From Anaerolineae bacterium (lineage in GTDB: Bacteria; Chloroflexota; Anaerolineae; UBA1429), in contig OY776562.1 in NCBI GenBank assembly GCA_963675785.1, positions 800,001 through 864,000 of the forward strand: a stretch of 64,000 nucleotides of DNA. The letters are read 5' to 3'. Position numbers and translations under genes: made by a program. Below the pieces are notes generated by a model. That model was not told the origin of the DNA and ran no database searches. It saw nothing but the letters and a program-made list of their open reading frames with translations. Positions within the stretch are counted from its first letter, which is position 1; each line of letters opens with the position of its first letter. Below, in pieces: positions 1-64,000 of this stretch.

Positions 1-394
1 CATCCACGCGAACGACGAGTTTGTTCTCGCCTCGCTTGATAAAAGAGGTCGCATCAAACTCGAATGGCAAACCGGGGCCCTCGTGCTCGCCCAGCTTGCT
101 GCCGTTCAACCACGCCTCAGCCAGATAATTGGCAGAGCCAAAGCGCACCAGAACGCGTTGTTGCTCCCAGCTCCAGGGAAGGCAAAAGGAAGTTTGATAC
201 CAGCCATCTCCGAAAAAATCTTGAGCATCTTCGAACTGTTCATTCCAACTGGCGGGCACGGCGATGGGGCGTCCGCCTTCGAACCCGTTGGCCCAACCTT
301 CGTTTACTCCGGTTTGGGACGGGTCCATACGAAACTCCCAGATTCCATTCAGCTCTCTCGCCTGGCGATATTCGTTGCTTTTGGGGTACAGCAT
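1..394 (-). CDS. uidA: GH2 beta-glucuronidase, 5' part only (runs off the window start)
   Basis: Not in the ORF track. Manual translation from ATG at 394: MLYPKSNEYRQARELNGIWEFRMD...IAVPASWNEQF...GWYQTSF...VRFGSANYLAEAWLNG..LGEHEG..LPFEFD, a typical GUS N-terminus. GGAG SD upstream. Confidence 0.85.
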   Translation of the reverse strand, partial: MLYPKSNEYRQARELNGIWEFRMDPSQTGVNEGWANGFEGGRPIAVPASWNEQFEDAQDFFGDGWYQTSFCLPWSWEQQRVLVRFGSANYLAEAWLNGSKLGEHEGPGLPFEFDATSFIKRGENKLVVRVD

Positions 395-566
395 CGTACG
401 CTACTCCATTCCAGATGTGATCTGCCGAATCAGAAAAGTATAGCAACCAAAAGACTACTCACCTTGTCCGACATCGTCAAGTTGGGCAGGTTCTACTTAG
501 GCCGTTCTAGTTACCTTGGGCGCTGTTATCGGCAATTCGGTGATTCTCAAGTTGGTGCAAGTAGCT

Positions 567-1333
567 TTATTCGCTCCTTACCGTTGCGGTCGAAATCAAT
601 TCTTCTAGCGGTATAGCCGCAACGACATCGACATGGAGATAGTAATGACCTTCTGGCAAATCACTGGCTGATAAGATAGCAGTGCCGCTACAGGTTCCCC
701 AAGCGTCAACCGAAAGTAAACAGCCATTACAACTAGTATCCCAAATACGTGCACCATTGGTACAATTGCCACTATTGTAACAGTCACAGTTATCTGTCTG
801 ACCAGTAAGTTGTGCTCCTGCATACACATTGTCACTGACTATTTCACAGCAAGTTTTACACCAGCCACCAGTAGTACAGCCACCGGTGTCACAAATACCG
901 GCGTAAACTTTTTCTGAACCAGTTCCAATGCAGCGGTCAGCGGCGGAACAATTCTGATATTGCCATGCCCAAGAACAATCTATTTTTTGATCGACATAGT
1001 TAATGCTTCTTAACGCACATTGGGCGTTATAAGCGTAATCCCAAGTTTGGAAAGTATGGCTGCTGCTAACTGGCCAAGAACTAGTATTATTAGTGGTGCA
1101 GCAAATGTTTTCTGGTTGCTGAGGAGGCTCACAGAGTTCACTATAACAAACATCCCCTTCTCCACAATCAGCAATAAAATCATCCCAACTACAATCAGTA
1201 TAGTCTTCTGGAGATGAACAAATTCCATCGCCACAAGGACTTTGGGCAAAAGTAGGTTTGGTTTTAACAATTAAACTCATTCCAATAATGAGTGAAATAA
1301 GGCAGATAATTTTTTTTGTTTAGAAATTGGCAT
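567..1333 (-). pseudogene. Cys-rich secreted surface-protein fragment (CPR/DPANN-like), frameshifted in its signal peptide and probably 3'-truncated
   Basis: ORF 567..1280 carries a CGDGIC...DC motif and many Cys. ATG at 1333 gives a clean signal peptide only if the A8 run (1310-1317) were A9. Composition becomes host-like below ~620. Confidence 0.6.
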
Positions 1334-1804
1334 TTAGTTAAAGTCGCTCGGTTTTAGTTCGATAATATTTCCATTTTGGCTGACAGTGATTAATAAATTA
1401 ACTCCATAATCATTAATATCACCACTTTGGGTAGTGGCCATCGTTTCGCTTTGATCAAAATTAGATTTAATCTCTAGAGAATCATTAATCCTAATGTAAT
1501 TAGCTACATATTCATTGTTTAAAGAATTTAACTCTATTCCAGCGTAGTGATCCCAACCAGTTTCAGTTTTATAGTTACTGCCAAAACTACTAGCTTGGCC
1601 AGCAAAAATAGCAATAATAGGTGTGCCCTCAGGAAGTTGGTAGCCAATGCCCAGATAATTGCCTTTTGAGGTGATAATCTTGCCTGAATCACAGTATTCT
1701 GCCGGCACAGGGCAAACAAAGTTATAAGTAAAATGATTCTCAATAGAAGAATAGCGATAAATTAAGTATGAGCTAGTTAATAGTAGTAATAAAACAATAA
1801 ACAC
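1334..1804 (-). CDS. Membrane-anchored hypothetical protein, degenerate M23-like (GIGYQLPEGTPIIAIFAG)
   Basis: AT-rich ORF with an N-terminal TM helix. The in-frame extension IKKRYLIISV is preceded by TAG, so the native start may be damaged. Confidence 0.6.
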   Translation of the reverse strand: MFIVLLLLLTSSYLIYRYSSIENHFTYNFVCPVPAEYCDSGKIITSKGNYLGIGYQLPEGTPIIAIFAGQASSFGSNYKTETGWDHYAGIELNSLNNEYVANYIRINDSLEIKSNFDQSETMATTQSGDINDYGVNLLITVSQNGNIIELKPSDFN

Positions 1805-1842
1805 TACACTAATTATTAAATATCGTTTTTTTATCTAGATTC

Positions 1843-1871
1843 AGTGTAGAAAAAAACCTTTAAGTGATCAA
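1843..1871 (-). promoter_or_regulatory. sigma70-type promoter, likely for a leaderless transcript
   Basis: TTGATC-N17-TACACT, 6 nt before AGATAAAAAAACGA. Confidence 0.55.
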
Positions 1872-1879
1872 TAGGTTAA

Positions 1880-2830
1880 TTATTTATTTAAAGTAAAGAT
1901 AAAAGAGTTATCTATGGTTAAAAATTTTGATAAACCTATATTAAGTACACTAGTTATAGTATTACTTGCTCCAGAAATACCAATTTGGCAATTATCGATA
2001 CTTGATAACTGTGACTCTCCAATATTATAAAATAGTCTTTCATTAAATCCAACAACTTGACCAGAATTACTAATATCAACGGTCTCAGCGTAAGGAAAAG
2101 AAAAATTCACCGCATAATTTAAATCTCTTTGTGAATCTAAGAGTAAGTCATCTGGGACATCAATGCTTATATGAAGTTTATCTGATGATTTAGAAAAATA
2201 AGTTGCTAATGTATTTTCTAAAAATGGTGACCTAAAATTTATATTAGCATTGAGACCATTAATTGCTACACTAGCTACAGATCCAAGAGGATAAGTTTTA
2301 TTAACTTGTCTGATACTTATTTTTTCTCCCTGCGGATCAAAACTAAACGCCATTTGCCAGTTACCATTTTGAATATTTTCTTCTGTATTGGCTTGAGTTA
2401 ATAAATTTTTCACTACTTGTGGATCTAACACTAATCCTTTATTAGAATAAGTTTCTGCGTCACTTTCTAAGTTGAGTTCAAATAAATATCCAGCATACTC
2501 CCCTGCTTCTAATCCATACGGATTGTCTGCTTCGGCCTGATAAACCAACCTATCCTTTTCCCACGCAGGCTTTAGCCCCTCAATTTGGGGTGGTGCTGGT
2601 GTGGGCGTTAGCGTCGGGGTATTCGTCGCAGTCGCCGTAGGCGTAGCCGTCAAAGTGGGCGTTGTAGTCGATGTAGGTGTCAGGGTAGGCGTTGCGGTTA
2701 GGGTAGGCAAAGGCGTAACAGTCGGTTCAGGCGTAGGCGTAGCGCGGCAAGCGCTCAGCAGAGCACCCGCGCCAAACGCCAGACTGCTACGTAAAAAATG
2801 TCGTCTATCTATTCGCCCTTTTTTGCCCAT
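1880..2830 (-). CDS. Tat-signal lipoprotein with a Pro/Thr linker, hypothetical
   Basis: IDRRHFL twin-arginine motif, LSAC lipobox, PT-rich linker, then a PQIEGLKPAWE...NPYGLEAGEYAG domain. Very AT-rich 3' half. Confidence 0.75.
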   Translation of the reverse strand: MGKKGRIDRRHFLRSSLAFGAGALLSACRATPTPEPTVTPLPTLTATPTLTPTSTTTPTLTATPTATATNTPTLTPTPAPPQIEGLKPAWEKDRLVYQAEADNPYGLEAGEYAGYLFELNLESDAETYSNKGLVLDPQVVKNLLTQANTEENIQNGNWQMAFSFDPQGEKISIRQVNKTYPLGSVASVAINGLNANINFRSPFLENTLATYFSKSSDKLHISIDVPDDLLLDSQRDLNYAVNFSFPYAETVDISNSGQVVGFNERLFYNIGESQLSSIDNCQIGISGASNTITSVLNIGLSKFLTIDNSFIFTLNK

Positions 2831-2965
2831 AAGAAACTCTTTCCCTCTTTTGTATCGCTTGATTAGATTTTAGTCTATTACCTCTCATTGTCCACTTTGC
2901 TGGGGAGTGAATGCTCCCTACATAACACACAACCTCCGCAGGAGGTCTATCCTGGACCGGAGATG

Positions 2966-3178
2966 TCAGCGCATAAAGCGGACCATCGCCGGGACGACGC
3001 GTTCGTTCCCCGCGGTCTCTTGGTATTGGCTGAGAGCCTTGAGCGTTACAAACACCGGCCAGGGATTGTGGGCCTAATAGCGGTCGTAACGCTCGTCCTG
3101 CACCGGGCGTAGCCATCCTTCGGGACGTACTACACCCGGTGCGAGTGGAATGAACTTTAGCGGAGATAAGCTTGCCAA
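2966..3178 (-). pseudogene. GH127 (beta-L-arabinofuranosidase-like) remnant
   Basis: AGGAGG then TTG at 3178: MASLSPLKFIPLAPGVVRPEGWLR-PVQDERYDRY*AHNPWPVFVTLKALSQYQETAGNERVVPAMVRFMR*. Internal TAG at 3074-3076 and a large apparent internal deletion. Confidence 0.65.
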
Positions 3179-3336
3179 GGATAACCTCCTGTTTGTCGTC
3201 ACTCATGCGGTCAGTATACCGCACATCATGGCGGAATCACGCCGGAACGATTGTCACCTCTCGTGCGTTTTCCCAACTGGACAGATGCCAGCAATGGGGT
3301 AAGCTTGTCGAGCTTATTTTTTCAGGAGGATAGAAA

Positions 3337-4224
3337 TTGCACGAGATTCTTGATTGCACGGGCACTTGGTACAAGGGAAACCTGCATACACATACCCATC
3401 TCTCGGACGGAAAACTAGCGCCCAGTGATGCTATTGCGGTTTACCGAGATGCTGGGTACGATTTCATCGCTTTGACGGATCATTGGGTGCAAAGCGCTAA
3501 TGGGTACGAAAGCGGTTTACTGACTCTCTCGGGCTGTGAGTTTGATATGGGCAACATGATCGACAGCCCTATATTTCACATCGTCGGCATTGGCATGGAT
3601 TCGCCTGTAGCGCTGGAACGCGCTCAGCCCGATTCTCCCCAACAGATCATCGACGCCATCAAAGCCGCCGGAGGATTGGCAATCCTAGCCCACCCGGCTT
3701 GGTCGGTGACCGTTCCTGCCGATTGTATGGCTTGGGAGGGACTGAACGGCATCGAGATTTACAATACCGTATCGGGGATGCCTTGGAATTCGCGTGCTGA
3801 TTCCAGTGTCTATGTCGATATTTGGGCGACACAGGGCAAATTATTCCCCTGCATTGCGGCGGACGATTGCCACTATTATGCGGGCGACGAGACGCGCTCG
3901 TTCATCATGGTGAATGCGCCCCGACTAGAGTGTGGCGCTATCAAAAAAGCCATAGCCAACGGTAATTTCTATGCGAGCCAGGGGCCGCGTTTTGAGTCGA
4001 TCGCTTGTGATGAGTCACGAATCGAAATCGTTTGCTCAGAGGTTGAGACCATCATCTTTTACAGCAATACGGTCTGGTGTGGTGATCGGGTGGCTATGGG
4101 ACAGTTGACCGGTGCGTCGTACGAGATCAAGCCGACCGACACCTATGTGCGCGTCGAGTTGATCGATCATCAGGGCGATCACGCCTGGTCTTCACCCTTT
4201 GCAGTAGGAGGGGCACCTAAATAG
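3337..4224 (+). CDS. PHP-domain metallohydrolase (CehA/McbA family)
   Basis: KGNLHTHT..SDG, ALTDH, LAHP, ADDCH motifs; AGGAGG SD. Confidence 0.85.
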   Translation: MHEILDCTGTWYKGNLHTHTHLSDGKLAPSDAIAVYRDAGYDFIALTDHWVQSANGYESGLLTLSGCEFDMGNMIDSPIFHIVGIGMDSPVALERAQPDSPQQIIDAIKAAGGLAILAHPAWSVTVPADCMAWEGLNGIEIYNTVSGMPWNSRADSSVYVDIWATQGKLFPCIAADDCHYYAGDETRSFIMVNAPRLECGAIKKAIANGNFYASQGPRFESIACDESRIEIVCSEVETIIFYSNTVWCGDRVAMGQLTGASYEIKPTDTYVRVELIDHQGDHAWSSPFAVGGAPK

Positions 4225-4240
4225 GGCCCCTCCTTATTGA

Positions 4241-5347
4241 TCAATCCAGACGTTTCAGCCAGTCTACGTGGTTTACGCCGCCCAAACCGTTGACGGGATT
4301 GGCGCGCCACAACTTGCCCACAATATCCAGTTTGCCGCGGCCATAGTCCGCCACGGCAGCACAATGGGTCCCCATGTTCTTGTCCAGGATGCAGTGCGGT
4401 TCCCAAGTGCCCTCAGCGTTGCGATCCAGCAACCACCAGCGTGGTTTGGCCTCGATGCCGTCTGTCTTGCCATTCTCCATCTCGCCGTAGAAAATCTCGA
4501 TCTCGCCATCTTCATCGAGATCGGCCAATTGCAAGCTGTGTAACGCTCGCAGATCGAGGTGGCGTCCCAGAAGGACCTCTGTCTTCCAGGGGTGATCGGC
4601 GTCTACATAGGTGAGAATAGCCAAACGTGCTGGCCCAATCTCTGATTCGGTAATGACCACTTGCGGCTTGTTATTGAGCGTTGTGGTATAAACCAAACGC
4701 GTCTCGGGGTGCCAGTTCAGCGAAGAGTCTATCACGGGGTGTTGTACCCATTCTGAGCCATCGCCTTGTACATTCTCGAACCAGCCGCCGCTGGTGATGA
4801 TATCCAAGGCGCCGTTGCCGGTCAGGTCTCCCGTGTCGCTGCCATCACCCTCTACCATTTCGGCAATCAACTGCCGTTCCCAGGGTTCGTTGGGATCAAC
4901 GGGCACGTGGTAAATGGCCAAGACCCCATCCTTTTCCCGAGAGATGATCTCATCGCGGCTGTTTCCGGTCAGGTCAGCAGCCAACATGTCGTGGGGATTC
5001 TCCAACCCACCGCCTACGATGTGATCGCTCCACCCATCGAGGCCTTGCGCCGGCGGGGTCAACCAGTGCAAGTGTTCTCCCCACTCTCCACAAACGATCT
5101 CTAGCCTGCCGTCACCATCCAAATCGCTGAATGCTGCGCCAACATTGGGCTCGAATTCTTTGGTGATGGTATGGCGCTGCCATACGCCATTCTTTTGCAG
5201 GTCATACAGGTAATAAAAGCCACCACCTTTGCCGCCAGTGGCGAATTCTGCTGCGCCATCTCCGTCCAGATCAGCGGCAATAACAGCTCCCCAGCCATCA
5301 TACCCCGCGTCTTGATCGATAATGTGATGCTCATACTTGTGTTCCAC
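4241..5347 (-). CDS. FG-GAP/VCBS-repeat beta-propeller protein
   Basis: Repeated D(L)DGDG / DLTGN motifs; no signal peptide. Confidence 0.8.
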   Translation of the reverse strand: MEHKYEHHIIDQDAGYDGWGAVIAADLDGDGAAEFATGGKGGGFYYLYDLQKNGVWQRHTITKEFEPNVGAAFSDLDGDGRLEIVCGEWGEHLHWLTPPAQGLDGWSDHIVGGGLENPHDMLAADLTGNSRDEIISREKDGVLAIYHVPVDPNEPWERQLIAEMVEGDGSDTGDLTGNGALDIITSGGWFENVQGDGSEWVQHPVIDSSLNWHPETRLVYTTTLNNKPQVVITESEIGPARLAILTYVDADHPWKTEVLLGRHLDLRALHSLQLADLDEDGEIEIFYGEMENGKTDGIEAKPRWWLLDRNAEGTWEPHCILDKNMGTHCAAVADYGRGKLDIVGKLWRANPVNGLGGVNHVDWLKRLD

Positions 5348-5538
5348 AGGCTATTCCTCAGATTTTTGGGCAGCTTGTACCTCTGCTAATTCGATATGAG
5401 CCGATGTGGTTGAATCGATGCTTCTCAAGATCACCAACTAAGGCTAATCGTCCTGACAACTTGTGTCAAAGCGCAGGTTTGCCCTAGAGGTTTTGCTGTG
5501 TAGAATAAGAGTCACATCACTTACAGGAATGGAATACA

Positions 5539-6843
5539 ATGATAAAAAACCCAGAGTATTTGCTGCAAGCGGCTTGTCCGCGACTACTGGTTTTGACGGA
5601 TATTAGTACCATGGCCGCTGGTCACGGCGAGCCTGATGATACCGAATCCATGGTTCGCCTCATGCTCTACAGCAACGATTTTGACATTCAGGGCCTCATT
5701 GCCAGCAGCAACATGCAGCACGGCCGAGCCTGCCACCCTGATTATATTGAAAATGTTGTTCGTGCTTACGGTCGGGTCCAAAAGCAGCTGGCCAAACATG
5801 ACGCGCGTTATCCGCAGATGAAAGAATTGCTCTCGGTCATCAAGGCGGGCAATCCTATTGCCGGGCTTGAGAGTGTTGGCCCAGGGAAAGATACCGATGC
5901 CTCACGCTGGATTATCACCGTGGGAGATGATCCAGATCCCCGCCCATTGTGGATTACCGTGTGGGGCGGAACGACTGATTTGGCCCAGGCTCTGTGGCGG
6001 ATACGTGAAGAACGCGGTGAAGAGGGGGCTTGCCAGTTTGTGCGCCATCTCCGCGTACATGCTATCGGCGACCAGGATGACACCGGCCCTTGGATTCGTG
6101 AGCAGTTTCCCGATCTATTCTACATCACCAACTACAAAGCCTTTCGCGGCATGTATCGTACCGGCGACGAGTCTCTCTGCAGCAGCGATTGGGTGGAAGA
6201 GAATGTTCGCCAGGGGCACGGACCTTTGGGCGCAATCTATCCCAATTACGCTGGCGGAGACCCTTGGGGCAAAGTGAACGGCGTCAAAGAGGGGGATACG
6301 CCTTCTTACCTCTACTTACTGCCCGTTGGGCTCAGTAACCCGGAAGAACCGAGTTGGGGAAACTGGGGTGGTCGTTATCAAAAGGTCGAGGATAAGCATT
6401 ACAGTGATGTTTGCGATACCGTTGGCGAAGAGACTGGTGCGGCCGTGACAGTTGGTCGTTGGAGGCCGGCTTTTCAGAATGACATGGCCGCCCGTATGGA
6501 TTGGTGTGTTCAGGAACCTGAAGCCTGCAACCATCCTCCTGTCGTTATTGTGGATGGGCCTCATGAGCGCAGCCTTATTCTGGGCGACGAGCTACTACTA
6601 GATGCCAGTCGCTCTTACGACCCCGATGGCCGTGCCCTCTCTTTTCACTGGTGGATTTATCCCGAAGCTGGCGACCCGGGTCTAGCGATTGAACTCGACA
6701 ACGCCGACCAGCCTACGGTACGGGTAAAAACGCCGAAAGAGGGCCAGCAGACTCGGCTGCATCTCATCGTCAGTGTCACCGATTCTGGCACACCAGCGTT
6801 GACACGCTATGAGCGCCTGGTTCTGCGCGTCTATACCGATTGA
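5539..6843 (+). CDS. DUF1593 nucleoside-hydrolase-like protein with a C-terminal PKD/REJ-like domain
   Basis: VLTDI...EPDD.ES.VR.MLYSN, WGG, DQDD, EGDTPS, WGGR, ARMDW, LDAS.SYDPDG. Confidence 0.85.
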   Translation: MIKNPEYLLQAACPRLLVLTDISTMAAGHGEPDDTESMVRLMLYSNDFDIQGLIASSNMQHGRACHPDYIENVVRAYGRVQKQLAKHDARYPQMKELLSVIKAGNPIAGLESVGPGKDTDASRWIITVGDDPDPRPLWITVWGGTTDLAQALWRIREERGEEGACQFVRHLRVHAIGDQDDTGPWIREQFPDLFYITNYKAFRGMYRTGDESLCSSDWVEENVRQGHGPLGAIYPNYAGGDPWGKVNGVKEGDTPSYLYLLPVGLSNPEEPSWGNWGGRYQKVEDKHYSDVCDTVGEETGAAVTVGRWRPAFQNDMAARMDWCVQEPEACNHPPVVIVDGPHERSLILGDELLLDASRSYDPDGRALSFHWWIYPEAGDPGLAIELDNADQPTVRVKTPKEGQQTRLHLIVSVTDSGTPALTRYERLVLRVYTD

Positions 6844-7508
6844 TGAACGAATCGCAATTGCCCCTCTACTGTTGCCACAAGGTTACTATGCCTCCAATCA
6901 TTGACGGAGTTTTGGGTTCTGCGTGGGATGCAGCTGAGCGCACATCGCTATGGGAGAATTGCTCTGGCGAGGCGCCCGTTCAGTCCACCTGGTTTCGTGC
7001 TCTCTGGGATGAACAGGCGCTCTATGTGGCTTTCGAGTGCGAGGATAATGACATCTGGGGGGACATGACCGAGCATGATGCGCCTATTTACGAGCAAGAG
7101 GTGGTCGAAGTCTTTATCGATGCCAATTCCGATGGTATCGGTTATATGGAGCTTGAAGTTAGCCCCTTGAACACCGTCTTTGATCTCTATATGTTGCTTT
7201 ACAACGGCCGTCGCAAGGGTCTGTTGGATTGGGACTGTCAGGGTCTGCAAACCGCCGTGAGCGTGGAGGGTGATGCTACTCGTCGTGGCAGCATCGACAA
7301 GTGTTGGGTTGTAGAGATGGCCATTCCCTTGGCCGAGCTTTTGACGGCGCCCCATATTCCGCCCCAATCGGGCGATGTCTGGCGGACTAACTTTTACCGC
7401 ATCGACCGGCCTGCCGAGAGCGGCTGGGAGTTGTCGGCTTGGTCGCCCACGGGGCATGAGGATTTTCACATGCCCGAACGATTCGGCCGCTTTATGTTCG
7501 TCCTCTAG
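6840..7508 (+). CDS. Carbohydrate-binding family 9-like (DUF1083) protein
   Basis: IDG..W, LWD..ALY, EVFID, ELEVSP, W.VEMAIP, WR.NFYR, FHMPERFG; overlaps the upstream stop. Confidence 0.8.
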   Translation: MMNESQLPLYCCHKVTMPPIIDGVLGSAWDAAERTSLWENCSGEAPVQSTWFRALWDEQALYVAFECEDNDIWGDMTEHDAPIYEQEVVEVFIDANSDGIGYMELEVSPLNTVFDLYMLLYNGRRKGLLDWDCQGLQTAVSVEGDATRRGSIDKCWVVEMAIPLAELLTAPHIPPQSGDVWRTNFYRIDRPAESGWELSAWSPTGHEDFHMPERFGRFMFVL

Positions 7509-7671
7509 TTCTCTCCAGAATCCGTTATTCCACCAGATGTCGACGCAGGCCCCGGATTGTAGCGCTTGCCTACAATTGATCCAGCCATTGCCAGCCAGAT
7601 CGGTCAACAGGCAAACTCGTTGTGTATTCCGGCGTTTCTTTGGCAATGCGCTCATGCATAAAAAAAAGATT

Positions 7672-8595
7672 TCATGCGTCATCTTTGCCAGCTGCTGCCC
7701 AGTGGATCAGGTCTTTGGACCGCGCGAGCCCCAGGACATTCCATCCTCGTCCCCACTTGGCATCGCCTTTAAAGGTCTCACACTCCGTGGTGCCAGCGTA
7801 GAGTAGGTAATAATGATCGTCGTAGGCTCGCCAGTCGTACAGCGTTGAGGCATTAGCTAGATCAAAAGTGTTGAAATACTCTTCAGGAAGATGCAGGGTT
7901 CGTACCTCGTACCAGTTCAGCCAATCGGTTGCTGTTCCTTGTCTATAGAGCACAGGCAGATGCCCTGCGGCGAAACAGGTGGTGAGTAAATGTGGGGTAC
8001 CGTCTATGGTCAAGAATTGATAGTTCTCGTGGCCGACGTGCGTACAGCTGCCATCTAGATGGCAGAATGTCACCAGGCCATCGTCAATATAATCGAAATC
8101 ATCTGTGATGTCCTTGGCAAAAGCTATGGTGGTCTGGTGTCCGTGCCCTTTCCACATCAGGCGCCAGCCATCGTCATAATGCCCCAGTGCTGCATCAATG
8201 GCACGCTCTTCCCTCGTAAGGTTCTGCGCCAGTGGGTTTAAAGAATCCCAGTTTGCCAGGTCAGTCGAAGAGGTGAACCACAGTTGATTGGGTTGACCCC
8301 CTACATCTCCCCAAGTGTTCAGCGTCAAATAAAAGGTGTCGCCAACCCGGCTGATATCGGGAGAGCAGTATCCTTTGAACTCGTTCGTTGGCCCCAACCA
8401 CAACAAGGGTTCGCTGAAACAGAGAAAATCCTCGGTTTGAATCTCACACACAGCACAATAGAGCTTGCCTTGCTCTTCATAAAAAGCCGAGTAAAAGATG
8501 AAAAAGGAATCGCCCAATCGAGCGCAGCAAAAATCCTTGATGGACTCACCAACCACACTGTGAACGGGATTCTTGAGTTTATGCCAGTCGAACAT
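7672..8595 (-). CDS. Five-bladed beta-propeller glycoside hydrolase-like protein (GH32/43/130 clan-like)
   Basis: KNP...IKD, CSPD, AIDA, HEN, GLARSKDLIHW. Confidence 0.65.
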   Translation of the reverse strand: MFDWHKLKNPVHSVVGESIKDFCCARLGDSFFIFYSAFYEEQGKLYCAVCEIQTEDFLCFSEPLLWLGPTNEFKGYCSPDISRVGDTFYLTLNTWGDVGGQPNQLWFTSSTDLANWDSLNPLAQNLTREERAIDAALGHYDDGWRLMWKGHGHQTTIAFAKDITDDFDYIDDGLVTFCHLDGSCTHVGHENYQFLTIDGTPHLLTTCFAAGHLPVLYRQGTATDWLNWYEVRTLHLPEEYFNTFDLANASTLYDWRAYDDHYYLLYAGTTECETFKGDAKWGRGWNVLGLARSKDLIHWAAAGKDDA

Positions 8596-8711
8596 GACGC
8601 CTCCTATGAACGCTTGTACTACTTTATGGATTGCTGACTGCTAATGCAAGCACAATTTGCTGCCTAGCCACGAAACAGCTAGTCTGTCGTAAACATTGAT
8701 TGGAGATTGTC

Positions 8712-9461
8712 TTGAAATATCTGATCATCGCTGACGTGCACGGTAATCTACCCGCATTGGACGCTGTTCTGGCTGCCCACACTGACGTGGACGGCATCCT
8801 TTTTCTGGGTGATGCCCCCAGTGACGGTCCCCATCCGAATGCCGTCATCCAACGTCTGGTAGAGGTAGGTGCTCTCTGCATCCGCGGCAACCACGATACA
8901 GAGCTACTTAACATGGATCTATCACAACCACCAGCTACTCCCGATCAGGCCTGGAGGCATTGGTGCCGAAAGCAGCTCTCTGAGGAAAGCCTGGCCGTCA
9001 TGACCTCTTGGCCAGAGATGCGCCATCTCGATATTGATGGACGCCCGCTATGCATGATCCACGGTTTGCTGCCTCCCCAATATGGCAAACGCCTTTGGCC
9101 CGATTCTTCTGATGAGGCCTATGCCTATCTGGCTGCCCAATGCAGCGAGGACACCATCTTGGTGGGTCACTCTCACATACAAAGCATTGTGCAGCAGGTG
9201 GGCCGCATCTTTTGCAACCCGGGCAGCATCGGTCAGCAACGTTTGGGCGTTCCTCAGGCTTGTTACGCTCTTTTGGAGGATGGCCAATTGCGCCTGGATG
9301 CAGAACCTTATGATGTCGAATCTGTGGCCCGAGACATGGCTACCCTGCCTATCGATGCGGATTGGCTGGCTGAGCGCATTGCTGCCTTTGTACAGGGACG
9401 CCTGCCTGATACAGATAACATCGGGCGCCTTGCCCGCCTGGAGACGGGCGAATATCGCTGA
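8712..9461 (+). CDS. Metallophosphoesterase (YfcE/calcineurin-like)
   Basis: ADVHGN, LGD, RGNHD, GHSH, NPGSIG; GGAG before TTG 8712. Confidence 0.9.
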   Translation: MKYLIIADVHGNLPALDAVLAAHTDVDGILFLGDAPSDGPHPNAVIQRLVEVGALCIRGNHDTELLNMDLSQPPATPDQAWRHWCRKQLSEESLAVMTSWPEMRHLDIDGRPLCMIHGLLPPQYGKRLWPDSSDEAYAYLAAQCSEDTILVGHSHIQSIVQQVGRIFCNPGSIGQQRLGVPQACYALLEDGQLRLDAEPYDVESVARDMATLPIDADWLAERIAAFVQGRLPDTDNIGRLARLETGEYR

Positions 9462-9535
9462 TTCTGTGCCAGCGCTTGACCCCACTATGGTGTTTTACTA
9501 GACTTGCCCAGTCCTATTGTGAAAGGTAGAGAGAC

Positions 9536-10300
9536 GTGAATCCAATCATCGAGAAAATGGCAGCGGGTGAGGCGGCTCTGGGCCTCTTTATGAACTGTAG
9601 CTATGCCGCCTTTACTGAAATCGCCGGTCGCGCAGGATTCGATTACGCCATTGCCGATACCGAGCATGGCCCGCTCTCCATCGAGACGGCCGAGGATCTC
9701 TGCCGCGCTGGTCAATGCGGTGGTTTGGCGCCTATCGTGCGTGTGCGCGAGAACGAGCCAACCCTCATTCAACGCGCTCTTGACATTGGTTCCGCCGGTG
9801 TGCAGGTGCCCCAAATCTCTACGGCGGCTGACGCCGAACGTGCTGTGCATTCGGCCAAGTACTGGCCCTACGGTCAACGCGGCTTTTCTCCTGCCACCCG
9901 CGCCGGTGACTATTTCCTCTCTGGCTCGGTGGGTCTCACCGACCGCCTCAACGAGGAGCAGATGCTCATTGTGCACATCGAGGGCAAAGAGGGCGTCGAC
10001 AATCTGGATGCTATCCTCGCCGTGCCCCATATCGATGTCATCTTCCTTGGGCCATATGATCTCAGCCAGTCGTTGGGCATCCCCGGCCAGGTCAACGATC
10101 CTCTGATCACCAGCACCATGATCGATGCTGCCCATCGCATCCGCGAGGCGGGCAAATTCGCCGGCACCTTCTGCGGTACCGCTGAATCGGCACAGTTCTG
10201 GTATCGTCAGGGGATTCAGTATCTCACCATGGGCGTCGATATCGCGCTCTTTGGCAATGCTTGCCGTAACCTGGTCAATGAGGTACGCGCCGGTCTTTAG
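9536..10300 (+). CDS. HpcH/HpaI class II aldolase
   Basis: D.EHGP, RALDIG, P.G.RG, HIE, FLGPYDLSQSLG. Confidence 0.9.
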   Translation: MNPIIEKMAAGEAALGLFMNCSYAAFTEIAGRAGFDYAIADTEHGPLSIETAEDLCRAGQCGGLAPIVRVRENEPTLIQRALDIGSAGVQVPQISTAADAERAVHSAKYWPYGQRGFSPATRAGDYFLSGSVGLTDRLNEEQMLIVHIEGKEGVDNLDAILAVPHIDVIFLGPYDLSQSLGIPGQVNDPLITSTMIDAAHRIREAGKFAGTFCGTAESAQFWYRQGIQYLTMGVDIALFGNACRNLVNEVRAGL

Positions 10301-10367
10301 AGTCTTTGCTTTGAACCTGTAATGCCAAACTCGTGTAGCTGCTTGCCCCAAGGAGGAGGTATCCAGC

Positions 10368-11249
10368 ATGACGATAATATCCAGAAACTACCGACTGCTT
10401 CAAGATTTCGACGCAGTGAGCCGTTTTTTGACGGCTGAATACAAGAAAAGCGGTTGGGGGCAGTGTATGCTCCAGCCCCGCTTTGAATATGCCCATACGC
10501 ATCCGGCTTTCAATTACAATCGGGCTCATCGCTTCAAGCTGTGGCAAGACGATGGCGAGATCGTAGCCTTGGTTTGTTTTGAGGGTGATCTGGGTGAAGC
10601 TTTAATCTCCGCCGCTCACGGGTACGAGTTTCTCTATGATGAAATGCTCACCTATGCGGAAAAAGAACTTGCCAAAGTCGAGAATGGACAGCACTCACTA
10701 GAGGTTTCCGCCAATGATACTCAGACGGCTTTGCGGCGTGTGCTAGAGACTCGCGGCTATACGCCTCGTTGGTCTCACCCCATCCTCCACTACGATTACG
10801 CCAAGGGATTCCTGCAGCGCGAATCGCCAAAAGGTTTTACCTTGCACACGCTGCAAGAGGAAGACGATTTTCGCAAAATCCACACTTGCCTCTGGAAGGG
10901 CTTTGACCACAGTGATGAGCCCGACGACGATTGGGATTGTCGTCGCCAGATGCAATCCGGGCCCCATTTTCGCCAAGACCTGACTTTCGTCATCGTGGCA
11001 CCCGATGGTGAGTACGCTTGTTTCGCTGGTATGTGGCTCGATCAGGACAACGATTACGCCTATCTAGAACCTCTTGCCACGGTTCCCGAACACAGGCGCA
11101 AGGGTTTGGCGACCGTCATCCTGATGGAGGCCATGAAGCGTACGCAAGCCTTTGGGGCGACGTATTGCATCGGTGGCAGTCGCGAGTTCTACGAGGCCAT
11201 CGGTTTTGAACGTCGAGGGACTGATTCTGGCTGGTACAAGACCTGGTAG
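10368..11249 (+). CDS. GNAT acetyltransferase
   Basis: EPLATVPEHRRKGLA acetyl-CoA motif; FYEAIGF. Confidence 0.85.
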   Translation: MTIISRNYRLLQDFDAVSRFLTAEYKKSGWGQCMLQPRFEYAHTHPAFNYNRAHRFKLWQDDGEIVALVCFEGDLGEALISAAHGYEFLYDEMLTYAEKELAKVENGQHSLEVSANDTQTALRRVLETRGYTPRWSHPILHYDYAKGFLQRESPKGFTLHTLQEEDDFRKIHTCLWKGFDHSDEPDDDWDCRRQMQSGPHFRQDLTFVIVAPDGEYACFAGMWLDQDNDYAYLEPLATVPEHRRKGLATVILMEAMKRTQAFGATYCIGGSREFYEAIGFERRGTDSGWYKTW

Positions 11250-11275
11250 ATCCTGTATAGCGGAGGACTGGGCCC

Positions 11276-12319
11276 ATGAGCTATCGTATTGGTATGGATT
11301 GCCTCAACCTGCGACCGACGCCGCGTCTGGCTCACACTGAATACTGCGACCACGGCCCTCTGATGCGCTATGTGACCGGCCTGGATGAAGCGGATCCTGC
11401 CCTCGCCCGTTCCTTTTACGCCAAGTGGCAGTACGATTTTCTCTGGTCGACCACCGATGACCCTGTCCCCTGGGAACAGCGCGGACGTGTGACCGACATG
11501 GGGCACGCCGAGTATATGGAGAACGGCTCTGACCGTCATGATTCGACGGAATGCCCCTTTCACACAGTCGAAGAGGTGCTTGCCTTTGATGCTGTGGCCG
11601 AATACGGCCTGACTGACATGAGAACCCTGGTCAATACCTACCAGATGCTCTACCAGCAGGCCCGGCATGATTATCCCGAACAGGTGTGGACCGGCGGCTA
11701 TTACCGCACCCTGATCTCTGGAGCCATCGCCATCTTGGGCTGGGATATGCTTCTCATGGGCGCCGCCCAGCGCGATCGTTTTACGCGCGTGCTCGATTCT
11801 ATCTATCAGCAAACACTGCGGCACTGCCAGGCCTGGGCCCAAACCAGTTGCGAGGTCTATATGTGCCATGATGACATGGTTTGGAGCAGCGGCCCCTTTA
11901 TGCGTCCTGATTACTATCGCGCCGAGATATTCCCCCGCTACAAGGCTCTATGGCAGGTACTGCACGACGCCGGCAAAAAGGTGATCTTTACATCTGATGG
12001 CGACTGGCGCATGTTCGTGGATGATATCGTCGAGGCCGGTGCCGATGCCCTTTGCTTTGAGCCCATGGTGCCCTTGGCAGAGGTTAGCCGAAAATACGGC
12101 CGCACCCACTGCCTGCTGGGCAGCTCGGTCGATGCCCGTACCCTCACCTTTGGCACGCAAGATGACATTCGTCGTCAGGTAGATGAAACATTAGAGGCCG
12201 CCCAAAACTGCAGCGGCCTCATGGTAGCGGTGGGCAATCATCTTCCAGCAAACATACCATTGGAGAACGCTCTGTATTACTATGAATATCTCTCCAGCCA
12301 TTGGAAATCCGAGTCCTAG
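11276..12319 (+). CDS. Uroporphyrinogen decarboxylase/MtaA-superfamily protein
   Basis: CHDD...GPF, TSDG, GNHLP.NIP.EN. Confidence 0.8.
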   Translation: MSYRIGMDCLNLRPTPRLAHTEYCDHGPLMRYVTGLDEADPALARSFYAKWQYDFLWSTTDDPVPWEQRGRVTDMGHAEYMENGSDRHDSTECPFHTVEEVLAFDAVAEYGLTDMRTLVNTYQMLYQQARHDYPEQVWTGGYYRTLISGAIAILGWDMLLMGAAQRDRFTRVLDSIYQQTLRHCQAWAQTSCEVYMCHDDMVWSSGPFMRPDYYRAEIFPRYKALWQVLHDAGKKVIFTSDGDWRMFVDDIVEAGADALCFEPMVPLAEVSRKYGRTHCLLGSSVDARTLTFGTQDDIRRQVDETLEAAQNCSGLMVAVGNHLPANIPLENALYYYEYLSSHWKSES

Positions 12320-13485
12320 CCCAACGAAGAAGGTTCCCCCTTGTCGGCTGATTCGATGATGGCGCAGGTGATGCAAGTTTGGATCAGCCCGTCTTCGTGG
12401 TTGGGCAGAGAACCCAGCCCCTGCCAGGAGGTAGGCTCGTTCGTGCCTTGTAAAATGCCGTCGATCAAATGATCAGGCATGGCCATGAACTCGCCATAGC
12501 CCAGGCCATTGTATTCTAGGGCAGGTACGCCGGCCTGATTCTCCGTGCTGAGCACGCCCGTACTGGGCTCTGGTTGATTCATCATCGCCTTGAGGTGCAC
12601 ATCCCAACCCAACAGCGCCTTTTGATGGGCCAACAATTCCTCAAAGGTAATCTCTGTCGAGAGGTTGGCCCTCCAGCCGGGCTGTGTGCCAAATCCGCCG
12701 CGTTTGTTGTAGATGAGCGTGCCCTTGGCTCCAGAAAAGCACATATAGAACTCGACCAGCTCGTCGATGTGCTTGATCCATTCTGCTTTGACACGTATTT
12801 TCATCCCCGTATCAAAGGTCAGGTAGGCATCATACAAGTCGGGCGTATAGCCCAACACGCACTCTTGTTTGATAGCATAAACGTCCGTAACCTCGGCAGG
12901 GCTAAAGTAAAAGCGTAGCAGATCCACCACGTGGCTCAGCAAAAAGTGCGCCGTCGATGATCCTGCTGCCCAATCTTTGCTGCGATTTCCCCACAATTGC
13001 GTTGGCACCGAGATGTTATCATCCAGTCGTGATTCGCCATAGACCACATCCCCCAACAATCCCTGCTGTGCCACATAGCGTGTGGCGATGTCTAGCGGGG
13101 TGGCACGGTTAGCGTAGTTGACATAAAACTTGCATCCGCTTTTTTCGATGGCCTCATACAGCTTGGTAGCATCTTCTAGTTTGGTAGCAAAGGGCTTTTC
13201 TTGAATGATAGCCGGGACGCCAACTTTGATGGCAGCCAAACTCGGCGCCAGGTGCAAGGGGTCGGGCGTGGCCACCACCACCAGGTCGAGATGCTCGGCT
13301 TTGAGCATCTCCTCATAGGCGGTGTACGCCGTAGCGCCTGTTGAGGCGGCTGTAGCTTGGGCTGTCTCTTCCCGTAGATCGGCTACGGCAGCTAGCGTTA
13401 TGTCTGCGCGTTTATGCAATAGGGTGGCGTATTGGCTGCCCAGAATACCCAGTCCAATGACGCCTGCTCGGCATGTTGCGGTCAT
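12316..13485 (-). CDS. Gfo/Idh/MocA oxidoreductase
   Basis: GVIGLG, VATPD..H, EKP; GGAGG before ATG 13485. Confidence 0.85.
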   Translation of the reverse strand: MTATCRAGVIGLGILGSQYATLLHKRADITLAAVADLREETAQATAASTGATAYTAYEEMLKAEHLDLVVVATPDPLHLAPSLAAIKVGVPAIIQEKPFATKLEDATKLYEAIEKSGCKFYVNYANRATPLDIATRYVAQQGLLGDVVYGESRLDDNISVPTQLWGNRSKDWAAGSSTAHFLLSHVVDLLRFYFSPAEVTDVYAIKQECVLGYTPDLYDAYLTFDTGMKIRVKAEWIKHIDELVEFYMCFSGAKGTLIYNKRGGFGTQPGWRANLSTEITFEELLAHQKALLGWDVHLKAMMNQPEPSTGVLSTENQAGVPALEYNGLGYGEFMAMPDHLIDGILQGTNEPTSWQGLGSLPNHEDGLIQTCITCAIIESADKGEPSSLG

Positions 13486-13606
13486 TTTCCCTCCTTTTTC
13501 TGTGCGGCCTATTCTAGGTAGGCAACAACACAACGTCAATGGCTATGCTCTTTCTTGACCACTGACTGTACTGGTTCGATAATAGAGTCACTTACAACAA
13601 AGGAGG

Positions 13607-14029
13607 TTGTTCGTGCGGAGGCTTGTTGCATTTTCGCTTGTGTGTCTGGGGTTGATTGTCGTTCTGTCTGGTTGTGGTCTCTTGCGCGATACGGCTACAC
13701 TTTCTGCTCGTTTGCAGGGACACTGGTTCTCCGATGATGCCATAGACTATTACTTTGGCCCCCTTGATGCAACGACGGGTCAAGGCAGCCTGATCATTGT
13801 CGATGCTGATGGCGTACGTACCGATCAGTACTATAGCATTGTGGAAGAAAACGCTGATGAGAGCTTGTTAACCCTTCTCTATCAGGGCGATGAGGAACGC
13901 GAAATCACTTTTTACATCCCTGAGGATGGCATTTTCATGCAGGAGAGGGAAGCGGGTGTCGATCCCGAAAACGCCATGGATTACACTTTTATCGATACGG
14001 CTATCGAACCTCTTGAATACGAAGAGTAA
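13607..14029 (+). CDS. Acidic lipoprotein, hypothetical
   Basis: Signal peptide with LSGC lipobox; AAGGAGG SD. Confidence 0.7.
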   Translation: MFVRRLVAFSLVCLGLIVVLSGCGLLRDTATLSARLQGHWFSDDAIDYYFGPLDATTGQGSLIIVDADGVRTDQYYSIVEENADESLLTLLYQGDEEREITFYIPEDGIFMQEREAGVDPENAMDYTFIDTAIEPLEYEE

Positions 14030-14031
14030 AG

Positions 14032-14061
14032 AAAAAGGGCGGCTCCAGCCGCCCTTTTTTT
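14032..14061. terminator. Bidirectional intrinsic terminator
   Basis: AAAAAGGGCGGCT-CC-AGCCGCCCTTTTT between convergent genes. Confidence 0.85.
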
Positions 14062-14077
14062 GTATCTGCCCAAAAAC

Positions 14078-15130
14078 CTAGTCCAAACCGAGATACTGCC
14101 CAAAGAAACTTGCTGACTTGTTGCCCCCCCAGCCATGTTCGCCGTTGTGTAGATCCAGCCACAGGTCGTCGCGAGCGCCCGCAGCTTCATAGATATTCTC
14201 TACCTGGTGGAAACAAGCCGTGGCATTATCCACCACAAAACAACTGTCATACACACCAATATCCACCAAGAGCGGACGCGGCGCTAACAGACCCTGCACA
14301 TCGGGCAGGTCTACCAGTTTGAACAGACCCGGTGCGACTTGCATGCCACAATAGTTGAGGTCGTTAAAACCGAACTTGGCCCACAGGTCGCTGTAGCAGA
14401 TGATCTCTGTAGCGCCAAAACGCTCGTCGCATAGACTAGACCACAACGTCATGGTACCACCGCCGCTCAAGCCCATCACGCCCAACCGGTCGGCATCCAC
14501 AAAGGGCTGCTCTTGGATAAAATCTGTCGCCGCTTTGCCGTGGGTCACATTGATGGATAGCGAAGTCATGCCCAACATGGTAGCATGGAGATAATATAGG
14601 TTGCACCAGTCCTTGTTGCCGTTGGTTCGCAAAAAGTGGGGCTTGTTGTTGTCGTTGCGTTCGCCCAAACCGATCCAATCAATGGCATAGGTGATATACC
14701 CCGCCTCAGCCATTTGTCGGCCGTAATCGTAATTGCAACTGGCGATTTCGGCACGGCGCTCGGGCGAAGAGGCGTTGCCCATCACCGAGTCTTTGCCAAA
14801 AAGGCCGTGGCCATGCCAGCACATAATCGCCGGTCGCCGTTCTCCAGGGTGCAAGTCGGCGGGTATGTTGATTTGCAGTGTAGCCGAGATAAACTCGGAT
14901 ACATCGATGACCCAACGCTGCTTGTGTAGGGCGCCTTCGTCCCATTCGACCAACAGCTCGGGATTGAGCGGCACGCGTGCCGGTGCTTCACCCAGCGTGG
15001 CGAGTACTTGAGGCAGCGTGTCTTTTTTCCATTCCGTAAACCCCGTTGCGCCATCGAAACGGCATAGAGGTGGGTGCGCTTGAGCCAGTTTTTTGAACAT
15101 GACTTGCGGGCTTAGATTTCGATCCGTCAT
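14078..15130 (-). CDS. Alpha/beta hydrolase (dienelactone hydrolase/Abhydrolase_7-like)
   Basis: HGHG, GLSGGG nucleophile elbow, LAPRPL, C-terminal His. Confidence 0.85.
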   Translation of the reverse strand: MTDRNLSPQVMFKKLAQAHPPLCRFDGATGFTEWKKDTLPQVLATLGEAPARVPLNPELLVEWDEGALHKQRWVIDVSEFISATLQINIPADLHPGERRPAIMCWHGHGLFGKDSVMGNASSPERRAEIASCNYDYGRQMAEAGYITYAIDWIGLGERNDNNKPHFLRTNGNKDWCNLYYLHATMLGMTSLSINVTHGKAATDFIQEQPFVDADRLGVMGLSGGGTMTLWSSLCDERFGATEIICYSDLWAKFGFNDLNYCGMQVAPGLFKLVDLPDVQGLLAPRPLLVDIGVYDSCFVVDNATACFHQVENIYEAAGARDDLWLDLHNGEHGWGGNKSASFFGQYLGLD

Positions 15131-15213
15131 GGTTTACCCCCTGCAGCGAACGTTGCTGATGGCGGCAGTGTAACCTACCTGTTCCCAGAGTTCAACGGTT
15201 TCAAGGAGGCAAA

Positions 15214-15966
15214 ATGTCCGATCCGACTATCATTCTGGACGAACTATTTGCGCGCATGGCTTCTGAGGCGGATGAAACCCGTGTGGAGGCCGCCCTTCGT
15301 TTCTTCCCCAGCAAACCGTCAATTCTGGGTTTGCCCAGTGGCCTATCCAACCAATTGGGCAAAGAATTGGCTGTTACGCTCAAAGGCGAGGACCTCGACA
15401 CGATCATTCAGGTGGGCACGGGCCTCTATGCCACGGGGGTAATGGAACATGCTGCTGTGGCCAATGAAATGCTGGGCCGCTTTTGGCGGCGCTTTGGATC
15501 CGAGCACTGGGATCTGTTCGACCATTGGATTGGCCTCTTCACTTGCTGGGGCACCACCGATAGCTTTTGCCTCAAGGTACTCTCACACGTCATCGAGCGC
15601 CATGGCTTGGATTGGCCCCGTGTTCAGGATTGGGCCCATCGAGAGGGGCTTTGGTATCGCCGTGCTTCACTGGTCTGCCTGACACGGGGGCTGCGCAAGG
15701 GCGAAGAAACGGACGAGTTCTTTCAACTTGCTGATGAGCTCTTGAGTGATAAGGAGCCAATGATTCAAAAAGCCATCGGCTGGATGCTCAAAGAGCTTTC
15801 TGGGGGCGACGCAAAAGCCACCATCGGTTATTTACAAACGCGTTCTGAGCGTATGAGCAAACTGGCTTTTCGTTATGCACAAGAAAAGCTGACGCCCGAA
15901 CAAAAAGCTCGGGTCGCCAGCTCTAATTATCTTGCAGAGATGATGCTTAGCGCGCTTTGGCCATGA
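15214..15966 (+). CDS. DNA alkylation repair protein (AlkD family)
   Basis: W...D, W.RR, IQKAIGWMLKE, RYA.EKL; 20-nt convergent overlap with rnj. Confidence 0.8.
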   Translation: MSDPTIILDELFARMASEADETRVEAALRFFPSKPSILGLPSGLSNQLGKELAVTLKGEDLDTIIQVGTGLYATGVMEHAAVANEMLGRFWRRFGSEHWDLFDHWIGLFTCWGTTDSFCLKVLSHVIERHGLDWPRVQDWAHREGLWYRRASLVCLTRGLRKGEETDEFFQLADELLSDKEPMIQKAIGWMLKELSGGDAKATIGYLQTRSERMSKLAFRYAQEKLTPEQKARVASSNYLAEMMLSALWP

Positions 15967-17605
15967 TCACCAGAACGGGGCGGCGTTGCGTCTCGTCGTG
16001 GAAGAATCGCTCCAACTGCTTGCGAAGATTCAGCGTCAGTTGTTCTGTATTGCCGTCTTTGCTGGCAGGTGTATGCTCTGCTACGTTGCGGATGATCTCC
16101 ATCGTCTCTTCGACGAATTCCGTCGATTCAGGGAGATAGATGAACCCTTGTGTAATAACCTCGGGGTCGTCGATCAGGTTGCCCGTCTCCGCATCAATGT
16201 CGGCGCGAATTACCACAAAACCATCGCGAGCCAATGAAGCTCGATCTCGTAGAATGGTCTGTCCCACGTCGCCAACACCTAGCCCATCTACAAGCACAGT
16301 GCGCATTTCCAAGGGCTCACCTCGCCAGGCCGACGTTCTATTTAGCTCCAGTGGTTCACCGTTGGTAAGGATAAACACGTGTTCGTTATCCATGTTCATT
16401 TCCCGAGCCATAGCAGCATGTCGATGCAGCATACGGTAATCACCGTGAATGGGCACAAAATAATCGGGCCGCAGCAGGTTGATCATCAGCTTTTGCTCTT
16501 CGCTGGCGGCGTGTCCAGATACGTGAATGCCGGCTTGTGTGCCGTAAATCACATTGGCCCCCTGACGAAACAGCTTGTCGATATTGCTGTAAATACGCGT
16601 CTCATTGCCCGGAATGGCCTTGGATGAGAGCAATACTGTATCGCCCTCTTGAATGGTAATTCCCCTAAAGCGTCCGGTGGCCATGCGCGCCAAAGCGGCA
16701 TTAGGCTCTCCCTGGGTGCCAGTAGCCAGAATACAAACCTGATCATCTGGCATCGAATTTGCCGTGTTCAGGTCAATCATTGTATTGGGCGGTATCTTCA
16801 AGAGACCCAGTTTCTCGGCGATGGCCACATTGTCGATCATGCTTCGCCCTGCCAGTGCAACCTTGCGCCCCATGGTATGTGCCGTCTCGACAACGAGCTG
16901 CGAGCGCGACAAAAGCGAGGCAAATGTAGCAATGATGATTCGCCCCTTTGCCGAGGAAAAAGCGCGTTCGAACGTATCACGCAGGGCGCTTTCCGAAATG
17001 GTATACCCCGCCGATTCAGCATTGGTCGAGTCGGATAGCAGCAGGCGCACACCCTCTGCCGATAGTCTGGCCAGTTCAGCCAGATCGGTCGGCTCACCCT
17101 CAATGGGCGTATGATCGATCTTGAAATCACCAGTATGAACGACAAGTCCCACAGGGGTTTCAATGGCCAATCCCACCGAATCGGGGATTGAGTGGTTCAC
17201 GTGGAAAGGCCGAATCGTAAATGGCCCTTCATCAATAATGTCGCCAGGATGCATCTCCCACAGTTCGGTCAGTTCAAGCAGATTGCGCCGCTTGAGCCTG
17301 CTCTCGACAAGACCGAGCGTCAGGGGTGTGCCATAAACGGGTACAGGCACCTCGTTCAGCAGGTAAGAGAGCCCGCCAATGTGATCTTCATGGCCGTGTG
17401 TCAATACCACAGCACGAACCTTGGTCTGGTTCTCGATGAGGTACGTGTAGTCGGGGATGACCAGGTCAATACCCAGCATATCATCGGTCGGGAACATGAG
17501 CCCCGCATCGACCACGATGATCTGATCATCGTATTCGTAAGCGGTGCAGTTGCGCCCAATCTCGCCCAGTCCTCCTAATGGAGTAATCTTTAAAACAGAA
17601 CTCAT
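15947..17605 (-). CDS. rnj: Ribonuclease J
   Basis: PLGGLGEIG, HGHEDHIG, NHSIPD, GDFK.D, DSTNA, GTQGEP, HVSGH. Confidence 0.97.
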   Translation of the reverse strand: MSSVLKITPLGGLGEIGRNCTAYEYDDQIIVVDAGLMFPTDDMLGIDLVIPDYTYLIENQTKVRAVVLTHGHEDHIGGLSYLLNEVPVPVYGTPLTLGLVESRLKRRNLLELTELWEMHPGDIIDEGPFTIRPFHVNHSIPDSVGLAIETPVGLVVHTGDFKIDHTPIEGEPTDLAELARLSAEGVRLLLSDSTNAESAGYTISESALRDTFERAFSSAKGRIIIATFASLLSRSQLVVETAHTMGRKVALAGRSMIDNVAIAEKLGLLKIPPNTMIDLNTANSMPDDQVCILATGTQGEPNAALARMATGRFRGITIQEGDTVLLSSKAIPGNETRIYSNIDKLFRQGANVIYGTQAGIHVSGHAASEEQKLMINLLRPDYFVPIHGDYRMLHRHAAMAREMNMDNEHVFILTNGEPLELNRTSAWRGEPLEMRTVLVDGLGVGDVGQTILRDRASLARDGFVVIRADIDAETGNLIDDPEVITQGFIYLPESTEFVEETMEIIRNVAEHTPASKDGNTEQLTLNLRKQLERFFHDETQRRPVLVIMAKAR

Positions 17606-17688
17606 TCAAAAAATCCTTATCTTTTACGCAAAATACCGCCCCTGCAAACGCCGGGGCGGTTTAGTTTAAACACTCAAGCATCCTCCAC

Positions 17689-17717
17689 ATTATAGCGGTT
17701 GAATGTCTTATGGTCAA
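17689..17717 (-). promoter_or_regulatory. sigma70 promoter for rnj
   Basis: TTGACC-N17-TATAAT. Confidence 0.7.
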
Positions 17718-17741
17718 TATTACACCTATAGCTCGTCATAA

Positions 17742-19679
17742 TCAAGACTCAGTGATGGTGATAATATCCAATTCGATGCGCTCAGTGCCGTTTTCAGTCC
17801 ACAAAGTATGTGTTTTTATCATGCCCGACATGCTCAACGTTGTTGCCAGGGTTACGCAGTTTTCAGGCGCCCTCTCCCCGGGAGTCAGTTGTCCTAAAAG
17901 TGTGTCATCCATGTAGAGCGTGATGGGGTCTGTGGCAGCATCAGGTGTGCGCCGCCAGTAAACGGTAATCTCTGTTGTTATCTCATCCGAGATGGCTTTA
18001 TAACCCAGATAGGTAATGCCCGGCGCCGCGGTTATTGCCTCGCTCTCATTTGCAATGGGGAGAGTCGTCACATCAATTACAGCTAATTCATCCAGCCATA
18101 CCGCATCGTTCTCGTTCGGCAATAACACCTTGCCACATGCAGTCGAAAAGGCCTCCAGCGTAATTTGTCGATCTGGCGCTGCAAGAACGAGGGCTGTGTC
18201 GTCCAATGCGACCGGCGTGGTGTACTCGTCGGCCAGCACCAGCACGATATCGGGCGCCTCGTAGGCAATGATCTCGGGAATCAGCAGCGAATCGCCCCTT
18301 GCACTGCCCAAAATCCACACGCGGTCGCTGGTCGATTCTCCAACGCAACGCTCCGCCATGCCTGCTACCTGCTTCCAATAGCGCAAGGGCATGCCCTTGG
18401 CCTCGATGGCAGCTTCCGTGTTAGCTTGTTCGTAAAAGGCGAGCGTCGTATACAATTGCAAGCCGAATAATACCATCAGGGCTATCAGAAGCAGCATACC
18501 TGCATTGAGATGGGCAGGTCTGGCAAAGGTTAACTGCGGCATCAGTGCGTCGATCATCAGAGCTGCGCCAACTACATTGGCCGAAAGAAGGCCGCAATAG
18601 AGCGTAGGGTCAGCCGATGCAGGCAGCAGCATGAGGCCGACGACAGTAAATGTGCCAATCAGGGCTATGGCAGCGAAATTGCTGGCATCCAGTTTTTTGC
18701 GCCAGTGCGCCCAGGCCCACAGTGATAGGTAGGCTGTTACGGGCAGGGCTACCATGGCAAGCCAACCCCATACTTGCAGGCTGGTTTGCAGTGCAGGGGA
18801 TAAACTGATTGCACCAGCGCCCTCGAAAAAGGCCTGCAGTAAGCCGCCTCCGCCGATTGCCTGGACCCAGGCGTATAGCCGTTCCGTCACAGCCGTTTGA
18901 TCGCTCACTAGGCCGTTTTGTGCCCAACCCACCGCATTCAGGGCATAAAAGGGAGGAATGGCAAGCAGCAATCCCCACAAAAAACCCACGCCCGCGTGCC
19001 GCCACGATACGCGTCTGGCGAATACCAGGCATATCAGCAGGCAAACTGCAGGCAGAATCAGTCCTGCAGCGTGAACACCGCAAGCCAGGCCGCTGGCACC
19101 TAATGCCAATACCCAGCCCCCCTGCTTTTTCTCAGAGAGTGCCAGTTCCAAGCCCCATAACATCAGAACGCCTGCGGGCAGTAATAGCGCTGCTGGGCCG
19201 ATGGTGCGGCTGGCCATTATGCCCCAGGGATTAAAGCACAGCAGCAGGCCGGCAACAGCCCCGGTACGCACCCCAAACCAGCGACTTGTCGTCCGGGTTA
19301 CCAGGGCTACGCTAAGGCTGTTCAGCAAACCCAGAATGACCAGGGTGCCGGTGAGGCTGCCCATCGCTGTTGAGATCAAGCCCAGCAACAACTGAGAGGT
19401 TGCGGTTGTCCAGGGGCTAGAGGTCAGTGTTTCTCGAAGAAACCCCAAGTATGGGGCACTGCTTTCGCCAATGAGGGCAGCATCGAGTTGATAGAGCCGC
19501 ATAAAAAGAGCCAGGGCAAACAAAGATAACGTCACGCAGCGTTCTGGTGTGGCTATGGCTGCTGTGACGAGTTTGTTGAATCTTTTGCAAATGCTCTGCC
19601 AGATGATCTGCAGTCGAGAAAGAAAAGAATGCACGTCGTTGCCCTCGGCTGAATGACTGCGGGCATTGTACCACGTCAA
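17742..19679 (-). CDS. Polytopic membrane protein, GT-C (GT39/ArnT-like) glycosyltransferase-like
   Basis: Many TM helices; MRLY.L, NPWGI.ASR; soluble C-terminal domain. Start uncertain. Confidence 0.65.
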   Translation of the reverse strand: MTWYNARSHSAEGNDVHSFLSRLQIIWQSICKRFNKLVTAAIATPERCVTLSLFALALFMRLYQLDAALIGESSAPYLGFLRETLTSSPWTTATSQLLLGLISTAMGSLTGTLVILGLLNSLSVALVTRTTSRWFGVRTGAVAGLLLCFNPWGIMASRTIGPAALLLPAGVLMLWGLELALSEKKQGGWVLALGASGLACGVHAAGLILPAVCLLICLVFARRVSWRHAGVGFLWGLLLAIPPFYALNAVGWAQNGLVSDQTAVTERLYAWVQAIGGGGLLQAFFEGAGAISLSPALQTSLQVWGWLAMVALPVTAYLSLWAWAHWRKKLDASNFAAIALIGTFTVVGLMLLPASADPTLYCGLLSANVVGAALMIDALMPQLTFARPAHLNAGMLLLIALMVLFGLQLYTTLAFYEQANTEAAIEAKGMPLRYWKQVAGMAERCVGESTSDRVWILGSARGDSLLIPEIIAYEAPDIVLVLADEYTTPVALDDTALVLAAPDRQITLEAFSTACGKVLLPNENDAVWLDELAVIDVTTLPIANESEAITAAPGITYLGYKAISDEITTEITVYWRRTPDAATDPITLYMDDTLLGQLTPGERAPENCVTLATTLSMSGMIKTHTLWTENGTERIELDIITITES

Positions 19680-19720
19680 TGGATGTGCATCAACGGCAAA
19701 TCAGCGTGAATTGTGGGGGA

Positions 19721-20449
19721 TCAGGATCCCTGAGCCTGTACGCCAAAATAACCCAGCAGATCCGCAAAGCGCGAGAGCACGATCACGCACTCGGGCTGCT
19801 CAATGGGTTCCAGCTCGGCTACCCAGCTGGCCGGATGGGGGATATAGATAGCACTCAGGCCAGCCCGTACCGCTGGATTGATGTCCGAGCGGGGGCTATT
19901 GCCGATCATCCATGTATTGGCCCAATCTAGTGTTTCTTTCCTGGCGATCTCGACATAGGTCTGGTCATGCTTTTCGGGGACAATGTACTGAGCATCGAAC
20001 AGGTGACTCAAGCCCGAATGGTCTACCTTGCTTTGTTGGTGATTTTGATCGCCCTTGGTCACCAACACCAGCTTGCTGCTCGGCTTGAGCGAGGCCAGCG
20101 TCTCCTGCACGTGATCGAGCAGCACCATGCGCGGCTTGAGCACCACCTCGGCATATTCGGCGATCCGGGTAATCTCAGCTGGATTGGCGTTCAGGCCAGC
20201 TTGTTGTGCCAGCCGTTCGTAGGTTAGTTCGAGCGAGCGCACGTAACCCTCTGGTGAATAGCCGTACTCACTAATGACCTCCAGTTCGGCTACGGATTGA
20301 ATCGTCCGGGCTTGCTCGATGTCAAAATCCAGTGAGGCCATGTGCTCGCCAAAATCGTGGGTGCATTGGCTGTAATAGATATTGCATTCCCACAATGTGT
20401 CGTCGGCATCCACCAGCAGTGTGCGTTCGATGCGGCGCTCCAAACTCAT
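19721..20449 (-). CDS. HAD-superfamily hydrolase
   Basis: DADDTLW, TKGD, EK, MIGNS.RSDINP. Confidence 0.9.
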   Translation of the reverse strand: MSLERRIERTLLVDADDTLWECNIYYSQCTHDFGEHMASLDFDIEQARTIQSVAELEVISEYGYSPEGYVRSLELTYERLAQQAGLNANPAEITRIAEYAEVVLKPRMVLLDHVQETLASLKPSSKLVLVTKGDQNHQQSKVDHSGLSHLFDAQYIVPEKHDQTYVEIARKETLDWANTWMIGNSPRSDINPAVRAGLSAIYIPHPASWVAELEPIEQPECVIVLSRFADLLGYFGVQAQGS

Positions 20450-20526
20450 GTTTTCACCCCTTACAATAATGCCCATCACTATAACATTTCCCTCCCGCTC
20501 TTCCAAGATGGACTAGTTATGTGATT

Positions 20527-20555
20527 TGACACATCTCTCTCGCCATGTTATGCTC
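20527..20555 (+). promoter_or_regulatory. sigma70 promoter of the lys operon
   Basis: TTGACA-N17-TATGCT with extended -10 TG. Confidence 0.75.
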
Positions 20556-20599
20556 GTTGCTATTGATGCGATCGCGTTTGACGCGAATGAGGTGCTAGA

Positions 20600-20701
20600 T
20601 TGTCTCCTGACAACAACGCCACATCCGAGAGGTCTTATTGGCTCAATGCCGACCTCTCCAAGAAAAGCAAGTCGAAGAAGCCGGACCCCTGGTCTGGATA
20701 G
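20600..20701 (+). CDS. Lysine-rich attenuator leader peptide (33 aa)
   Basis: GAGGTG SD, TTG start: MSPDNNATSERSYWLNADLSKKSKSKKPDPWSG*. Five of seven codons at 20660-20680 encode Lys. Confidence 0.8.
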   Translation: MSPDNNATSERSYWLNADLSKKSKSKKPDPWSG

Positions 20702-20728
20702 GCTTGCTCGCATCAGAAAAAGGAATCG

Positions 20729-20766
20729 AGCGGCTCTCCCCGGATCAGGGGAGGGCCGCTTTTGTT
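20729..20766 (+). terminator. Attenuator terminator
   Basis: 13-bp stem AGCGGCTCTCCCC/GGGGAGGGCCGCT followed by TTTGTT, upstream of lysW. Confidence 0.85.
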
Positions 20767-20840
20767 GTGTAGCCCTGTGCTACCTGCAATGCACCTAACC
20801 CCTGCCGGTGAGAGTCCCACTCAACAAGGAGCTGAGACTC

Positions 20841-22151
<1,311 letters not shown>

Positions 22152-22152
<1 letters not shown>

Positions 22153-23402
22153 TGACCCATCAGACTATGGCGGAACAGATTTTGTCCCATGCCGTGGGAC
22201 ATCCCGTCACCCCGGGAGAGCTGGTTATCGTCGATGTGGATTGCTGCATGAGCCACGATTCGTTGACCCCCGAGGTCATCGGCGTGCTGCGCGATATCCT
22301 TCACGTCGAGCGCATCCATGATCCCTCGCGGGTGGCTGTCATCATGGATCACGTGGCCCCGGCGGCCACAGTGGCTACCGCCAATGCTCAGGTGTTAGTG
22401 CGCGAATGGGTTGCCGAGCAGGGCATCACCTCCTTTTACGATGTGGGCTGCGGCGTTTGCCATCAGGTCATGATCGAAGAAGACCTGGTCGAGCCCGGCC
22501 AAATCGCCTTGGGCACCGATTCCCACGCCACCTCTTACGGCTCGGTGGGTGCCTTTGGCACTGGCGTGGGCACTCGCGATATGGCTCTGGCGCTGGCCAG
22601 CGGTCAAATCTGGCTGCGCGTGCCCACCACCATCCTGGTACGCGTCAGCGGACGTTTTAATCCCGGCGTCAGTCCCAAGGATCTCAGCCTCTATCTCTGC
22701 GGTCTGCTGGGTTTGGATGGCGCCACCTACGAGGCCGTCGAGTTCCACGGCTTGGATTGGCTGCCCCTGGATGGCCGCGAGACCCTGGCTTCCATGACCA
22801 CCGAACTGGGCGCCAAAGTTGGTCTGGTGCCGCCCTTTGGTCCTGCTGCCGCCCATCTCAATGTGCCCGAATGGCTCCACGTCGATGAAGAGGCCATCTA
22901 CAGCCGCATCATCGATATCGATCTCGCCACGCTAGAGCCGCAAGTGTCCATCCCGCCCGAGGTCGACCATGTGCGTCTGGCCTCCGAGTTGGGCGATGTG
23001 GCCGTCAATCAGGTCTTTATCGGCACCTGCACCAACGGCCGCCTCACTGATCTGCGCGCTGCCGCAGACATTCTGCGTGGGCAGCATGTGGCTGCTGGCG
23101 TGCGTCTGCTGGTGATTCCCGCTTCTCACCGCATTCTCCAAGATGCCATCGCTGAGGGCGTCCTGCAAGACCTGCTGGCTGCTGGAGCCACCATTGGCAC
23201 GCCGGGTTGCGGTCCCTGCATCGGTCGCCACATGGGCGTCATCGGTGCTGGCGAAGTTTGCCTTTCTACCGCCAACCGCAATTTCCGCGGGCGTATGGGC
23301 GATCCTGAAGGGCTCATCTATCTCAGCTCGCCCGAGACGGCGGCTGCTTCGGCCCTTACCGGCCGCATCACCGATCCGCGAACCCTCCGGGGAGGGGAAT
23401 GA
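22152..23402 (+). CDS. lysT: Homoaconitase large subunit
   Basis: DH, GVCHQ, DSH, IGTCTNGR, CGPCIG, NRNFRGRMG; operon context. Confidence 0.9.
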
Positions 23403-23403
23403 C

Positions 23404-23919
23404 ATGACCAGAATATGGATGTTTGGTGATGATGTGGACACCGACCAGATTCTGCCCGGTCGTTACGCCCCTTATATGACCTCCGAGGCCGAGCTGTCCA
23501 AGTATCCCTTTATCGAGGCTCGTCCCGAGTTCGCCGGCCAGGTGGTCCGTGGCGATGTGATCGTGGCTGGCAAGAACTTTGGCTGTGGTTCCAGCCGCGA
23601 ATACGCCCCGCGAGCCCTCTACATGGTGGGCCTGGGTGCCGTGATTGCCCCCAGTTTCTCCCGTATCTTTTACCGCAACGCTCTGAACCTGGGCTTGCCC
23701 CTCTTTGAGGCTGACCTGACTGACCAGGTCAGCGATGGCGATGAAGCCGTTCTCATCTTGGATCGTTTCGAGCTGTTGGTTGGCGATCGCTGCATTGCCC
23801 TGCCTGCGCCTGCCCCCTGGGTGCGCGAGGTCTGGGAGAATGGCGGTATCCTGGCCTATTACGCCCGTTATGGTCGTTTCCCCGTGGGAGAACGCACATG
23901 TCACACCACATCTGCTTGA
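23404..23919 (+). CDS. lysU: Homoaconitase small subunit
   Basis: DVDTDQILPGRY, NFGCGSSREYAP, IFYRNA.N.GLP. Confidence 0.9.
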   Translation: MTRIWMFGDDVDTDQILPGRYAPYMTSEAELSKYPFIEARPEFAGQVVRGDVIVAGKNFGCGSSREYAPRALYMVGLGAVIAPSFSRIFYRNALNLGLPLFEADLTDQVSDGDEAVLILDRFELLVGDRCIALPAPAPWVREVWENGGILAYYARYGRFPVGERTCHTTSA

Positions 23920-24905
23920 TCCCCGGCGACGGTATCGGTCTGGAGGTCATCCCTGCCGCCCGCGAGGTGCTGGAGGCCATGAACTTGGACCTGACCTTCT
24001 CCAACGCCGAGGCTGGCTGGGCTACCTTTGAGCGTCTGGGCACGGCCCTCCCCGAGGAGACCGTTGAGGCTGTACGCACGTCCGATGCTTGCCTCTTTGG
24101 CGCCGTTTCTTCGCCCCTCAGCCCGGTGCAGGGTTATTCCAGCCCCATCGTGGGCTTGCGTCGCCGTTTGGATCTCTACGCCAACCTGCGCCCGGTGCTC
24201 TCTCAGCCCCTGCCCGGCTCTTGTGTGGGCATCGACATGCTCATTGTTCGCGAGAACAGCGAGGGGCTTTACGGTGGTGCTGAGACCCGCACGTCCGAGC
24301 GCGCTACCACCGAACGGGTCATCACGCGTGCTGCTTCTGAGCGCATCGTCGATCTCGCCTTCCAGCAGGCTGCTCAGCGTCGCGGCCTGGTTACCATCGT
24401 ACACAAGGCCAACGTGCTTCGTGCTACCTGCGGCCTTTTCCGCGAGACCGCCTTTGAGGTAGCCGCCCGCTATCCCCACATCCAGGTCGAAGAGATGCTG
24501 GTCGATGCCGCTGCCATGCGTCTCATCACCTATCCCCAGCGTTTCGATGTCATCGTCACCACCAATTTGTTTGGCGACATTCTCTCCGACGAGGCCGCGG
24601 CTCTGGTGGGCGGATTGGGATTAGCCCCCTCGGGCAACGTGGGCTTGAACGCGGCGGTGTTCGAACCTGTGCACGGCTCTGCGCCCGATATCGCTGGTCA
24701 GGGCATCGCCAATCCCTGCGCGGCGCTGTCTGCTGCTGCCATGATGTTGGATCATCTGCACGAAATCGAGGCGGCCGCGCGTTTGCGTGCTGCTTTGCAT
24801 CAGGTCATCGAGAACGGCCCCCGCACGCCCGATCTGGGTGGCGAGGCCACCACATGTCAGGTTGTGGATGCTGTACTGCGTTCTCTGGAAGAGAGGGAAT
24901 CATGA
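23898..24905 (+). CDS. hicd: Homoisocitrate dehydrogenase
   Basis: [43 protein letters not shown]; operon context. Confidence 0.88.
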
Positions 24906-25756
24906 GAGTCGGAATGCTGCTGTCCCGGGTGCGTGTAGAGGAAAAGCTGCTCATTCAGGCTTTTGCCGATCGCGGTATCGAATTGGACTTGATCGACGAT
25001 CGCGAATTGATACTCGATGTGGGCGATCCCACACCATTTACCAGTTATGACGTCGTCGTCGAGCGCTGCATCACCCATTCACGCGCTCTGTACACCCTGG
25101 AAGTGCTGAACAGCTGGGGCATTCCCACTGTCAATACCTTTGAGGTAGCCAACGTCTGCGGTAACAAGCTCTCTACCACGCGGGCCCTGTTCGCCAATGG
25201 CGTGCCTTCACCACGCACCATGCTGGCCTACACGCCCGAATCGGCCCTCGTGGCCATCGAGCAGATGGGCTATCCCGTGGTGCTCAAGCCGGCTGTGGGT
25301 TCTTGGGGGCGGCTCATCGCCAAAGTCAACGATCGCGAGGCCGCTGAGGCTATTCTGGAGCACAAAGCCACTTTGGGCTCTTATCAGCACTCGATCTTTT
25401 ACATCCAGGAGTATATCGACAAGCCGCAGCGCGATATCCGCACCTTTGTGGTGGGTGATGAGACCATCGCCGGTATCTATCGCCATTCCGAGCACTGGAT
25501 TACCAACACGGCGCGCGGTGGTCGGGCTGAGAACTGCCCCATCACCCCCGAAATCGACGATCTCTCGCGTCGGGCGGCTGAGGCCGTGGGGGGCGGTGTG
25601 GTTGCTATCGACATTCTCGAACGGGCTTCGGGTGAGCTGCTGGTCAACGAGGTCAATTACACCATGGAGTTCCGCAACAGCATCGATACAACCGGTGTCA
25701 ACATCCCCGCCCGGGTGGTGGATTACGTCCTGGCTGTGGGAAGGAGAGAAGCATGA
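24902..25756 (+). CDS. lysX: Alpha-aminoadipate--LysW ligase
   Basis: [30 protein letters not shown]. Confidence 0.95.
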
Positions 25757-26817
25757 GTCCTATCACTGCTTCCATCGTTGGTGCTTCTGGTTATGTCGGC
25801 GGAGAGCTGTTGCGGTTGCTTTTGTCTCACCCCGAGGTCGAGATCAGGCAGGCCACTTCCGAGCGTCAGGCTGGGCGCTATGTCTATGCCACCCATCCCA
25901 ATCTGCGCGGTCACACGGCGCTCAAATACGTCACCATGGCCGAGCTAGAGCCTTGCAATGTGCTCTTTTGCGCGCTGCCCCACGGTCAAACCATGCGTCG
26001 CATCGCTCAATTGGACACCCTGGCTGACTATATCGTCGATCTCTCGGCTGATTTTCGTCTGCACGATACCGCCCTCTATGAGCGCTGGTACGGCGAGCCC
26101 CATGCCGCGCCCGAATGGTTGGATCGTTTCGTCTATGGCCTGCCCGAGATCAATCGCGAGCGCATTCGCGGCGCTCACTATGTTAGCGGTGTGGGTTGTA
26201 ACGCCACTGCCACGAACTTGGCCCTCTGGCCTCTCTTTCAGCAGGGGGTGGTCGATACAGAGCGCGGTGTGATTGTCGAGGTCAAGGCGGGTTCTTCTGA
26301 AAGCGGTGCGGAGACCACGCCTTCTTCCCATCATCCCGATCGTAGCGGGGCCGTGCGTTCTTTTGCCCCCACCGGCCACCGCCACACCGCCGAAGTGGTG
26401 CAGGCTCTTTCGGCAGAGGGTCAGGTGCCCGTGCACATGTCCGTGACGGCCATCGAAATGGTGCGTGGTGTGCTGGCCACGGCTCACGTCTTTGTTCGCC
26501 CCCAGGCTTTGGCCGAGGGCTTTGCCCTCAAGGATCTCTGGAAGGCTTATCGTGGCGTTTATGGTGATGAGCCTTTTGTGCGCCTGGTGCGCGAACGCCA
26601 GGGCGTCTATCGCTACCCCGAACCCAAGATATTGGCCGGCAGTAATCACGCCGACGTGGGCTTTGATTATGATGAGACCACTGGCCGCATCGTCGCTATC
26701 TGCGCCATCGACAATCTGATGAAGGGCGCTGCGGGTACGGCGGTGCAGTGCATGAATTTGATGCTGAGCCTGCCAGAGACTGCTGGCCTCGGTTTTTCCG
26801 GCCTTCATCCGGCCTAG
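25753..26817 (+). CDS. lysY: [LysW]-aminoadipyl-phosphate reductase
   Basis: [37 protein letters not shown]. Confidence 0.93.
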
Positions 26818-26826
26818 GAGGTAAAT

Positions 26827-27630
26827 ATGCTGGTTATCAAAGTGGGCGGCAGCGAGGGCATTGATCTGGATGCCGTATGTGATGATGTGGCCGCGCTGGT
26901 GAATGCTGGCCAGGAACTGGTGTTGGTGCACGGCGGCAGCCATCGCACCAACGTGGTTTCCGAACAGCTGGGTCATCCGGCCGAATTTGTCACATCAGAG
27001 AGCGGGTTTACCAGTCGACGTACCGATAGGGGTACCATTCGGATCTTTGAAATGGTATACTGCGGCGAGGTAAACAAAGGCATCGTTGAGCGCCTTCAAG
27101 GTAGGGGCGTCAATGCGGTGGGCTTGTCGGGTCTCGACGGCCGCCTGCTCGAAGGGAATCGCAAGGCTGCGATTCGTATCGTGCAGAACGGCCGTCGTCG
27201 CGTTTTAAGGGACGATTACACCGGTACCGTTGAGACGGTGAACGTCGATCTCTTGCGCTTGTTGATGGGTGCTGGCTATACACCGGTGGTAACCCCGCCG
27301 GCTATCAGCACGGAGAACGAGGCCATCAACGTCGATGGTGATCGCGCTGCTGCACGCATTGCTGCTGCGTTGCGGGCCGATACGCTGGTCATTCTCTCCA
27401 ACGTGCCTGGCTTGTTGGCCAACTATCCCGACGAGGACAGCCTGATAGCTCATGTGGACGCGGCACGCGCCGAGCAGGCTATGGAACATGCTCAGGGGCG
27501 TATGCGCATCAAGGTATTGGGAGCTGCTGAGGCCATCCGTGACGGCGTAGGCCGGGTGATATTTGGCGATGCACGAATCAAAGAGCCGGTGCAGCGGGCA
27601 TTGGCCGGACGTGGTACTGTAATAGAGTAG
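26827..27630 (+). CDS. lysZ: [LysW]-aminoadipate kinase
   Basis: VIKVGGS, VHGGS, SRRTD, NVDGDRAAA. Confidence 0.95.
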   Translation: MLVIKVGGSEGIDLDAVCDDVAALVNAGQELVLVHGGSHRTNVVSEQLGHPAEFVTSESGFTSRRTDRGTIRIFEMVYCGEVNKGIVERLQGRGVNAVGLSGLDGRLLEGNRKAAIRIVQNGRRRVLRDDYTGTVETVNVDLLRLLMGAGYTPVVTPPAISTENEAINVDGDRAAARIAAALRADTLVILSNVPGLLANYPDEDSLIAHVDAARAEQAMEHAQGRMRIKVLGAAEAIRDGVGRVIFGDARIKEPVQRALAGRGTVIE

Positions 27631-27642
27631 TGGGAGAGCGGC

Positions 27643-28815
27643 ATGAGTGAGTTCAACACAGTTGCCATCGAGGATCAGTATAGCAGCGGCGTAACCGCCC
27701 ATCACCCCATCACCATCGCTCGGGGTAGCGGTCCCTATTTGTGGGATGACCAGGGCAACCGCTATATCGACTGCGTGGCCGGCTATGGCACGGCCAACGT
27801 CGGGCATTGTCATCCCAAGGTCACGGCGGCCATTCAAAAGCAAGCGGCTGAACTCGTGGTTTGCCCCGGCTGTCAATACAACGAAACCAGGGCCAGGTTG
27901 CTTGAAAAGCTGGTCGAGTTGGCCCCGGGAGATATCGACCGTGTCTATCTTGGCAACTCGGGCACCGAGTCGGTTGAGGCGGCGCTAAAGTTCGCCCGTC
28001 TTTCTACCGGTCGCCAGGGTATCATCGCCACCAAGCGGGCCTTCCACGGCCGTTCTATGGGTTCGCTTTCCGCCACCTGGGAAGCCAAATATCGTGATCC
28101 CTATCTCCCGCTGGTGCCCGGCTTTTCCCATGTCACCTATAACGACATCGAGGCCATGGATGCGGCCATTACCGATGAGACCGCGGGTGTCATCCTTGAG
28201 ATAGTGCAGGGCGAGGGCGGTATTTATCTCGGTGATGGCGATTATTTGCGCGCTGTGCAGCAAATGTGCCGTGACCGCGGTGCCATGTTCATCGTCGATG
28301 AAGTACAGACTGGCTGTGGTCGCACTGGCCGTTTCTTCGCCTCTGAGCACTACGACCTGGAGCCGGATATGATCTGTCTGGCCAAGTCCTTGGCTGGCGG
28401 CGTGCCCATTGGTGCCACCCTTGTTGGTCCTCGTGTCGAGAACCTGAGCCCCAGTGTGCACGGCACCACCTTTGGCGGCAACCCCTTGGCGGCTGCGGCG
28501 GCCTTGGCGGCCATTGAGGTCATCGAGGAAGAGCATCTGGCTGAGCGTGCTGAAAAGTTGGGAGTCATGGCTGTAGCGCGTCTCCAGCAAATCGAATCGC
28601 CCTTGATTCGTGAGGTGCGCGGTCTGGGCCTGATGGTAGGTGTCGATTTGCGTGTGCGCCCTGGCAAGTTCGTCAATGCCTTGCTCGATGAGGGCGTCAT
28701 GGCCCTTACCGCTGGTCACACCGTGCTCCGCCTGCTGCCCACCCTGGTCATCGGTGAGGATGACCTCATGACGGCCTGCGATGCCGTTGAGCGCGTGCTC
28801 ATGGCTGAGGAATAG
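27643..28815 (+). CDS. lysJ: [LysW]-aminoadipate semialdehyde transaminase
   Basis: NSGTES.EAA, FHGR, QGEGG, DEVQTG, LAKSLAGG, HGTTFGGNP. Confidence 0.92.
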   Translation: MSEFNTVAIEDQYSSGVTAHHPITIARGSGPYLWDDQGNRYIDCVAGYGTANVGHCHPKVTAAIQKQAAELVVCPGCQYNETRARLLEKLVELAPGDIDRVYLGNSGTESVEAALKFARLSTGRQGIIATKRAFHGRSMGSLSATWEAKYRDPYLPLVPGFSHVTYNDIEAMDAAITDETAGVILEIVQGEGGIYLGDGDYLRAVQQMCRDRGAMFIVDEVQTGCGRTGRFFASEHYDLEPDMICLAKSLAGGVPIGATLVGPRVENLSPSVHGTTFGGNPLAAAAALAAIEVIEEEHLAERAEKLGVMAVARLQQIESPLIREVRGLGLMVGVDLRVRPGKFVNALLDEGVMALTAGHTVLRLLPTLVIGEDDLMTACDAVERVLMAEE

Positions 28816-28816
28816 C

Positions 28817-29872
28817 ATGATTTTCGACGACGGTCAGGCGGTCTTGCTGCTGCAAGAGTTGGTGGGTACACCCAGCATCTCGGGTGATGAGGCCGCGGCC
28901 GTCGCCGTAGCGGTGCGTTGGATGTGCGAACTGGGCTTTGTCGCTGATGCCGATGGTGTCGGCAATGCCGTCGGTTCTCTGGGCGATGGCCCCCGTGAAT
29001 TGCTTCTCTTGGGCCACATTGATACCGTGCCTGGTCAGGTACCCATCCGTCGTGAGGGCGATCTGTTCTATGGTCGTGGTTCGGTGGATGCCAAGGGCCC
29101 TCTATCCGCCTTTATCGCTGCCGTGGGGCGTCTCGGTGCCTTGCCTGGATTGCGTCTCACCGTGGTGGGTGCTGTTGAAGAGGAAGCGGCCACTTCGCGT
29201 GGTGCCCGTTATCTGCTGGATCGCCACCAGCCCGAGTTCGTCATCATTGGCGAACCCAGCGGTTGGGAGAGTGTCACCCTGGGTTACAAGGGCCGTCTGC
29301 TCATCGATTACGAGCTGACGCGCGGCCTTACCCACACCGCTGGTCAGGACGTGTCTGCGGCCGAGCAGGCTTTTGCCTTTTGGCAATCCCTTTCCGCCTG
29401 GTGCGAGTCGCGCAACGCTGGTCTGGACAAGGCCTTTGACCGTATTCTGCCTTCCATTCGCACCATTACCGCTGCACCACAGGGCTTGTATGATGCGACC
29501 CATATGACCCTCAGTCTGCGCCTGCCCCCGGTCTTTGACCGCGAGGATTTTGAGGTTGCGGCTCGGGGCTGGGCTGGTGATGCTCAATTGAGTTATCGTG
29601 GTTACGAGGCGGCCTATCGCGCCAGTGCGCGCACGCCGCTAGCCAGCGCTTTTAGGGCGGCCATTCGCCAGCAGGGGGGCAGGGCTGGCACCCTGGTCAA
29701 AACCGGCACCTCGGATATGAACGTGGTTGGCCCCGTCTGGCAGTGCCCCATTCTGGCCTACGGCCCCGGTGATTCTAGCTTGGATCACACCCCCGACGAA
29801 CACATCGATCTGCGTGAGTACCTCCGCGCCATCGCCGTGCTGCAGGACGCTATCACTCGCCTCTGTTCTTGA
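28817..29872 (+). CDS. lysK: [LysW]-lysine hydrolase
   Basis: GHIDTV, GRGSVDAKG, EEE, GEPSG, KTGTSDMN, YGPGDS.LDHTP.E. Confidence 0.95.
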   Translation: MIFDDGQAVLLLQELVGTPSISGDEAAAVAVAVRWMCELGFVADADGVGNAVGSLGDGPRELLLLGHIDTVPGQVPIRREGDLFYGRGSVDAKGPLSAFIAAVGRLGALPGLRLTVVGAVEEEAATSRGARYLLDRHQPEFVIIGEPSGWESVTLGYKGRLLIDYELTRGLTHTAGQDVSAAEQAFAFWQSLSAWCESRNAGLDKAFDRILPSIRTITAAPQGLYDATHMTLSLRLPPVFDREDFEVAARGWAGDAQLSYRGYEAAYRASARTPLASAFRAAIRQQGGRAGTLVKTGTSDMNVVGPVWQCPILAYGPGDSSLDHTPDEHIDLREYLRAIAVLQDAITRLCS

Positions 29873-29890
29873 GATTTCTAGCTTTGGGTA

Positions 29891-30946
29891 TCAGGCACAA
29901 GAGTGAATCAGGTCGTTCAAGTCGATCTTGCTCGCGTTTCGCCCCAGTGAATCAAAATCTTTGTTATACAGGATCGAAGCCCATCTCACGGCGGCGTCAA
30001 TAATCTCAGTCTCTACCCCCAATCGCTTGCCCAAATGGCTCACTGGGACGCATCCCGTCTGAATGTCCTCAAAAATATAGCGCGTGTCGATATCCGTTGG
30101 CGCCAGCACGTTTTTATAAGCCTGCGTGCTCTGAATGCGTTCATAGAGGGTATTTCCCGTCGAACCATACCTCTCCTGCAGCCACTCTTTGGCGCTGGGT
30201 ACCTCCACGCCTATCGCGTTGGCCACAGCCATTCGCTCTGTGTCCATCCGCTCCAGCACATTGGCAACCAGTGGTGATATGCCCTCTATGTAGAACAAAA
30301 AATCTTCTTTTGCCTCGATGCGCGTAATGTTCATCAGGATCGGCAGGGGGTGAAAGATCATGCCGATGTTGGTCAGCCCCGTCTGCAATACGCTGTTGGC
30401 TGCTTGGATATCCCCAAAACATTCTGCCAGTAAATCTCTCAGGTAGGGCGTATCCTTGCTATTGTGCCCGGCAACACGCACCCCTTTTTTGATCTCATAG
30501 ATGATCGGTTTCCCTACCTCGGTGCAACGGCAGGTAAAGATAAAGGTATCGGTCTCGCCCAAGATGATCTTCGCCTCACAGCCTTTTCCCTTCAGCACTT
30601 GGGCAAATTCGCAGGTGCCAAAGGTACGCCCCGGGTTCAAAACGACCACCTGCCCGTCCCGCAAAAACGGAGCCATGGTCTCGGCCACTGCTGCATGGTA
30701 TTGAGCTGGCGTGGTGACCATGATCAGATAGGCATCACGCACCACCTCTCCCATGTCGCAGCTGATCAGATCGATATCGGCCGTACAGCTCACTTTGCCG
30801 CTCAGCTCAAAGCGGTTGCTCAGGAACATATCCACTCGTTCCTGCTGTCTGGCGTACAGCGAGACCGAATATCCCTCGTTTGCCAGAAACGCGGCCATGG
30901 ATTGGCCGCCGTTACCCGTACTAATGACCGCTATTTTCCTCTTCAA
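29891..30946 (-). CDS. NAD(P)-dependent opine (octopine/nopaline/CENDH-type) dehydrogenase
   Basis: Rossmann STGNGG, NPGRTFG, ETDT, TNIG.IFHP, FY.EGISP, RYIFED. Confidence 0.88.
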   Translation of the reverse strand: MKRKIAVISTGNGGQSMAAFLANEGYSVSLYARQQERVDMFLSNRFELSGKVSCTADIDLISCDMGEVVRDAYLIMVTTPAQYHAAVAETMAPFLRDGQVVVLNPGRTFGTCEFAQVLKGKGCEAKIILGETDTFIFTCRCTEVGKPIIYEIKKGVRVAGHNSKDTPYLRDLLAECFGDIQAANSVLQTGLTNIGMIFHPLPILMNITRIEAKEDFLFYIEGISPLVANVLERMDTERMAVANAIGVEVPSAKEWLQERYGSTGNTLYERIQSTQAYKNVLAPTDIDTRYIFEDIQTGCVPVSHLGKRLGVETEIIDAAVRWASILYNKDFDSLGRNASKIDLNDLIHSCA

Positions 30947-32594
30947 GGGTATCCATCCTTTCTACAAGTCTTTGTAGCCGTTCGGCCTCGTTTAGGGGGC
31001 GCTTGGCTTTGACGTCATAGGCCAGGCATTTGCCATCGATGACTCGGGTGTGCAGCGCCCCGCGAAATTCGGCGTTTTTGACGATGTGGGGTGCATCAAG
31101 GTAGCCGCGTTTGATACAATCGGACAGGACATGGGCATCTCCCAGCGGGTCCTTGCTCACGTCTGCATAGCGATCTTTGATGAAATCGAGCAGCACCTTG
31201 GCCTCTTGCAGCAGTTCTGCTTTTCGCTCTTGCACCTTGGGATCGGCTGTGGCATCCGCATTGCCCTGCAGCACCGAACGAATCACGCCGCGCACGATCT
31301 TGCAGCTTTCGATCACCACCTCCGGTGTGGCCGCGTGCTCTGCCTCGCTATAGCCCACCACGTGGATGATATGGGGTCTGATGGCCATGGAAAGGCTGGT
31401 CGAGGCGGCCAACTGTCCCTTGGCAATATCCGGGTCTCCGCTCAAAAAAGGCAGCCCTGCCCGCACCTCGCGATACACACGGAAATCTTGCGCCGCCAGC
31501 GATTCCGTTAGCTCTACCTGCGCCAACACCTTGGCCAAATCCATCGAAAAGCTCAGCGAATTGGGAATGTTGAACATATACTGCGAGACATAATCCCGCG
31601 CACCGAACTTTTTGGCGTTATAGGCGCTGATGTACGACATCACCACCGAGATGGCGTCGTGCGCATCGCGCAGTCCCCAGTGGTGCGGCTCGTTCATCTC
31701 CACCGGAATCCCCCGCGAACCGTGCCAGTCGATCATCTGTTGGGCTTCACGCATAGACTCGACGAGCTTTCTCGTGCCGCGGCCATCCAGCTCGTTGTAC
31801 CAACAGAGCGGCACGGCGCACCAGGCATTGTCAATCGTCTCTACCAGAACTTGTGCCAGGCGCATCACCTCCGCTGTGCCGCTGTAGCAGCGCATCAGTG
31901 GGTAATTGCCGCTTTTGGACGCACCCTTGAGCAATTCAAACTGCTCGGCATTACGCACTGGCACGCCGCCAGCGCCGTCCATCTCGGGGTCGCGCTGCTC
32001 TGGGTGAAAGAAAAATTGTTGCGTGTTCTGATCGATCCCTAACGAAATCACATCCAGCACGCGTGACTCGGCGATCTCGCGCACGCCGCTCAGCGTGTTC
32101 TCGAAAGAAGGCAGCCCAAAGTGGTGTCGCAAGAGGGGATAGGGCCGCTTTTGCGCAATGCGCCCCACGAGGTCTTGCGCGTTGTTCTCGGCATTCGCTT
32201 CGCCATAGCGCGAACCGCTGCGCAAAAAAGCGATACAGTCGTCAATGTCTTCCGTCCCGTCAAAGATAGTGTCAAAAAAGTCCGTCTCGCGCACTTGATC
32301 TGCCACCGGCCGCGTTCCCCCAAACACCCAGGTGGGGGCATAATCCAATCCTCGGCTCTTTTGCTCTAATTCGCGGATGATGGGGAGCACGTTGCTGGGC
32401 GTCAGCCGGTATCCCAGCGCCACCATCACCGGCTTGTGCTCTTGCACACTGGCGATAATGCTATCCACGCTGATCGCCGGCCCCAGGAATATCGTGCTGT
32501 AGCCCTCGTCCTCTGCCAGGTTCAAAAAGTGAATCACGCCTGCCACATGGACGCAGTTGCCCATCGAGGCGCCAATGATGAGGCCTTTTTTCAT
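30921..32594 (-). CDS. Cobalamin-dependent protein: N-terminal B12-binding domain fused to a mutase-like TIM barrel
   Basis: NCVHVAG (DxHxxG-like), LG, FGG in the B12 domain. C-terminal region resembles glutamate mutase E (GVPV, YSGT, GIPVEMNE, SEAEH). Confidence 0.75.
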   Translation of the reverse strand: MKKGLIIGASMGNCVHVAGVIHFLNLAEDEGYSTIFLGPAISVDSIIASVQEHKPVMVALGYRLTPSNVLPIIRELEQKSRGLDYAPTWVFGGTRPVADQVRETDFFDTIFDGTEDIDDCIAFLRSGSRYGEANAENNAQDLVGRIAQKRPYPLLRHHFGLPSFENTLSGVREIAESRVLDVISLGIDQNTQQFFFHPEQRDPEMDGAGGVPVRNAEQFELLKGASKSGNYPLMRCYSGTAEVMRLAQVLVETIDNAWCAVPLCWYNELDGRGTRKLVESMREAQQMIDWHGSRGIPVEMNEPHHWGLRDAHDAISVVMSYISAYNAKKFGARDYVSQYMFNIPNSLSFSMDLAKVLAQVELTESLAAQDFRVYREVRAGLPFLSGDPDIAKGQLAASTSLSMAIRPHIIHVVGYSEAEHAATPEVVIESCKIVRGVIRSVLQGNADATADPKVQERKAELLQEAKVLLDFIKDRYADVSKDPLGDAHVLSDCIKRGYLDAPHIVKNAEFRGALHTRVIDGKCLAYDVKAKRPLNEAERLQRLVERMDTLEEENSGH

Positions 32595-32692
32595 AAAAGC
32601 ACTTCCTTAATCATGTTGGTACGAGGTTGTACTTGTTCCGAGAAGGCGTTACTTTCGATAGAACAATGGGGTGTGGGGCATTGCTGGCTAAC

Positions 32693-32730
32693 AAAAAAAA
32701 GCCGCACAAACCAACCAATCCTGCTGCAGC
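32693..32730 (-). terminator. Leader terminator upstream of the B12 protein
   Basis: GCTGCA...TGCGGC stem followed by T8 on the minus strand, ~100 nt before the ATG. Confidence 0.55.
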
Positions 32731-32878
32731 AAAGCACGTACATCTGCCCGGAATCGGAGGGTCATGCGACCATTCGAGATCATAATGACATTTGTTAAGG
32801 CACTCTAGTTGCTTGCGCCTGCTCCGTCCGGTGAAAAACATACGAGTATCACCGAGAGTCTAGCATCATCTGTGTATA

Positions 32879-32907
32879 ATCGTATCACAAGGTGCACCAA
32901 CTGGCAA
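32879..32907 (-). promoter_or_regulatory. sigma70 promoter for the B12 protein/opine dehydrogenase cassette
   Basis: TTGCCA-N17-TACGAT with extended -10 TG. Confidence 0.6.
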
Positions 32908-32970
32908 GAGAGATCGGGCAAAAAGGCAAAAGAGTACTGAATATGGCAAGGGATACATCTTTAGGCATAG

Positions 32971-33001
32971 AAAAAGGGTCGAAGCATTTCGCTCCGACCC
33001 T
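32971..33001 (-). terminator. Terminator of mrp
   Basis: AGGGTCGGAGC-GAAAT-GCTTCGACCCTTTTT on the minus strand. Confidence 0.8.
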
Positions 33002-33007
33002 CTAGTC

Positions 33008-34081
33008 TTACTCTTGCATCGCCGGTTTATCCGGTGGGCACTCGGGCACCAGCTTGAGCAGTTCTCTGGCTACTGGCATGAACTCTTCTGCTGCGTATTC
33101 CTCCAACCGCCCAGCGTCGGCCAGCTCAGCAATTTCGGGGTTGATGGGCAACTGGCCCAGTAGCGGCACGCCCATTTCCTCAGCTACTCGCCCAGCGTTG
33201 CTCGGTCCAAACAGATTGACCTCTCTGCCGCAATCCGGGCACTTGTAGTAACTCATATTCTCAACCAGTCCCAAAATGGGGATGTTGAGCTGGTCGGCCA
33301 TCGAAGAGGCCTTGCGCACCACCATGCCGGCCAAGGCCTGTGGGGTGGTCACCATCACAATGCCGTTCAGCGGCATAGACTGCATCACCGTCAGCGAGGC
33401 GTCCGAAGTTCCCGGCGGCAAATCCACCACCAGATAATCGAGTTCACCCCAGGCTACATCGCCCCAGAACTGCTTGATGGCCCCACTGATCAGCGGCCCG
33501 CGCCAGATCACGGCCTGGTTGGGGTCGGCCAGCAACAGATTGATGGACATCACCTTAATGCCGCCCTCAGTCTGCACCGGCATAATGCCCAATGGGCCGC
33601 CCACTGGGTGCTGAATCTCTTTGAGCAGCATCTTGGGGATACTCGGCCCGGTAATGTCGGCATCCAGCACGCCTACTTTGAACCCTTCGCGGCGCAGGGC
33701 CACGGCCAGCAGGGCCGCCACAGAGCTCTTGCCCACGCCGCCCTTGCCGCTCACCACGGCAATCACGTGCTTGATCTTGTTGTAACGTTCCGCCTGGCCT
33801 TCCTTGGGCTCGCCAAAGATGGCCTTTTTCTCGGCGTCAGTCATCTCACGTAGGTTGATCTCCACGTTCTCCACGCCATCCAGCGCCAGCAGCGCTTCCT
33901 TGGCGTCGTTTTGCATCTCGCCTTTTAACGGGCAAGATATTGTGGTCAGCGCAAACGTAAACGACACCGTATCACCATTCACCACGATGTCGTGTACCAT
34001 GTCCAGTTCGACGATGCTCTTGTGGAGCTCGGGATCCATGACGGCGTTGAGCGCCTGTCTTACACTACTCTCGTCAACCAC
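33008..34081 (-). CDS. mrp: Mrp/NBP35 (ApbC) Fe-S carrier ATPase
   Basis: N-terminal DPEL domain, GKGGVGKS, DADITGPS, WRGP, DLPPGT, ENMS..CPDC. Confidence 0.95.
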   Translation of the reverse strand: MVDESSVRQALNAVMDPELHKSIVELDMVHDIVVNGDTVSFTFALTTISCPLKGEMQNDAKEALLALDGVENVEINLREMTDAEKKAIFGEPKEGQAERYNKIKHVIAVVSGKGGVGKSSVAALLAVALRREGFKVGVLDADITGPSIPKMLLKEIQHPVGGPLGIMPVQTEGGIKVMSINLLLADPNQAVIWRGPLISGAIKQFWGDVAWGELDYLVVDLPPGTSDASLTVMQSMPLNGIVMVTTPQALAGMVVRKASSMADQLNIPILGLVENMSYYKCPDCGREVNLFGPSNAGRVAEEMGVPLLGQLPINPEIAELADAGRLEEYAAEEFMPVARELLKLVPECPPDKPAMQE

Positions 34082-34200
34082 GAGCGGCTCCTCTCTTCTT
34101 ATCCCCGTGCCGTCCTCAACAACGGCGCTCCCTATTATACACCCGGCTCAAAACCCGACAATTGTTGCTCTTGACCACCATCTGTTATAACCGCATAATG

Positions 34201-34247
34201 CCGCCGGATGCACTCTATCCGCCGGATGCACTTTATCCGCCGGATGC
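34201..34247. repeat. 18-bp tandem repeat, about 2.6 copies
   Basis: CCGCCGGATGCACT(C/T)TAT twice plus CCGCCGGATGC. Confidence 0.85.
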
Positions 34248-34310
34248 TTTCTGTTCCATGTCACAACAGGCTGTTTGGCATGGACGCAAGTCTTGAGACA
34301 GGAGACGACG

Positions 34311-35228
34311 ATGGGTGGCGAACTGCGCATTGGCATCATCGGCATGGATACCTCCCACATACCGGCTTTTACCCGGCTGCTTAATGACCCTCACGATCCC
34401 TATCACGTTCCAGGTGGGCGGGTTGTGGCGGCGTTGCCCACCTTTAGCGCCGATCTGCCCAAGAGTTGTTCACGTGTAGAGGGCTTTAAGACCGATGTGG
34501 CCCCTTATGACGTGCGCCTTGTCAATACGATGGCTGAACTGCTCGACCATGTAGACGCCGTACTGCTGGAGAGCGTTGACGGACGTCGCCATCTACCCGA
34601 GGCCCAGCCTGTCATCGAAGCGGGTTTGCCGCTTTTTATCGATAAACCCCTGGCACATAACTATGCTGATGCTTGTGAGATTGCTCGCTTGGCTGAGCAA
34701 CACAATGTGCGCATCATGTCTTCCTCGTCCCTGCGCTTTGCTGCCGGTATTGCCGACGTCGTAGCCGCGGCTGTCTATGGTCAACCGCTGGCCTGTGATG
34801 CCTATTCCCCCGCTGAATTGGAGCCCACCAACCCCGGCTTGTTCTGGTATGGCGTGCATGCCTGTGAGATTCTCTACACCGTCATGGGCTCTGGCTGTCG
34901 CTCAGTGCATTGCCAGCAGACGCCCCAGTACACCCTGGTGACGGCAGATTGGGGAGATGATCGCCTTTGCACTTTGCGCGGCTCGCGTTGCGGCACCCAT
35001 TCTTATGGCGCCACCATTCATGGCACCGAGGGCGTGGCCCATGTGCAGCCTGCGAGCGAACCGCCCATGTACGCCCAGCTTCTCAAAAAGGTTATCCCCT
35101 TTCTCGCTGGCGCCCCTTCACCTGTGCCAATGAGCGAAACACTAGAGATGATGGCTTTTATGCAGGCTGCCTTGCTCTCTTTAAATGAGCAGCGGCCTGT
35201 CGAATTGACTGAAATCAAGGAGCAGTAA
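34311..35228 (+). CDS. Gfo/Idh/MocA oxidoreductase
   Basis: IGIIGMDTSH, SVDGR.H, FIDKP, SSSLRF, WYGVH. Confidence 0.85.
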   Translation: MGGELRIGIIGMDTSHIPAFTRLLNDPHDPYHVPGGRVVAALPTFSADLPKSCSRVEGFKTDVAPYDVRLVNTMAELLDHVDAVLLESVDGRRHLPEAQPVIEAGLPLFIDKPLAHNYADACEIARLAEQHNVRIMSSSSLRFAAGIADVVAAAVYGQPLACDAYSPAELEPTNPGLFWYGVHACEILYTVMGSGCRSVHCQQTPQYTLVTADWGDDRLCTLRGSRCGTHSYGATIHGTEGVAHVQPASEPPMYAQLLKKVIPFLAGAPSPVPMSETLEMMAFMQAALLSLNEQRPVELTEIKEQ

Positions 35229-35230
35229 GC

Positions 35231-37615
35231 ATGACTCAATGTATACGCATCACCATCGACCGCGATATCTTTCCAGAATCTATCGATCATGCCAACTACA
35301 GCGCTCATCGTGAAACCGCTCAGTGGATTTGGGCGCCCAAGCCTCATTTGGATGAGCCTTCGGTGGTCTTTTTCCGTTGCGTGTTCACAGTTGCGGATGC
35401 CCAAAGCCTGATCTTCCATGTCAGCGCCGATAACCGCTTTGAGCTTTTCCTCGATGGCCAGCGCATTGGCCGCGGTCCCAGCCGTGGAGATCGTTTCCAT
35501 TGGTGTTTTGAGACCTATGAGGCCTCTCTTGAAGCGGGGGATCATGTGCTCGCTGCCCGCGCTTGGTACTTGCCCGACCAGGGTTCGCCCATGGCCCAGT
35601 TTTTGGTGCGTCCCGGTTTTGTGGTGTTGGCTGAAGGGCCACTTCACGAGAGTCTTACCACAGGCCACGGCCCTTGGCGCTGCCTGCCCACCTCGGCCTA
35701 CACCGATAATGGTGCCGTACCTGGGGAGTGCTACTTTACAGGCTGGTCCTTTATTCTCGATGGTAACCAGTATCCCTGGAATTGGAAAGAGGGTCAGGGC
35801 GATTGGCTGGAGCCAGTTGTTACTGAACGTGCCACCGGTCTGGAGCGCAGCCCATATTCTGGTGAGGAGGCTGCTAGCCGATGGGGCCTGCATCATCTCA
35901 TTGCGGATACCCTTCCCCCCATGATGGAAGTAGAACGGCGTGTGGGGTGTGTACGTTTTGCTTCTACTACTGTCGATGTGAACATGCCCGTGGTTGAGGC
36001 CCAGCACGATCCTACATTGGCTGCTGGTTTGCAGGCCATGTTGGATGGCCAGGCTCCCTTTGTCGTGCCGGCACATACGGCCTATCGCGCGATTATAGAT
36101 CTTGACGAGTACTATTGCGCCTTCCCCGAATTGCACGTATCTGGCGGGCAGGGCGGTGTGCTGGACTTGGCCTGGGCCGAGAGCCTTTTCGAGGATGCAG
36201 CGCCCCATTCTTGGGTCAAAGGTGATCGCTCCGCCATCTGGAACAAGTGGTTCAGGGGTCACAACCCCGATCGCTTTGTGCTAGAGGGTGGCAACCGTAT
36301 GTACGATACGCTCTGGTGGCGCGACGGGCGTTATCTTCAGCTCGTGGTCTGTGCCAGCGATGAGCCTTTGACCATCGATGCGCTGTTGCTGCGCGAGACG
36401 CGTTATCCGCTAGAGCGAGAATCCACCTTTGTCGCGGATGACGCTCGTTTGGCCCTCATCGAGCCCATCATGTTGCGCGCCCTGCAGATGTGTTCTCACG
36501 AGACGTTCATGGATTGCCCCTATTATGAGCAGCTCATGTACGTCGGTGATACCCGCCTTGAAGTGTTGACGACCTACGTCACCACGTTTGATACGCGCCT
36601 TCCCAAGAGAGCTATTCAGCTCTTTGACTGGTCTCGCGCTGTGGATGGCCTGACCAAGAGCCGCTACCCCTCGCAAGTCTTGCAGGTCATCCCGCCTTTT
36701 TCACTTTGGTGGGTAGCCATGGTTCACGATTATTTCATGTGGCGCGATGCCGATGTCTCGACCTCTCTGCCTGCTATCAATACCATCCTGGGGGCTTTTG
36801 AGGGGTATCTGAACGATGCTGGCCTGGTCGATGATCCCAAAGGCTGGAACTTTTGTGACTGGGTGCCCGCTTGGGCTGGCGGCGTGCCGCCCAACGGCCA
36901 CGGCGGTGTCTCTTGCTTGCTAAACCTGCAATTCTTGTACTCACTTGATCGCGGCGCCGAGATGCTGGCCTATAACGGCAAAACCCATCAGGCTGCTCAT
37001 TGGTCAGCCGTTGCCGATGCACTGCGCCCAGCCATTCTTTCTGCCTTTTGGGATGAGGAACGCGGTATGTTGGCCGATGACCTCGGCAAGACGCTCTATT
37101 CTGAGCATTGCCAGGTGTTGGCTATCCTTTGCGATTTGATAGAGGGCAAGCAAAAAGAGCGCTTGATCAATGGGTTGCTCCATGCCCCCGATTTGGCACG
37201 TTGTACCATCTATTTCTCGCATTATTTGTTCGAGGCTTGCGCCAAAATCGACAGTATGGATGCCCTTTGGGATAGACTGGGCACCTGGTTCGAGCTGCAC
37301 GAGCTGGGCTTTAAAACCACGCGCGAGATGCCCGAACCCTCTCGTTCGGATTGCCACGCCTGGGGCGCTTATCCCCTTTATCACTATTACGCTACCATGG
37401 CAGGTATTCGTCCTGCTGCACCAGGCTTTTCGGCGGTCAACGTCGAGCCTCATTTCGGACCGCTTGCGCATATTCAGGGCACATTGCCTCACCCATCTGG
37501 CGAATTCATCACTTTTGACCTTAACGCCAATGCTGACGCCAGTGATCAGCGCATCAGCCTTCCTCGGGGTGTTACGGGTTCTTTGCTTTGGCAAGGCAAG
37601 CACATCGACCTCTGA
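35231..37615 (+). CDS. Alpha-L-rhamnosidase (GH78)
   Basis: SADNRF, DCPYYEQLMYVGD, DW, TTRE.P..SRSDCHAW. Confidence 0.9.
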   Translation: MTQCIRITIDRDIFPESIDHANYSAHRETAQWIWAPKPHLDEPSVVFFRCVFTVADAQSLIFHVSADNRFELFLDGQRIGRGPSRGDRFHWCFETYEASLEAGDHVLAARAWYLPDQGSPMAQFLVRPGFVVLAEGPLHESLTTGHGPWRCLPTSAYTDNGAVPGECYFTGWSFILDGNQYPWNWKEGQGDWLEPVVTERATGLERSPYSGEEAASRWGLHHLIADTLPPMMEVERRVGCVRFASTTVDVNMPVVEAQHDPTLAAGLQAMLDGQAPFVVPAHTAYRAIIDLDEYYCAFPELHVSGGQGGVLDLAWAESLFEDAAPHSWVKGDRSAIWNKWFRGHNPDRFVLEGGNRMYDTLWWRDGRYLQLVVCASDEPLTIDALLLRETRYPLERESTFVADDARLALIEPIMLRALQMCSHETFMDCPYYEQLMYVGDTRLEVLTTYVTTFDTRLPKRAIQLFDWSRAVDGLTKSRYPSQVLQVIPPFSLWWVAMVHDYFMWRDADVSTSLPAINTILGAFEGYLNDAGLVDDPKGWNFCDWVPAWAGGVPPNGHGGVSCLLNLQFLYSLDRGAEMLAYNGKTHQAAHWSAVADALRPAILSAFWDEERGMLADDLGKTLYSEHCQVLAILCDLIEGKQKERLINGLLHAPDLARCTIYFSHYLFEACAKIDSMDALWDRLGTWFELHELGFKTTREMPEPSRSDCHAWGAYPLYHYYATMAGIRPAAPGFSAVNVEPHFGPLAHIQGTLPHPSGEFITFDLNANADASDQRISLPRGVTGSLLWQGKHIDL

Positions 37616-37644
37616 ACGTACGATTACAAGAACTAAAAGTACTA

Positions 37645-37684
37645 CAAGAACTGGGGGCGGTCTGGAACTCGCCCCCAGTTCTTG
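37645..37684. terminator. 15-bp perfect inverted repeat, probable terminator
   Basis: CAAGAACTGGGGGCG-N10-CGCCCCCAGTTCTTG. Confidence 0.7.
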
Positions 37685-37710
37685 ATAATGATACTCCAAT
37701 CTGGTATAAT
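37682..37710 (+). promoter_or_regulatory. Near-consensus sigma70 promoter
   Basis: TTGATA-N17-TATAAT with extended -10 TG. Confidence 0.65.
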
Positions 37711-37970
37711 AATAATGTAAAATGGTTGAGCTGTGGGGCATACGCACCATGGTCGAGACTGTGATAATAATTTCCGACATTGTTTTCCCCTGCTCACGAT
37801 TCTTGCCACGGGCGGTCTTTCACTCAGATTTCTTGCGGGTCGTTCTCGTTTTGTTCTCCTCGTGATTGTGTATGCGGCAGACTGGCCTCCGAAAGGAGCA
37901 CTCCGCGCAGCAATCTATCGCCGCAACAATGAATCAGTCGTCTGCATGGCAGATACTTGGAAGAGCGCAG

Positions 37971-37999
37971 GAGGATGTAATCCTCAGGATTACATCCTC
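37971..37999. repeat. Perfect 14-bp inverted repeat with a 1-nt spacer (operator-like)
   Basis: GAGGATGTAATCCT-C-AGGATTACATCCTC. Confidence 0.8.
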
Positions 38000-38135
38000 T
38001 CAATAACACGCAGGAGCACAAGCTAGTCCATCCGAGCTGCGCAAGAAAAACGTAATACAAAAACTGGCTAAAAGCCGCAAAATCACGCACAAGTTTAGCT
38101 AGTCCCTTTGATTCGCGCTTATGGAAGGAGCGAAA

Positions 38136-38639
38136 ATGACGGCAGAGTTTGCAGTGGGTGCCAAAGTAGTTCATCCTCATCATGGTGCTGGGACTGTGAT
38201 CTGTATCTCGCAAAAGGGACTGGGAGAAAGGCGCCGAACCTACTATGTCATCGAAACCCTGGTGCCCGAGATGACTCTCATGGTTCCCGTGGGGCGTGCC
38301 GACGATTGTGGATTGCGCCTTGCAGAATCGACCGGCATGCTTTTGGACATGTTAACTACTTGTGCAGACAGTGACGTAAAATTGCAGCACGATTTTCGCA
38401 AGCGCCGTGATGCAATCGGCATCCAAATTTGTTCCGGAGAGTTTGAAACTGTGGCTGAGGCCGTTCACCATCTTCGTTGCCTGCGTGAGGAACGTCGGCT
38501 CTCGGAGACGGATCGCCGCATGTTGGATCGTGGTACGGATCTTCTTGTTTCCGAATTTGCTATTTCGTCGGGGATAGGGATTTCAGCTGCTGAAAAACGT
38601 GTTGATGATGTGTTGAGTGGTGGGGCTGTTGCCGCCTAA
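38136..38639 (+). CDS. carD: CarD family transcription regulator
   Basis: F.VG.KVVHP.HGAG, YYV, MVPV, GLR, FRKR, LSETDR.ML. Confidence 0.9.
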   Translation: MTAEFAVGAKVVHPHHGAGTVICISQKGLGERRRTYYVIETLVPEMTLMVPVGRADDCGLRLAESTGMLLDMLTTCADSDVKLQHDFRKRRDAIGIQICSGEFETVAEAVHHLRCLREERRLSETDRRMLDRGTDLLVSEFAISSGIGISAAEKRVDDVLSGGAVAA

Positions 38640-38852
38640 TATGATCTTGATAAATTTGCGCTCGATGCTGAAATAGCTATACTATAGAAGGTTTGTCTCG
38701 GAGGCTAGAGTATCGAGCGCAAGCGGTAGAATTGTTTCCACTAAAGGGCAGCTCCCAGTGCAAGGATTGCCAGGCGCCAGTGGGGATGTCCTTTTTTGTT
38801 GTGTCTCGAACATAGTGTCCGGGATCAGGTATAAAAGGTTTCAGGTGTAAAC

Positions 38853-40925
38853 ATGAGCACATTCGACCTATCTAAAATTCGCAATATCGGAATCATTGCC
38901 CACATTGATGCGGGTAAAACCACAACAACTGAGCGGATTCTATTCCATACAGGTCTTACACATCGCTTGGGGAATGTCGATGACGGCAATACGACGACTG
39001 ACTTTATGGACCAGGAGCGTGAGCGCGGCATTACCATTCAGTCTGCGGCGATAACCTGCACCTGGGACGGACATCAGATCAACATTATTGATACCCCAGG
39101 CCATATCGACTTTACTGCTGAGGTTCAGCGTGCGCTTCGTGTGCTGGATGGCGGTGTAGTCGCTTTTGACGGTGTTTCTGGCGTCGAACCTCAATCCGAG
39201 ACGGTGTGGCATCAGGCGGATCGTTATAACGTTCCCCGCATGTGCTTTGTAAACAAAATGGACCGCATAGGCGCCGATATGGACAAGACGGTCAAGATGA
39301 TCAAGGATCGCCTGGGCGCGCATCCCGTCGTTCTACAGATGCCTATTGGCACCGAGAATGACCTGAATGGCGTGGTCGATTTTATTGATATGGTGGCCTA
39401 TTATTATGATCCCGAGGATCCCTCGGTGGAAAAAAAGGCCGAGATTCCTGCCAATCTGCTCGATGAGGCGCATGCCCGCCGAGACAAGATGCTCGAAGCC
39501 ATTGCCGACGTGGATGATGAAATCGCCATGGCATACCTCGATGGCGAAGAGATTGACCGTGACACCATTATCTCCGCATTGCGGGCAGTTACCATCGCCA
39601 ACAAGGCCGTTCCTGTGTTGTGCGGCACGGCGCTACGCAATGTGGGCATTCAACCTTTGCTTCGTGCTGTGGTCGATTTGCTGCCTTCACCGTTGGACTT
39701 GGAACCCATGAAGGGTGAATCCGTACTGACGGGTGAAGAGGTCGAGTGTTTGCCAGATGTGAACGAGCCTTTTGCCGGCCTCGTCTTTAAAATCATGAGC
39801 GATCCCTTTGTGGGCAAGCTCGCCTTTGTGCGCGTCTATTCCGGCGTGCTGCGTCGCGGTGAAACCATCGTTGATGCGAACACGGGCAAAAAGGAACGCA
39901 TTGGGCGCTTGGTGCGCATGCACGCCGATCACCGTGAAGAGGTTGAAGAGATTTTTGCCGGCGATATCGGTGCTGTTCTTGGCCTCAAGAACGCCGTAAC
40001 TGGTCATAGCATCACTGATGAATCGTTGCCCGTAGTGATGGAGAACATCACCTTCCCCAATCCGGTCATCGAGGTTTCGATTGCTCCGCGCAAGCGTGAG
40101 GATCAGGACAGGCTTGGTATCGCTTTGCAGCGCCTTTCTGAGGAAGACCCCACTTTGCAGGTACATACGGATGAGCGTACCGATGAGACGGTCATTGCTG
40201 GCATGGGTGAACTTCACCTGGATGTGGTTGTTGACCGCATCCGCCGCGAATTCAAAGTAGAAGTCGACTGCGGCGCTCCCAAGGTAGCTTATTTCGAGAC
40301 GATCACTCGCGCTGTAAGTGTTGAAGGGCGTTTGGTCAAGCAGACCGGCGGCCACGGACAATTTGCAGTGGTTCAAATTGAGTTTGAGCCTGGAGAACCG
40401 GGAACAGGTCTCGTGTATGAGAGCAAGATCTTTGGTGGCGCGATTCCCAAGGAATATATCCCCGCGGTCGAAAAGGGCCTGCGTAGTGCGCTGGCTGAAG
40501 GTCCCCTGGCTGGCCAGCCTATTACTGACATCAAAGCGACTCTTGTTGATGGCAAGTTCCACGAAGTGGACTCGTCAGAGCGGGCCTTTGAGGGTGCTGG
40601 CGCTATCGCCTTGCGTAATGCCATGGGGCGCGGTGCAGCCGTGCTGCTAGAGCCCATTATGTCTGTTGATGTCGTGGCTCCTGCTGACTTTACCGGTGAT
40701 GTCATTGGTGAACTCAGTGGGCGAGCCGGTACCATATCGGGCATCGAACCGCGGAGCACGGGCGTACAGACCGTTCGAGCCGAAGTGCCTTTGGCGCGTA
40801 TGTTTGGCTTTGCTACCAGCCTTCGTTCTGCAACGCAAGGGCGCGGCACATTTACCATGGAGTTCACTCGCTACCAGCAGGTCAGTGAGGAAACTCGCAA
40901 GGAAATGGCCAAGAACGTCGCCTGA
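38853..40925 (+). CDS. fusA: Elongation factor G, stand-alone copy outside the str operon
   Basis: [55 protein letters not shown]; no rpsL, rpsG or tuf adjacent. Confidence 0.95.
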
Positions 40926-40948
40926 TTCAATTTTGCCAATATCCTCTT

Positions 40949-40981
40949 CGGGACAGACAAAGATGTCTGTCCCGTTTTTTT
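40949..40981 (+). terminator. fusA terminator
   Basis: CGGGACAGACA-AAGA-TGTCTGTCCCG followed by a T run. Confidence 0.85.
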
Positions 40982-41043
40982 ATCCCATTGACCCCAATGG
41001 CAGGGGCATCTAGAATCATGGGAGAAAGATACAGGAGGGTGGT

Positions 41044-41883
41044 ATGTCGCGGTTTGCAGTGCTCCAGCTATCGGGCTGTGCCGGATGCGAGGTCTCTTTG
41101 CTCAATGCCGAAGCCTGGGTGGGCCGTAGAGAGCTGACCTATATGCCTTTGGTGATGACCGAAGAGTCTTTGCCTGACGTGGATACGTTGCTGGTGAGTG
41201 GGGCGGTGCGTACCGATGAGGACCATTACCGCCTTTTGGAGGCCGTTGAACATGCTGGCGAAGTAATCGCTGTGGGCACATGCGCTATATCCGGCGGTGT
41301 TGCCAACCTGGGTGATCGCGATGAGGTGCGTAATCGCTTTTTCGCTCAAACAGAGCGCCGCCATGTTCCCCGATTGCTGCCATGTCCTCATCCGGTGGAT
41401 TCTACGGTCGCAGTGGATCGCTACTTGCCGGGCTGCCCGCCAACACCACGCCTGTTTATGGCCGCATTGTTCGAATCTGAGGCCTTTGTCCCCGCCAAGA
41501 CCGTTTGCATCGATTGTGGCCGCACCAAGACCCGCGACCGTCCCAGTAAACTCGTGCCTTTTCAGGCGGGTACCGTCATCGATCCCGATGTTTGCCTCAT
41601 CAATCAGGGCTTTCTTTGCATAGGTTCTTCGACGCGAGGTGGTTGCGGCGCGCCTTGTACCCGGGCTGGCCATCCTTGCGTCGGTTGCCGGGGCCCCTCA
41701 GATGGTTTTATCTCACGTTCTTCTGAAGAGTGGTTCCAGGCTATTCAGCGCGTGTTTGCCAAGATGACTGACATCGACGCCTTTGTCATCGACAGGGCTT
41801 TGCGCTCGCCGCAGTTGGCACTGTTTGTGTTCCAGTTTGCGGACTACACCGGCACCCTAAGAGACAAGGAGAAGGTACTCTAA
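41044..41883 (+). CDS. Group 3 [NiFe]-hydrogenase small subunit (MvhG/HyhS-like)
   Basis: GCAGC, GTCA..GG, PGCPP, CIDC, CL..QG.LC.G, C...C....PC.GCRG. Confidence 0.9.
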   Translation: MSRFAVLQLSGCAGCEVSLLNAEAWVGRRELTYMPLVMTEESLPDVDTLLVSGAVRTDEDHYRLLEAVEHAGEVIAVGTCAISGGVANLGDRDEVRNRFFAQTERRHVPRLLPCPHPVDSTVAVDRYLPGCPPTPRLFMAALFESEAFVPAKTVCIDCGRTKTRDRPSKLVPFQAGTVIDPDVCLINQGFLCIGSSTRGGCGAPCTRAGHPCVGCRGPSDGFISRSSEEWFQAIQRVFAKMTDIDAFVIDRALRSPQLALFVFQFADYTGTLRDKEKVL

Positions 41884-43184
41884 TGCCATCTATCACTTTC
41901 CCCTTGAGTCGAATCGAAGGCCATGCGCAGGTGCGAGTAACCTATACTGGCGGTGTGGTGCATTCCGCGCATTTTCAATCAACCGAGTTGCGCGGGTTCG
42001 AATTTTTCTGTCAGGGTGCCCCGGCTGAGCAAATGCCGGTGATCGTACCGCGCATTTGCGGGGTTTGCTCTACGGCACACCATGTGGCTTCTGTCAAGGC
42101 CCTGGAGAGCGTCTATGGCGTCATTCCGCCAGAAAAGGCCATCCGCATTCGCGAGCTAATGATGCTGGGCCAGCTCATCCAGAATCAGGCCACTTCGTTG
42201 TTTCTGTTCACCATGCCTGATCTGGGTGGTGACGTGGGCATTCCCAGCATGTTCCACTTTGGTGCCGAAGACGCCGAGTTGGCCCCCAAAGCGCTGACTG
42301 TGCGCAAAGCGGGCACCGATCTGATTACCCTGGCTGGCGGGCAGTTTATCCATCCTGTGCGTGCAGTGATAGGTGGCGTTACCAGCGGTATTCCCCATGT
42401 CGCCGCCGATGCTTTGCGTCAGCAATTGCTGGCCGCGCTGCCCATGGCTCAGGAACTCGTGGAGCGTTACTGGGAGCTTTTTATCAAGCTCAAAGACCGC
42501 ATCCACACGTTGGGCGATGATACGCCCACCAGCTATTTGGCGGCGGTGAACCCCGGCCACGGCTTTTACGGTGACACGATTTACGTCTTTGATCGCGATG
42601 GCTCCCAGAGTGTGGCCTTTGCCCCCTGTGAATATCAGAAACACTTGGACATTGTGCCCATCTCGATGAGCTATGCCGACGGCACGCTCTATCACGGCGA
42701 GATGCTTCGGGCCAACTCGCTGGCGCGCATGAACATTCTGCCGTACCCCGGCACGCCTTTGGCCGATGCCTACACGAAACGCTTTTTGGAGGAATGGGGG
42801 TACCCGGCACACGCCATACTGCTGTTCGACCTGGCCCGCTGCATTGAGCTGGTGTACAGCCTGGAAAAGGCCTGCGAGCTGCTGGAGCTCGATCTCGAAA
42901 GGGGTGACCTCAAGGCGCCGTACACTCCGGTTGATGGACAGGGCTGCGGCTGCGTAGAAGCCCCGCGCGGCCCACTCATCCACCATTACGAGGTGCAAGA
43001 TGGGCTCATCACCAAGTCCAAGTTCCTCATCCCCACGCAGCACAACATTTTTGCCATCGAGCACGCACTCAAGATAGCGGCCCAGCGCTACATCTCGGAG
43101 GAGGGCATCAGCCCCGAGCTGGAACGGGCTGTGGGCAGGGTGGTACGCGCCTTTGACCCCTGCATTGCCTGCGCTACTCATTAG
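41883..43184 (+). CDS. Group 3 [NiFe]-hydrogenase large subunit (MvhA/HyhL-like)
   Basis: RIEGH, RGFE, RICGVC (L1), EAPRG.L.H, DPCIACATH* (L2). Confidence 0.93.
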   Translation: MPSITFPLSRIEGHAQVRVTYTGGVVHSAHFQSTELRGFEFFCQGAPAEQMPVIVPRICGVCSTAHHVASVKALESVYGVIPPEKAIRIRELMMLGQLIQNQATSLFLFTMPDLGGDVGIPSMFHFGAEDAELAPKALTVRKAGTDLITLAGGQFIHPVRAVIGGVTSGIPHVAADALRQQLLAALPMAQELVERYWELFIKLKDRIHTLGDDTPTSYLAAVNPGHGFYGDTIYVFDRDGSQSVAFAPCEYQKHLDIVPISMSYADGTLYHGEMLRANSLARMNILPYPGTPLADAYTKRFLEEWGYPAHAILLFDLARCIELVYSLEKACELLELDLERGDLKAPYTPVDGQGCGCVEAPRGPLIHHYEVQDGLITKSKFLIPTQHNIFAIEHALKIAAQRYISEEGISPELERAVGRVVRAFDPCIACATH

Positions 43185-43216
43185 AGAGTATAGACTTGTT
43201 ATAGAGTATATTGATT

Positions 43217-43252
43217 AGGGGATAGTGAGGATACTCGCTATCCCCTGTTTTT
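43217..43252 (+). terminator. Hydrogenase terminator
   Basis: AGGGGATAGTGAG-GATA-CTCGCTATCCCCT followed by GTTTTT. Confidence 0.75.
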
Positions 43253-43296
43253 ATGGGCCTATTTTGTCCCCACCGATGTTATAGTGGATATACTCA

Positions 43297-45609
43297 CTAT
43301 AACAAGTTACGCTTGAGCAGGAGGCCAACAGTCTCGGCGCTGCCGTACATGTCGTGGGAGAACTCTTTGCCATGGCCGGGTCCGGGTTCGGGGGCCTGCA
43401 GCAGCCTCTCGAATTTGGCGCGCCAACCGATGTTGAGAATGCGCAAGTGTTCCTCATCCTGGGCGATGGTAGCGCCGTTGACTTCGGCCATGAGCAGAAC
43501 GCCCAGTTGACGGATGGCCTGAGATGCCGGACAGGATGTGTAACGCCAGTCTTGCCATTCTTCTCGCCAGGTGTCGTTGTTGAGGAAGGTAACAGCCTTG
43601 CCGATGGCCTCGGGCAGACGCTTGTCGCCAGTGATGCGGTAGTACTGGGCGATGCCATTGATCATGATGGAAGTGATGAACCCTGCCATGCCGGTGTGTT
43701 TGACATGCTTGCAGGTGCAATGATCGGGGGCCATGGGCTGACGCAGCCAACCACCGCAGACGGGATCCTGGTCGTCGAGAGCATCTTGGACGAGCACACC
43801 AGCGGCAGCCAAATAGGAGGGATTCTGATCGAGTTCATAGGCGCAGACCAGCGCCAACAAGGGCCAGCCCACAATACGACCGGCGTGGGTGCCGCCGATG
43901 AAACTGTACTTGCGATCCATGACCAACTCGGTGAGGTTATCGGCGATTTGCTGCACGGTTTCCTTGACATAAGGATCACCAGTCAAAAAGTAGTGCTGCA
44001 CCATACCGCGGGTAAAGACGTGGCCGAGATCAAAAGGGCCAAGGCAGAGATAAGGATGGGGGTTTGCGCCAGCATCTTCAACGCGCTTGGAAATGAACAA
44101 ATCCTCGATCGTCTTGTAAGAGTAAAAGCTGCCCACGTGGCCCACTGAGTGTTCCTGCACCATGCCGGGGCGCGAGACATAGCCCTTGGGGCGGAACTGT
44201 TCGAACCAGTCATCCAGCTCTTGAGTCAGGCTGTGCACGGTATCGACCTGGGCTGAGTGGTGGGCGGCAGCATTCGCCGTGTAGAAATACTTGGGGTCGC
44301 CTGTGCGAGCGTACATGACCAATAGCTCGTAGGTGGTGTCGTATTCGTGGTTGCCCCAGTTGACGATGCGCTCGCCGAACCAGTCTCCCCAGTTCATGGC
44401 ACCGTAATCGCGCTGGATTTCGATGGAACGCATATAGCCCTTGTATTGGGTCTCGGCCCAGGCATCATAAGGCTCAGCACCGGGGGTTCCAGCAGGAACG
44501 ATCTCTCCCCAAACGCCAGTGGCCACCGCCTCGGCAGGGTCGGCAATGACTATCAAGGGGGCATCGGCGTGTTTAGCCAGATCCTGACCATTGCCTTTCA
44601 GGTTCAGCCACACTTCCCATCCGCGAGCCTGGCCTGCGCGCAAACGATAGCAATTTTCTTTGATAAGGTACAGGTATTTGTACCAGGGTTCCATGTGATC
44701 ATAATCGCCCTTGGTAAAGGCGGGGAACAAGCCCAGGGCAACGCCATTGGCACGGGTTTCGATGCTCTTGGGCCACTGCTGCCACATTTCTTGCAGGGCG
44801 ATGCCCAGTGTGCCGCTGGAAGAAGCCAACTCGACCCACCCGGGTGCTTTGGCACCCTTGCCCTCGGCGCCCTCAAAGCGATAGCTCTCATCATCGACCT
44901 GGAAGAGGCGTACTTTGTCCTCAGTGGTGCCGCTCCAGGCGGGGTCTCCACCGATGGTTATCTTCGCGCCGTCACTGAGTGAGGTGAGCACCAGGGCAAG
45001 CTGCCTGATGTTGCACATCATGCCCTCCTCTATATCTACCACGACGAGGGGCTCTACTTTTAACAGGGGGCTGTTGGCGTAGGCGGATACGCGGAGACGA
45101 AAGCCGAATACACGCTTGCGGTCGGGCCGGTAGAAATTGCCCTGCAGGACAATGGTGGTGCGCTGACTACCAGCCGTCTCGACGCGCGTCCACTCGGCAG
45201 AGGCCAAGCAGGGCGTGCCATCGTCCAGGATGAGGGTCAGCATGACGTCGTAGCGATCATCGATGCGCAGCAGGGCATTTTGGTGAGGGGCGATGGATAG
45301 GCGATCGGCCAGGACGGGGATATCCTGGTCATTTTCCTTTTGCCCAGCATTGAGCTGTACCAGCTTGAACTCGGTGGTGGTATTTGCGGCGGGTGCGGCC
45401 TCAAAATCCAGCAAAACCCATTTGCTGCTGCCATCGGGCCACTGACCGAGGACGGTGGTTTGCAGCTCTACAGGCTTGCCTTGGGCATCCTGCAAGCCAA
45501 AGATAGCATCTGCGCGTGCTTCTCCCTGTGAAAAAGGGATACCGCCGGATACGGGGCGGGCCATAGAGAGGCCGGCGGCCTCAACGATCCGTACAGTGCG
45601 TGAATTCAT
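43297..45609 (-). CDS. PcRGLX/YetA-like protein (exo-rhamnogalacturonan lyase family-like)
   Basis: PVSGGIPF..G, WPDGS.KW, WQQWPK, YG.MNWGD, WGN.EYD, alpha/alpha toroid C-terminus. Confidence 0.7.
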   Translation of the reverse strand: MNSRTVRIVEAAGLSMARPVSGGIPFSQGEARADAIFGLQDAQGKPVELQTTVLGQWPDGSSKWVLLDFEAAPAANTTTEFKLVQLNAGQKENDQDIPVLADRLSIAPHQNALLRIDDRYDVMLTLILDDGTPCLASAEWTRVETAGSQRTTIVLQGNFYRPDRKRVFGFRLRVSAYANSPLLKVEPLVVVDIEEGMMCNIRQLALVLTSLSDGAKITIGGDPAWSGTTEDKVRLFQVDDESYRFEGAEGKGAKAPGWVELASSSGTLGIALQEMWQQWPKSIETRANGVALGLFPAFTKGDYDHMEPWYKYLYLIKENCYRLRAGQARGWEVWLNLKGNGQDLAKHADAPLIVIADPAEAVATGVWGEIVPAGTPGAEPYDAWAETQYKGYMRSIEIQRDYGAMNWGDWFGERIVNWGNHEYDTTYELLVMYARTGDPKYFYTANAAAHHSAQVDTVHSLTQELDDWFEQFRPKGYVSRPGMVQEHSVGHVGSFYSYKTIEDLFISKRVEDAGANPHPYLCLGPFDLGHVFTRGMVQHYFLTGDPYVKETVQQIADNLTELVMDRKYSFIGGTHAGRIVGWPLLALVCAYELDQNPSYLAAAGVLVQDALDDQDPVCGGWLRQPMAPDHCTCKHVKHTGMAGFITSIMINGIAQYYRITGDKRLPEAIGKAVTFLNNDTWREEWQDWRYTSCPASQAIRQLGVLLMAEVNGATIAQDEEHLRILNIGWRAKFERLLQAPEPGPGHGKEFSHDMYGSAETVGLLLKRNLL

Positions 45610-45636
45610 GATACCTCCATCAATGCCATAAGATAG

Positions 45637-46161
45637 TTAGGAGCCGTGAATATAGGTGGCTATAACGCGCGCCAAATAAATGGTGTGCTGTTCTTCAAGG
45701 GGCCAGGAGTTAAAAGGTTCGGCCAAAAAGCCGTGGGGTGGGCGAATACGGTTATAGATGGTGCATTCGATATTGACCGGACATTCGAGGATGGCCGGTG
45801 CAGCGCAGTGTATGCCTGGAACAGGCGTCAAATTGGCACTCTGGAATTTGTCTTCATTGCGGCCCGAGTGTGTTCCGCAAATGCGCAGCGCCTCGCCCAT
45901 CAACTCGGTGGGAATGGCGATACAAAAATCGTTGGTTTCTTCCAAGAGCTGCCAGGAAAATCGGCGCGGCGATACGGCGATGGCGATAATGGGGTCGGTG
46001 CCGTAATGTGGGCCGAGCAGGCACCAACCGAGGGTTAGGGCGTTGGGGCGACCGTGGGTATCCTCGTTGCCATCCATGGTGCAGAGTATACCGCCGTGGC
46101 GTGCTCGATCGAGCAGATCGGGAACGTGGTCCCAAAAATCAGACAATATCATTTCACTCAA
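45637..46161 (-). CDS. Flavin reductase family protein
   Basis: N.LT.GW, CGT.SGR..DKF, P.I.EC...IEC, HTIY. Confidence 0.85.
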   Translation of the reverse strand: MSEMILSDFWDHVPDLLDRARHGGILCTMDGNEDTHGRPNALTLGWCLLGPHYGTDPIIAIAVSPRRFSWQLLEETNDFCIAIPTELMGEALRICGTHSGRNEDKFQSANLTPVPGIHCAAPAILECPVNIECTIYNRIRPPHGFLAEPFNSWPLEEQHTIYLARVIATYIHGS

Positions 46162-46231
46162 GGCCTATCTCCTTACGAACGCCGCTCGGGGACGCGTTCG
46201 GGCAGAGTATAGTGCCATGCAAAAAGGTTGT

Positions 46232-47458
46232 CTATGCTGTCAAGGCAGCGGATTCTCCGGCAAGGGCGCCAGAGGCAAAGCAGAATTGGAGGTTGTAGCC
46301 GCCACAGGGGCCGATGACATCGAGAATTTCACCAGCGAGATAGAGATGAGTGACCCGCTGGGAGGTATAGGTGGCCGGATCCATCTCGGATAAGGGCACG
46401 CCGCCAGAGGAGAGCTGGGCCTGTTTGAAGGAACCGACACCGGTGATGGGCAGGGTGAGATTGTGCAGGCGACGGAGGGTGCGACGCAACTGTCTAGGGG
46501 TGAGGGCGCTCATCGGCACGGTCTCATCCAGACCTTCGAGCTGGAGGATGAGGGGCGGCACGCGCGGGGGCAGCGCGGTGAGCAGCATGGTGGCCAGCGG
46601 CAGGGGCGTGTGGGCGCGCGACAGAACATAGTTCTCGAATTCGTCGGACTGGTCGGGCAGCAGGTCAATGACGGCGCGCAGATTGGCGCCCTGGTTAGCG
46701 GTGACATGATGGGAGAGGTTCATGGCGGCGGGGCCGTTGAGGCCATAGCGCGAAAAGATCATGTTGCCGTATTCAGCGGCGAGCTGCTGGTCATCCCGCC
46801 AGATGGAGAGGTTGACATCGAGGCGCACGCCCAGCAGGGCTTTGACAATACCATAGTCAACCTGAATGGGGGCCAGGGCCGGGCGAACCTCGTGGATGGT
46901 GTGCCCCAAGCGGGCCAGCTCACTGAGCAGGCTGCCCCGCGAGCCCAGAGCAGGGTAGGCTTTGCCGCCGGGGCAAAGGATGACGCGGTCGAAGGCATAC
47001 TGGGCGTTTCGATCTGGCGTGAACAGGGTAAATCCCTCAGATTGGGGTTGCAGCCCCATAACCTGCGTGTTGGGACAAAAGATAACGCCCGCTTCGTCCA
47101 GGGCGGCTTCCAAGAGACTCACCACCGATGCCGCCGAATCGGAGAGCGGGTAGCACCAACCATCGGCGGTGGCGTGGGTGAGGATGCCCCATTGAGCCAT
47201 CTTTTCCAGGAGCCAGGCGGGGCCGTGTTCGGCAAAAAGGGGCTCCAAAAGGGCCTGATCCTCACAGGTGTAGGCAGCGGGACTGGCGTTGGTGTTGGAG
47301 AGGTTGCAGCGCCCATTGCCGGTAACGAGCAGTTTACGGCCGATGCGTTCGTTGGTATCGAATAAGGTAACACGAGCACCGCGTTCGGCAGCCGCAAGGG
47401 CGGCAGCAATACCGGCCGGGCCAGCGCCGACTATGCCGATGGTTGGCGTAGGGCTCAC
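46232..47458 (-). CDS. HI0933/YhiN/BaiN family flavoprotein
   Basis: GAGPAG, GRKLL.TGNGRCN, GG.AYP.LGS, GEILDV.G.CGGYNLQ. Confidence 0.92.
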   Translation of the reverse strand: MSPTPTIGIVGAGPAGIAAALAAAERGARVTLFDTNERIGRKLLVTGNGRCNLSNTNASPAAYTCEDQALLEPLFAEHGPAWLLEKMAQWGILTHATADGWCYPLSDSAASVVSLLEAALDEAGVIFCPNTQVMGLQPQSEGFTLFTPDRNAQYAFDRVILCPGGKAYPALGSRGSLLSELARLGHTIHEVRPALAPIQVDYGIVKALLGVRLDVNLSIWRDDQQLAAEYGNMIFSRYGLNGPAAMNLSHHVTANQGANLRAVIDLLPDQSDEFENYVLSRAHTPLPLATMLLTALPPRVPPLILQLEGLDETVPMSALTPRQLRRTLRRLHNLTLPITGVGSFKQAQLSSGGVPLSEMDPATYTSQRVTHLYLAGEILDVIGPCGGYNLQFCFASGALAGESAALTA

Positions 47459-49017
47459 GAGGCGTCTCCTTCCAGCGGGTGCACCAACTGTACAAAACGG
47501 CAGGCATCGCGGGCGCAGGTCATGATGCCGCCGGCGTAACCGGCACCTTCGCCCAGCACATACAAACCGGACAGCGATTCGGCGCAGCAGGTTTCATCGC
47601 GGGGGATGCGCAAAGGGCTACTGGTGCGGCTTTCCAGGCCAATGAGCAGGCCCTCCCTGGCAAAGCCGGGTATGGCTCGATCCCATTGAGCCAGGGCCCC
47701 TTGCAACACGGCGGCAATACGTTCGGGCAAGAGCTGATCCAACCGAGCAGAAGCGATGCCGGGCCGATAGGTAGCTACTGGCAGGTCTCGAGAGGCCCTG
47801 CTGCCAAAATCGACGGCCCGTTGAGCGGGAGCCACATAACCACCGCCACCGGCCCGATAGAAAAGACGTTCCAGATCGCGTTGGGCCTCGACGGCGGCAT
47901 CGGCATCATGACCGAGAACCTGAGGATCGATGCCAACGACGAGGGCGGCGTTAGAATAGGCGCCATCACGCTGGTGGTAGCTCATACCATTGCTCACCTG
48001 ACCCTCGGGTTCGCTGGAGGCGCAGACCACCTGACCGCCGGGACACATGCAAAAGCTAAAGGCCGAACCCAGCTCGCTATGGTAGGTCAGTTTATAATCA
48101 GCGGCGGGCAACACGTCGGCATCGGCGCCAAATTGAGCCCGATCGATGAGCTCGGCAGGATGTTCGATGCGGGTACCGAGAGCGTAAGGCTTGGGCTCCA
48201 TGACGACGCCAGCCTGCCGCAGCATACGCACCGTATCGCGGGCGCTATGACCGATGGCCAGAATGAGGGAAGTGGCCTCGTAGCGGGTACCATTGACGAC
48301 GATGGCGCGCAGGGCGCCGGAGGTGGTTTCGATACCCTCCAGACGTTGGCCAAAGAGCACCTGACCGCCGAGACGTTCGATTTCCTGACGGAGGTTGACG
48401 ACTACCTGGCGCAGTTTATCGGTGCCGATGTGGGGTTTGTTACGGTAGAGCGTCTCGGGCGGGGCGCCAAACTCGACAAAGGTCTCCAGAATGCGGTGAT
48501 CCAGGGGGTGGGCCTTGCCGGTGGTGAGCTTGCCATCGGAAAAAGTGCCAGCGCCGCCTTCACCAAACTGCATGTTGGCTTCGGGATCGAGCGTGCCTTT
48601 GGACCAGAGGTCTTCAATGGCCTCCAGACGTTGGCGTACCATTGGTCCGCGCTCGAAAACGATGGGGCGGTAGCCCTTGCGGGCCAGTTCCAGGGCGGCG
48701 AACATGCCAGCAGGGCCAAAGCCAACGATGAGGGGCTGGGCATCGAGGTGAATGACAGGTTCGACGAACAGCTCTGGCTTGAGGCGGTATTCGGTGATCT
48801 TGCCGCTGCGGAGCAGCTTTTTCAGGGCAGGGTTGTTGGGTTCGGATTCAAAGATAAGATGGTAGACATAACGTATGGCCGATTTACGACGCGCATCAAT
48901 GGCCTGACGCTCGATATATACGCGATGGGTGGCGATACCCAGCTCGTCGTAGATGAGCTGTTCAAAGGGCCGCTCGTCGTGCACTGAGACGGCCAGATTC
49001 TTGATGAGGTATTTCAT
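47455..49017 (-). CDS. FAD-dependent oxidoreductase (COG2509-like)
   Basis: GFGPAG, QFGEGGAGTFSDGKL, KPHIGTD, GHSARD, FCMCPGG, RTSSP, GEGAGYAGGI. Confidence 0.9.
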   Translation of the reverse strand: MKYLIKNLAVSVHDERPFEQLIYDELGIATHRVYIERQAIDARRKSAIRYVYHLIFESEPNNPALKKLLRSGKITEYRLKPELFVEPVIHLDAQPLIVGFGPAGMFAALELARKGYRPIVFERGPMVRQRLEAIEDLWSKGTLDPEANMQFGEGGAGTFSDGKLTTGKAHPLDHRILETFVEFGAPPETLYRNKPHIGTDKLRQVVVNLRQEIERLGGQVLFGQRLEGIETTSGALRAIVVNGTRYEATSLILAIGHSARDTVRMLRQAGVVMEPKPYALGTRIEHPAELIDRAQFGADADVLPAADYKLTYHSELGSAFSFCMCPGGQVVCASSEPEGQVSNGMSYHQRDGAYSNAALVVGIDPQVLGHDADAAVEAQRDLERLFYRAGGGGYVAPAQRAVDFGSRASRDLPVATYRPGIASARLDQLLPERIAAVLQGALAQWDRAIPGFAREGLLIGLESRTSSPLRIPRDETCCAESLSGLYVLGEGAGYAGGIMTCARDACRFVQLVHPLEGDAS

Positions 49018-49023
49018 CGTCGG

Positions 49024-49833
49024 TCAGCTCCCCGTCGAATGATAATGGCGTTCGCCGTAGCGCCAGATGCGCAGCGATACGAGCATGAACACTACGCCGA
49101 TGAGCGGCGAGACCCACTGAAACCAGGCTGGCATACCCAGCGGATCAGCTTTGCTCAGGATGGCCAACCCCGGAAAATAGTTGACTGCTGCCAGAGGGAT
49201 GACAAAGATGAAAATGGCCCGGAACCAGGGGCGGTAAACGGAAAGAGGGTACTGGGCCGTCTCGACGCCGCCATAGGTGACGGCGTTCACGACCTCTAGC
49301 GTGCCAGCGGTGATCCACCAAAAGGAGAGGGTGGCCTGCAGCACAAACACGCCGCAAAACAGGCAGGCGCCGCAGCACACTGCTCCGATGAGGAGCAAGA
49401 CTTTGGGGATCGTCCATATCACGTCCAGGGCAAAGGCAGCCCAAAGCAGGATAAAGAGGCCCTGGGCAAAGCGGCCCACGCGGCGAATTTGAAATTCGCT
49501 GCCGGCCACCTGCAAGGCGGTGCCCTGGGGACGCAGCATCATGCGGTCGAATTCACCGTGGCGCACCATGCTATCGAAATTATCAAAGCCTCGGGCGGCA
49601 GCTTCCGAGATGGCAAAGGACATGTTGATCATGCCGTAATAGAGGGCGATTTCGGGCAGCGTCCAGCCGATGATGGTGCCAAAGCGGTCGAAGAGAGCCC
49701 AAACGCCCACGAATTCCAGGCCGATGCGAAAAATCATGCCGATGGTATCCATGATGAACGAGGCGCGGTACTGCATTTGCGCCCGAATAGAGGCCGCCAC
49801 ATAGTGGCCGTAGAGGCTGAGCGTTTGACGCAT
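49024..49833 (-). CDS. ABC-2 family permease (COG3694-like)
   Basis: MQYR.SF, GW, VR.GEFDR.MLRP, QYPL.VY, C-terminal Y.STGS. Confidence 0.9.
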   Translation of the reverse strand: MRQTLSLYGHYVAASIRAQMQYRASFIMDTIGMIFRIGLEFVGVWALFDRFGTIIGWTLPEIALYYGMINMSFAISEAAARGFDNFDSMVRHGEFDRMMLRPQGTALQVAGSEFQIRRVGRFAQGLFILLWAAFALDVIWTIPKVLLLIGAVCCGACLFCGVFVLQATLSFWWITAGTLEVVNAVTYGGVETAQYPLSVYRPWFRAIFIFVIPLAAVNYFPGLAILSKADPLGMPAWFQWVSPLIGVVFMLVSLRIWRYGERHYHSTGS

Positions 49834-50045
49834 GAGAGACTCCTCTGGTTTGGACCGGAAATAGAGTTTAGCACAAAATAGTGTCAGTATGTAACCCCTA
49901 GTGACCTATGAGCCCCGTCGGCGGTATATGGCGTATGCTACGGCTTGACAGATAGGCCGAATCTGACAGAATCAGTATGCTAGATTTTAGCTTGCCAGGC
50001 CCTGGTATTACAGGCCATGTGCGAATAGCCCAAATGGAGGTGGAC

Positions 50046-50714
50046 GTGCTCGAACCTTCCAAGCAGAAGAACGCAGTGACGATCCCCGCGTACCTGAATT
50101 ATTGGCTTGGTTTGCCCAAGGATTACAGCGAGGCATGCAAGTGGCCGCTCATCCTATTTTTGCACGGCGCGGGTGAGCGAGGCGACGATTTGGAAAAGGT
50201 CAAGGTGCACGGCGTACCCCACGAGGTGGCGGCCGGACGCGATCTGCCCTTTATCACGGTTTCGCCACAGTGCCCGAAGAACACCTGGTGGCCCGATCAT
50301 GGGCGGATGTTGATGGCGATATTGGATGAGGTATCGGCAAAATATGCTGTGGACCCGGACCGCATCTATTTGACTGGCCTGAGCATGGGGGGATTTGGCA
50401 GCTGGTATTTGGGCTGTTGCTATCCCGAGCGTTTTGCGGCAGTCGCACCGATTTGTGGTGGCGGCATGTGGGGGCACGGATTCCCCGATCGTGTGGTGGA
50501 TTTGGCTGGTGTGCCGGTATGGGCTTTTCATGGGGCCCGCGACCCGGTAGTGCCGATTACGATGACGGTGGAACTGGTTGACCGGCTCAAGGCAGTCGGT
50601 GGTGACGTACGTCTTTCGGTATTCCCCGATGCAGAACACGACGCCTGGACGCGCGTGTATGCAGGTGATGCACTTTACGAATGGTTTCTCTCAAACAGTC
50701 GCTCCAACGAGTGA
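50046..50714 (+). CDS. Phospholipase/carboxylesterase-family hydrolase (COG4099-like)
   Basis: PL.LFLHGAGERG, PQCP, TGLSMGG, FHG..D.VV, HDAW; GGAGG before GTG 50046. Confidence 0.85.
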   Translation: MLEPSKQKNAVTIPAYLNYWLGLPKDYSEACKWPLILFLHGAGERGDDLEKVKVHGVPHEVAAGRDLPFITVSPQCPKNTWWPDHGRMLMAILDEVSAKYAVDPDRIYLTGLSMGGFGSWYLGCCYPERFAAVAPICGGGMWGHGFPDRVVDLAGVPVWAFHGARDPVVPITMTVELVDRLKAVGGDVRLSVFPDAEHDAWTRVYAGDALYEWFLSNSRSNE

Positions 50715-50737
50715 CCTTACTGGCAAAGGAGCAAGTC

Positions 50738-51622
50738 ATGAAGTTTGGTATTTTTACTGTTAGCATGCCCGATTATGAGCCGGTCGACTGCCTGGCCAAG
50801 GCTGGTGAACTGGGTTATGACGGCGTAGAGTGGCGTGTGACCGTGGACAAGGGCGACAAGGCGCATCCGTCGTTCTGGTTTGGTAACCGTACGTCGATGA
50901 GCGCCGAAGAAGTCATCGCTCAGGCGGATGTGCTCAAGGCCAAGGCGGCCGAGGTGGGCGTAACGATGCCCTCATTGGCGACGTACATCGATTGCTTTGG
51001 GCTGAACTCTTGGTCTACCGAGGCTGTGGACGCCGAAAAGGGCCTGGATGTCGTGCGTCAGCATATGGAAGCGGCGGTGGCCGTGGGCGCCAAGAGCCTG
51101 CGCATCGGCTCGGGCAAGTACGAGCCTTCTGTGCCTTATCTGGAGCAGGTGGCCAAGGCCAACGCGCAGTACGCCAAGGTGGCTGAGATGGCCGCCGAGT
51201 ACGGCGTGCGCGCGCTGATTGAGACGCACATGGGCCTGCTAACGCCGACTGTCACCAAGACGCTGGCGGTGCTCAAAGGGCTCGACCCCAAGTACGTGGG
51301 CATTATGTGGGATCCAGGCAACCAGGTGCTGGAAGGCGCCGAGGTTGCAGAGATGGCCCTTTCAGAGGCTGGTGCGTATTTGGGTGAGGTGCATGCCAAG
51401 AACATGCAGTTTGAGCCCATTACCACCCAGCGCGGGCAGATCATTTGGCGTTCCAAGTGGTGCGGGCTGGAGGCTGGTATCGTCAATTGGCCGGCCGTTA
51501 TGGATGTACTCAAGGCGATTGGCTATGATGGTTGGGTGATGTTTGAGGATTTTTCGACGGCATTGCCGCTTGATGAGCGTCTGGCGTCCAACCTGGCCTG
51601 GTTCAAGAGCCTGGCTGAGTAA
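50738..51622 (+). CDS. Sugar phosphate isomerase/epimerase (xylose isomerase-like TIM barrel)
   Basis: GYDGVE, ETH, WDPGN, VHAKN, GYDGW..FE. Confidence 0.85.
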   Translation: MKFGIFTVSMPDYEPVDCLAKAGELGYDGVEWRVTVDKGDKAHPSFWFGNRTSMSAEEVIAQADVLKAKAAEVGVTMPSLATYIDCFGLNSWSTEAVDAEKGLDVVRQHMEAAVAVGAKSLRIGSGKYEPSVPYLEQVAKANAQYAKVAEMAAEYGVRALIETHMGLLTPTVTKTLAVLKGLDPKYVGIMWDPGNQVLEGAEVAEMALSEAGAYLGEVHAKNMQFEPITTQRGQIIWRSKWCGLEAGIVNWPAVMDVLKAIGYDGWVMFEDFSTALPLDERLASNLAWFKSLAE

Positions 51623-51672
51623 CGGGCTTTGCCCGGCTATCGGTTGCCATTGAAGCGCAAATTTGGTGATGT

Positions 51673-51784
51673 GTCTCCGAATCATTGTACCTAAAGCGTG
51701 AGCCAAGGTGCTTTGATCGCGCCCCTGGATGGGGCAAACGGTGTGGCTGGAAACGGCCACGCCCCCCGTGTTTGGAAAGGAGAG
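51673..51784 (+). ncRNA. Moco (molybdenum cofactor) riboswitch motif
   Basis: TCTCCGA...ACCTAA...GCCAAGGT, extra stem GCCCC/GGGGC, GTGGCT-GGAAAC-GGCCAC, CCCGTGTTTGGAAAGGAGA; matches the Moco RNA consensus. Confidence 0.9.
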
Positions 51785-51822
51785 CGGCACATTTGTGCCG
51801 TGTATATCATCGGAGGCTTTGT

Positions 51823-52233
51823 ATGGCAAGAAAAGTATCTACCCTGTCCCTTGTGATGTTGTGTCTGGTTGTGGTGCTGGCGGGCTGCGGCAGTGACGAG
51901 GTTGAAAAGACCGGCACTGTGCTGACCATCAATGGCACGGAATACTACCAGAGTGAAATCGAAGCGATGGACCAGGTGACAATTACTGCAACTCATCCCA
52001 AATCGGGCGAGGTCGCTGACTATACGGGCGTGAGCCTGTTGAACCTACTCGACGACGCCGGGCTTGCAGCGGATACCATCACCGCGGTGGCATCGGATGG
52101 CTATGAGGTAGAGATTGTGATGGCAGATATCCCTGACACGGCGTTGTTGGTGATCGAGGATGGCACCTACCGTCTGATCATGCCTGATATGTCTAGTTCG
52201 GCCTGGGCTAAAGAGGTCGTCGAGATTCGTTAG
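51823..52233 (+). CDS. Lipoprotein with a minimal molybdopterin-oxidoreductase-like domain (copy 1)
   Basis: LAGC lipobox; YTGVSLLNLL, ASDGY, RLIMP..SSAWAKEV. Confidence 0.8.
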   Translation: MARKVSTLSLVMLCLVVVLAGCGSDEVEKTGTVLTINGTEYYQSEIEAMDQVTITATHPKSGEVADYTGVSLLNLLDDAGLAADTITAVASDGYEVEIVMADIPDTALLVIEDGTYRLIMPDMSSSAWAKEVVEIR

Positions 52234-52268
52234 TGAATTTGCAGTGGCAACCGAAGAGCAAATGCATA

Positions 52269-52289
52269 CCGGGGAGCCTGGCTCCCCGG
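52269..52289 (+). terminator. Hairpin after copy 1
   Basis: CCGGGGAGC-CTG-GCTCCCCGG. Confidence 0.6.
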
Positions 52290-52405
52290 CTTGCTATTTG
52301 TGGGCAAGTGACTAGGATGCACTGTAAAACAGCGTGAAAGAGTTCAAGCTTCTGGCTGTTGCGGGTTTGCGGCGTGTTGCATCGTTTCTGTTGGCGGAGG
52401 TTTGC

Positions 52406-52888
52406 ATGGCGAGAAAAGCGGCTGCTCTGTCTTTTGTGATTTTGGGCCTGATGGTGATGCTGGCGGGTTGTGGTGGTGACGCGGTTGAAAAGACGGGTTC
52501 TGTGTTGACCGTTAATGGCCGCGGATTCTATGAGAGCGAGCTCGAAGCGATGGAGCAGGTGACGGTGACGGCGACACACCCCAGATCGGGGGAGACGGCC
52601 GAGTATATGGGCGTGAGCTTGTTGGCACTGCTGGACGATGCCGATTTTGTAGGGGACACCATCACGGTGGTGGCGGCGGATGGCTATGAGACGGAGATCG
52701 TAGTGGCGGAGATTCCGGATACGGCGCTGGTGGTGATTGAGAAGGGGGACTATAGCGTGCTGGGCTATACGCCAGAGCCGGACAAGCCGGCAAGTGTGGT
52801 GGTAGGCGTTGAAGAGGACACGTTCCGCTTGATTATGCCGGATATGGGCAGTTCGGCCTGGGTGAAAGACGTGTTCGAGATTCGCTAA
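52406..52888 (+). CDS. Lipoprotein paralog (copy 2) with an internal insertion of about 20 aa
   Basis: Same motifs as copy 1 (LAGC, THP.SG, GVSLL.LL, ADGY, RLIMPDM.SSAW.K.V.EIR). Confidence 0.8.
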   Translation: MARKAAALSFVILGLMVMLAGCGGDAVEKTGSVLTVNGRGFYESELEAMEQVTVTATHPRSGETAEYMGVSLLALLDDADFVGDTITVVAADGYETEIVVAEIPDTALVVIEKGDYSVLGYTPEPDKPASVVVGVEEDTFRLIMPDMGSSAWVKDVFEIR

Positions 52889-52986
52889 GGCGCGAATAGG
52901 GCACAGAGGCTGGGGGGCTTGGCTCCCCAGCTTGCCATTTGGCGGTAAAGCGATTAGGATGCGCCGCAGCAGGACTGGAGGGTTTG

Positions 52987-54294
52987 ATGAGCAGGGAGCC
53001 GCTGACGGCGATTGTGGTAGGAGCGGGACATCGGGCGCAGTTGTATGCATCTTATGCGCAAGAGCACCCGGAGGAGTTGCGCATTGTGGGCGTGGCCGAT
53101 CCCTCGGATTTGCGGCGCGAGCTGATGCAGCAGACCTATGGGTTTGATGCGGTGCATTGTTGGGAATCGGCGGGGGAGCTGGCGCAACTAGAGCAACAGG
53201 CCGATGTGATCATCAATGGCACAATGGACGATCAGCATGTGCCGACGACGGTTCCGCTGCTGAAACGGGGCTATGATGTGCTGCTGGAAAAGCCCTTTGC
53301 CACCGGAGAAGAAGAGATGTGGGAACTGGTGGAGACGGCAGAGGCGCATGATTCTCATGTGGTGATTTGCCATGTGCTGCGCTATGCGCCCTTTTATGCG
53401 GCGGTTCGGCAGCATGTGGCGGCGGGCGAGATTGGTGAGCTGCTGAACGTGCAGACGACGGAGCATGTATCGTATCACCACATGGCGGTGGCCTTTGTGC
53501 GGGGCAAGTGGGCCCGCAGGGATTGCGGCTCTCCCATGTTGATGGCCAAGTGCTGCCACGACCTGGACTTGATGGTTTGGATGAAGAGCGGCATTGCGCC
53601 GGCGTATGTGAGTAGTTTTGGCGCCTTGAGCTATTTCCGCCCGGAAAAGGCACCGCAGGGCGCTGGCGAGCGCTGCCTGGTGGATTGCCCCATTGAGGCG
53701 GATTGCCCCTATTCGGCGCGCAAACATTATCTCGATCACCCCGAGCGCTGGGCCTTTTACGTTTGGGCCGGGCTGGAGGGAATCGAGAACCCCACCGACG
53801 CCGACAGATTGGCGCACTTGCGCACCAGCCCTTTTGGGCGCTGTGTGTGGCATTCGGATAACGACGTGGTGGATCACCAGTCGGTGATGGTAGAGTTCAG
53901 TGACGGGGCCACGGCCACGCATAACATGATCGGCGGGGCGTCGCGGCCTTCACGTTCCATCCATTTGCTGGGCACAGAGGGCGAGATTCAGGGCTGCTTT
54001 GAGGAGCAATCGTTTGTGATTCGGCATCCCGACCCACGACCGGGCCATGAATACAGTGAGCGCAAAGTGGATTTGAGCGTGGGCGGCGATATGCACGGCG
54101 CCTTTGGCGGACATGGCGGCGGCGATATGCGCCTGGTGGGCGATTTTCTGAGGGTAGTACGCGGCAAAGAACCGTCACTATCGACAACGACACTGACGGA
54201 TTCGGTTGCAGGGCATTTGGTTGGTTTTCGAGCCGATGTGGCGATGAGAGAGAGGCGTGTGGTGAGCCTCGAGCGAGGGAAAGAACGTGTTTAG
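52987..54294 (+). CDS. Gfo/Idh/MocA oxidoreductase
   Basis: GAGHR, LEKP, CHVLRY, K.CHDLD, GHGGGD. Confidence 0.88.
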   Translation: MSREPLTAIVVGAGHRAQLYASYAQEHPEELRIVGVADPSDLRRELMQQTYGFDAVHCWESAGELAQLEQQADVIINGTMDDQHVPTTVPLLKRGYDVLLEKPFATGEEEMWELVETAEAHDSHVVICHVLRYAPFYAAVRQHVAAGEIGELLNVQTTEHVSYHHMAVAFVRGKWARRDCGSPMLMAKCCHDLDLMVWMKSGIAPAYVSSFGALSYFRPEKAPQGAGERCLVDCPIEADCPYSARKHYLDHPERWAFYVWAGLEGIENPTDADRLAHLRTSPFGRCVWHSDNDVVDHQSVMVEFSDGATATHNMIGGASRPSRSIHLLGTEGEIQGCFEEQSFVIRHPDPRPGHEYSERKVDLSVGGDMHGAFGGHGGGDMRLVGDFLRVVRGKEPSLSTTTLTDSVAGHLVGFRADVAMRERRVVSLERGKERV

Positions 54295-55261
54295 GGGAAT
54301 TGTAATCAATGCGGATCAAGAAGTGGTGGATGGTTCGCCAGAAAAGCTCAAGCAGCTCTTGCAGGGATGGGAGCCGCTTGGTTTTGATGCGGTCGAGCTT
54401 TCGACGGGGTGTTTCAACATCATTCGCAACGGCCGCGTGGACCAGCGGGAGTTGGACGAGGCCAAGCAGTTGCTGACACCCTATCCCTTTAGCTGGACAA
54501 TGCACGGGCCCTGCGGATTATCGCTCATTCGGGAGCCCAAGCAGGCGGAAAAGGTGATGAAGGCTTGCCTGCAGGTGACGGCAGAGCTGGGCGCCGAGGT
54601 ATTTGTCTATCACAGCGCGCAGATTGCTTTGCATGAGGTACACAAGGGTTTGGAACCGCTGCCCGATGATGCGGCTCTGGCAACTATGTGGGAACAAGAG
54701 ACAGAAGCGCTACGGACCATTGCTCCCTTTGCCGAGAGCCTGGGCGTGACGGTTGTGGTGGAGAATCGCGATCCCCATCAGTGGGAGTTTGCTACCATCA
54801 AGGCGGCTGGCGGAAATCCGGCAGAGATCACCAAGTACCATCAGGGAATGCGGCTCGATCTATTGACCCAGCAGTTGGATGCGGTGAATTCGCCCAATGT
54901 GGGCATGTGCCTGGATGTGGGCCACGCTTTTTTGGCGGCGCCGTATTGGGATGTGAGCTTTGAAGAGGGTGTTCGCGCGGCGGCACCTTTTGTGCGCCAT
55001 CTGCACCTACATGATAACTTTGGGCGTTTGGATGACCGTGTGGACAGCCTGGCTGACCGACTGATATTTGGCGAGGCCGATAACCACATGCCGCCCGGTT
55101 GGGGAGCTATTCCGCTGGTGCAGGTATTGAAAGATTTTTATGAGGTCGATTACAAAGGCTGGATTCTGGCCGAGGTTCGGCCTCGGTATCGCCGCTATGA
55201 TCATAGAACGCTTCAGAATTTGCGTACGATCATTGCAGCGGCGACTGCCGAAAGAATGTAA
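54287..55261 (+). CDS. Sugar phosphate isomerase/epimerase family
   Basis: VEN, LDVGHA, HLHDN, DNH.PPG.G. Confidence 0.8.
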   Translation: MFRGIVINADQEVVDGSPEKLKQLLQGWEPLGFDAVELSTGCFNIIRNGRVDQRELDEAKQLLTPYPFSWTMHGPCGLSLIREPKQAEKVMKACLQVTAELGAEVFVYHSAQIALHEVHKGLEPLPDDAALATMWEQETEALRTIAPFAESLGVTVVVENRDPHQWEFATIKAAGGNPAEITKYHQGMRLDLLTQQLDAVNSPNVGMCLDVGHAFLAAPYWDVSFEEGVRAAAPFVRHLHLHDNFGRLDDRVDSLADRLIFGEADNHMPPGWGAIPLVQVLKDFYEVDYKGWILAEVRPRYRRYDHRTLQNLRTIIAAATAERM

Positions 55262-55272
55262 AGAAAGTGGAA

Positions 55273-55308
55273 CAAATGAGAGAGACAGCACACTGTCTCT
55301 CTCATTTG
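55273..55308. terminator. Bidirectional terminator (16-bp inverted repeat)
   Basis: CAAATGAGAGAGACAG-CACA-CTGTCTCTCTCATTTG. Confidence 0.8.
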
Positions 55309-55311
55309 CTC

Positions 55312-56406
55312 CTATACGTCGTAACGATCGAGCACAAAGATGGTCGCACTCAAACCGAGGAGGGTCATGGATTGTTCTCGCTGGATGTACAGGCCGGGCA
55401 CATCCTTGATGACCTGACGGAACAGTTTGAAGGCGGCGGTGAGCAGTACAGCTCGCCCGCCCGGACGCAGCACGCGTGAAAACTCGTTGAGCGCTTGCGT
55501 GTATAGTGCTTCGAGATCGGTGCCGGCCGCTACCTTGCGCCCAAAGGGCAAGTTGGTGACGATGCGGTCTGCGCTGGCGGTTTCCAGGGGCAGTTGGCGA
55601 GCATCCCACAGCAGGATCTCGCGCGGCTTGTGCTTGCGGCCGATGTTTTCGCGGGTAGCGCTGATCGATTCGGGCGACGAATCCCCAGCGATGAGTAGCG
55701 TGTGGCGCTCTATGAGAGCGCGTTCCAAGATGATGGTGCCAGCGCCGCACATGGGATCGACGAAAACATCATCCGGCTTGGGTTGGGAGAGAAAAACCAT
55801 GGCCGCTGCCACCGAAGGACGTAACGAGGCCTCGATTTGCTGCTGCTTGTAATCGCGCTGGCGCATACTGGCATCTGACAAACGGATACCCAGCAAAAAG
55901 TCCATGCCGATCAAGTTGGCCCACACTTCAACGCGGCCGCCATCTTCTACGGATTGCCAGCTCTTGCCCAGGTTACGCTTGAGGGCTTTATCCAGTGAGC
56001 GCTGCATGTCTACACGTCGGTAAGGCTGGTTTTTGCCCGCGATGCGTACGATGATGCGAAAGGTTTTGAAGGTATCTTTGCGGTCTTTGCGCTGTTCACC
56101 TATCTGGTTCATCACTTGCTTGTAGGTTTTGTCCATCAACACTTGTTTGAAGATTTGATCAAGACCTTCATAACCCCAGGCTACGTGGGGGATTCGGTTG
56201 ATGATTAAAAAGACATCCTCCACAGTACGCAATTCAAGCAGAGGCTCTACGGGGCCGGCATAGTTGAACAACACAAGCCCGTTTTTGCCCGGAATGGTTT
56301 TGTAGGTTTCTAGCTCGGCGTCTGGCGCAAGGCGGTGTATCTCTTGCCAGGCGATGCGCTCCAGGCCGGGCATGGTATGCGCGCTATATAGTTTCGTCTG
56401 TTTCAT
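55312..56406 (-). CDS. THUMP-domain RNA m2G methyltransferase (Trm14/RlmL-like)
   Basis: PGLE, ASLRP..AA, DPMCGAGTI, TNLPFG. Confidence 0.85.
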   Translation of the reverse strand: MKQTKLYSAHTMPGLERIAWQEIHRLAPDAELETYKTIPGKNGLVLFNYAGPVEPLLELRTVEDVFLIINRIPHVAWGYEGLDQIFKQVLMDKTYKQVMNQIGEQRKDRKDTFKTFRIIVRIAGKNQPYRRVDMQRSLDKALKRNLGKSWQSVEDGGRVEVWANLIGMDFLLGIRLSDASMRQRDYKQQQIEASLRPSVAAAMVFLSQPKPDDVFVDPMCGAGTIILERALIERHTLLIAGDSSPESISATRENIGRKHKPREILLWDARQLPLETASADRIVTNLPFGRKVAAGTDLEALYTQALNEFSRVLRPGGRAVLLTAAFKLFRQVIKDVPGLYIQREQSMTLLGLSATIFVLDRYDV

Positions 56407-56421
56407 ATTATCCCCTCGGGC

Positions 56422-57213
56422 TTAGCCGCCCTGTATCACCATGCGTTTCAGGCCGTGTTTCAATATCAATTGGCTGATGAATGCAATTGCCAGCGTCCAG
56501 ATGAGCTGCTGCCCCAGTAGTGCGAACACCTCAGAGGCAGCCAGGTCCCCAATCCAGAGCCGAAAAGGCACATCGGCAATGCCCCGGAAGGGCAAAAAGT
56601 TGAGGATACCCTGGGCCCAATCGGGCATTAGCGGCAGCGGTACAAGGCTGCCGGAAAACAAGGCTACGCTGCCCAGCAGCAGCATGGATATGCCATTGCC
56701 CGAAATCGTCCAGACGCTGACAGTCGAAGCCAGTGTGGTTAGTGCGGCCGAGAGCAGGGCGGCACCGACAATGGAGAGCATAAAGGCACCGAACGCCGCC
56801 CACGAAACTGGCAGTTCCAGGCCAAAGAATGGAATCGTAATGAGGAACATGGGCAGGGCTCGCAATAGCGTGGGGGCTGTGCGCAAGGCCAACCCTCGGG
56901 CGAACCAGCTCCAATAGACGCTGACGGGCCGAAGCATCTGATAGACGACATCGCCGCTGCGTATGCTCTGCACCAGTTCGTTATCCAGGCGATAGGGCGT
57001 CAGGTGAAAGAGAGCCTGCCCCAACCACACATAGCTTACTGTTTGTTCAAAGGTCAAAGGCTGCGCGGCGGTGGTGGTGCGATAAAAGGCATCAAAGATC
57101 ATGATGCGGATAACACCCCAAAAGAACTGGGTGGCCAGGCCAGCCAGAGCCGCCTCCCGATATTGCAAGAGCATACGAAACTGGGCGCTGAATCGGGCAA
57201 GGTAGGGTCTCAT
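56422..57213 (-). CDS. ABC-2 family permease (COG4587-like)
   Basis: LQYR, YVWL, I.SG.V.Y..LRP, FSG..VPL, C-terminal IQGG. Confidence 0.9.
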   Translation of the reverse strand: MRPYLARFSAQFRMLLQYREAALAGLATQFFWGVIRIMIFDAFYRTTTAAQPLTFEQTVSYVWLGQALFHLTPYRLDNELVQSIRSGDVVYQMLRPVSVYWSWFARGLALRTAPTLLRALPMFLITIPFFGLELPVSWAAFGAFMLSIVGAALLSAALTTLASTVSVWTISGNGISMLLLGSVALFSGSLVPLPLMPDWAQGILNFLPFRGIADVPFRLWIGDLAASEVFALLGQQLIWTLAIAFISQLILKHGLKRMVIQGG

Positions 57214-58193
57214 TGCCCTTCACCCTCGTAGAATCGCGCAATGATCTCTTCGATGGGTGGGTTTTCGACGTATAGATCACTTACGGCGTGTTCTGAGGTT
57301 ACACGGGCGATCATTTCAGCGGTGGGCACATGCGTCGGATCAAAAGCCAGGATGACCTGTCCGTCGTCCTGGCGCACCACGCGCAAGTCGGGATCAGCGA
57401 AAATCTCTTCCGAATGGGTCAGCGTTAATCTCAGATGGCGTTCTGAGGAGACCTGCTTGCGCAGACCATCTAGCTTGCCATCGAACAAGAGCTGCCCGTT
57501 GTTAATGAGCATGATTCGCCTGCAGAGCGCCTCAATATCATCCATGTCGTGTGTGGTGAGGATGACGGTTACGTTGCGGCGTTCGTTCAATTCGCGAATA
57601 AAATCACGCACGGCGAGCTTGGACACGGCATCTAGGCCGATGGTGGGCTCGTCCAGAAAAAGAATGCTCGGTTTGTGCAAAAGCGAAGCGGCCAGATCAC
57701 AGCGCATACGTTGACCCAGCGAGAGCTGCCGGACTGGCGTATCGAGAAGGCTTTGCAGCGAGAGCAGCTCGACTAATTCGTCGAGGCTGTCGCGATAAGT
57801 AGTCTCGGATACGCGATAGATCTCTTTGAGCAGTTGAAAGGACTCGACGACTGGCAGGTCCCACCAGAGCTGGGTACGCTGACCAAACACCACACCAATC
57901 CTGGAGACATGGCTCCTTCTGGATTCCCAGGGCACCAGATCATCGACAATGCAAGCGCCAGAAGTTGGCACGAGAATCCCCGAGAGGATCTTGATGGTGG
58001 TAGATTTGCCGGCGCCGTTGGGGCCAATATAGCCAACGAGCTCGCCGCGCTCGATGTCAAAAGAGAGGTTCCGCAAGGCCTGAATATCTTTGTATTCGCG
58101 CTTGAATACGCCGCGGACTGCTCCCCAGGCGCCCGAGTCGCGCTTGGCAATGCGGTAGGTTTTGCAGAGGTCAGAGACGTGAACAAAGGCCAT
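57210..58193 (-). CDS. ABC transporter ATP-binding protein (COG4586-like)
   Basis: GPNGAGKST, FGQRTQLWWDLP, LSLGQRMR, LDEPTIGLD, TTH. Confidence 0.93.
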   Translation of the reverse strand: MAFVHVSDLCKTYRIAKRDSGAWGAVRGVFKREYKDIQALRNLSFDIERGELVGYIGPNGAGKSTTIKILSGILVPTSGACIVDDLVPWESRRSHVSRIGVVFGQRTQLWWDLPVVESFQLLKEIYRVSETTYRDSLDELVELLSLQSLLDTPVRQLSLGQRMRCDLAASLLHKPSILFLDEPTIGLDAVSKLAVRDFIRELNERRNVTVILTTHDMDDIEALCRRIMLINNGQLLFDGKLDGLRKQVSSERHLRLTLTHSEEIFADPDLRVVRQDDGQVILAFDPTHVPTAEMIARVTSEHAVSDLYVENPPIEEIIARFYEGEGQ

Positions 58194-58259
58194 CGAGTTT
58201 CTCACAGGGTAAACGGTTGTTTGCAGGCTGTTGATATTACTCGATGAAGTCACAAGAGG

Positions 58260-58288
58260 CAAGCCCGCGCTAGAATCGCGCGGGCTTG
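58260..58288 (-). terminator. Hairpin after the hybrid kinase
   Basis: CAAGCCCGCGC-N7-GCGCGGGCTTG. Confidence 0.65.
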
Positions 58289-58294
58289 ATTTGA

Positions 58295-60808
58295 TTAGTC
58301 ACCTGGGAGGGCCCTTTTTAGGGCCACAGAGAGATCGCTGATGGAAAAAGGCTTGCTCAGCAGGGCGTTAGCTCCCAGTTCTTTCAATTGTGCCGGGGTG
58401 ATGGAATCTCCCCAGCCGGTAGACAGGATGATGGGGATGCCCGGTTGCAATTCGCGAGCTACTTGAACGACGCGCCGGCCAGAGACGTCAGGCATACCCA
58501 GGTCGGTGATGACGAGATCAAACGTCTCTTTGGCCAGGGTTTCGAGCGCCTGGCGCCCATCGCCGGCATGAACGACATGGTGTCCTCGCGTTAGTAGAAA
58601 GCGCGTCATGATGGTGCGAATAGAAGGGTCGTCATCAACGACGAGGACCCGAAGCTGTGATGTTGTAACTGCCATATCCGGCTCGATCAAAACGCTCGGT
58701 AGAGCGCTACGGCTCGCATCAGTAGGCAGCGTGATCGTAAACGTTGTGCCCTGTCCCGGTATCCCATCGACAGCGATTTTGCCGCCGTGCCGCTCGATGA
58801 TTCGCTTGGACATGGTTAGGCCCAAGCCACTACCTGCAAGGCCCTTGGTGGTGTAAAAAGGCTCAAAAACGTGTTCAAGCTGCTCTTTTGTCATACCGCA
58901 GCCCGTATCTGCAAAGATGACGAAGCACTGGTCGTCCTTGGCCTCTGCTTTGACGAGGATACTGCCGCCCTCGGGCATGGCGTCAATGGCGTTGATGATC
59001 AGGTTGCCAAAGACACGACGCAGCTCGCTACCATTACCCCTCATGGGGGGTATCTCACCGATTTCCGTGCTGATATGGATTGTCTTGCCCTGTTGTTGGT
59101 ATTCGTCTTTCCAACGCGGCGAGTTGAGATCAATGGCATCGGAGATAATCTCGGTCAGATCAATCGGTCCAAAGTCACTTTGGTCATCGGCTTTGCGGTA
59201 GAGCGATTGAAGACGGCGTACAGCTTCGGCAGCATCATCACTGGCCTTGAGCACGCGCTCTAGATCGGCCAGAGCTGATTGGGGATCCTCGGTGAGTTCT
59301 GAGGTTGCCAGGCTGGTAAAGCCCTGAATGACGTGCAGCAGGTTGTTAAAGTCATGGGCTACGCCACCGGCCATCTGGCCCAGTGCGCGAAGCTTTTCCG
59401 AGTGCATGAGCGCCTTTTCGGATTCGATGCGCTCGGTGATATCTCGAATTGTAAGCAGCAACCCAGGTCGATCTTGAACAAAGAACAGCGTACCATCGAT
59501 TTCTACTTCGAGGGTTTTGCCGATTCTTTGGATTATACGCGACTGGACCTTGAAAGGTTCGGGCATTGGCTGGTCAAGGGCCTGTGAGATAGCGGCCACA
59601 GCTTTTTCATCAAAGAAATCGAGGGCATCCAGCCGAATTAACTCGTTCTGCCCATAACCAAAGAGCAGGCAGGCAGCGTGGTTTGCGCTGGAGATGCGAC
59701 CCCGACTATCGATTAGCACGAGGCCTTCGGTTACGGCCTCGAAAATTCTACGATAGCGTTGTTCGCTATCGGCCAGCTGCGAGATGAGTTCGGCATTCTC
59801 CAGAGCTATAGCCGTCTGGTTTGCAAATGCAGCAATAGCCGGAGCAGAACGGCTGTTGAGGTGGTTACTCAACACACAGAGGATGCCGTGAACGATGTCT
59901 CCAGTGACCATGGGCGCGCAGATGGCGTGCTTTTCGGTCAACATGCCAGACAAAGCGCCAGCCCAGCGCCTCTTTTCGGGGTTCAGGATGGCGCGAACAA
60001 CATCAATGGTTACCTCAAAGTATTGGGCTTTGCGGGTGCGTATCGCATCCTGGATTGGCCGCAGTTGTGAGAGATTAACAGTCCGCGAGAGCTGCCCCAA
60101 AAGGCTTTGAACAGCCGTGACGTAGCTCGTCGACATGGAAAAGGCTTCGACTTGGAACAGGCCTTCGGGTTTGATAAAAGCTACAACCGAGTTCATCTCA
60201 ATGGCGCGCAGCTCGTCGGTAACGATATGCAGGACGCCCTCTTGCGACAAGCCTGGTTGGCGAATTCGGCTGGCCGCTTTGTTGAGTGTATCCATCAGTT
60301 GAGCGTACTGATGATTCTCGGTAATATCACGCGCTACGCCCGAATAGAGGGGAGTCGATGCTGTGGCATCGGTGCGGTGCAGTGAGATTTCCAACCAACG
60401 GTATTCGTCAGCCTGGTCGCGAACGCGGACTCTCAGGGGCTGGTTGTTTTTGTGAAAGGCGGGCAAGTCGGCGATGGCTTGCTTTAAAACAGCGCGGTCG
60501 TCGATGGCGAAATAGGCTAGCCACTGTTCGGGGGAGACAGGGCGATGGATCTGCGGCACTGTGCCCAGAATACCAATGACATTGCCAGCTATGCGGCAAA
60601 GGTTCCCCTTGCCATCGAGGAAGAACACGATGTCAAGCAGATTTTCTGTAAGCGCATCCAGCTCGTCGTTCGCCAGCGCCATCTGACTTTTGAGCAAGGT
60701 ATTCTCTTGCTCAATCTTGATGAGGCGTTTCTCAAGTTCTGCTAAGCGTTCTCTATCGGGACCGCTCTCATTAGCCGAAGGTGTAGCTTCTGGATTCAAT
60801 GCCAGCAT
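58295..60808 (-). CDS. Cytoplasmic hybrid histidine kinase (PAS-GAF-PAS-HisKA-HATPase-REC)
   Basis: AHDFNN H-box, NL.INA.DAM, DTGCGM, FEPFYTTK, GSGLGL; receiver VVDDD...TDLGMP...KP. Confidence 0.93.
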   Translation of the reverse strand: MLALNPEATPSANESGPDRERLAELEKRLIKIEQENTLLKSQMALANDELDALTENLLDIVFFLDGKGNLCRIAGNVIGILGTVPQIHRPVSPEQWLAYFAIDDRAVLKQAIADLPAFHKNNQPLRVRVRDQADEYRWLEISLHRTDATASTPLYSGVARDITENHQYAQLMDTLNKAASRIRQPGLSQEGVLHIVTDELRAIEMNSVVAFIKPEGLFQVEAFSMSTSYVTAVQSLLGQLSRTVNLSQLRPIQDAIRTRKAQYFEVTIDVVRAILNPEKRRWAGALSGMLTEKHAICAPMVTGDIVHGILCVLSNHLNSRSAPAIAAFANQTAIALENAELISQLADSEQRYRRIFEAVTEGLVLIDSRGRISSANHAACLLFGYGQNELIRLDALDFFDEKAVAAISQALDQPMPEPFKVQSRIIQRIGKTLEVEIDGTLFFVQDRPGLLLTIRDITERIESEKALMHSEKLRALGQMAGGVAHDFNNLLHVIQGFTSLATSELTEDPQSALADLERVLKASDDAAEAVRRLQSLYRKADDQSDFGPIDLTEIISDAIDLNSPRWKDEYQQQGKTIHISTEIGEIPPMRGNGSELRRVFGNLIINAIDAMPEGGSILVKAEAKDDQCFVIFADTGCGMTKEQLEHVFEPFYTTKGLAGSGLGLTMSKRIIERHGGKIAVDGIPGQGTTFTITLPTDASRSALPSVLIEPDMAVTTSQLRVLVVDDDPSIRTIMTRFLLTRGHHVVHAGDGRQALETLAKETFDLVITDLGMPDVSGRRVVQVARELQPGIPIILSTGWGDSITPAQLKELGANALLSKPFSISDLSVALKRALPGD

Positions 60809-60832
60809 GATGCCTCCGCAAACTGCACGCTC

Positions 60833-61348
60833 TTATAGCATGTCGGCGGCAACTGTTGATGCTGCCGCCTGGTGGCGATTTGTGATCTGGACGAGTTCTC
60901 CCGTGCCTTCACGGATGTCTCTCCAATCAGAAACCTGAAAATCTATATGTGCGATACAGCTGGTAGTCATGGCGACAACGTTTCCGGTTAGCATAATGAT
61001 CAACTGTTCGAGATCTGGATTATGCCCAACAACCAAAGCGCACTCGGCATCGTCAGCAATTTCTTGAACGACTTGCATATAGCCGAGTACGCTGTGTCCG
61101 TAAAGCTCTTCCGCGATAGAAACTGGACAGTCTCCGAGCTGTTTGCGTACACGTTTAACCGTGGCACGGGCTCGTTTGGCCGGCGAAACCGAAATAATCT
61201 GCGGTTTGTGATCCTGCGCCGCCAACCATTTTCCCACGGCCTTGGCATCCTCTTTGCCCTGCTTGGAAAGCGGGCGGTTGAGGTCCTCGACAATGGAATC
61301 GGGCCAAGCTGATTTTGCGTGACGCATAATCCACAAATGCTTTGCCAT
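60833..61348 (-). CDS. sixA: Phosphohistidine phosphatase, SixA family
   Basis: MRHAKS.W, D..RPL..G, SPA.RA..T, VGHNP. Confidence 0.88.
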   Translation of the reverse strand: MAKHLWIMRHAKSAWPDSIVEDLNRPLSKQGKEDAKAVGKWLAAQDHKPQIISVSPAKRARATVKRVRKQLGDCPVSIAEELYGHSVLGYMQVVQEIADDAECALVVGHNPDLEQLIIMLTGNVVAMTTSCIAHIDFQVSDWRDIREGTGELVQITNRHQAAASTVAADML

Positions 61349-61368
61349 GGAATTGTCCAACGATGATG

Positions 61369-63093
61369 TTACAGTATCTTAATCTTTTTAGCAATTTTTA
61401 ATAAATCTGCAGTGAGATCACCTGTCATGCCAATGCGCATAACCCGGCGTCCTACTGATTCGAGCGCCTGCCAGTCGCCAATGGCCTGTGCTTCTTTGAG
61501 CACCCCAAAGCTATAGCCCAGCCCGGGGATTTCGAGGTCTGGTTGGTTCAACTGGGTGAGCTGTACAAACAGGCCGTGGTTTCCATCACCCTTGTGGAGC
61601 TGACCGGTGCTGTGCAAGAATCTGGGCCCAAAGCCGATGGTTACGGGGATGCCATAGCGTTCTGTTAGGGCAGTGGCCTGCTGGGCCAACAGGTCGGCAT
61701 TCTCATCATTGCGTTCGACGTAGGCCATGATGGCGCCATAGTCGCCGGGCTGGGATTGGGCAAAGAATTCGGCCAGGTAAGCCTCTAGGCTTTGCGCAGC
61801 CAAGTGGGGGCCATAGATGGTGAGTGTTTCGTCTACAAGTACTGGCGTGAGCACGGGCAGCGTTTGGGTTTGCTCGTAGGCTTGTAGGGCCTGCCGGGCC
61901 GAATTCTTGGCCGATTCGACGTTGGGTTGGTCAAAGGGGTTTAGCTCCATGATGACCCCGGCGACGGCGGTGGCATATTCCCAGACAAAGAACTGGCTGC
62001 CAAGATCGAGGCGATTACGCAGGGTGAGCGCTACCAGCGGCTGACCGGCATCGATAAGGGCCTGAGCCTGAGCATCGAGGGCGGCGTTGTCGTCGTCCAG
62101 GCGAAGATAGACAAAGAGCCTATCGCTGCCATAAAGGGATACTTCTAACAAGGGCTCATCGACGACGGGCAGGATGCCTTTGCCTTCTTTGCCGGTGCTT
62201 TCGGCGATGAGCTGTTCTACCCAAGCGCCAACGGAGCGCAATGCCGGCGAGGTCAAGAGGGTTAGCTTGTCACGGCCGACGCGGGTGGCGGCGCCAAGCA
62301 GCGTACCCAGCGTGGAGCCGGGATTGGTTTTGCTGTTGTGCAGGGCGCCGCATTGAACGGCCATTTGCCGGGCGCCTTCCAGCAGTTTTTCGAGATCGGC
62401 ACCAATGAGCGCCGCAGGAAGAAGGCCAAAGAGCGACAGGGCGGAAAAACGTCCGCCGATATCGGGTGGGTTTTGGTAGATGGCGCGGAAGCCCGCTTTC
62501 TCGGCGAGTTCGATGAGGGGCGTGCCGGGGTCGGTGATGGCGACAAAGTGTTCGGGCCACTCGTCGCCCAGGTCGTTCTGACAACGTGCCTGAAAATACT
62601 GGTAGAGGGACAACATTTCGGCGGTGGTGCCCGATTTGCTGGCGGTGATGAACAAGGTTTCGGCCAAGGGGAGCTGGCTCGTTTGCGTGAGAATTTGCGC
62701 CGAATCGGTGGTATCAAGGACGCGTAGATCGGGATAGCCGGGGGCGTTGCCCAACACACGGGCAATGACCTCGGGGGCGAGACTGCTGCCGCCCATGCCG
62801 AGCAGGACAATATGCTTGTAGCCGGAGGCGACGATCTCATCACGAAGGGCCTCTAAGCGGGCGATTTCAATGGGCATGACAGCGGGCATATCCAGCCAGC
62901 CCAGGCGGTGCTGAATATCGCGGACCTGCGCGGGGTCTTGTTTCCAGAGGCGGCCGTCTCGGGCCCAGATGGAGGCATCGACGTTACGGCTATCAATCTC
63001 GGCCAGCGTCGCGGTATAGACATCTTCTAGCGAGCCCAACCACAGGGCAGGCATTGGGAAAGCCTCTTGAGTTCGAGATGCGATACTATCCAT
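61369..63093 (-). CDS. pgi: Glucose-6-phosphate isomerase (Tal-Pgi-type Pgi moiety, stand-alone)
   Basis: RLGWL, GMGGSSL, SKSG.T.E, GGRFSALS, EQLIAESTGK, FDQPNVESAK, GPRFLHSTGQLHKG. Confidence 0.88.
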   Translation of the reverse strand: MDSIASRTQEAFPMPALWLGSLEDVYTATLAEIDSRNVDASIWARDGRLWKQDPAQVRDIQHRLGWLDMPAVMPIEIARLEALRDEIVASGYKHIVLLGMGGSSLAPEVIARVLGNAPGYPDLRVLDTTDSAQILTQTSQLPLAETLFITASKSGTTAEMLSLYQYFQARCQNDLGDEWPEHFVAITDPGTPLIELAEKAGFRAIYQNPPDIGGRFSALSLFGLLPAALIGADLEKLLEGARQMAVQCGALHNSKTNPGSTLGTLLGAATRVGRDKLTLLTSPALRSVGAWVEQLIAESTGKEGKGILPVVDEPLLEVSLYGSDRLFVYLRLDDDNAALDAQAQALIDAGQPLVALTLRNRLDLGSQFFVWEYATAVAGVIMELNPFDQPNVESAKNSARQALQAYEQTQTLPVLTPVLVDETLTIYGPHLAAQSLEAYLAEFFAQSQPGDYGAIMAYVERNDENADLLAQQATALTERYGIPVTIGFGPRFLHSTGQLHKGDGNHGLFVQLTQLNQPDLEIPGLGYSFGVLKEAQAIGDWQALESVGRRVMRIGMTGDLTADLLKIAKKIKIL

Positions 63094-63285
63094 ACCAACG
63101 CTCCATTCATGTGCCGATTTTTACGTGTCGCTGACGTAACGAATATAGATGGAGCATGATGGCGTGTCAACAATCTGGCGTTGACCACAAGGTTCTGGTG
63201 CATTAATCTGGGATGTAAATTGCGGCTTTGAAGAAAACCGAGGGTTGCATGACGTGTGGTGGGTGTAACCCAGACTAGAGGGAAC

Positions 63286-64000
63286 ATGACGCAAAGTGTC
63301 AGGCTTTTTGAACCTGTTACCATTGGTGGACTAGAACTGCGGAACCGTTTGATGCGTTCGGCGACGGCGGAACGGGCGGCGGGCCCAGAGAAGGGCGAGC
63401 CGACGGAGCTGATGACGCGGATGTACGAAGAATTGGCGCTGGGGGGCGTGGGCCTGATTGTGACGGGGCACGCCTATGTGCGGCGCGACGGCAAGGCGCA
63501 TTATCGGCAGGCGGCGATAGACGATGACGGGTTGGTGGAAGCATGGCGACGGGTGGTGGAACCTGCTCAGGCAGCGGGGGCGCGGGTGATGATGCAGATT
63601 AACCACTGCGGGGCTGGCACCACGGCTGAAGTGACGCCAGAGCCGGTATCGCCAGGGGGTGTGGCAGCGCCTGGGGGGATGGCATCGCGGGCATTGAGAG
63701 CCGAGGAGATCCCAGAGCTGGCGGCGGCTTTCGGTCGAGCGGCGGGAAGGGCCAAGGCTGCGGGTTTGGATGGCGTGCAGATTCACGGCGCACACGGCTA
63801 TTTGGTATCGCAATTCTTGACGCCGTTCACGAATACGCGCATCGACTGCTGGGGCGGTACGGAAGAAAAGCGTTTGGCTTTTTTGCGGGCGGTGAACGAG
63901 GCGATCCGGGCGGAGGTGGGGCCAGAGTACCCGGTGTGGATCAAGCTGGGCACGGCCGGGGCGGCGTTTTCTGGCTTGACGGCGGAGATGGGGGCGCGGT
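63286..64000 (+). CDS. NADH:flavin oxidoreductase (Old Yellow Enzyme family), partial
   Basis: Manual translation MTQSVRLFEPVTIGGLELRNRLMRSATAE...GGVGLIVTG...QINHCG...GLDGVQIHGAHGYLVSQFL.P..N.R.D.WGG; runs off the window end. Confidence 0.9.
   Translation, partial: MTQSVRLFEPVTIGGLELRNRLMRSATAERAAGPEKGEPTELMTRMYEELALGGVGLIVTGHAYVRRDGKAHYRQAAIDDDGLVEAWRRVVEPAQAAGARVMMQINHCGAGTTAEVTPEPVSPGGVAAPGGMASRALRAEEIPELAAAFGRAAGRAKAAGLDGVQIHGAHGYLVSQFLTPFTNTRIDCWGGTEEKRLAFLRAVNEAIRAEVGPEYPVWIKLGTAGAAFSGLTAEMGAR

Follow-up and report, generated by a model that had tools for sequence, protein, structure and literature searches.

A probable leader-peptide attenuator with lysine codons upstream of a LysW-type lysine operon in Anaerolineae, and its arginine- and proline-codon sister elements

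Described attenuators and the leader upstream of lysW

The enterobacterial leaders trpL, hisL, leuL, thrL, ilvL and pheL follow a common logic, in which the leader RNA can adopt the pairings 1:2, 2:3 or 3:4. In these leaders segment 1 carries the sensor codons, the position of the stop codon allows segment 2 to be masked by a terminating ribosome, and the terminator precedes the first structural gene. In E. coli, the pheM-pheST attenuator employs a leader peptide with cognate codons to control an aminoacyl-tRNA synthetase operon. A different solution is represented by the lysine riboswitch (L-box, RF00168), in which the ligand binds RNA directly and lysine-synthesis genes are shut off by premature termination when lysine is plentiful. 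The closest described system is that of the major lysine (alpha-aminoadipate) cluster of Thermus thermophilus, for which Tsubouchi et al. are said to have described a leader-peptide attenuator in J Biol Chem in 2005. The Thermus leader reportedly encodes a peptide of 14 codons in which two Lys codons stand side by side, and a terminator lies downstream of it.

The locus considered here lies in a window of 64,000 nucleotides, the whole stretch of Anaerolineae DNA that was analysed, for which an earlier note had proposed a lysine-sensing attenuator in front of lysW. All features of the leader are on the forward strand. A sigma-70-type promoter is located at 20526-20554, one nucleotide from the span of 20527-20555 given previously, and matches the consensus at 10 of 12 positions; it consists of TTGACA (20526-20531), a 17-nt spacer and TATGCT (20549-20554), with TG at 20546-47. 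The transcript would be expected to start near 20561. On the other side of the promoter, a HAD-family hydrolase gene (19721-20506, minus strand) is arranged divergently. The Shine-Dalgarno sequence GAGGTG, which had already been pointed out, is located at 20589-20594, 5 nt upstream of TTG 20600, the sole in-frame start of the leader uORF. From this TTG the uORF extends over 33 codons (20600-20701), the span read before, to a TAG stop at 20699-20701 and encodes the peptide MSPDNNATSERSYWLNADLSKKSKSKKPDPWSG. Its sensor codons AAG AAA AGC AAG TCG AAG AAG (K K S K S K K) occupy 20660-20680. Lysine accounts for five of the seven codons in this run, versus 44 of 2805 (1.6%) in eight genes of the operon. 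Immediately 5' of the Lys run and still inside the uORF, a hairpin at 20627-20658 (GAGAGGUC...GACCUCUC) is present in the MFE folds, and possibly serves as a pause or timing hairpin.

Four segments can be recognized downstream of this hairpin. Segment 1 (20666-20687) comprises an outer arm, AGCAAGUC (20666-73), and an inner arm, CCGGACC (20681-87), the latter formed by the P-D codons; written in full, it reads AGAGCAAGUC...AAGAAG...CCGGACC. Segment 2 (20690-20711) begins with UGGUCUGG, which corresponds to the W-S-G codons, passes through the UAG stop, so that the stop codon lies inside the segment, and continues with GGCUUGCUCG; as drawn from the alignment, its part beyond the stop codon is GCUUGCUC. 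Segment 3 (20727-20747, CGAGCGGCUCUCCCCGGAUCA) represents the 5' arm and loop of the terminator and is composed of GAGCAGC-UUUCC-CCAGACCA. Segment 4 is formed by the 3' arm of the terminator together with the U-tract. The intrinsic terminator (3:4) extends over 20728-20768 and has a stem of 14 pairs (20728-20761, 10 of them G-C), a 6-nt loop and the tail TTTTGTTG; it had been described as a 13-bp structure at 20729-20760, and while the terminator itself is real, its stem is one pair longer. It is positioned between the leader uORF and the first structural gene, lysW.

The operon that follows begins with lysW, whose ATG is at 20841 rather than 20840, and which is joined by nine more lysine genes. 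On the basis of NCBIfam matches, the ten genes on the forward strand (20841-29872) are lysW, homocitrate synthase, the large and small subunits of homoaconitase, homoisocitrate dehydrogenase, lysX, lysY (matched by the argC model), lysZ, lysJ and lysK, a gene set that is predicted to make up the complete LysW-type aminoadipate lysine pathway. Because the genes are tightly spaced, all ten presumably share a single transcript. No leader was found at the second LysW paralogue of the same genome, located at 1220771.

Judged by its sequence, the lysW leader is very probably an attenuator of transcription of the leader-peptide (ribosome-mediated) type, with charged lysyl-tRNA as the signal sensed, and the operon would accordingly be expected to respond to lysine. 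The mechanism is most likely that of a textbook leader-peptide attenuator, belonging to a family that is uncatalogued. The likeness to the Thermus leader, which can be drawn by description only, extends to the aminoadipate lysine cluster, the amino acid sensed and the logic. The Thermus leader, from another phylum, reportedly has 14 codons and two Lys codons, whereas the present one has 33 codons, 5 Lys codons and a two-helix antiterminator that includes the terminator loop. The enterobacterial leaders are resembled in the 1:2, 2:3, 3:4 logic, the sensor codons in segment 1, the placement of the stop and the position of the terminator. In contrast to them, none of the Rfam leader families (Trp_leader, His_leader etc.) is matched here, and lysine would be the amino acid sensed. 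With the lysine riboswitch the leader would share the premature termination of lysine-synthesis genes under plentiful lysine, whereas the sensor would be a different one from an RNA that binds the ligand directly.

A search of the leader against Rfam (20300-21000, E up to 10) returned nothing relevant, including the lysine riboswitch RF00168 and the T-box RF00230, and the loci of five relatives together with the arg locus described below (E up to 0.1) returned nothing but a tRNA. In the whole genome there was no match to RF00168 at E 0.001 or below; the control search with this model was positive in E. coli, B. subtilis, T. maritima and L. lactis. RF00230 gave seven matches in the genome, three of them above the gathering score and all away from the leader. 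The idea that the attenuator takes the place of a lysine riboswitch or T-box agrees with the genome in the first respect, but T-boxes do occur elsewhere in it. A leader attenuator in place would explain the lack of a lysine-riboswitch match. A full-text literature search turned up no account of a Lys leader attenuator in Chloroflexota. Gene regulation in this phylum is largely unstudied, and most of its genomes are derived from uncultured organisms; the attenuator model may provide a means of annotating the aminoadipate lysine operon, together with the way it is regulated, in these genomes. The gain is one of breadth and of a reusable scaffold rather than of a new principle, and a precedent for lysine has reportedly been shown in Thermus. 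The contribution of the present analysis consists of the terminator-loop pairing, the covariation counts for three states and the single model that links Lys, Arg and Pro elements.

Alternative folds of the leader RNA and the proposed course of attenuation

The unconstrained MFE fold of the leader has an energy of -96.5 kcal/mol (z = -6.3), and none of 200 shuffles was equally good. It can be observed in this fold that segment 1, inside the Lys run, is paired with segment 2 at the uORF stop, just as the earlier note had suggested. The outer 1:2 helix joins AGCAAGTC (20666-73) with GGCTTGCT (20701-08), or, written as RNA, AGCAAGUC with GGCUUGCU. In the inner 1:2 helix, GGUCUGG of the W-S-G codons is complementary to CCGGACC of the P-D codons. 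The same GGUCUGG is also complementary to the conserved terminator loop CCAGACC. The 2:3 antiterminator is built from two helices, namely UGGUCUGG:CCGGAUCA, the second strand of which is the terminator loop, and GGCUUGCUCG:CGAGCGGCUC. The GCTCG:CGAGC pairing that had been proposed as the antiterminator exists, but it is merely one part of this larger structure, in which the W-S-G codons pair with the loop of the terminator.

The effect of ribosome position was modelled by constrained folding with an assumed ribosome footprint of about 12 nt 3' of the A-site codon. With the ribosome on any of Lys codons 1-4 and the RNA extending to 20747, 2:3 pairing becomes the MFE structure, giving an antiterminator of -23.7 kcal/mol; for a ribosome on Lys codon 5, the same antiterminator is predicted at -19.2 kcal/mol. 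A ribosome placed on the stop codon covers segment 2; no antiterminator is obtained (-3.0) and the terminator forms (-30.9). In the absence of the ribosome, 1:2 is predicted together with the terminator. These folds agree with the original suggestion that stalling at Lys codons would favour the antiterminator and full translation the terminator. It should be noted that, after segment 4 has been transcribed, thermodynamics favour the terminator despite the stalled ribosome (-43.6 to -34.2 kcal/mol). The greater stability of the terminator at that point means that the decision must be kinetic and co-transcriptional, as in classical attenuators, and kinetic control of folding is what the models would imply.

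The following course of events can be proposed. Transcription would begin near 20561, and a ribosome would translate the 33-codon leader. When lysine is plentiful, the ribosome would reach the TAG stop (20699-20701) with its footprint over segment 2 (20690-20711); given the assumed footprint of about 12 nt, a terminating ribosome would occlude this segment. With segment 2 covered, the 3:4 terminator (20728-20761 and the U-tract) would form, and transcription would halt before lysW. When lysyl-tRNA is scarce, the ribosome would stall on the Lys codons (20660-20680), segment 1 would be masked and segment 2 would remain free. Segment 3, on emerging, would then pair with segment 2 through UGGUCUGG:CCGGAUCA and GGCUUGCUCG:CGAGCGGCUC, by which the 5' arm and loop of the terminator would be occupied, allowing RNA polymerase to read into lysW and the other nine genes. 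In a leader that is left untranslated, 1:2 would pair and the terminator would form.

Reading frame, lysine codons and three pairings are conserved

LysW is present in 56 of 61 related genomes. From these relatives, 29 loci of the same family were taken, of which L009, L014 and L028 end at a contig edge (at most 134 nt upstream) and were left out. The earlier note had staked its proposal on conservation of the uORF and the Lys run upstream of lysW in relatives, and both are kept at 26 of 26 loci: an in-frame uORF with Lys codons was found in every orthologous family locus having at least 350 nt upstream. In each of the 26, the uORF ends in ...K[KRQ]SK[SA]KKP[DG]xWSG-stop, followed directly by GGCTTGCTC and then by the terminator. 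At least three Lys within eight codons are present in 24 of the 26; only two Lys are found in L022 and L023.

For closer comparison, the 26 family loci and four more relatives were combined in an alignment of 30 leaders, made by MAFFT with no structure imposed on it. Over the 18 codons that lead up to the stop, the Lys frame remains open in all 30 leaders, whereas the other two frames are interrupted by stops in 10 and 5 of the 30. The mean number of Lys codons over the same 18 codons is 3.97 in the Lys frame versus 0.37 and 0.33 in the others. Shifted to the +1 frame, the AAG-rich stretch would encode Arg (AGA), and for this reason the frame assignment matters. A stop codon is present in 30/30, with TA invariant and only G or A as the third base. 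An SD-like motif of at least 4 nt precedes the start codon in 27 of the 30 leaders, and the best start codons are ATG in 21, GTG in 7 and TTG in 2, so that the TTG start of the window's uORF is a rare choice. The N-terminal parts of the peptides, 5' of the Lys run, display no sequence conservation. As a check on chance, 1418 terminator-like sites were collected over the whole genome (3.2 Mb, one contig), with 2843 frames ending nearby. Only two of these frames contain at least five Lys in eight codons, one being the leader uORF and the other the C-terminus of an ordinary gene. The relatives compared here are kin, and the counts therefore overstate independence.

Pair counts were made on the 30-leader alignment and compared with slid controls. 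For 1:2, 85.0% of cells remain paired (best slid control 44.7%), with five pairs changed on both sides. The 2:3 antiterminator is kept in 92.0% (best slid control 42.6%), with five pairs changed on both sides in nine cells, a number of cells equalled by 1 of 500 shuffles. The 3:4 terminator is kept in 88.3% (best slid control 65.7%), with nine pairs changed on both sides in 28 cells. The trp-style logic that had been put forward for the window is thus borne out among relatives, all three values being above the slid controls. Individual changes can be followed from one strand to the other. For example, the change from TGG (W) to CGG (R) in the peptide is accompanied by A to G in the partner position of the terminator loop (L006, L010, L017 and L026), while in L003 and L005 the segment 2 sequence CGUUCGG is matched by the terminator loop CCGAACG. 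In every one of the 30 leaders, the RNA that begins with segment 2 and reaches as far as the terminator loop adopts the antiterminator fold, with between 11 and 17 cross pairs. Mean energies over the 30 leaders are -24.6 kcal/mol for the antiterminator, -22.5 for the terminator and -22.4 for 1:2, and the three states are therefore nearly isoenergetic. RNAalifold, run on the same alignment, recovered only the inner hairpin and the terminator, the outer 1:2 helix being missing, with a weak consensus energy of -5.48, and is regarded as the weaker result beside the pair counts. In this leader, covariation speaks for both of the alternative RNA structures before any experiment.

These counts bear on the possibility that a factor acting in trans, either an RNA-binding protein or an uncharged tRNA in the manner of a T-box, picks the helix that forms and that the ORF is incidental. 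The conserved blocks CCGGACC/GGUCUGG and the loop CCAGACC could in principle be protein sites, and the genome does use T-boxes elsewhere, as its seven matches indicate. The blocks are, however, mutually complementary and covary, so that their conservation is explained without a factor, and the leader itself is without a T-box or other Rfam match. A trans-acting factor would also leave unpredicted the start codon preceded by an SD in 27 of 30 leaders, the invariant in-frame stop and the switch among Lys, Arg and Pro codons with the regulated gene that is described below. We regard such a factor as highly improbable.

The peptide itself deserves similar attention. The C-terminal motif KKPDxWSG is strikingly conserved, and Pro-Asp following basic residues might slow peptide-bond formation; the uORF could in that event work mainly through its peptide or its translation, as an arrest peptide (around K-K-P-D, for instance) or as a micropeptide. 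The changes at the C-terminus nevertheless track RNA pairing: the W to R change goes with A to G in the loop, and the change of WSG to AFG or TFG goes with CCGAACG in the terminator loop. In Caldilineaceae and Thermoflexus, a stop codon in the hairpin loop truncates the motif while the Lys codons stay, and the N-terminal parts are unconserved. A mode of action through the peptide appears less probable still than a trans-acting factor. The conserved tail PDxWSG would instead reflect largely an RNA constraint, with the Lys codons acting as the sensor. Because RNA pairing explains much of PDxWSG, conservation of the peptide tail is by itself no evidence of translation.

Codon exchange in sister elements and spread of the scaffold

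A covariance model, R1, was built from the 30 Lys leaders only. With this model, the window's own element scores 111.6 bits, and another element is detected elsewhere in the genome, at 2605359-2605486 (28.8 bits, E 1.3e-4). This element possesses a promoter and a uORF, MQGKKMIVIANFQRRSMRTRPD, in which four of seven codons are Arg, and is situated upstream of argC-argB-argD-acetyltransferase-argG-argH. Its hairpin CCGGAC/GUCUGG contains the stop codon in its loop, its terminator loop is CCAGAC, and it displays the same three-state folding logic. An in-frame Arg run on the same scaffold, typically AGG AGG AGC CGC AGG, is present at 30 of 30 argC loci of the family, the own genome included. A third version, seen in relatives of the class, has mostly Pro-rich uORFs; the ORF that follows is proline-tRNA ligase (proS) in 9 of 9 elements scanned, among which the leader of L247 gave no call. 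Three weak R1 matches in the own genome (323080, 813949 and 2753387) were rejected, being plain terminators at gene ends.

Class-wide, 93 R1 matches were examined, 33 first and then 60 more. Among the first 33, 26 are upstream of hcs, lysW or lysX and one is upstream of argC; among the further 60, 23 are upstream of lys genes and 19 upstream of arg genes. The leaders in both sets were called automatically, by heuristic rules. The dominant residue of each leader was called by a heuristic frame rule that is blind to residue identity and left 25 of the 93 matches without an ORF call through failure of the hairpin regex. Leaders with lys genes downstream were called Lys in 39 cases, Arg in one and Pro in none, with two giving no dominant residue and seven no call. 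Where arg genes are downstream, the calls were Lys in one, Arg in seven, Pro in two, none in two and no call in eight. Upstream of proS, five were called Pro and five gave no call, with zero in each of the other categories. The sole Arg call before lys genes concerns L173, a tandem copy that was mis-called; by eye it has an ATG-started Lys frame. The in-frame codons follow the regulated gene, a behaviour which a ligand- or protein-binding RNA would not predict; the genomes are kin, and the counts are accordingly not independent events.

This natural codon swap, in which the Arg- and Pro-codon sister copies point to the codons as the sensor, offers the strongest support for the attenuator reading. 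The strong structure (z = -6.3), the conserved sequence before a lysine operon and the fact that the known lysine riboswitch is unmatched in the genome at E 0.001 or below might suggest a lysine-binding riboswitch of a new class, the reading frame being a by-product of purine-rich sequence. The same scaffold, however, stands before arg operons and proS, and it is the codons, not a pocket, that change with the amino acid. The region 5' of the Lys run is without sequence conservation, the multi-helix junction typical of a ligand pocket is missing, and the conserved blocks are accounted for by the three alternative pairings. A new riboswitch class is the least probable of the explanations weighed here.

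The scaffold comprises the inner hairpin CCGGAC/GUCUGG, an adjacent stop codon, segment 2 and the terminator loop CCAGAC, which pairs with the 3' arm of the hairpin. On this scaffold the codons AAG AAG AGC AAG are found before aminoadipate lysine operons, AGG AGG AGC CGC AGG before argC and argG operons, and CCN runs before proS. It seems likely that, across Chloroflexota, a single ancestral scaffold came to serve different amino acids simply through changes to the codons of segment 1 and matching changes in segment 2. AAG (Lys) and AGG (Arg) are one transition apart. One covariance model covers the Lys, Arg and Pro versions in Chloroflexota, and we know of no such reuse of a scaffold among the enterobacterial leaders. 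A re-aimed scaffold, if true, would represent a ribosome-based counterpart of the swapping of specifier codons in T-box leaders, and the Lys/Arg/Pro series would then provide natural material for studying how attenuator specificity changes. The Pro-codon leaders before proS resemble the pheM-pheST attenuator of E. coli, with a different amino acid and lineage, a likeness that is drawn by description only.

R1 matches are present in 85 of 151 genomes of the class and in 57 of 101 genera (E up to 0.01). In a phylum-wide sample, 16 of 151 genomes have a match (E up to 0.001). These include one family of another class, in which a match was obtained in 9 of 9 genomes, all upstream of homocitrate synthase, with leaders like MRNVHASTKQSKRAKKPDARSG. 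Several variants can be distinguished. The Amarolinea-type leader reads KQSKAKKPDxHVW; the Caldilineaceae leader reads CIKSKKRNPD, with the stop codon inside the hairpin loop; and that of Thermoflexus has 9 codons, MGVCKKPDR. In both Caldilineaceae and Thermoflexus, the stop has moved into the hairpin loop and the C-terminal motif is shortened, with the Lys codons retained. In loci that begin with a gene other than lysW, the leader is found upstream of hcs, and tandem copies of the leader occur in L150, L153 and L173.

A crude screen of the own genome for uORFs rich in a single residue before terminators yielded no leader-like element among the 12 candidates inspected, which are gene ends or interiors. 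This screen missed the Arg leader and the Ile/Leu/Val leaders known from R1, and hence provides no census. The Ile/Leu/Val leaders were a further product of the R1 search in the own genome. In a search with homocitrate synthase, the nearest named relatives were Chloroflexota, Anaerolineae or Anaerolineales MAGs, followed at greater distance by Caldilineaceae, Ardenticatena, Amarolinea, Promineifilaceae and Thermoflexus; some Acidobacteriota MAGs were also encountered, at about 69% identity.

Leaders carrying arginine codons

The same genome holds a sister attenuator whose uORF carries Arg codons; it is located at G000:C1:2605347-2605483 (about 147-283 of locus L175), beyond the limits of the window. 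Its uORF reads MQGKKMIVIANFQRRSMRTRPD, while its hairpin and terminator-loop motif are those of the Lys element in the window. The genes 3' of this leader are argC-argB-argD-acetyltransferase-argG-argH, and an Arg-codon leader was present at all of the argC loci examined in the family (30/30).

It can also be observed that Arg-rich leaders, for example ...NRIRRARAKPGHLSG, precede paralogous lysW-lysX-lysY clusters in the relatives L057 (G012:C118) and L045 (G053:C86). Such leaders give a hint that there is an arginine branch that depends on LysW and has its own Arg attenuator. The LysW paralogue at 1220771 in the window's own genome is without a leader.

Leaders of other amino acids and T-boxes

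R1, the covariance model built only from 30 Lys leaders, also matched before proline-tRNA ligase in class relatives, at L168, L235, L241, L247, L251, L252, L254, L255 and L263. The downstream ORF was proS in all nine cases tested, and a Pro-rich uORF, such as FPLPCPIPRSYPAPGSG, was found at eight of the nine loci, the leader of L247 not being callable. Moreover, Pro-rich leaders precede a Metallophos-domain gene at L224, L230 and L259.

In the own genome, a promoter, uORF and terminator are arranged before the dihydroxy-acid dehydratase gene ilvD (NCBIfam assignment) at G000:C1:3165046-3165183, on the minus strand (locus L141). The uORF, MSNLVAAFFMILVLVQLLIIEGPVLVGSEGR, is rich in Ile, Leu and Val, and the R1 match is weak (E 0.08); the element is likely a branched-chain amino-acid attenuator. 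R1 matches were also obtained before solute-binding or permease genes at L172 (G040:C63; leader ...HIRHNKPQKPDYGSG), L214 (G040:C87) and L264 (G122:C523), with the downstream domains SBP_bac_3, Peripla_BP_6 and BPD_transp_1. The products of these genes may transport amino acids, and attenuation of the same kind may control them.

T-box matches were found at seven places in the own genome (loci L275-L281), three of them above the gathering score, and the source organism therefore appears to use both leader-peptide attenuators and T-box leaders.

Further lysine leaders and elements around lysW

Before homocitrate synthase, Lys attenuators form a tandem pair in the class relatives L150 (G080:C25), L153 (G122:C190) and L173 (G153:C79). 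The same gene, about 69% identical to that of the window, is preceded at L106, L112, L120, L121, L124, L125 and L137, in MAGs labelled Acidobacteriota, Holophagales or Vicinamibacteraceae, by a terminator and a uORF unlike the window's, with spaced Lys codons (...VKPLHKRGAKPRLQDWVPIA). This may be a Lys attenuator that is either independent of the window's or has diverged from it.

Of 27 family leaders, 14 (L004, L006, L007, L010, L011, L012, L016, L017, L018, L020, L021, L025, L027 and L029) have another conserved element that resembles a hairpin, placed 3' of the terminator and 5' of the lysW SD. Its consensus is CCATCRnCGnCCGGnCCCGCAGTGTYGCCCCGGTGATGG, in which the CCGGAC motif recurs. The element was not found in the window, and scanning five relatives' loci gave no Rfam match to it at E up to 0.1.

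In MFE folds of the window sequence, UGAUGCG near the leader 5' end (20565-20571) pairs with CGCAUCA just past segment 2 (20710-20716), and the predicted helix closes the entire uORF domain.
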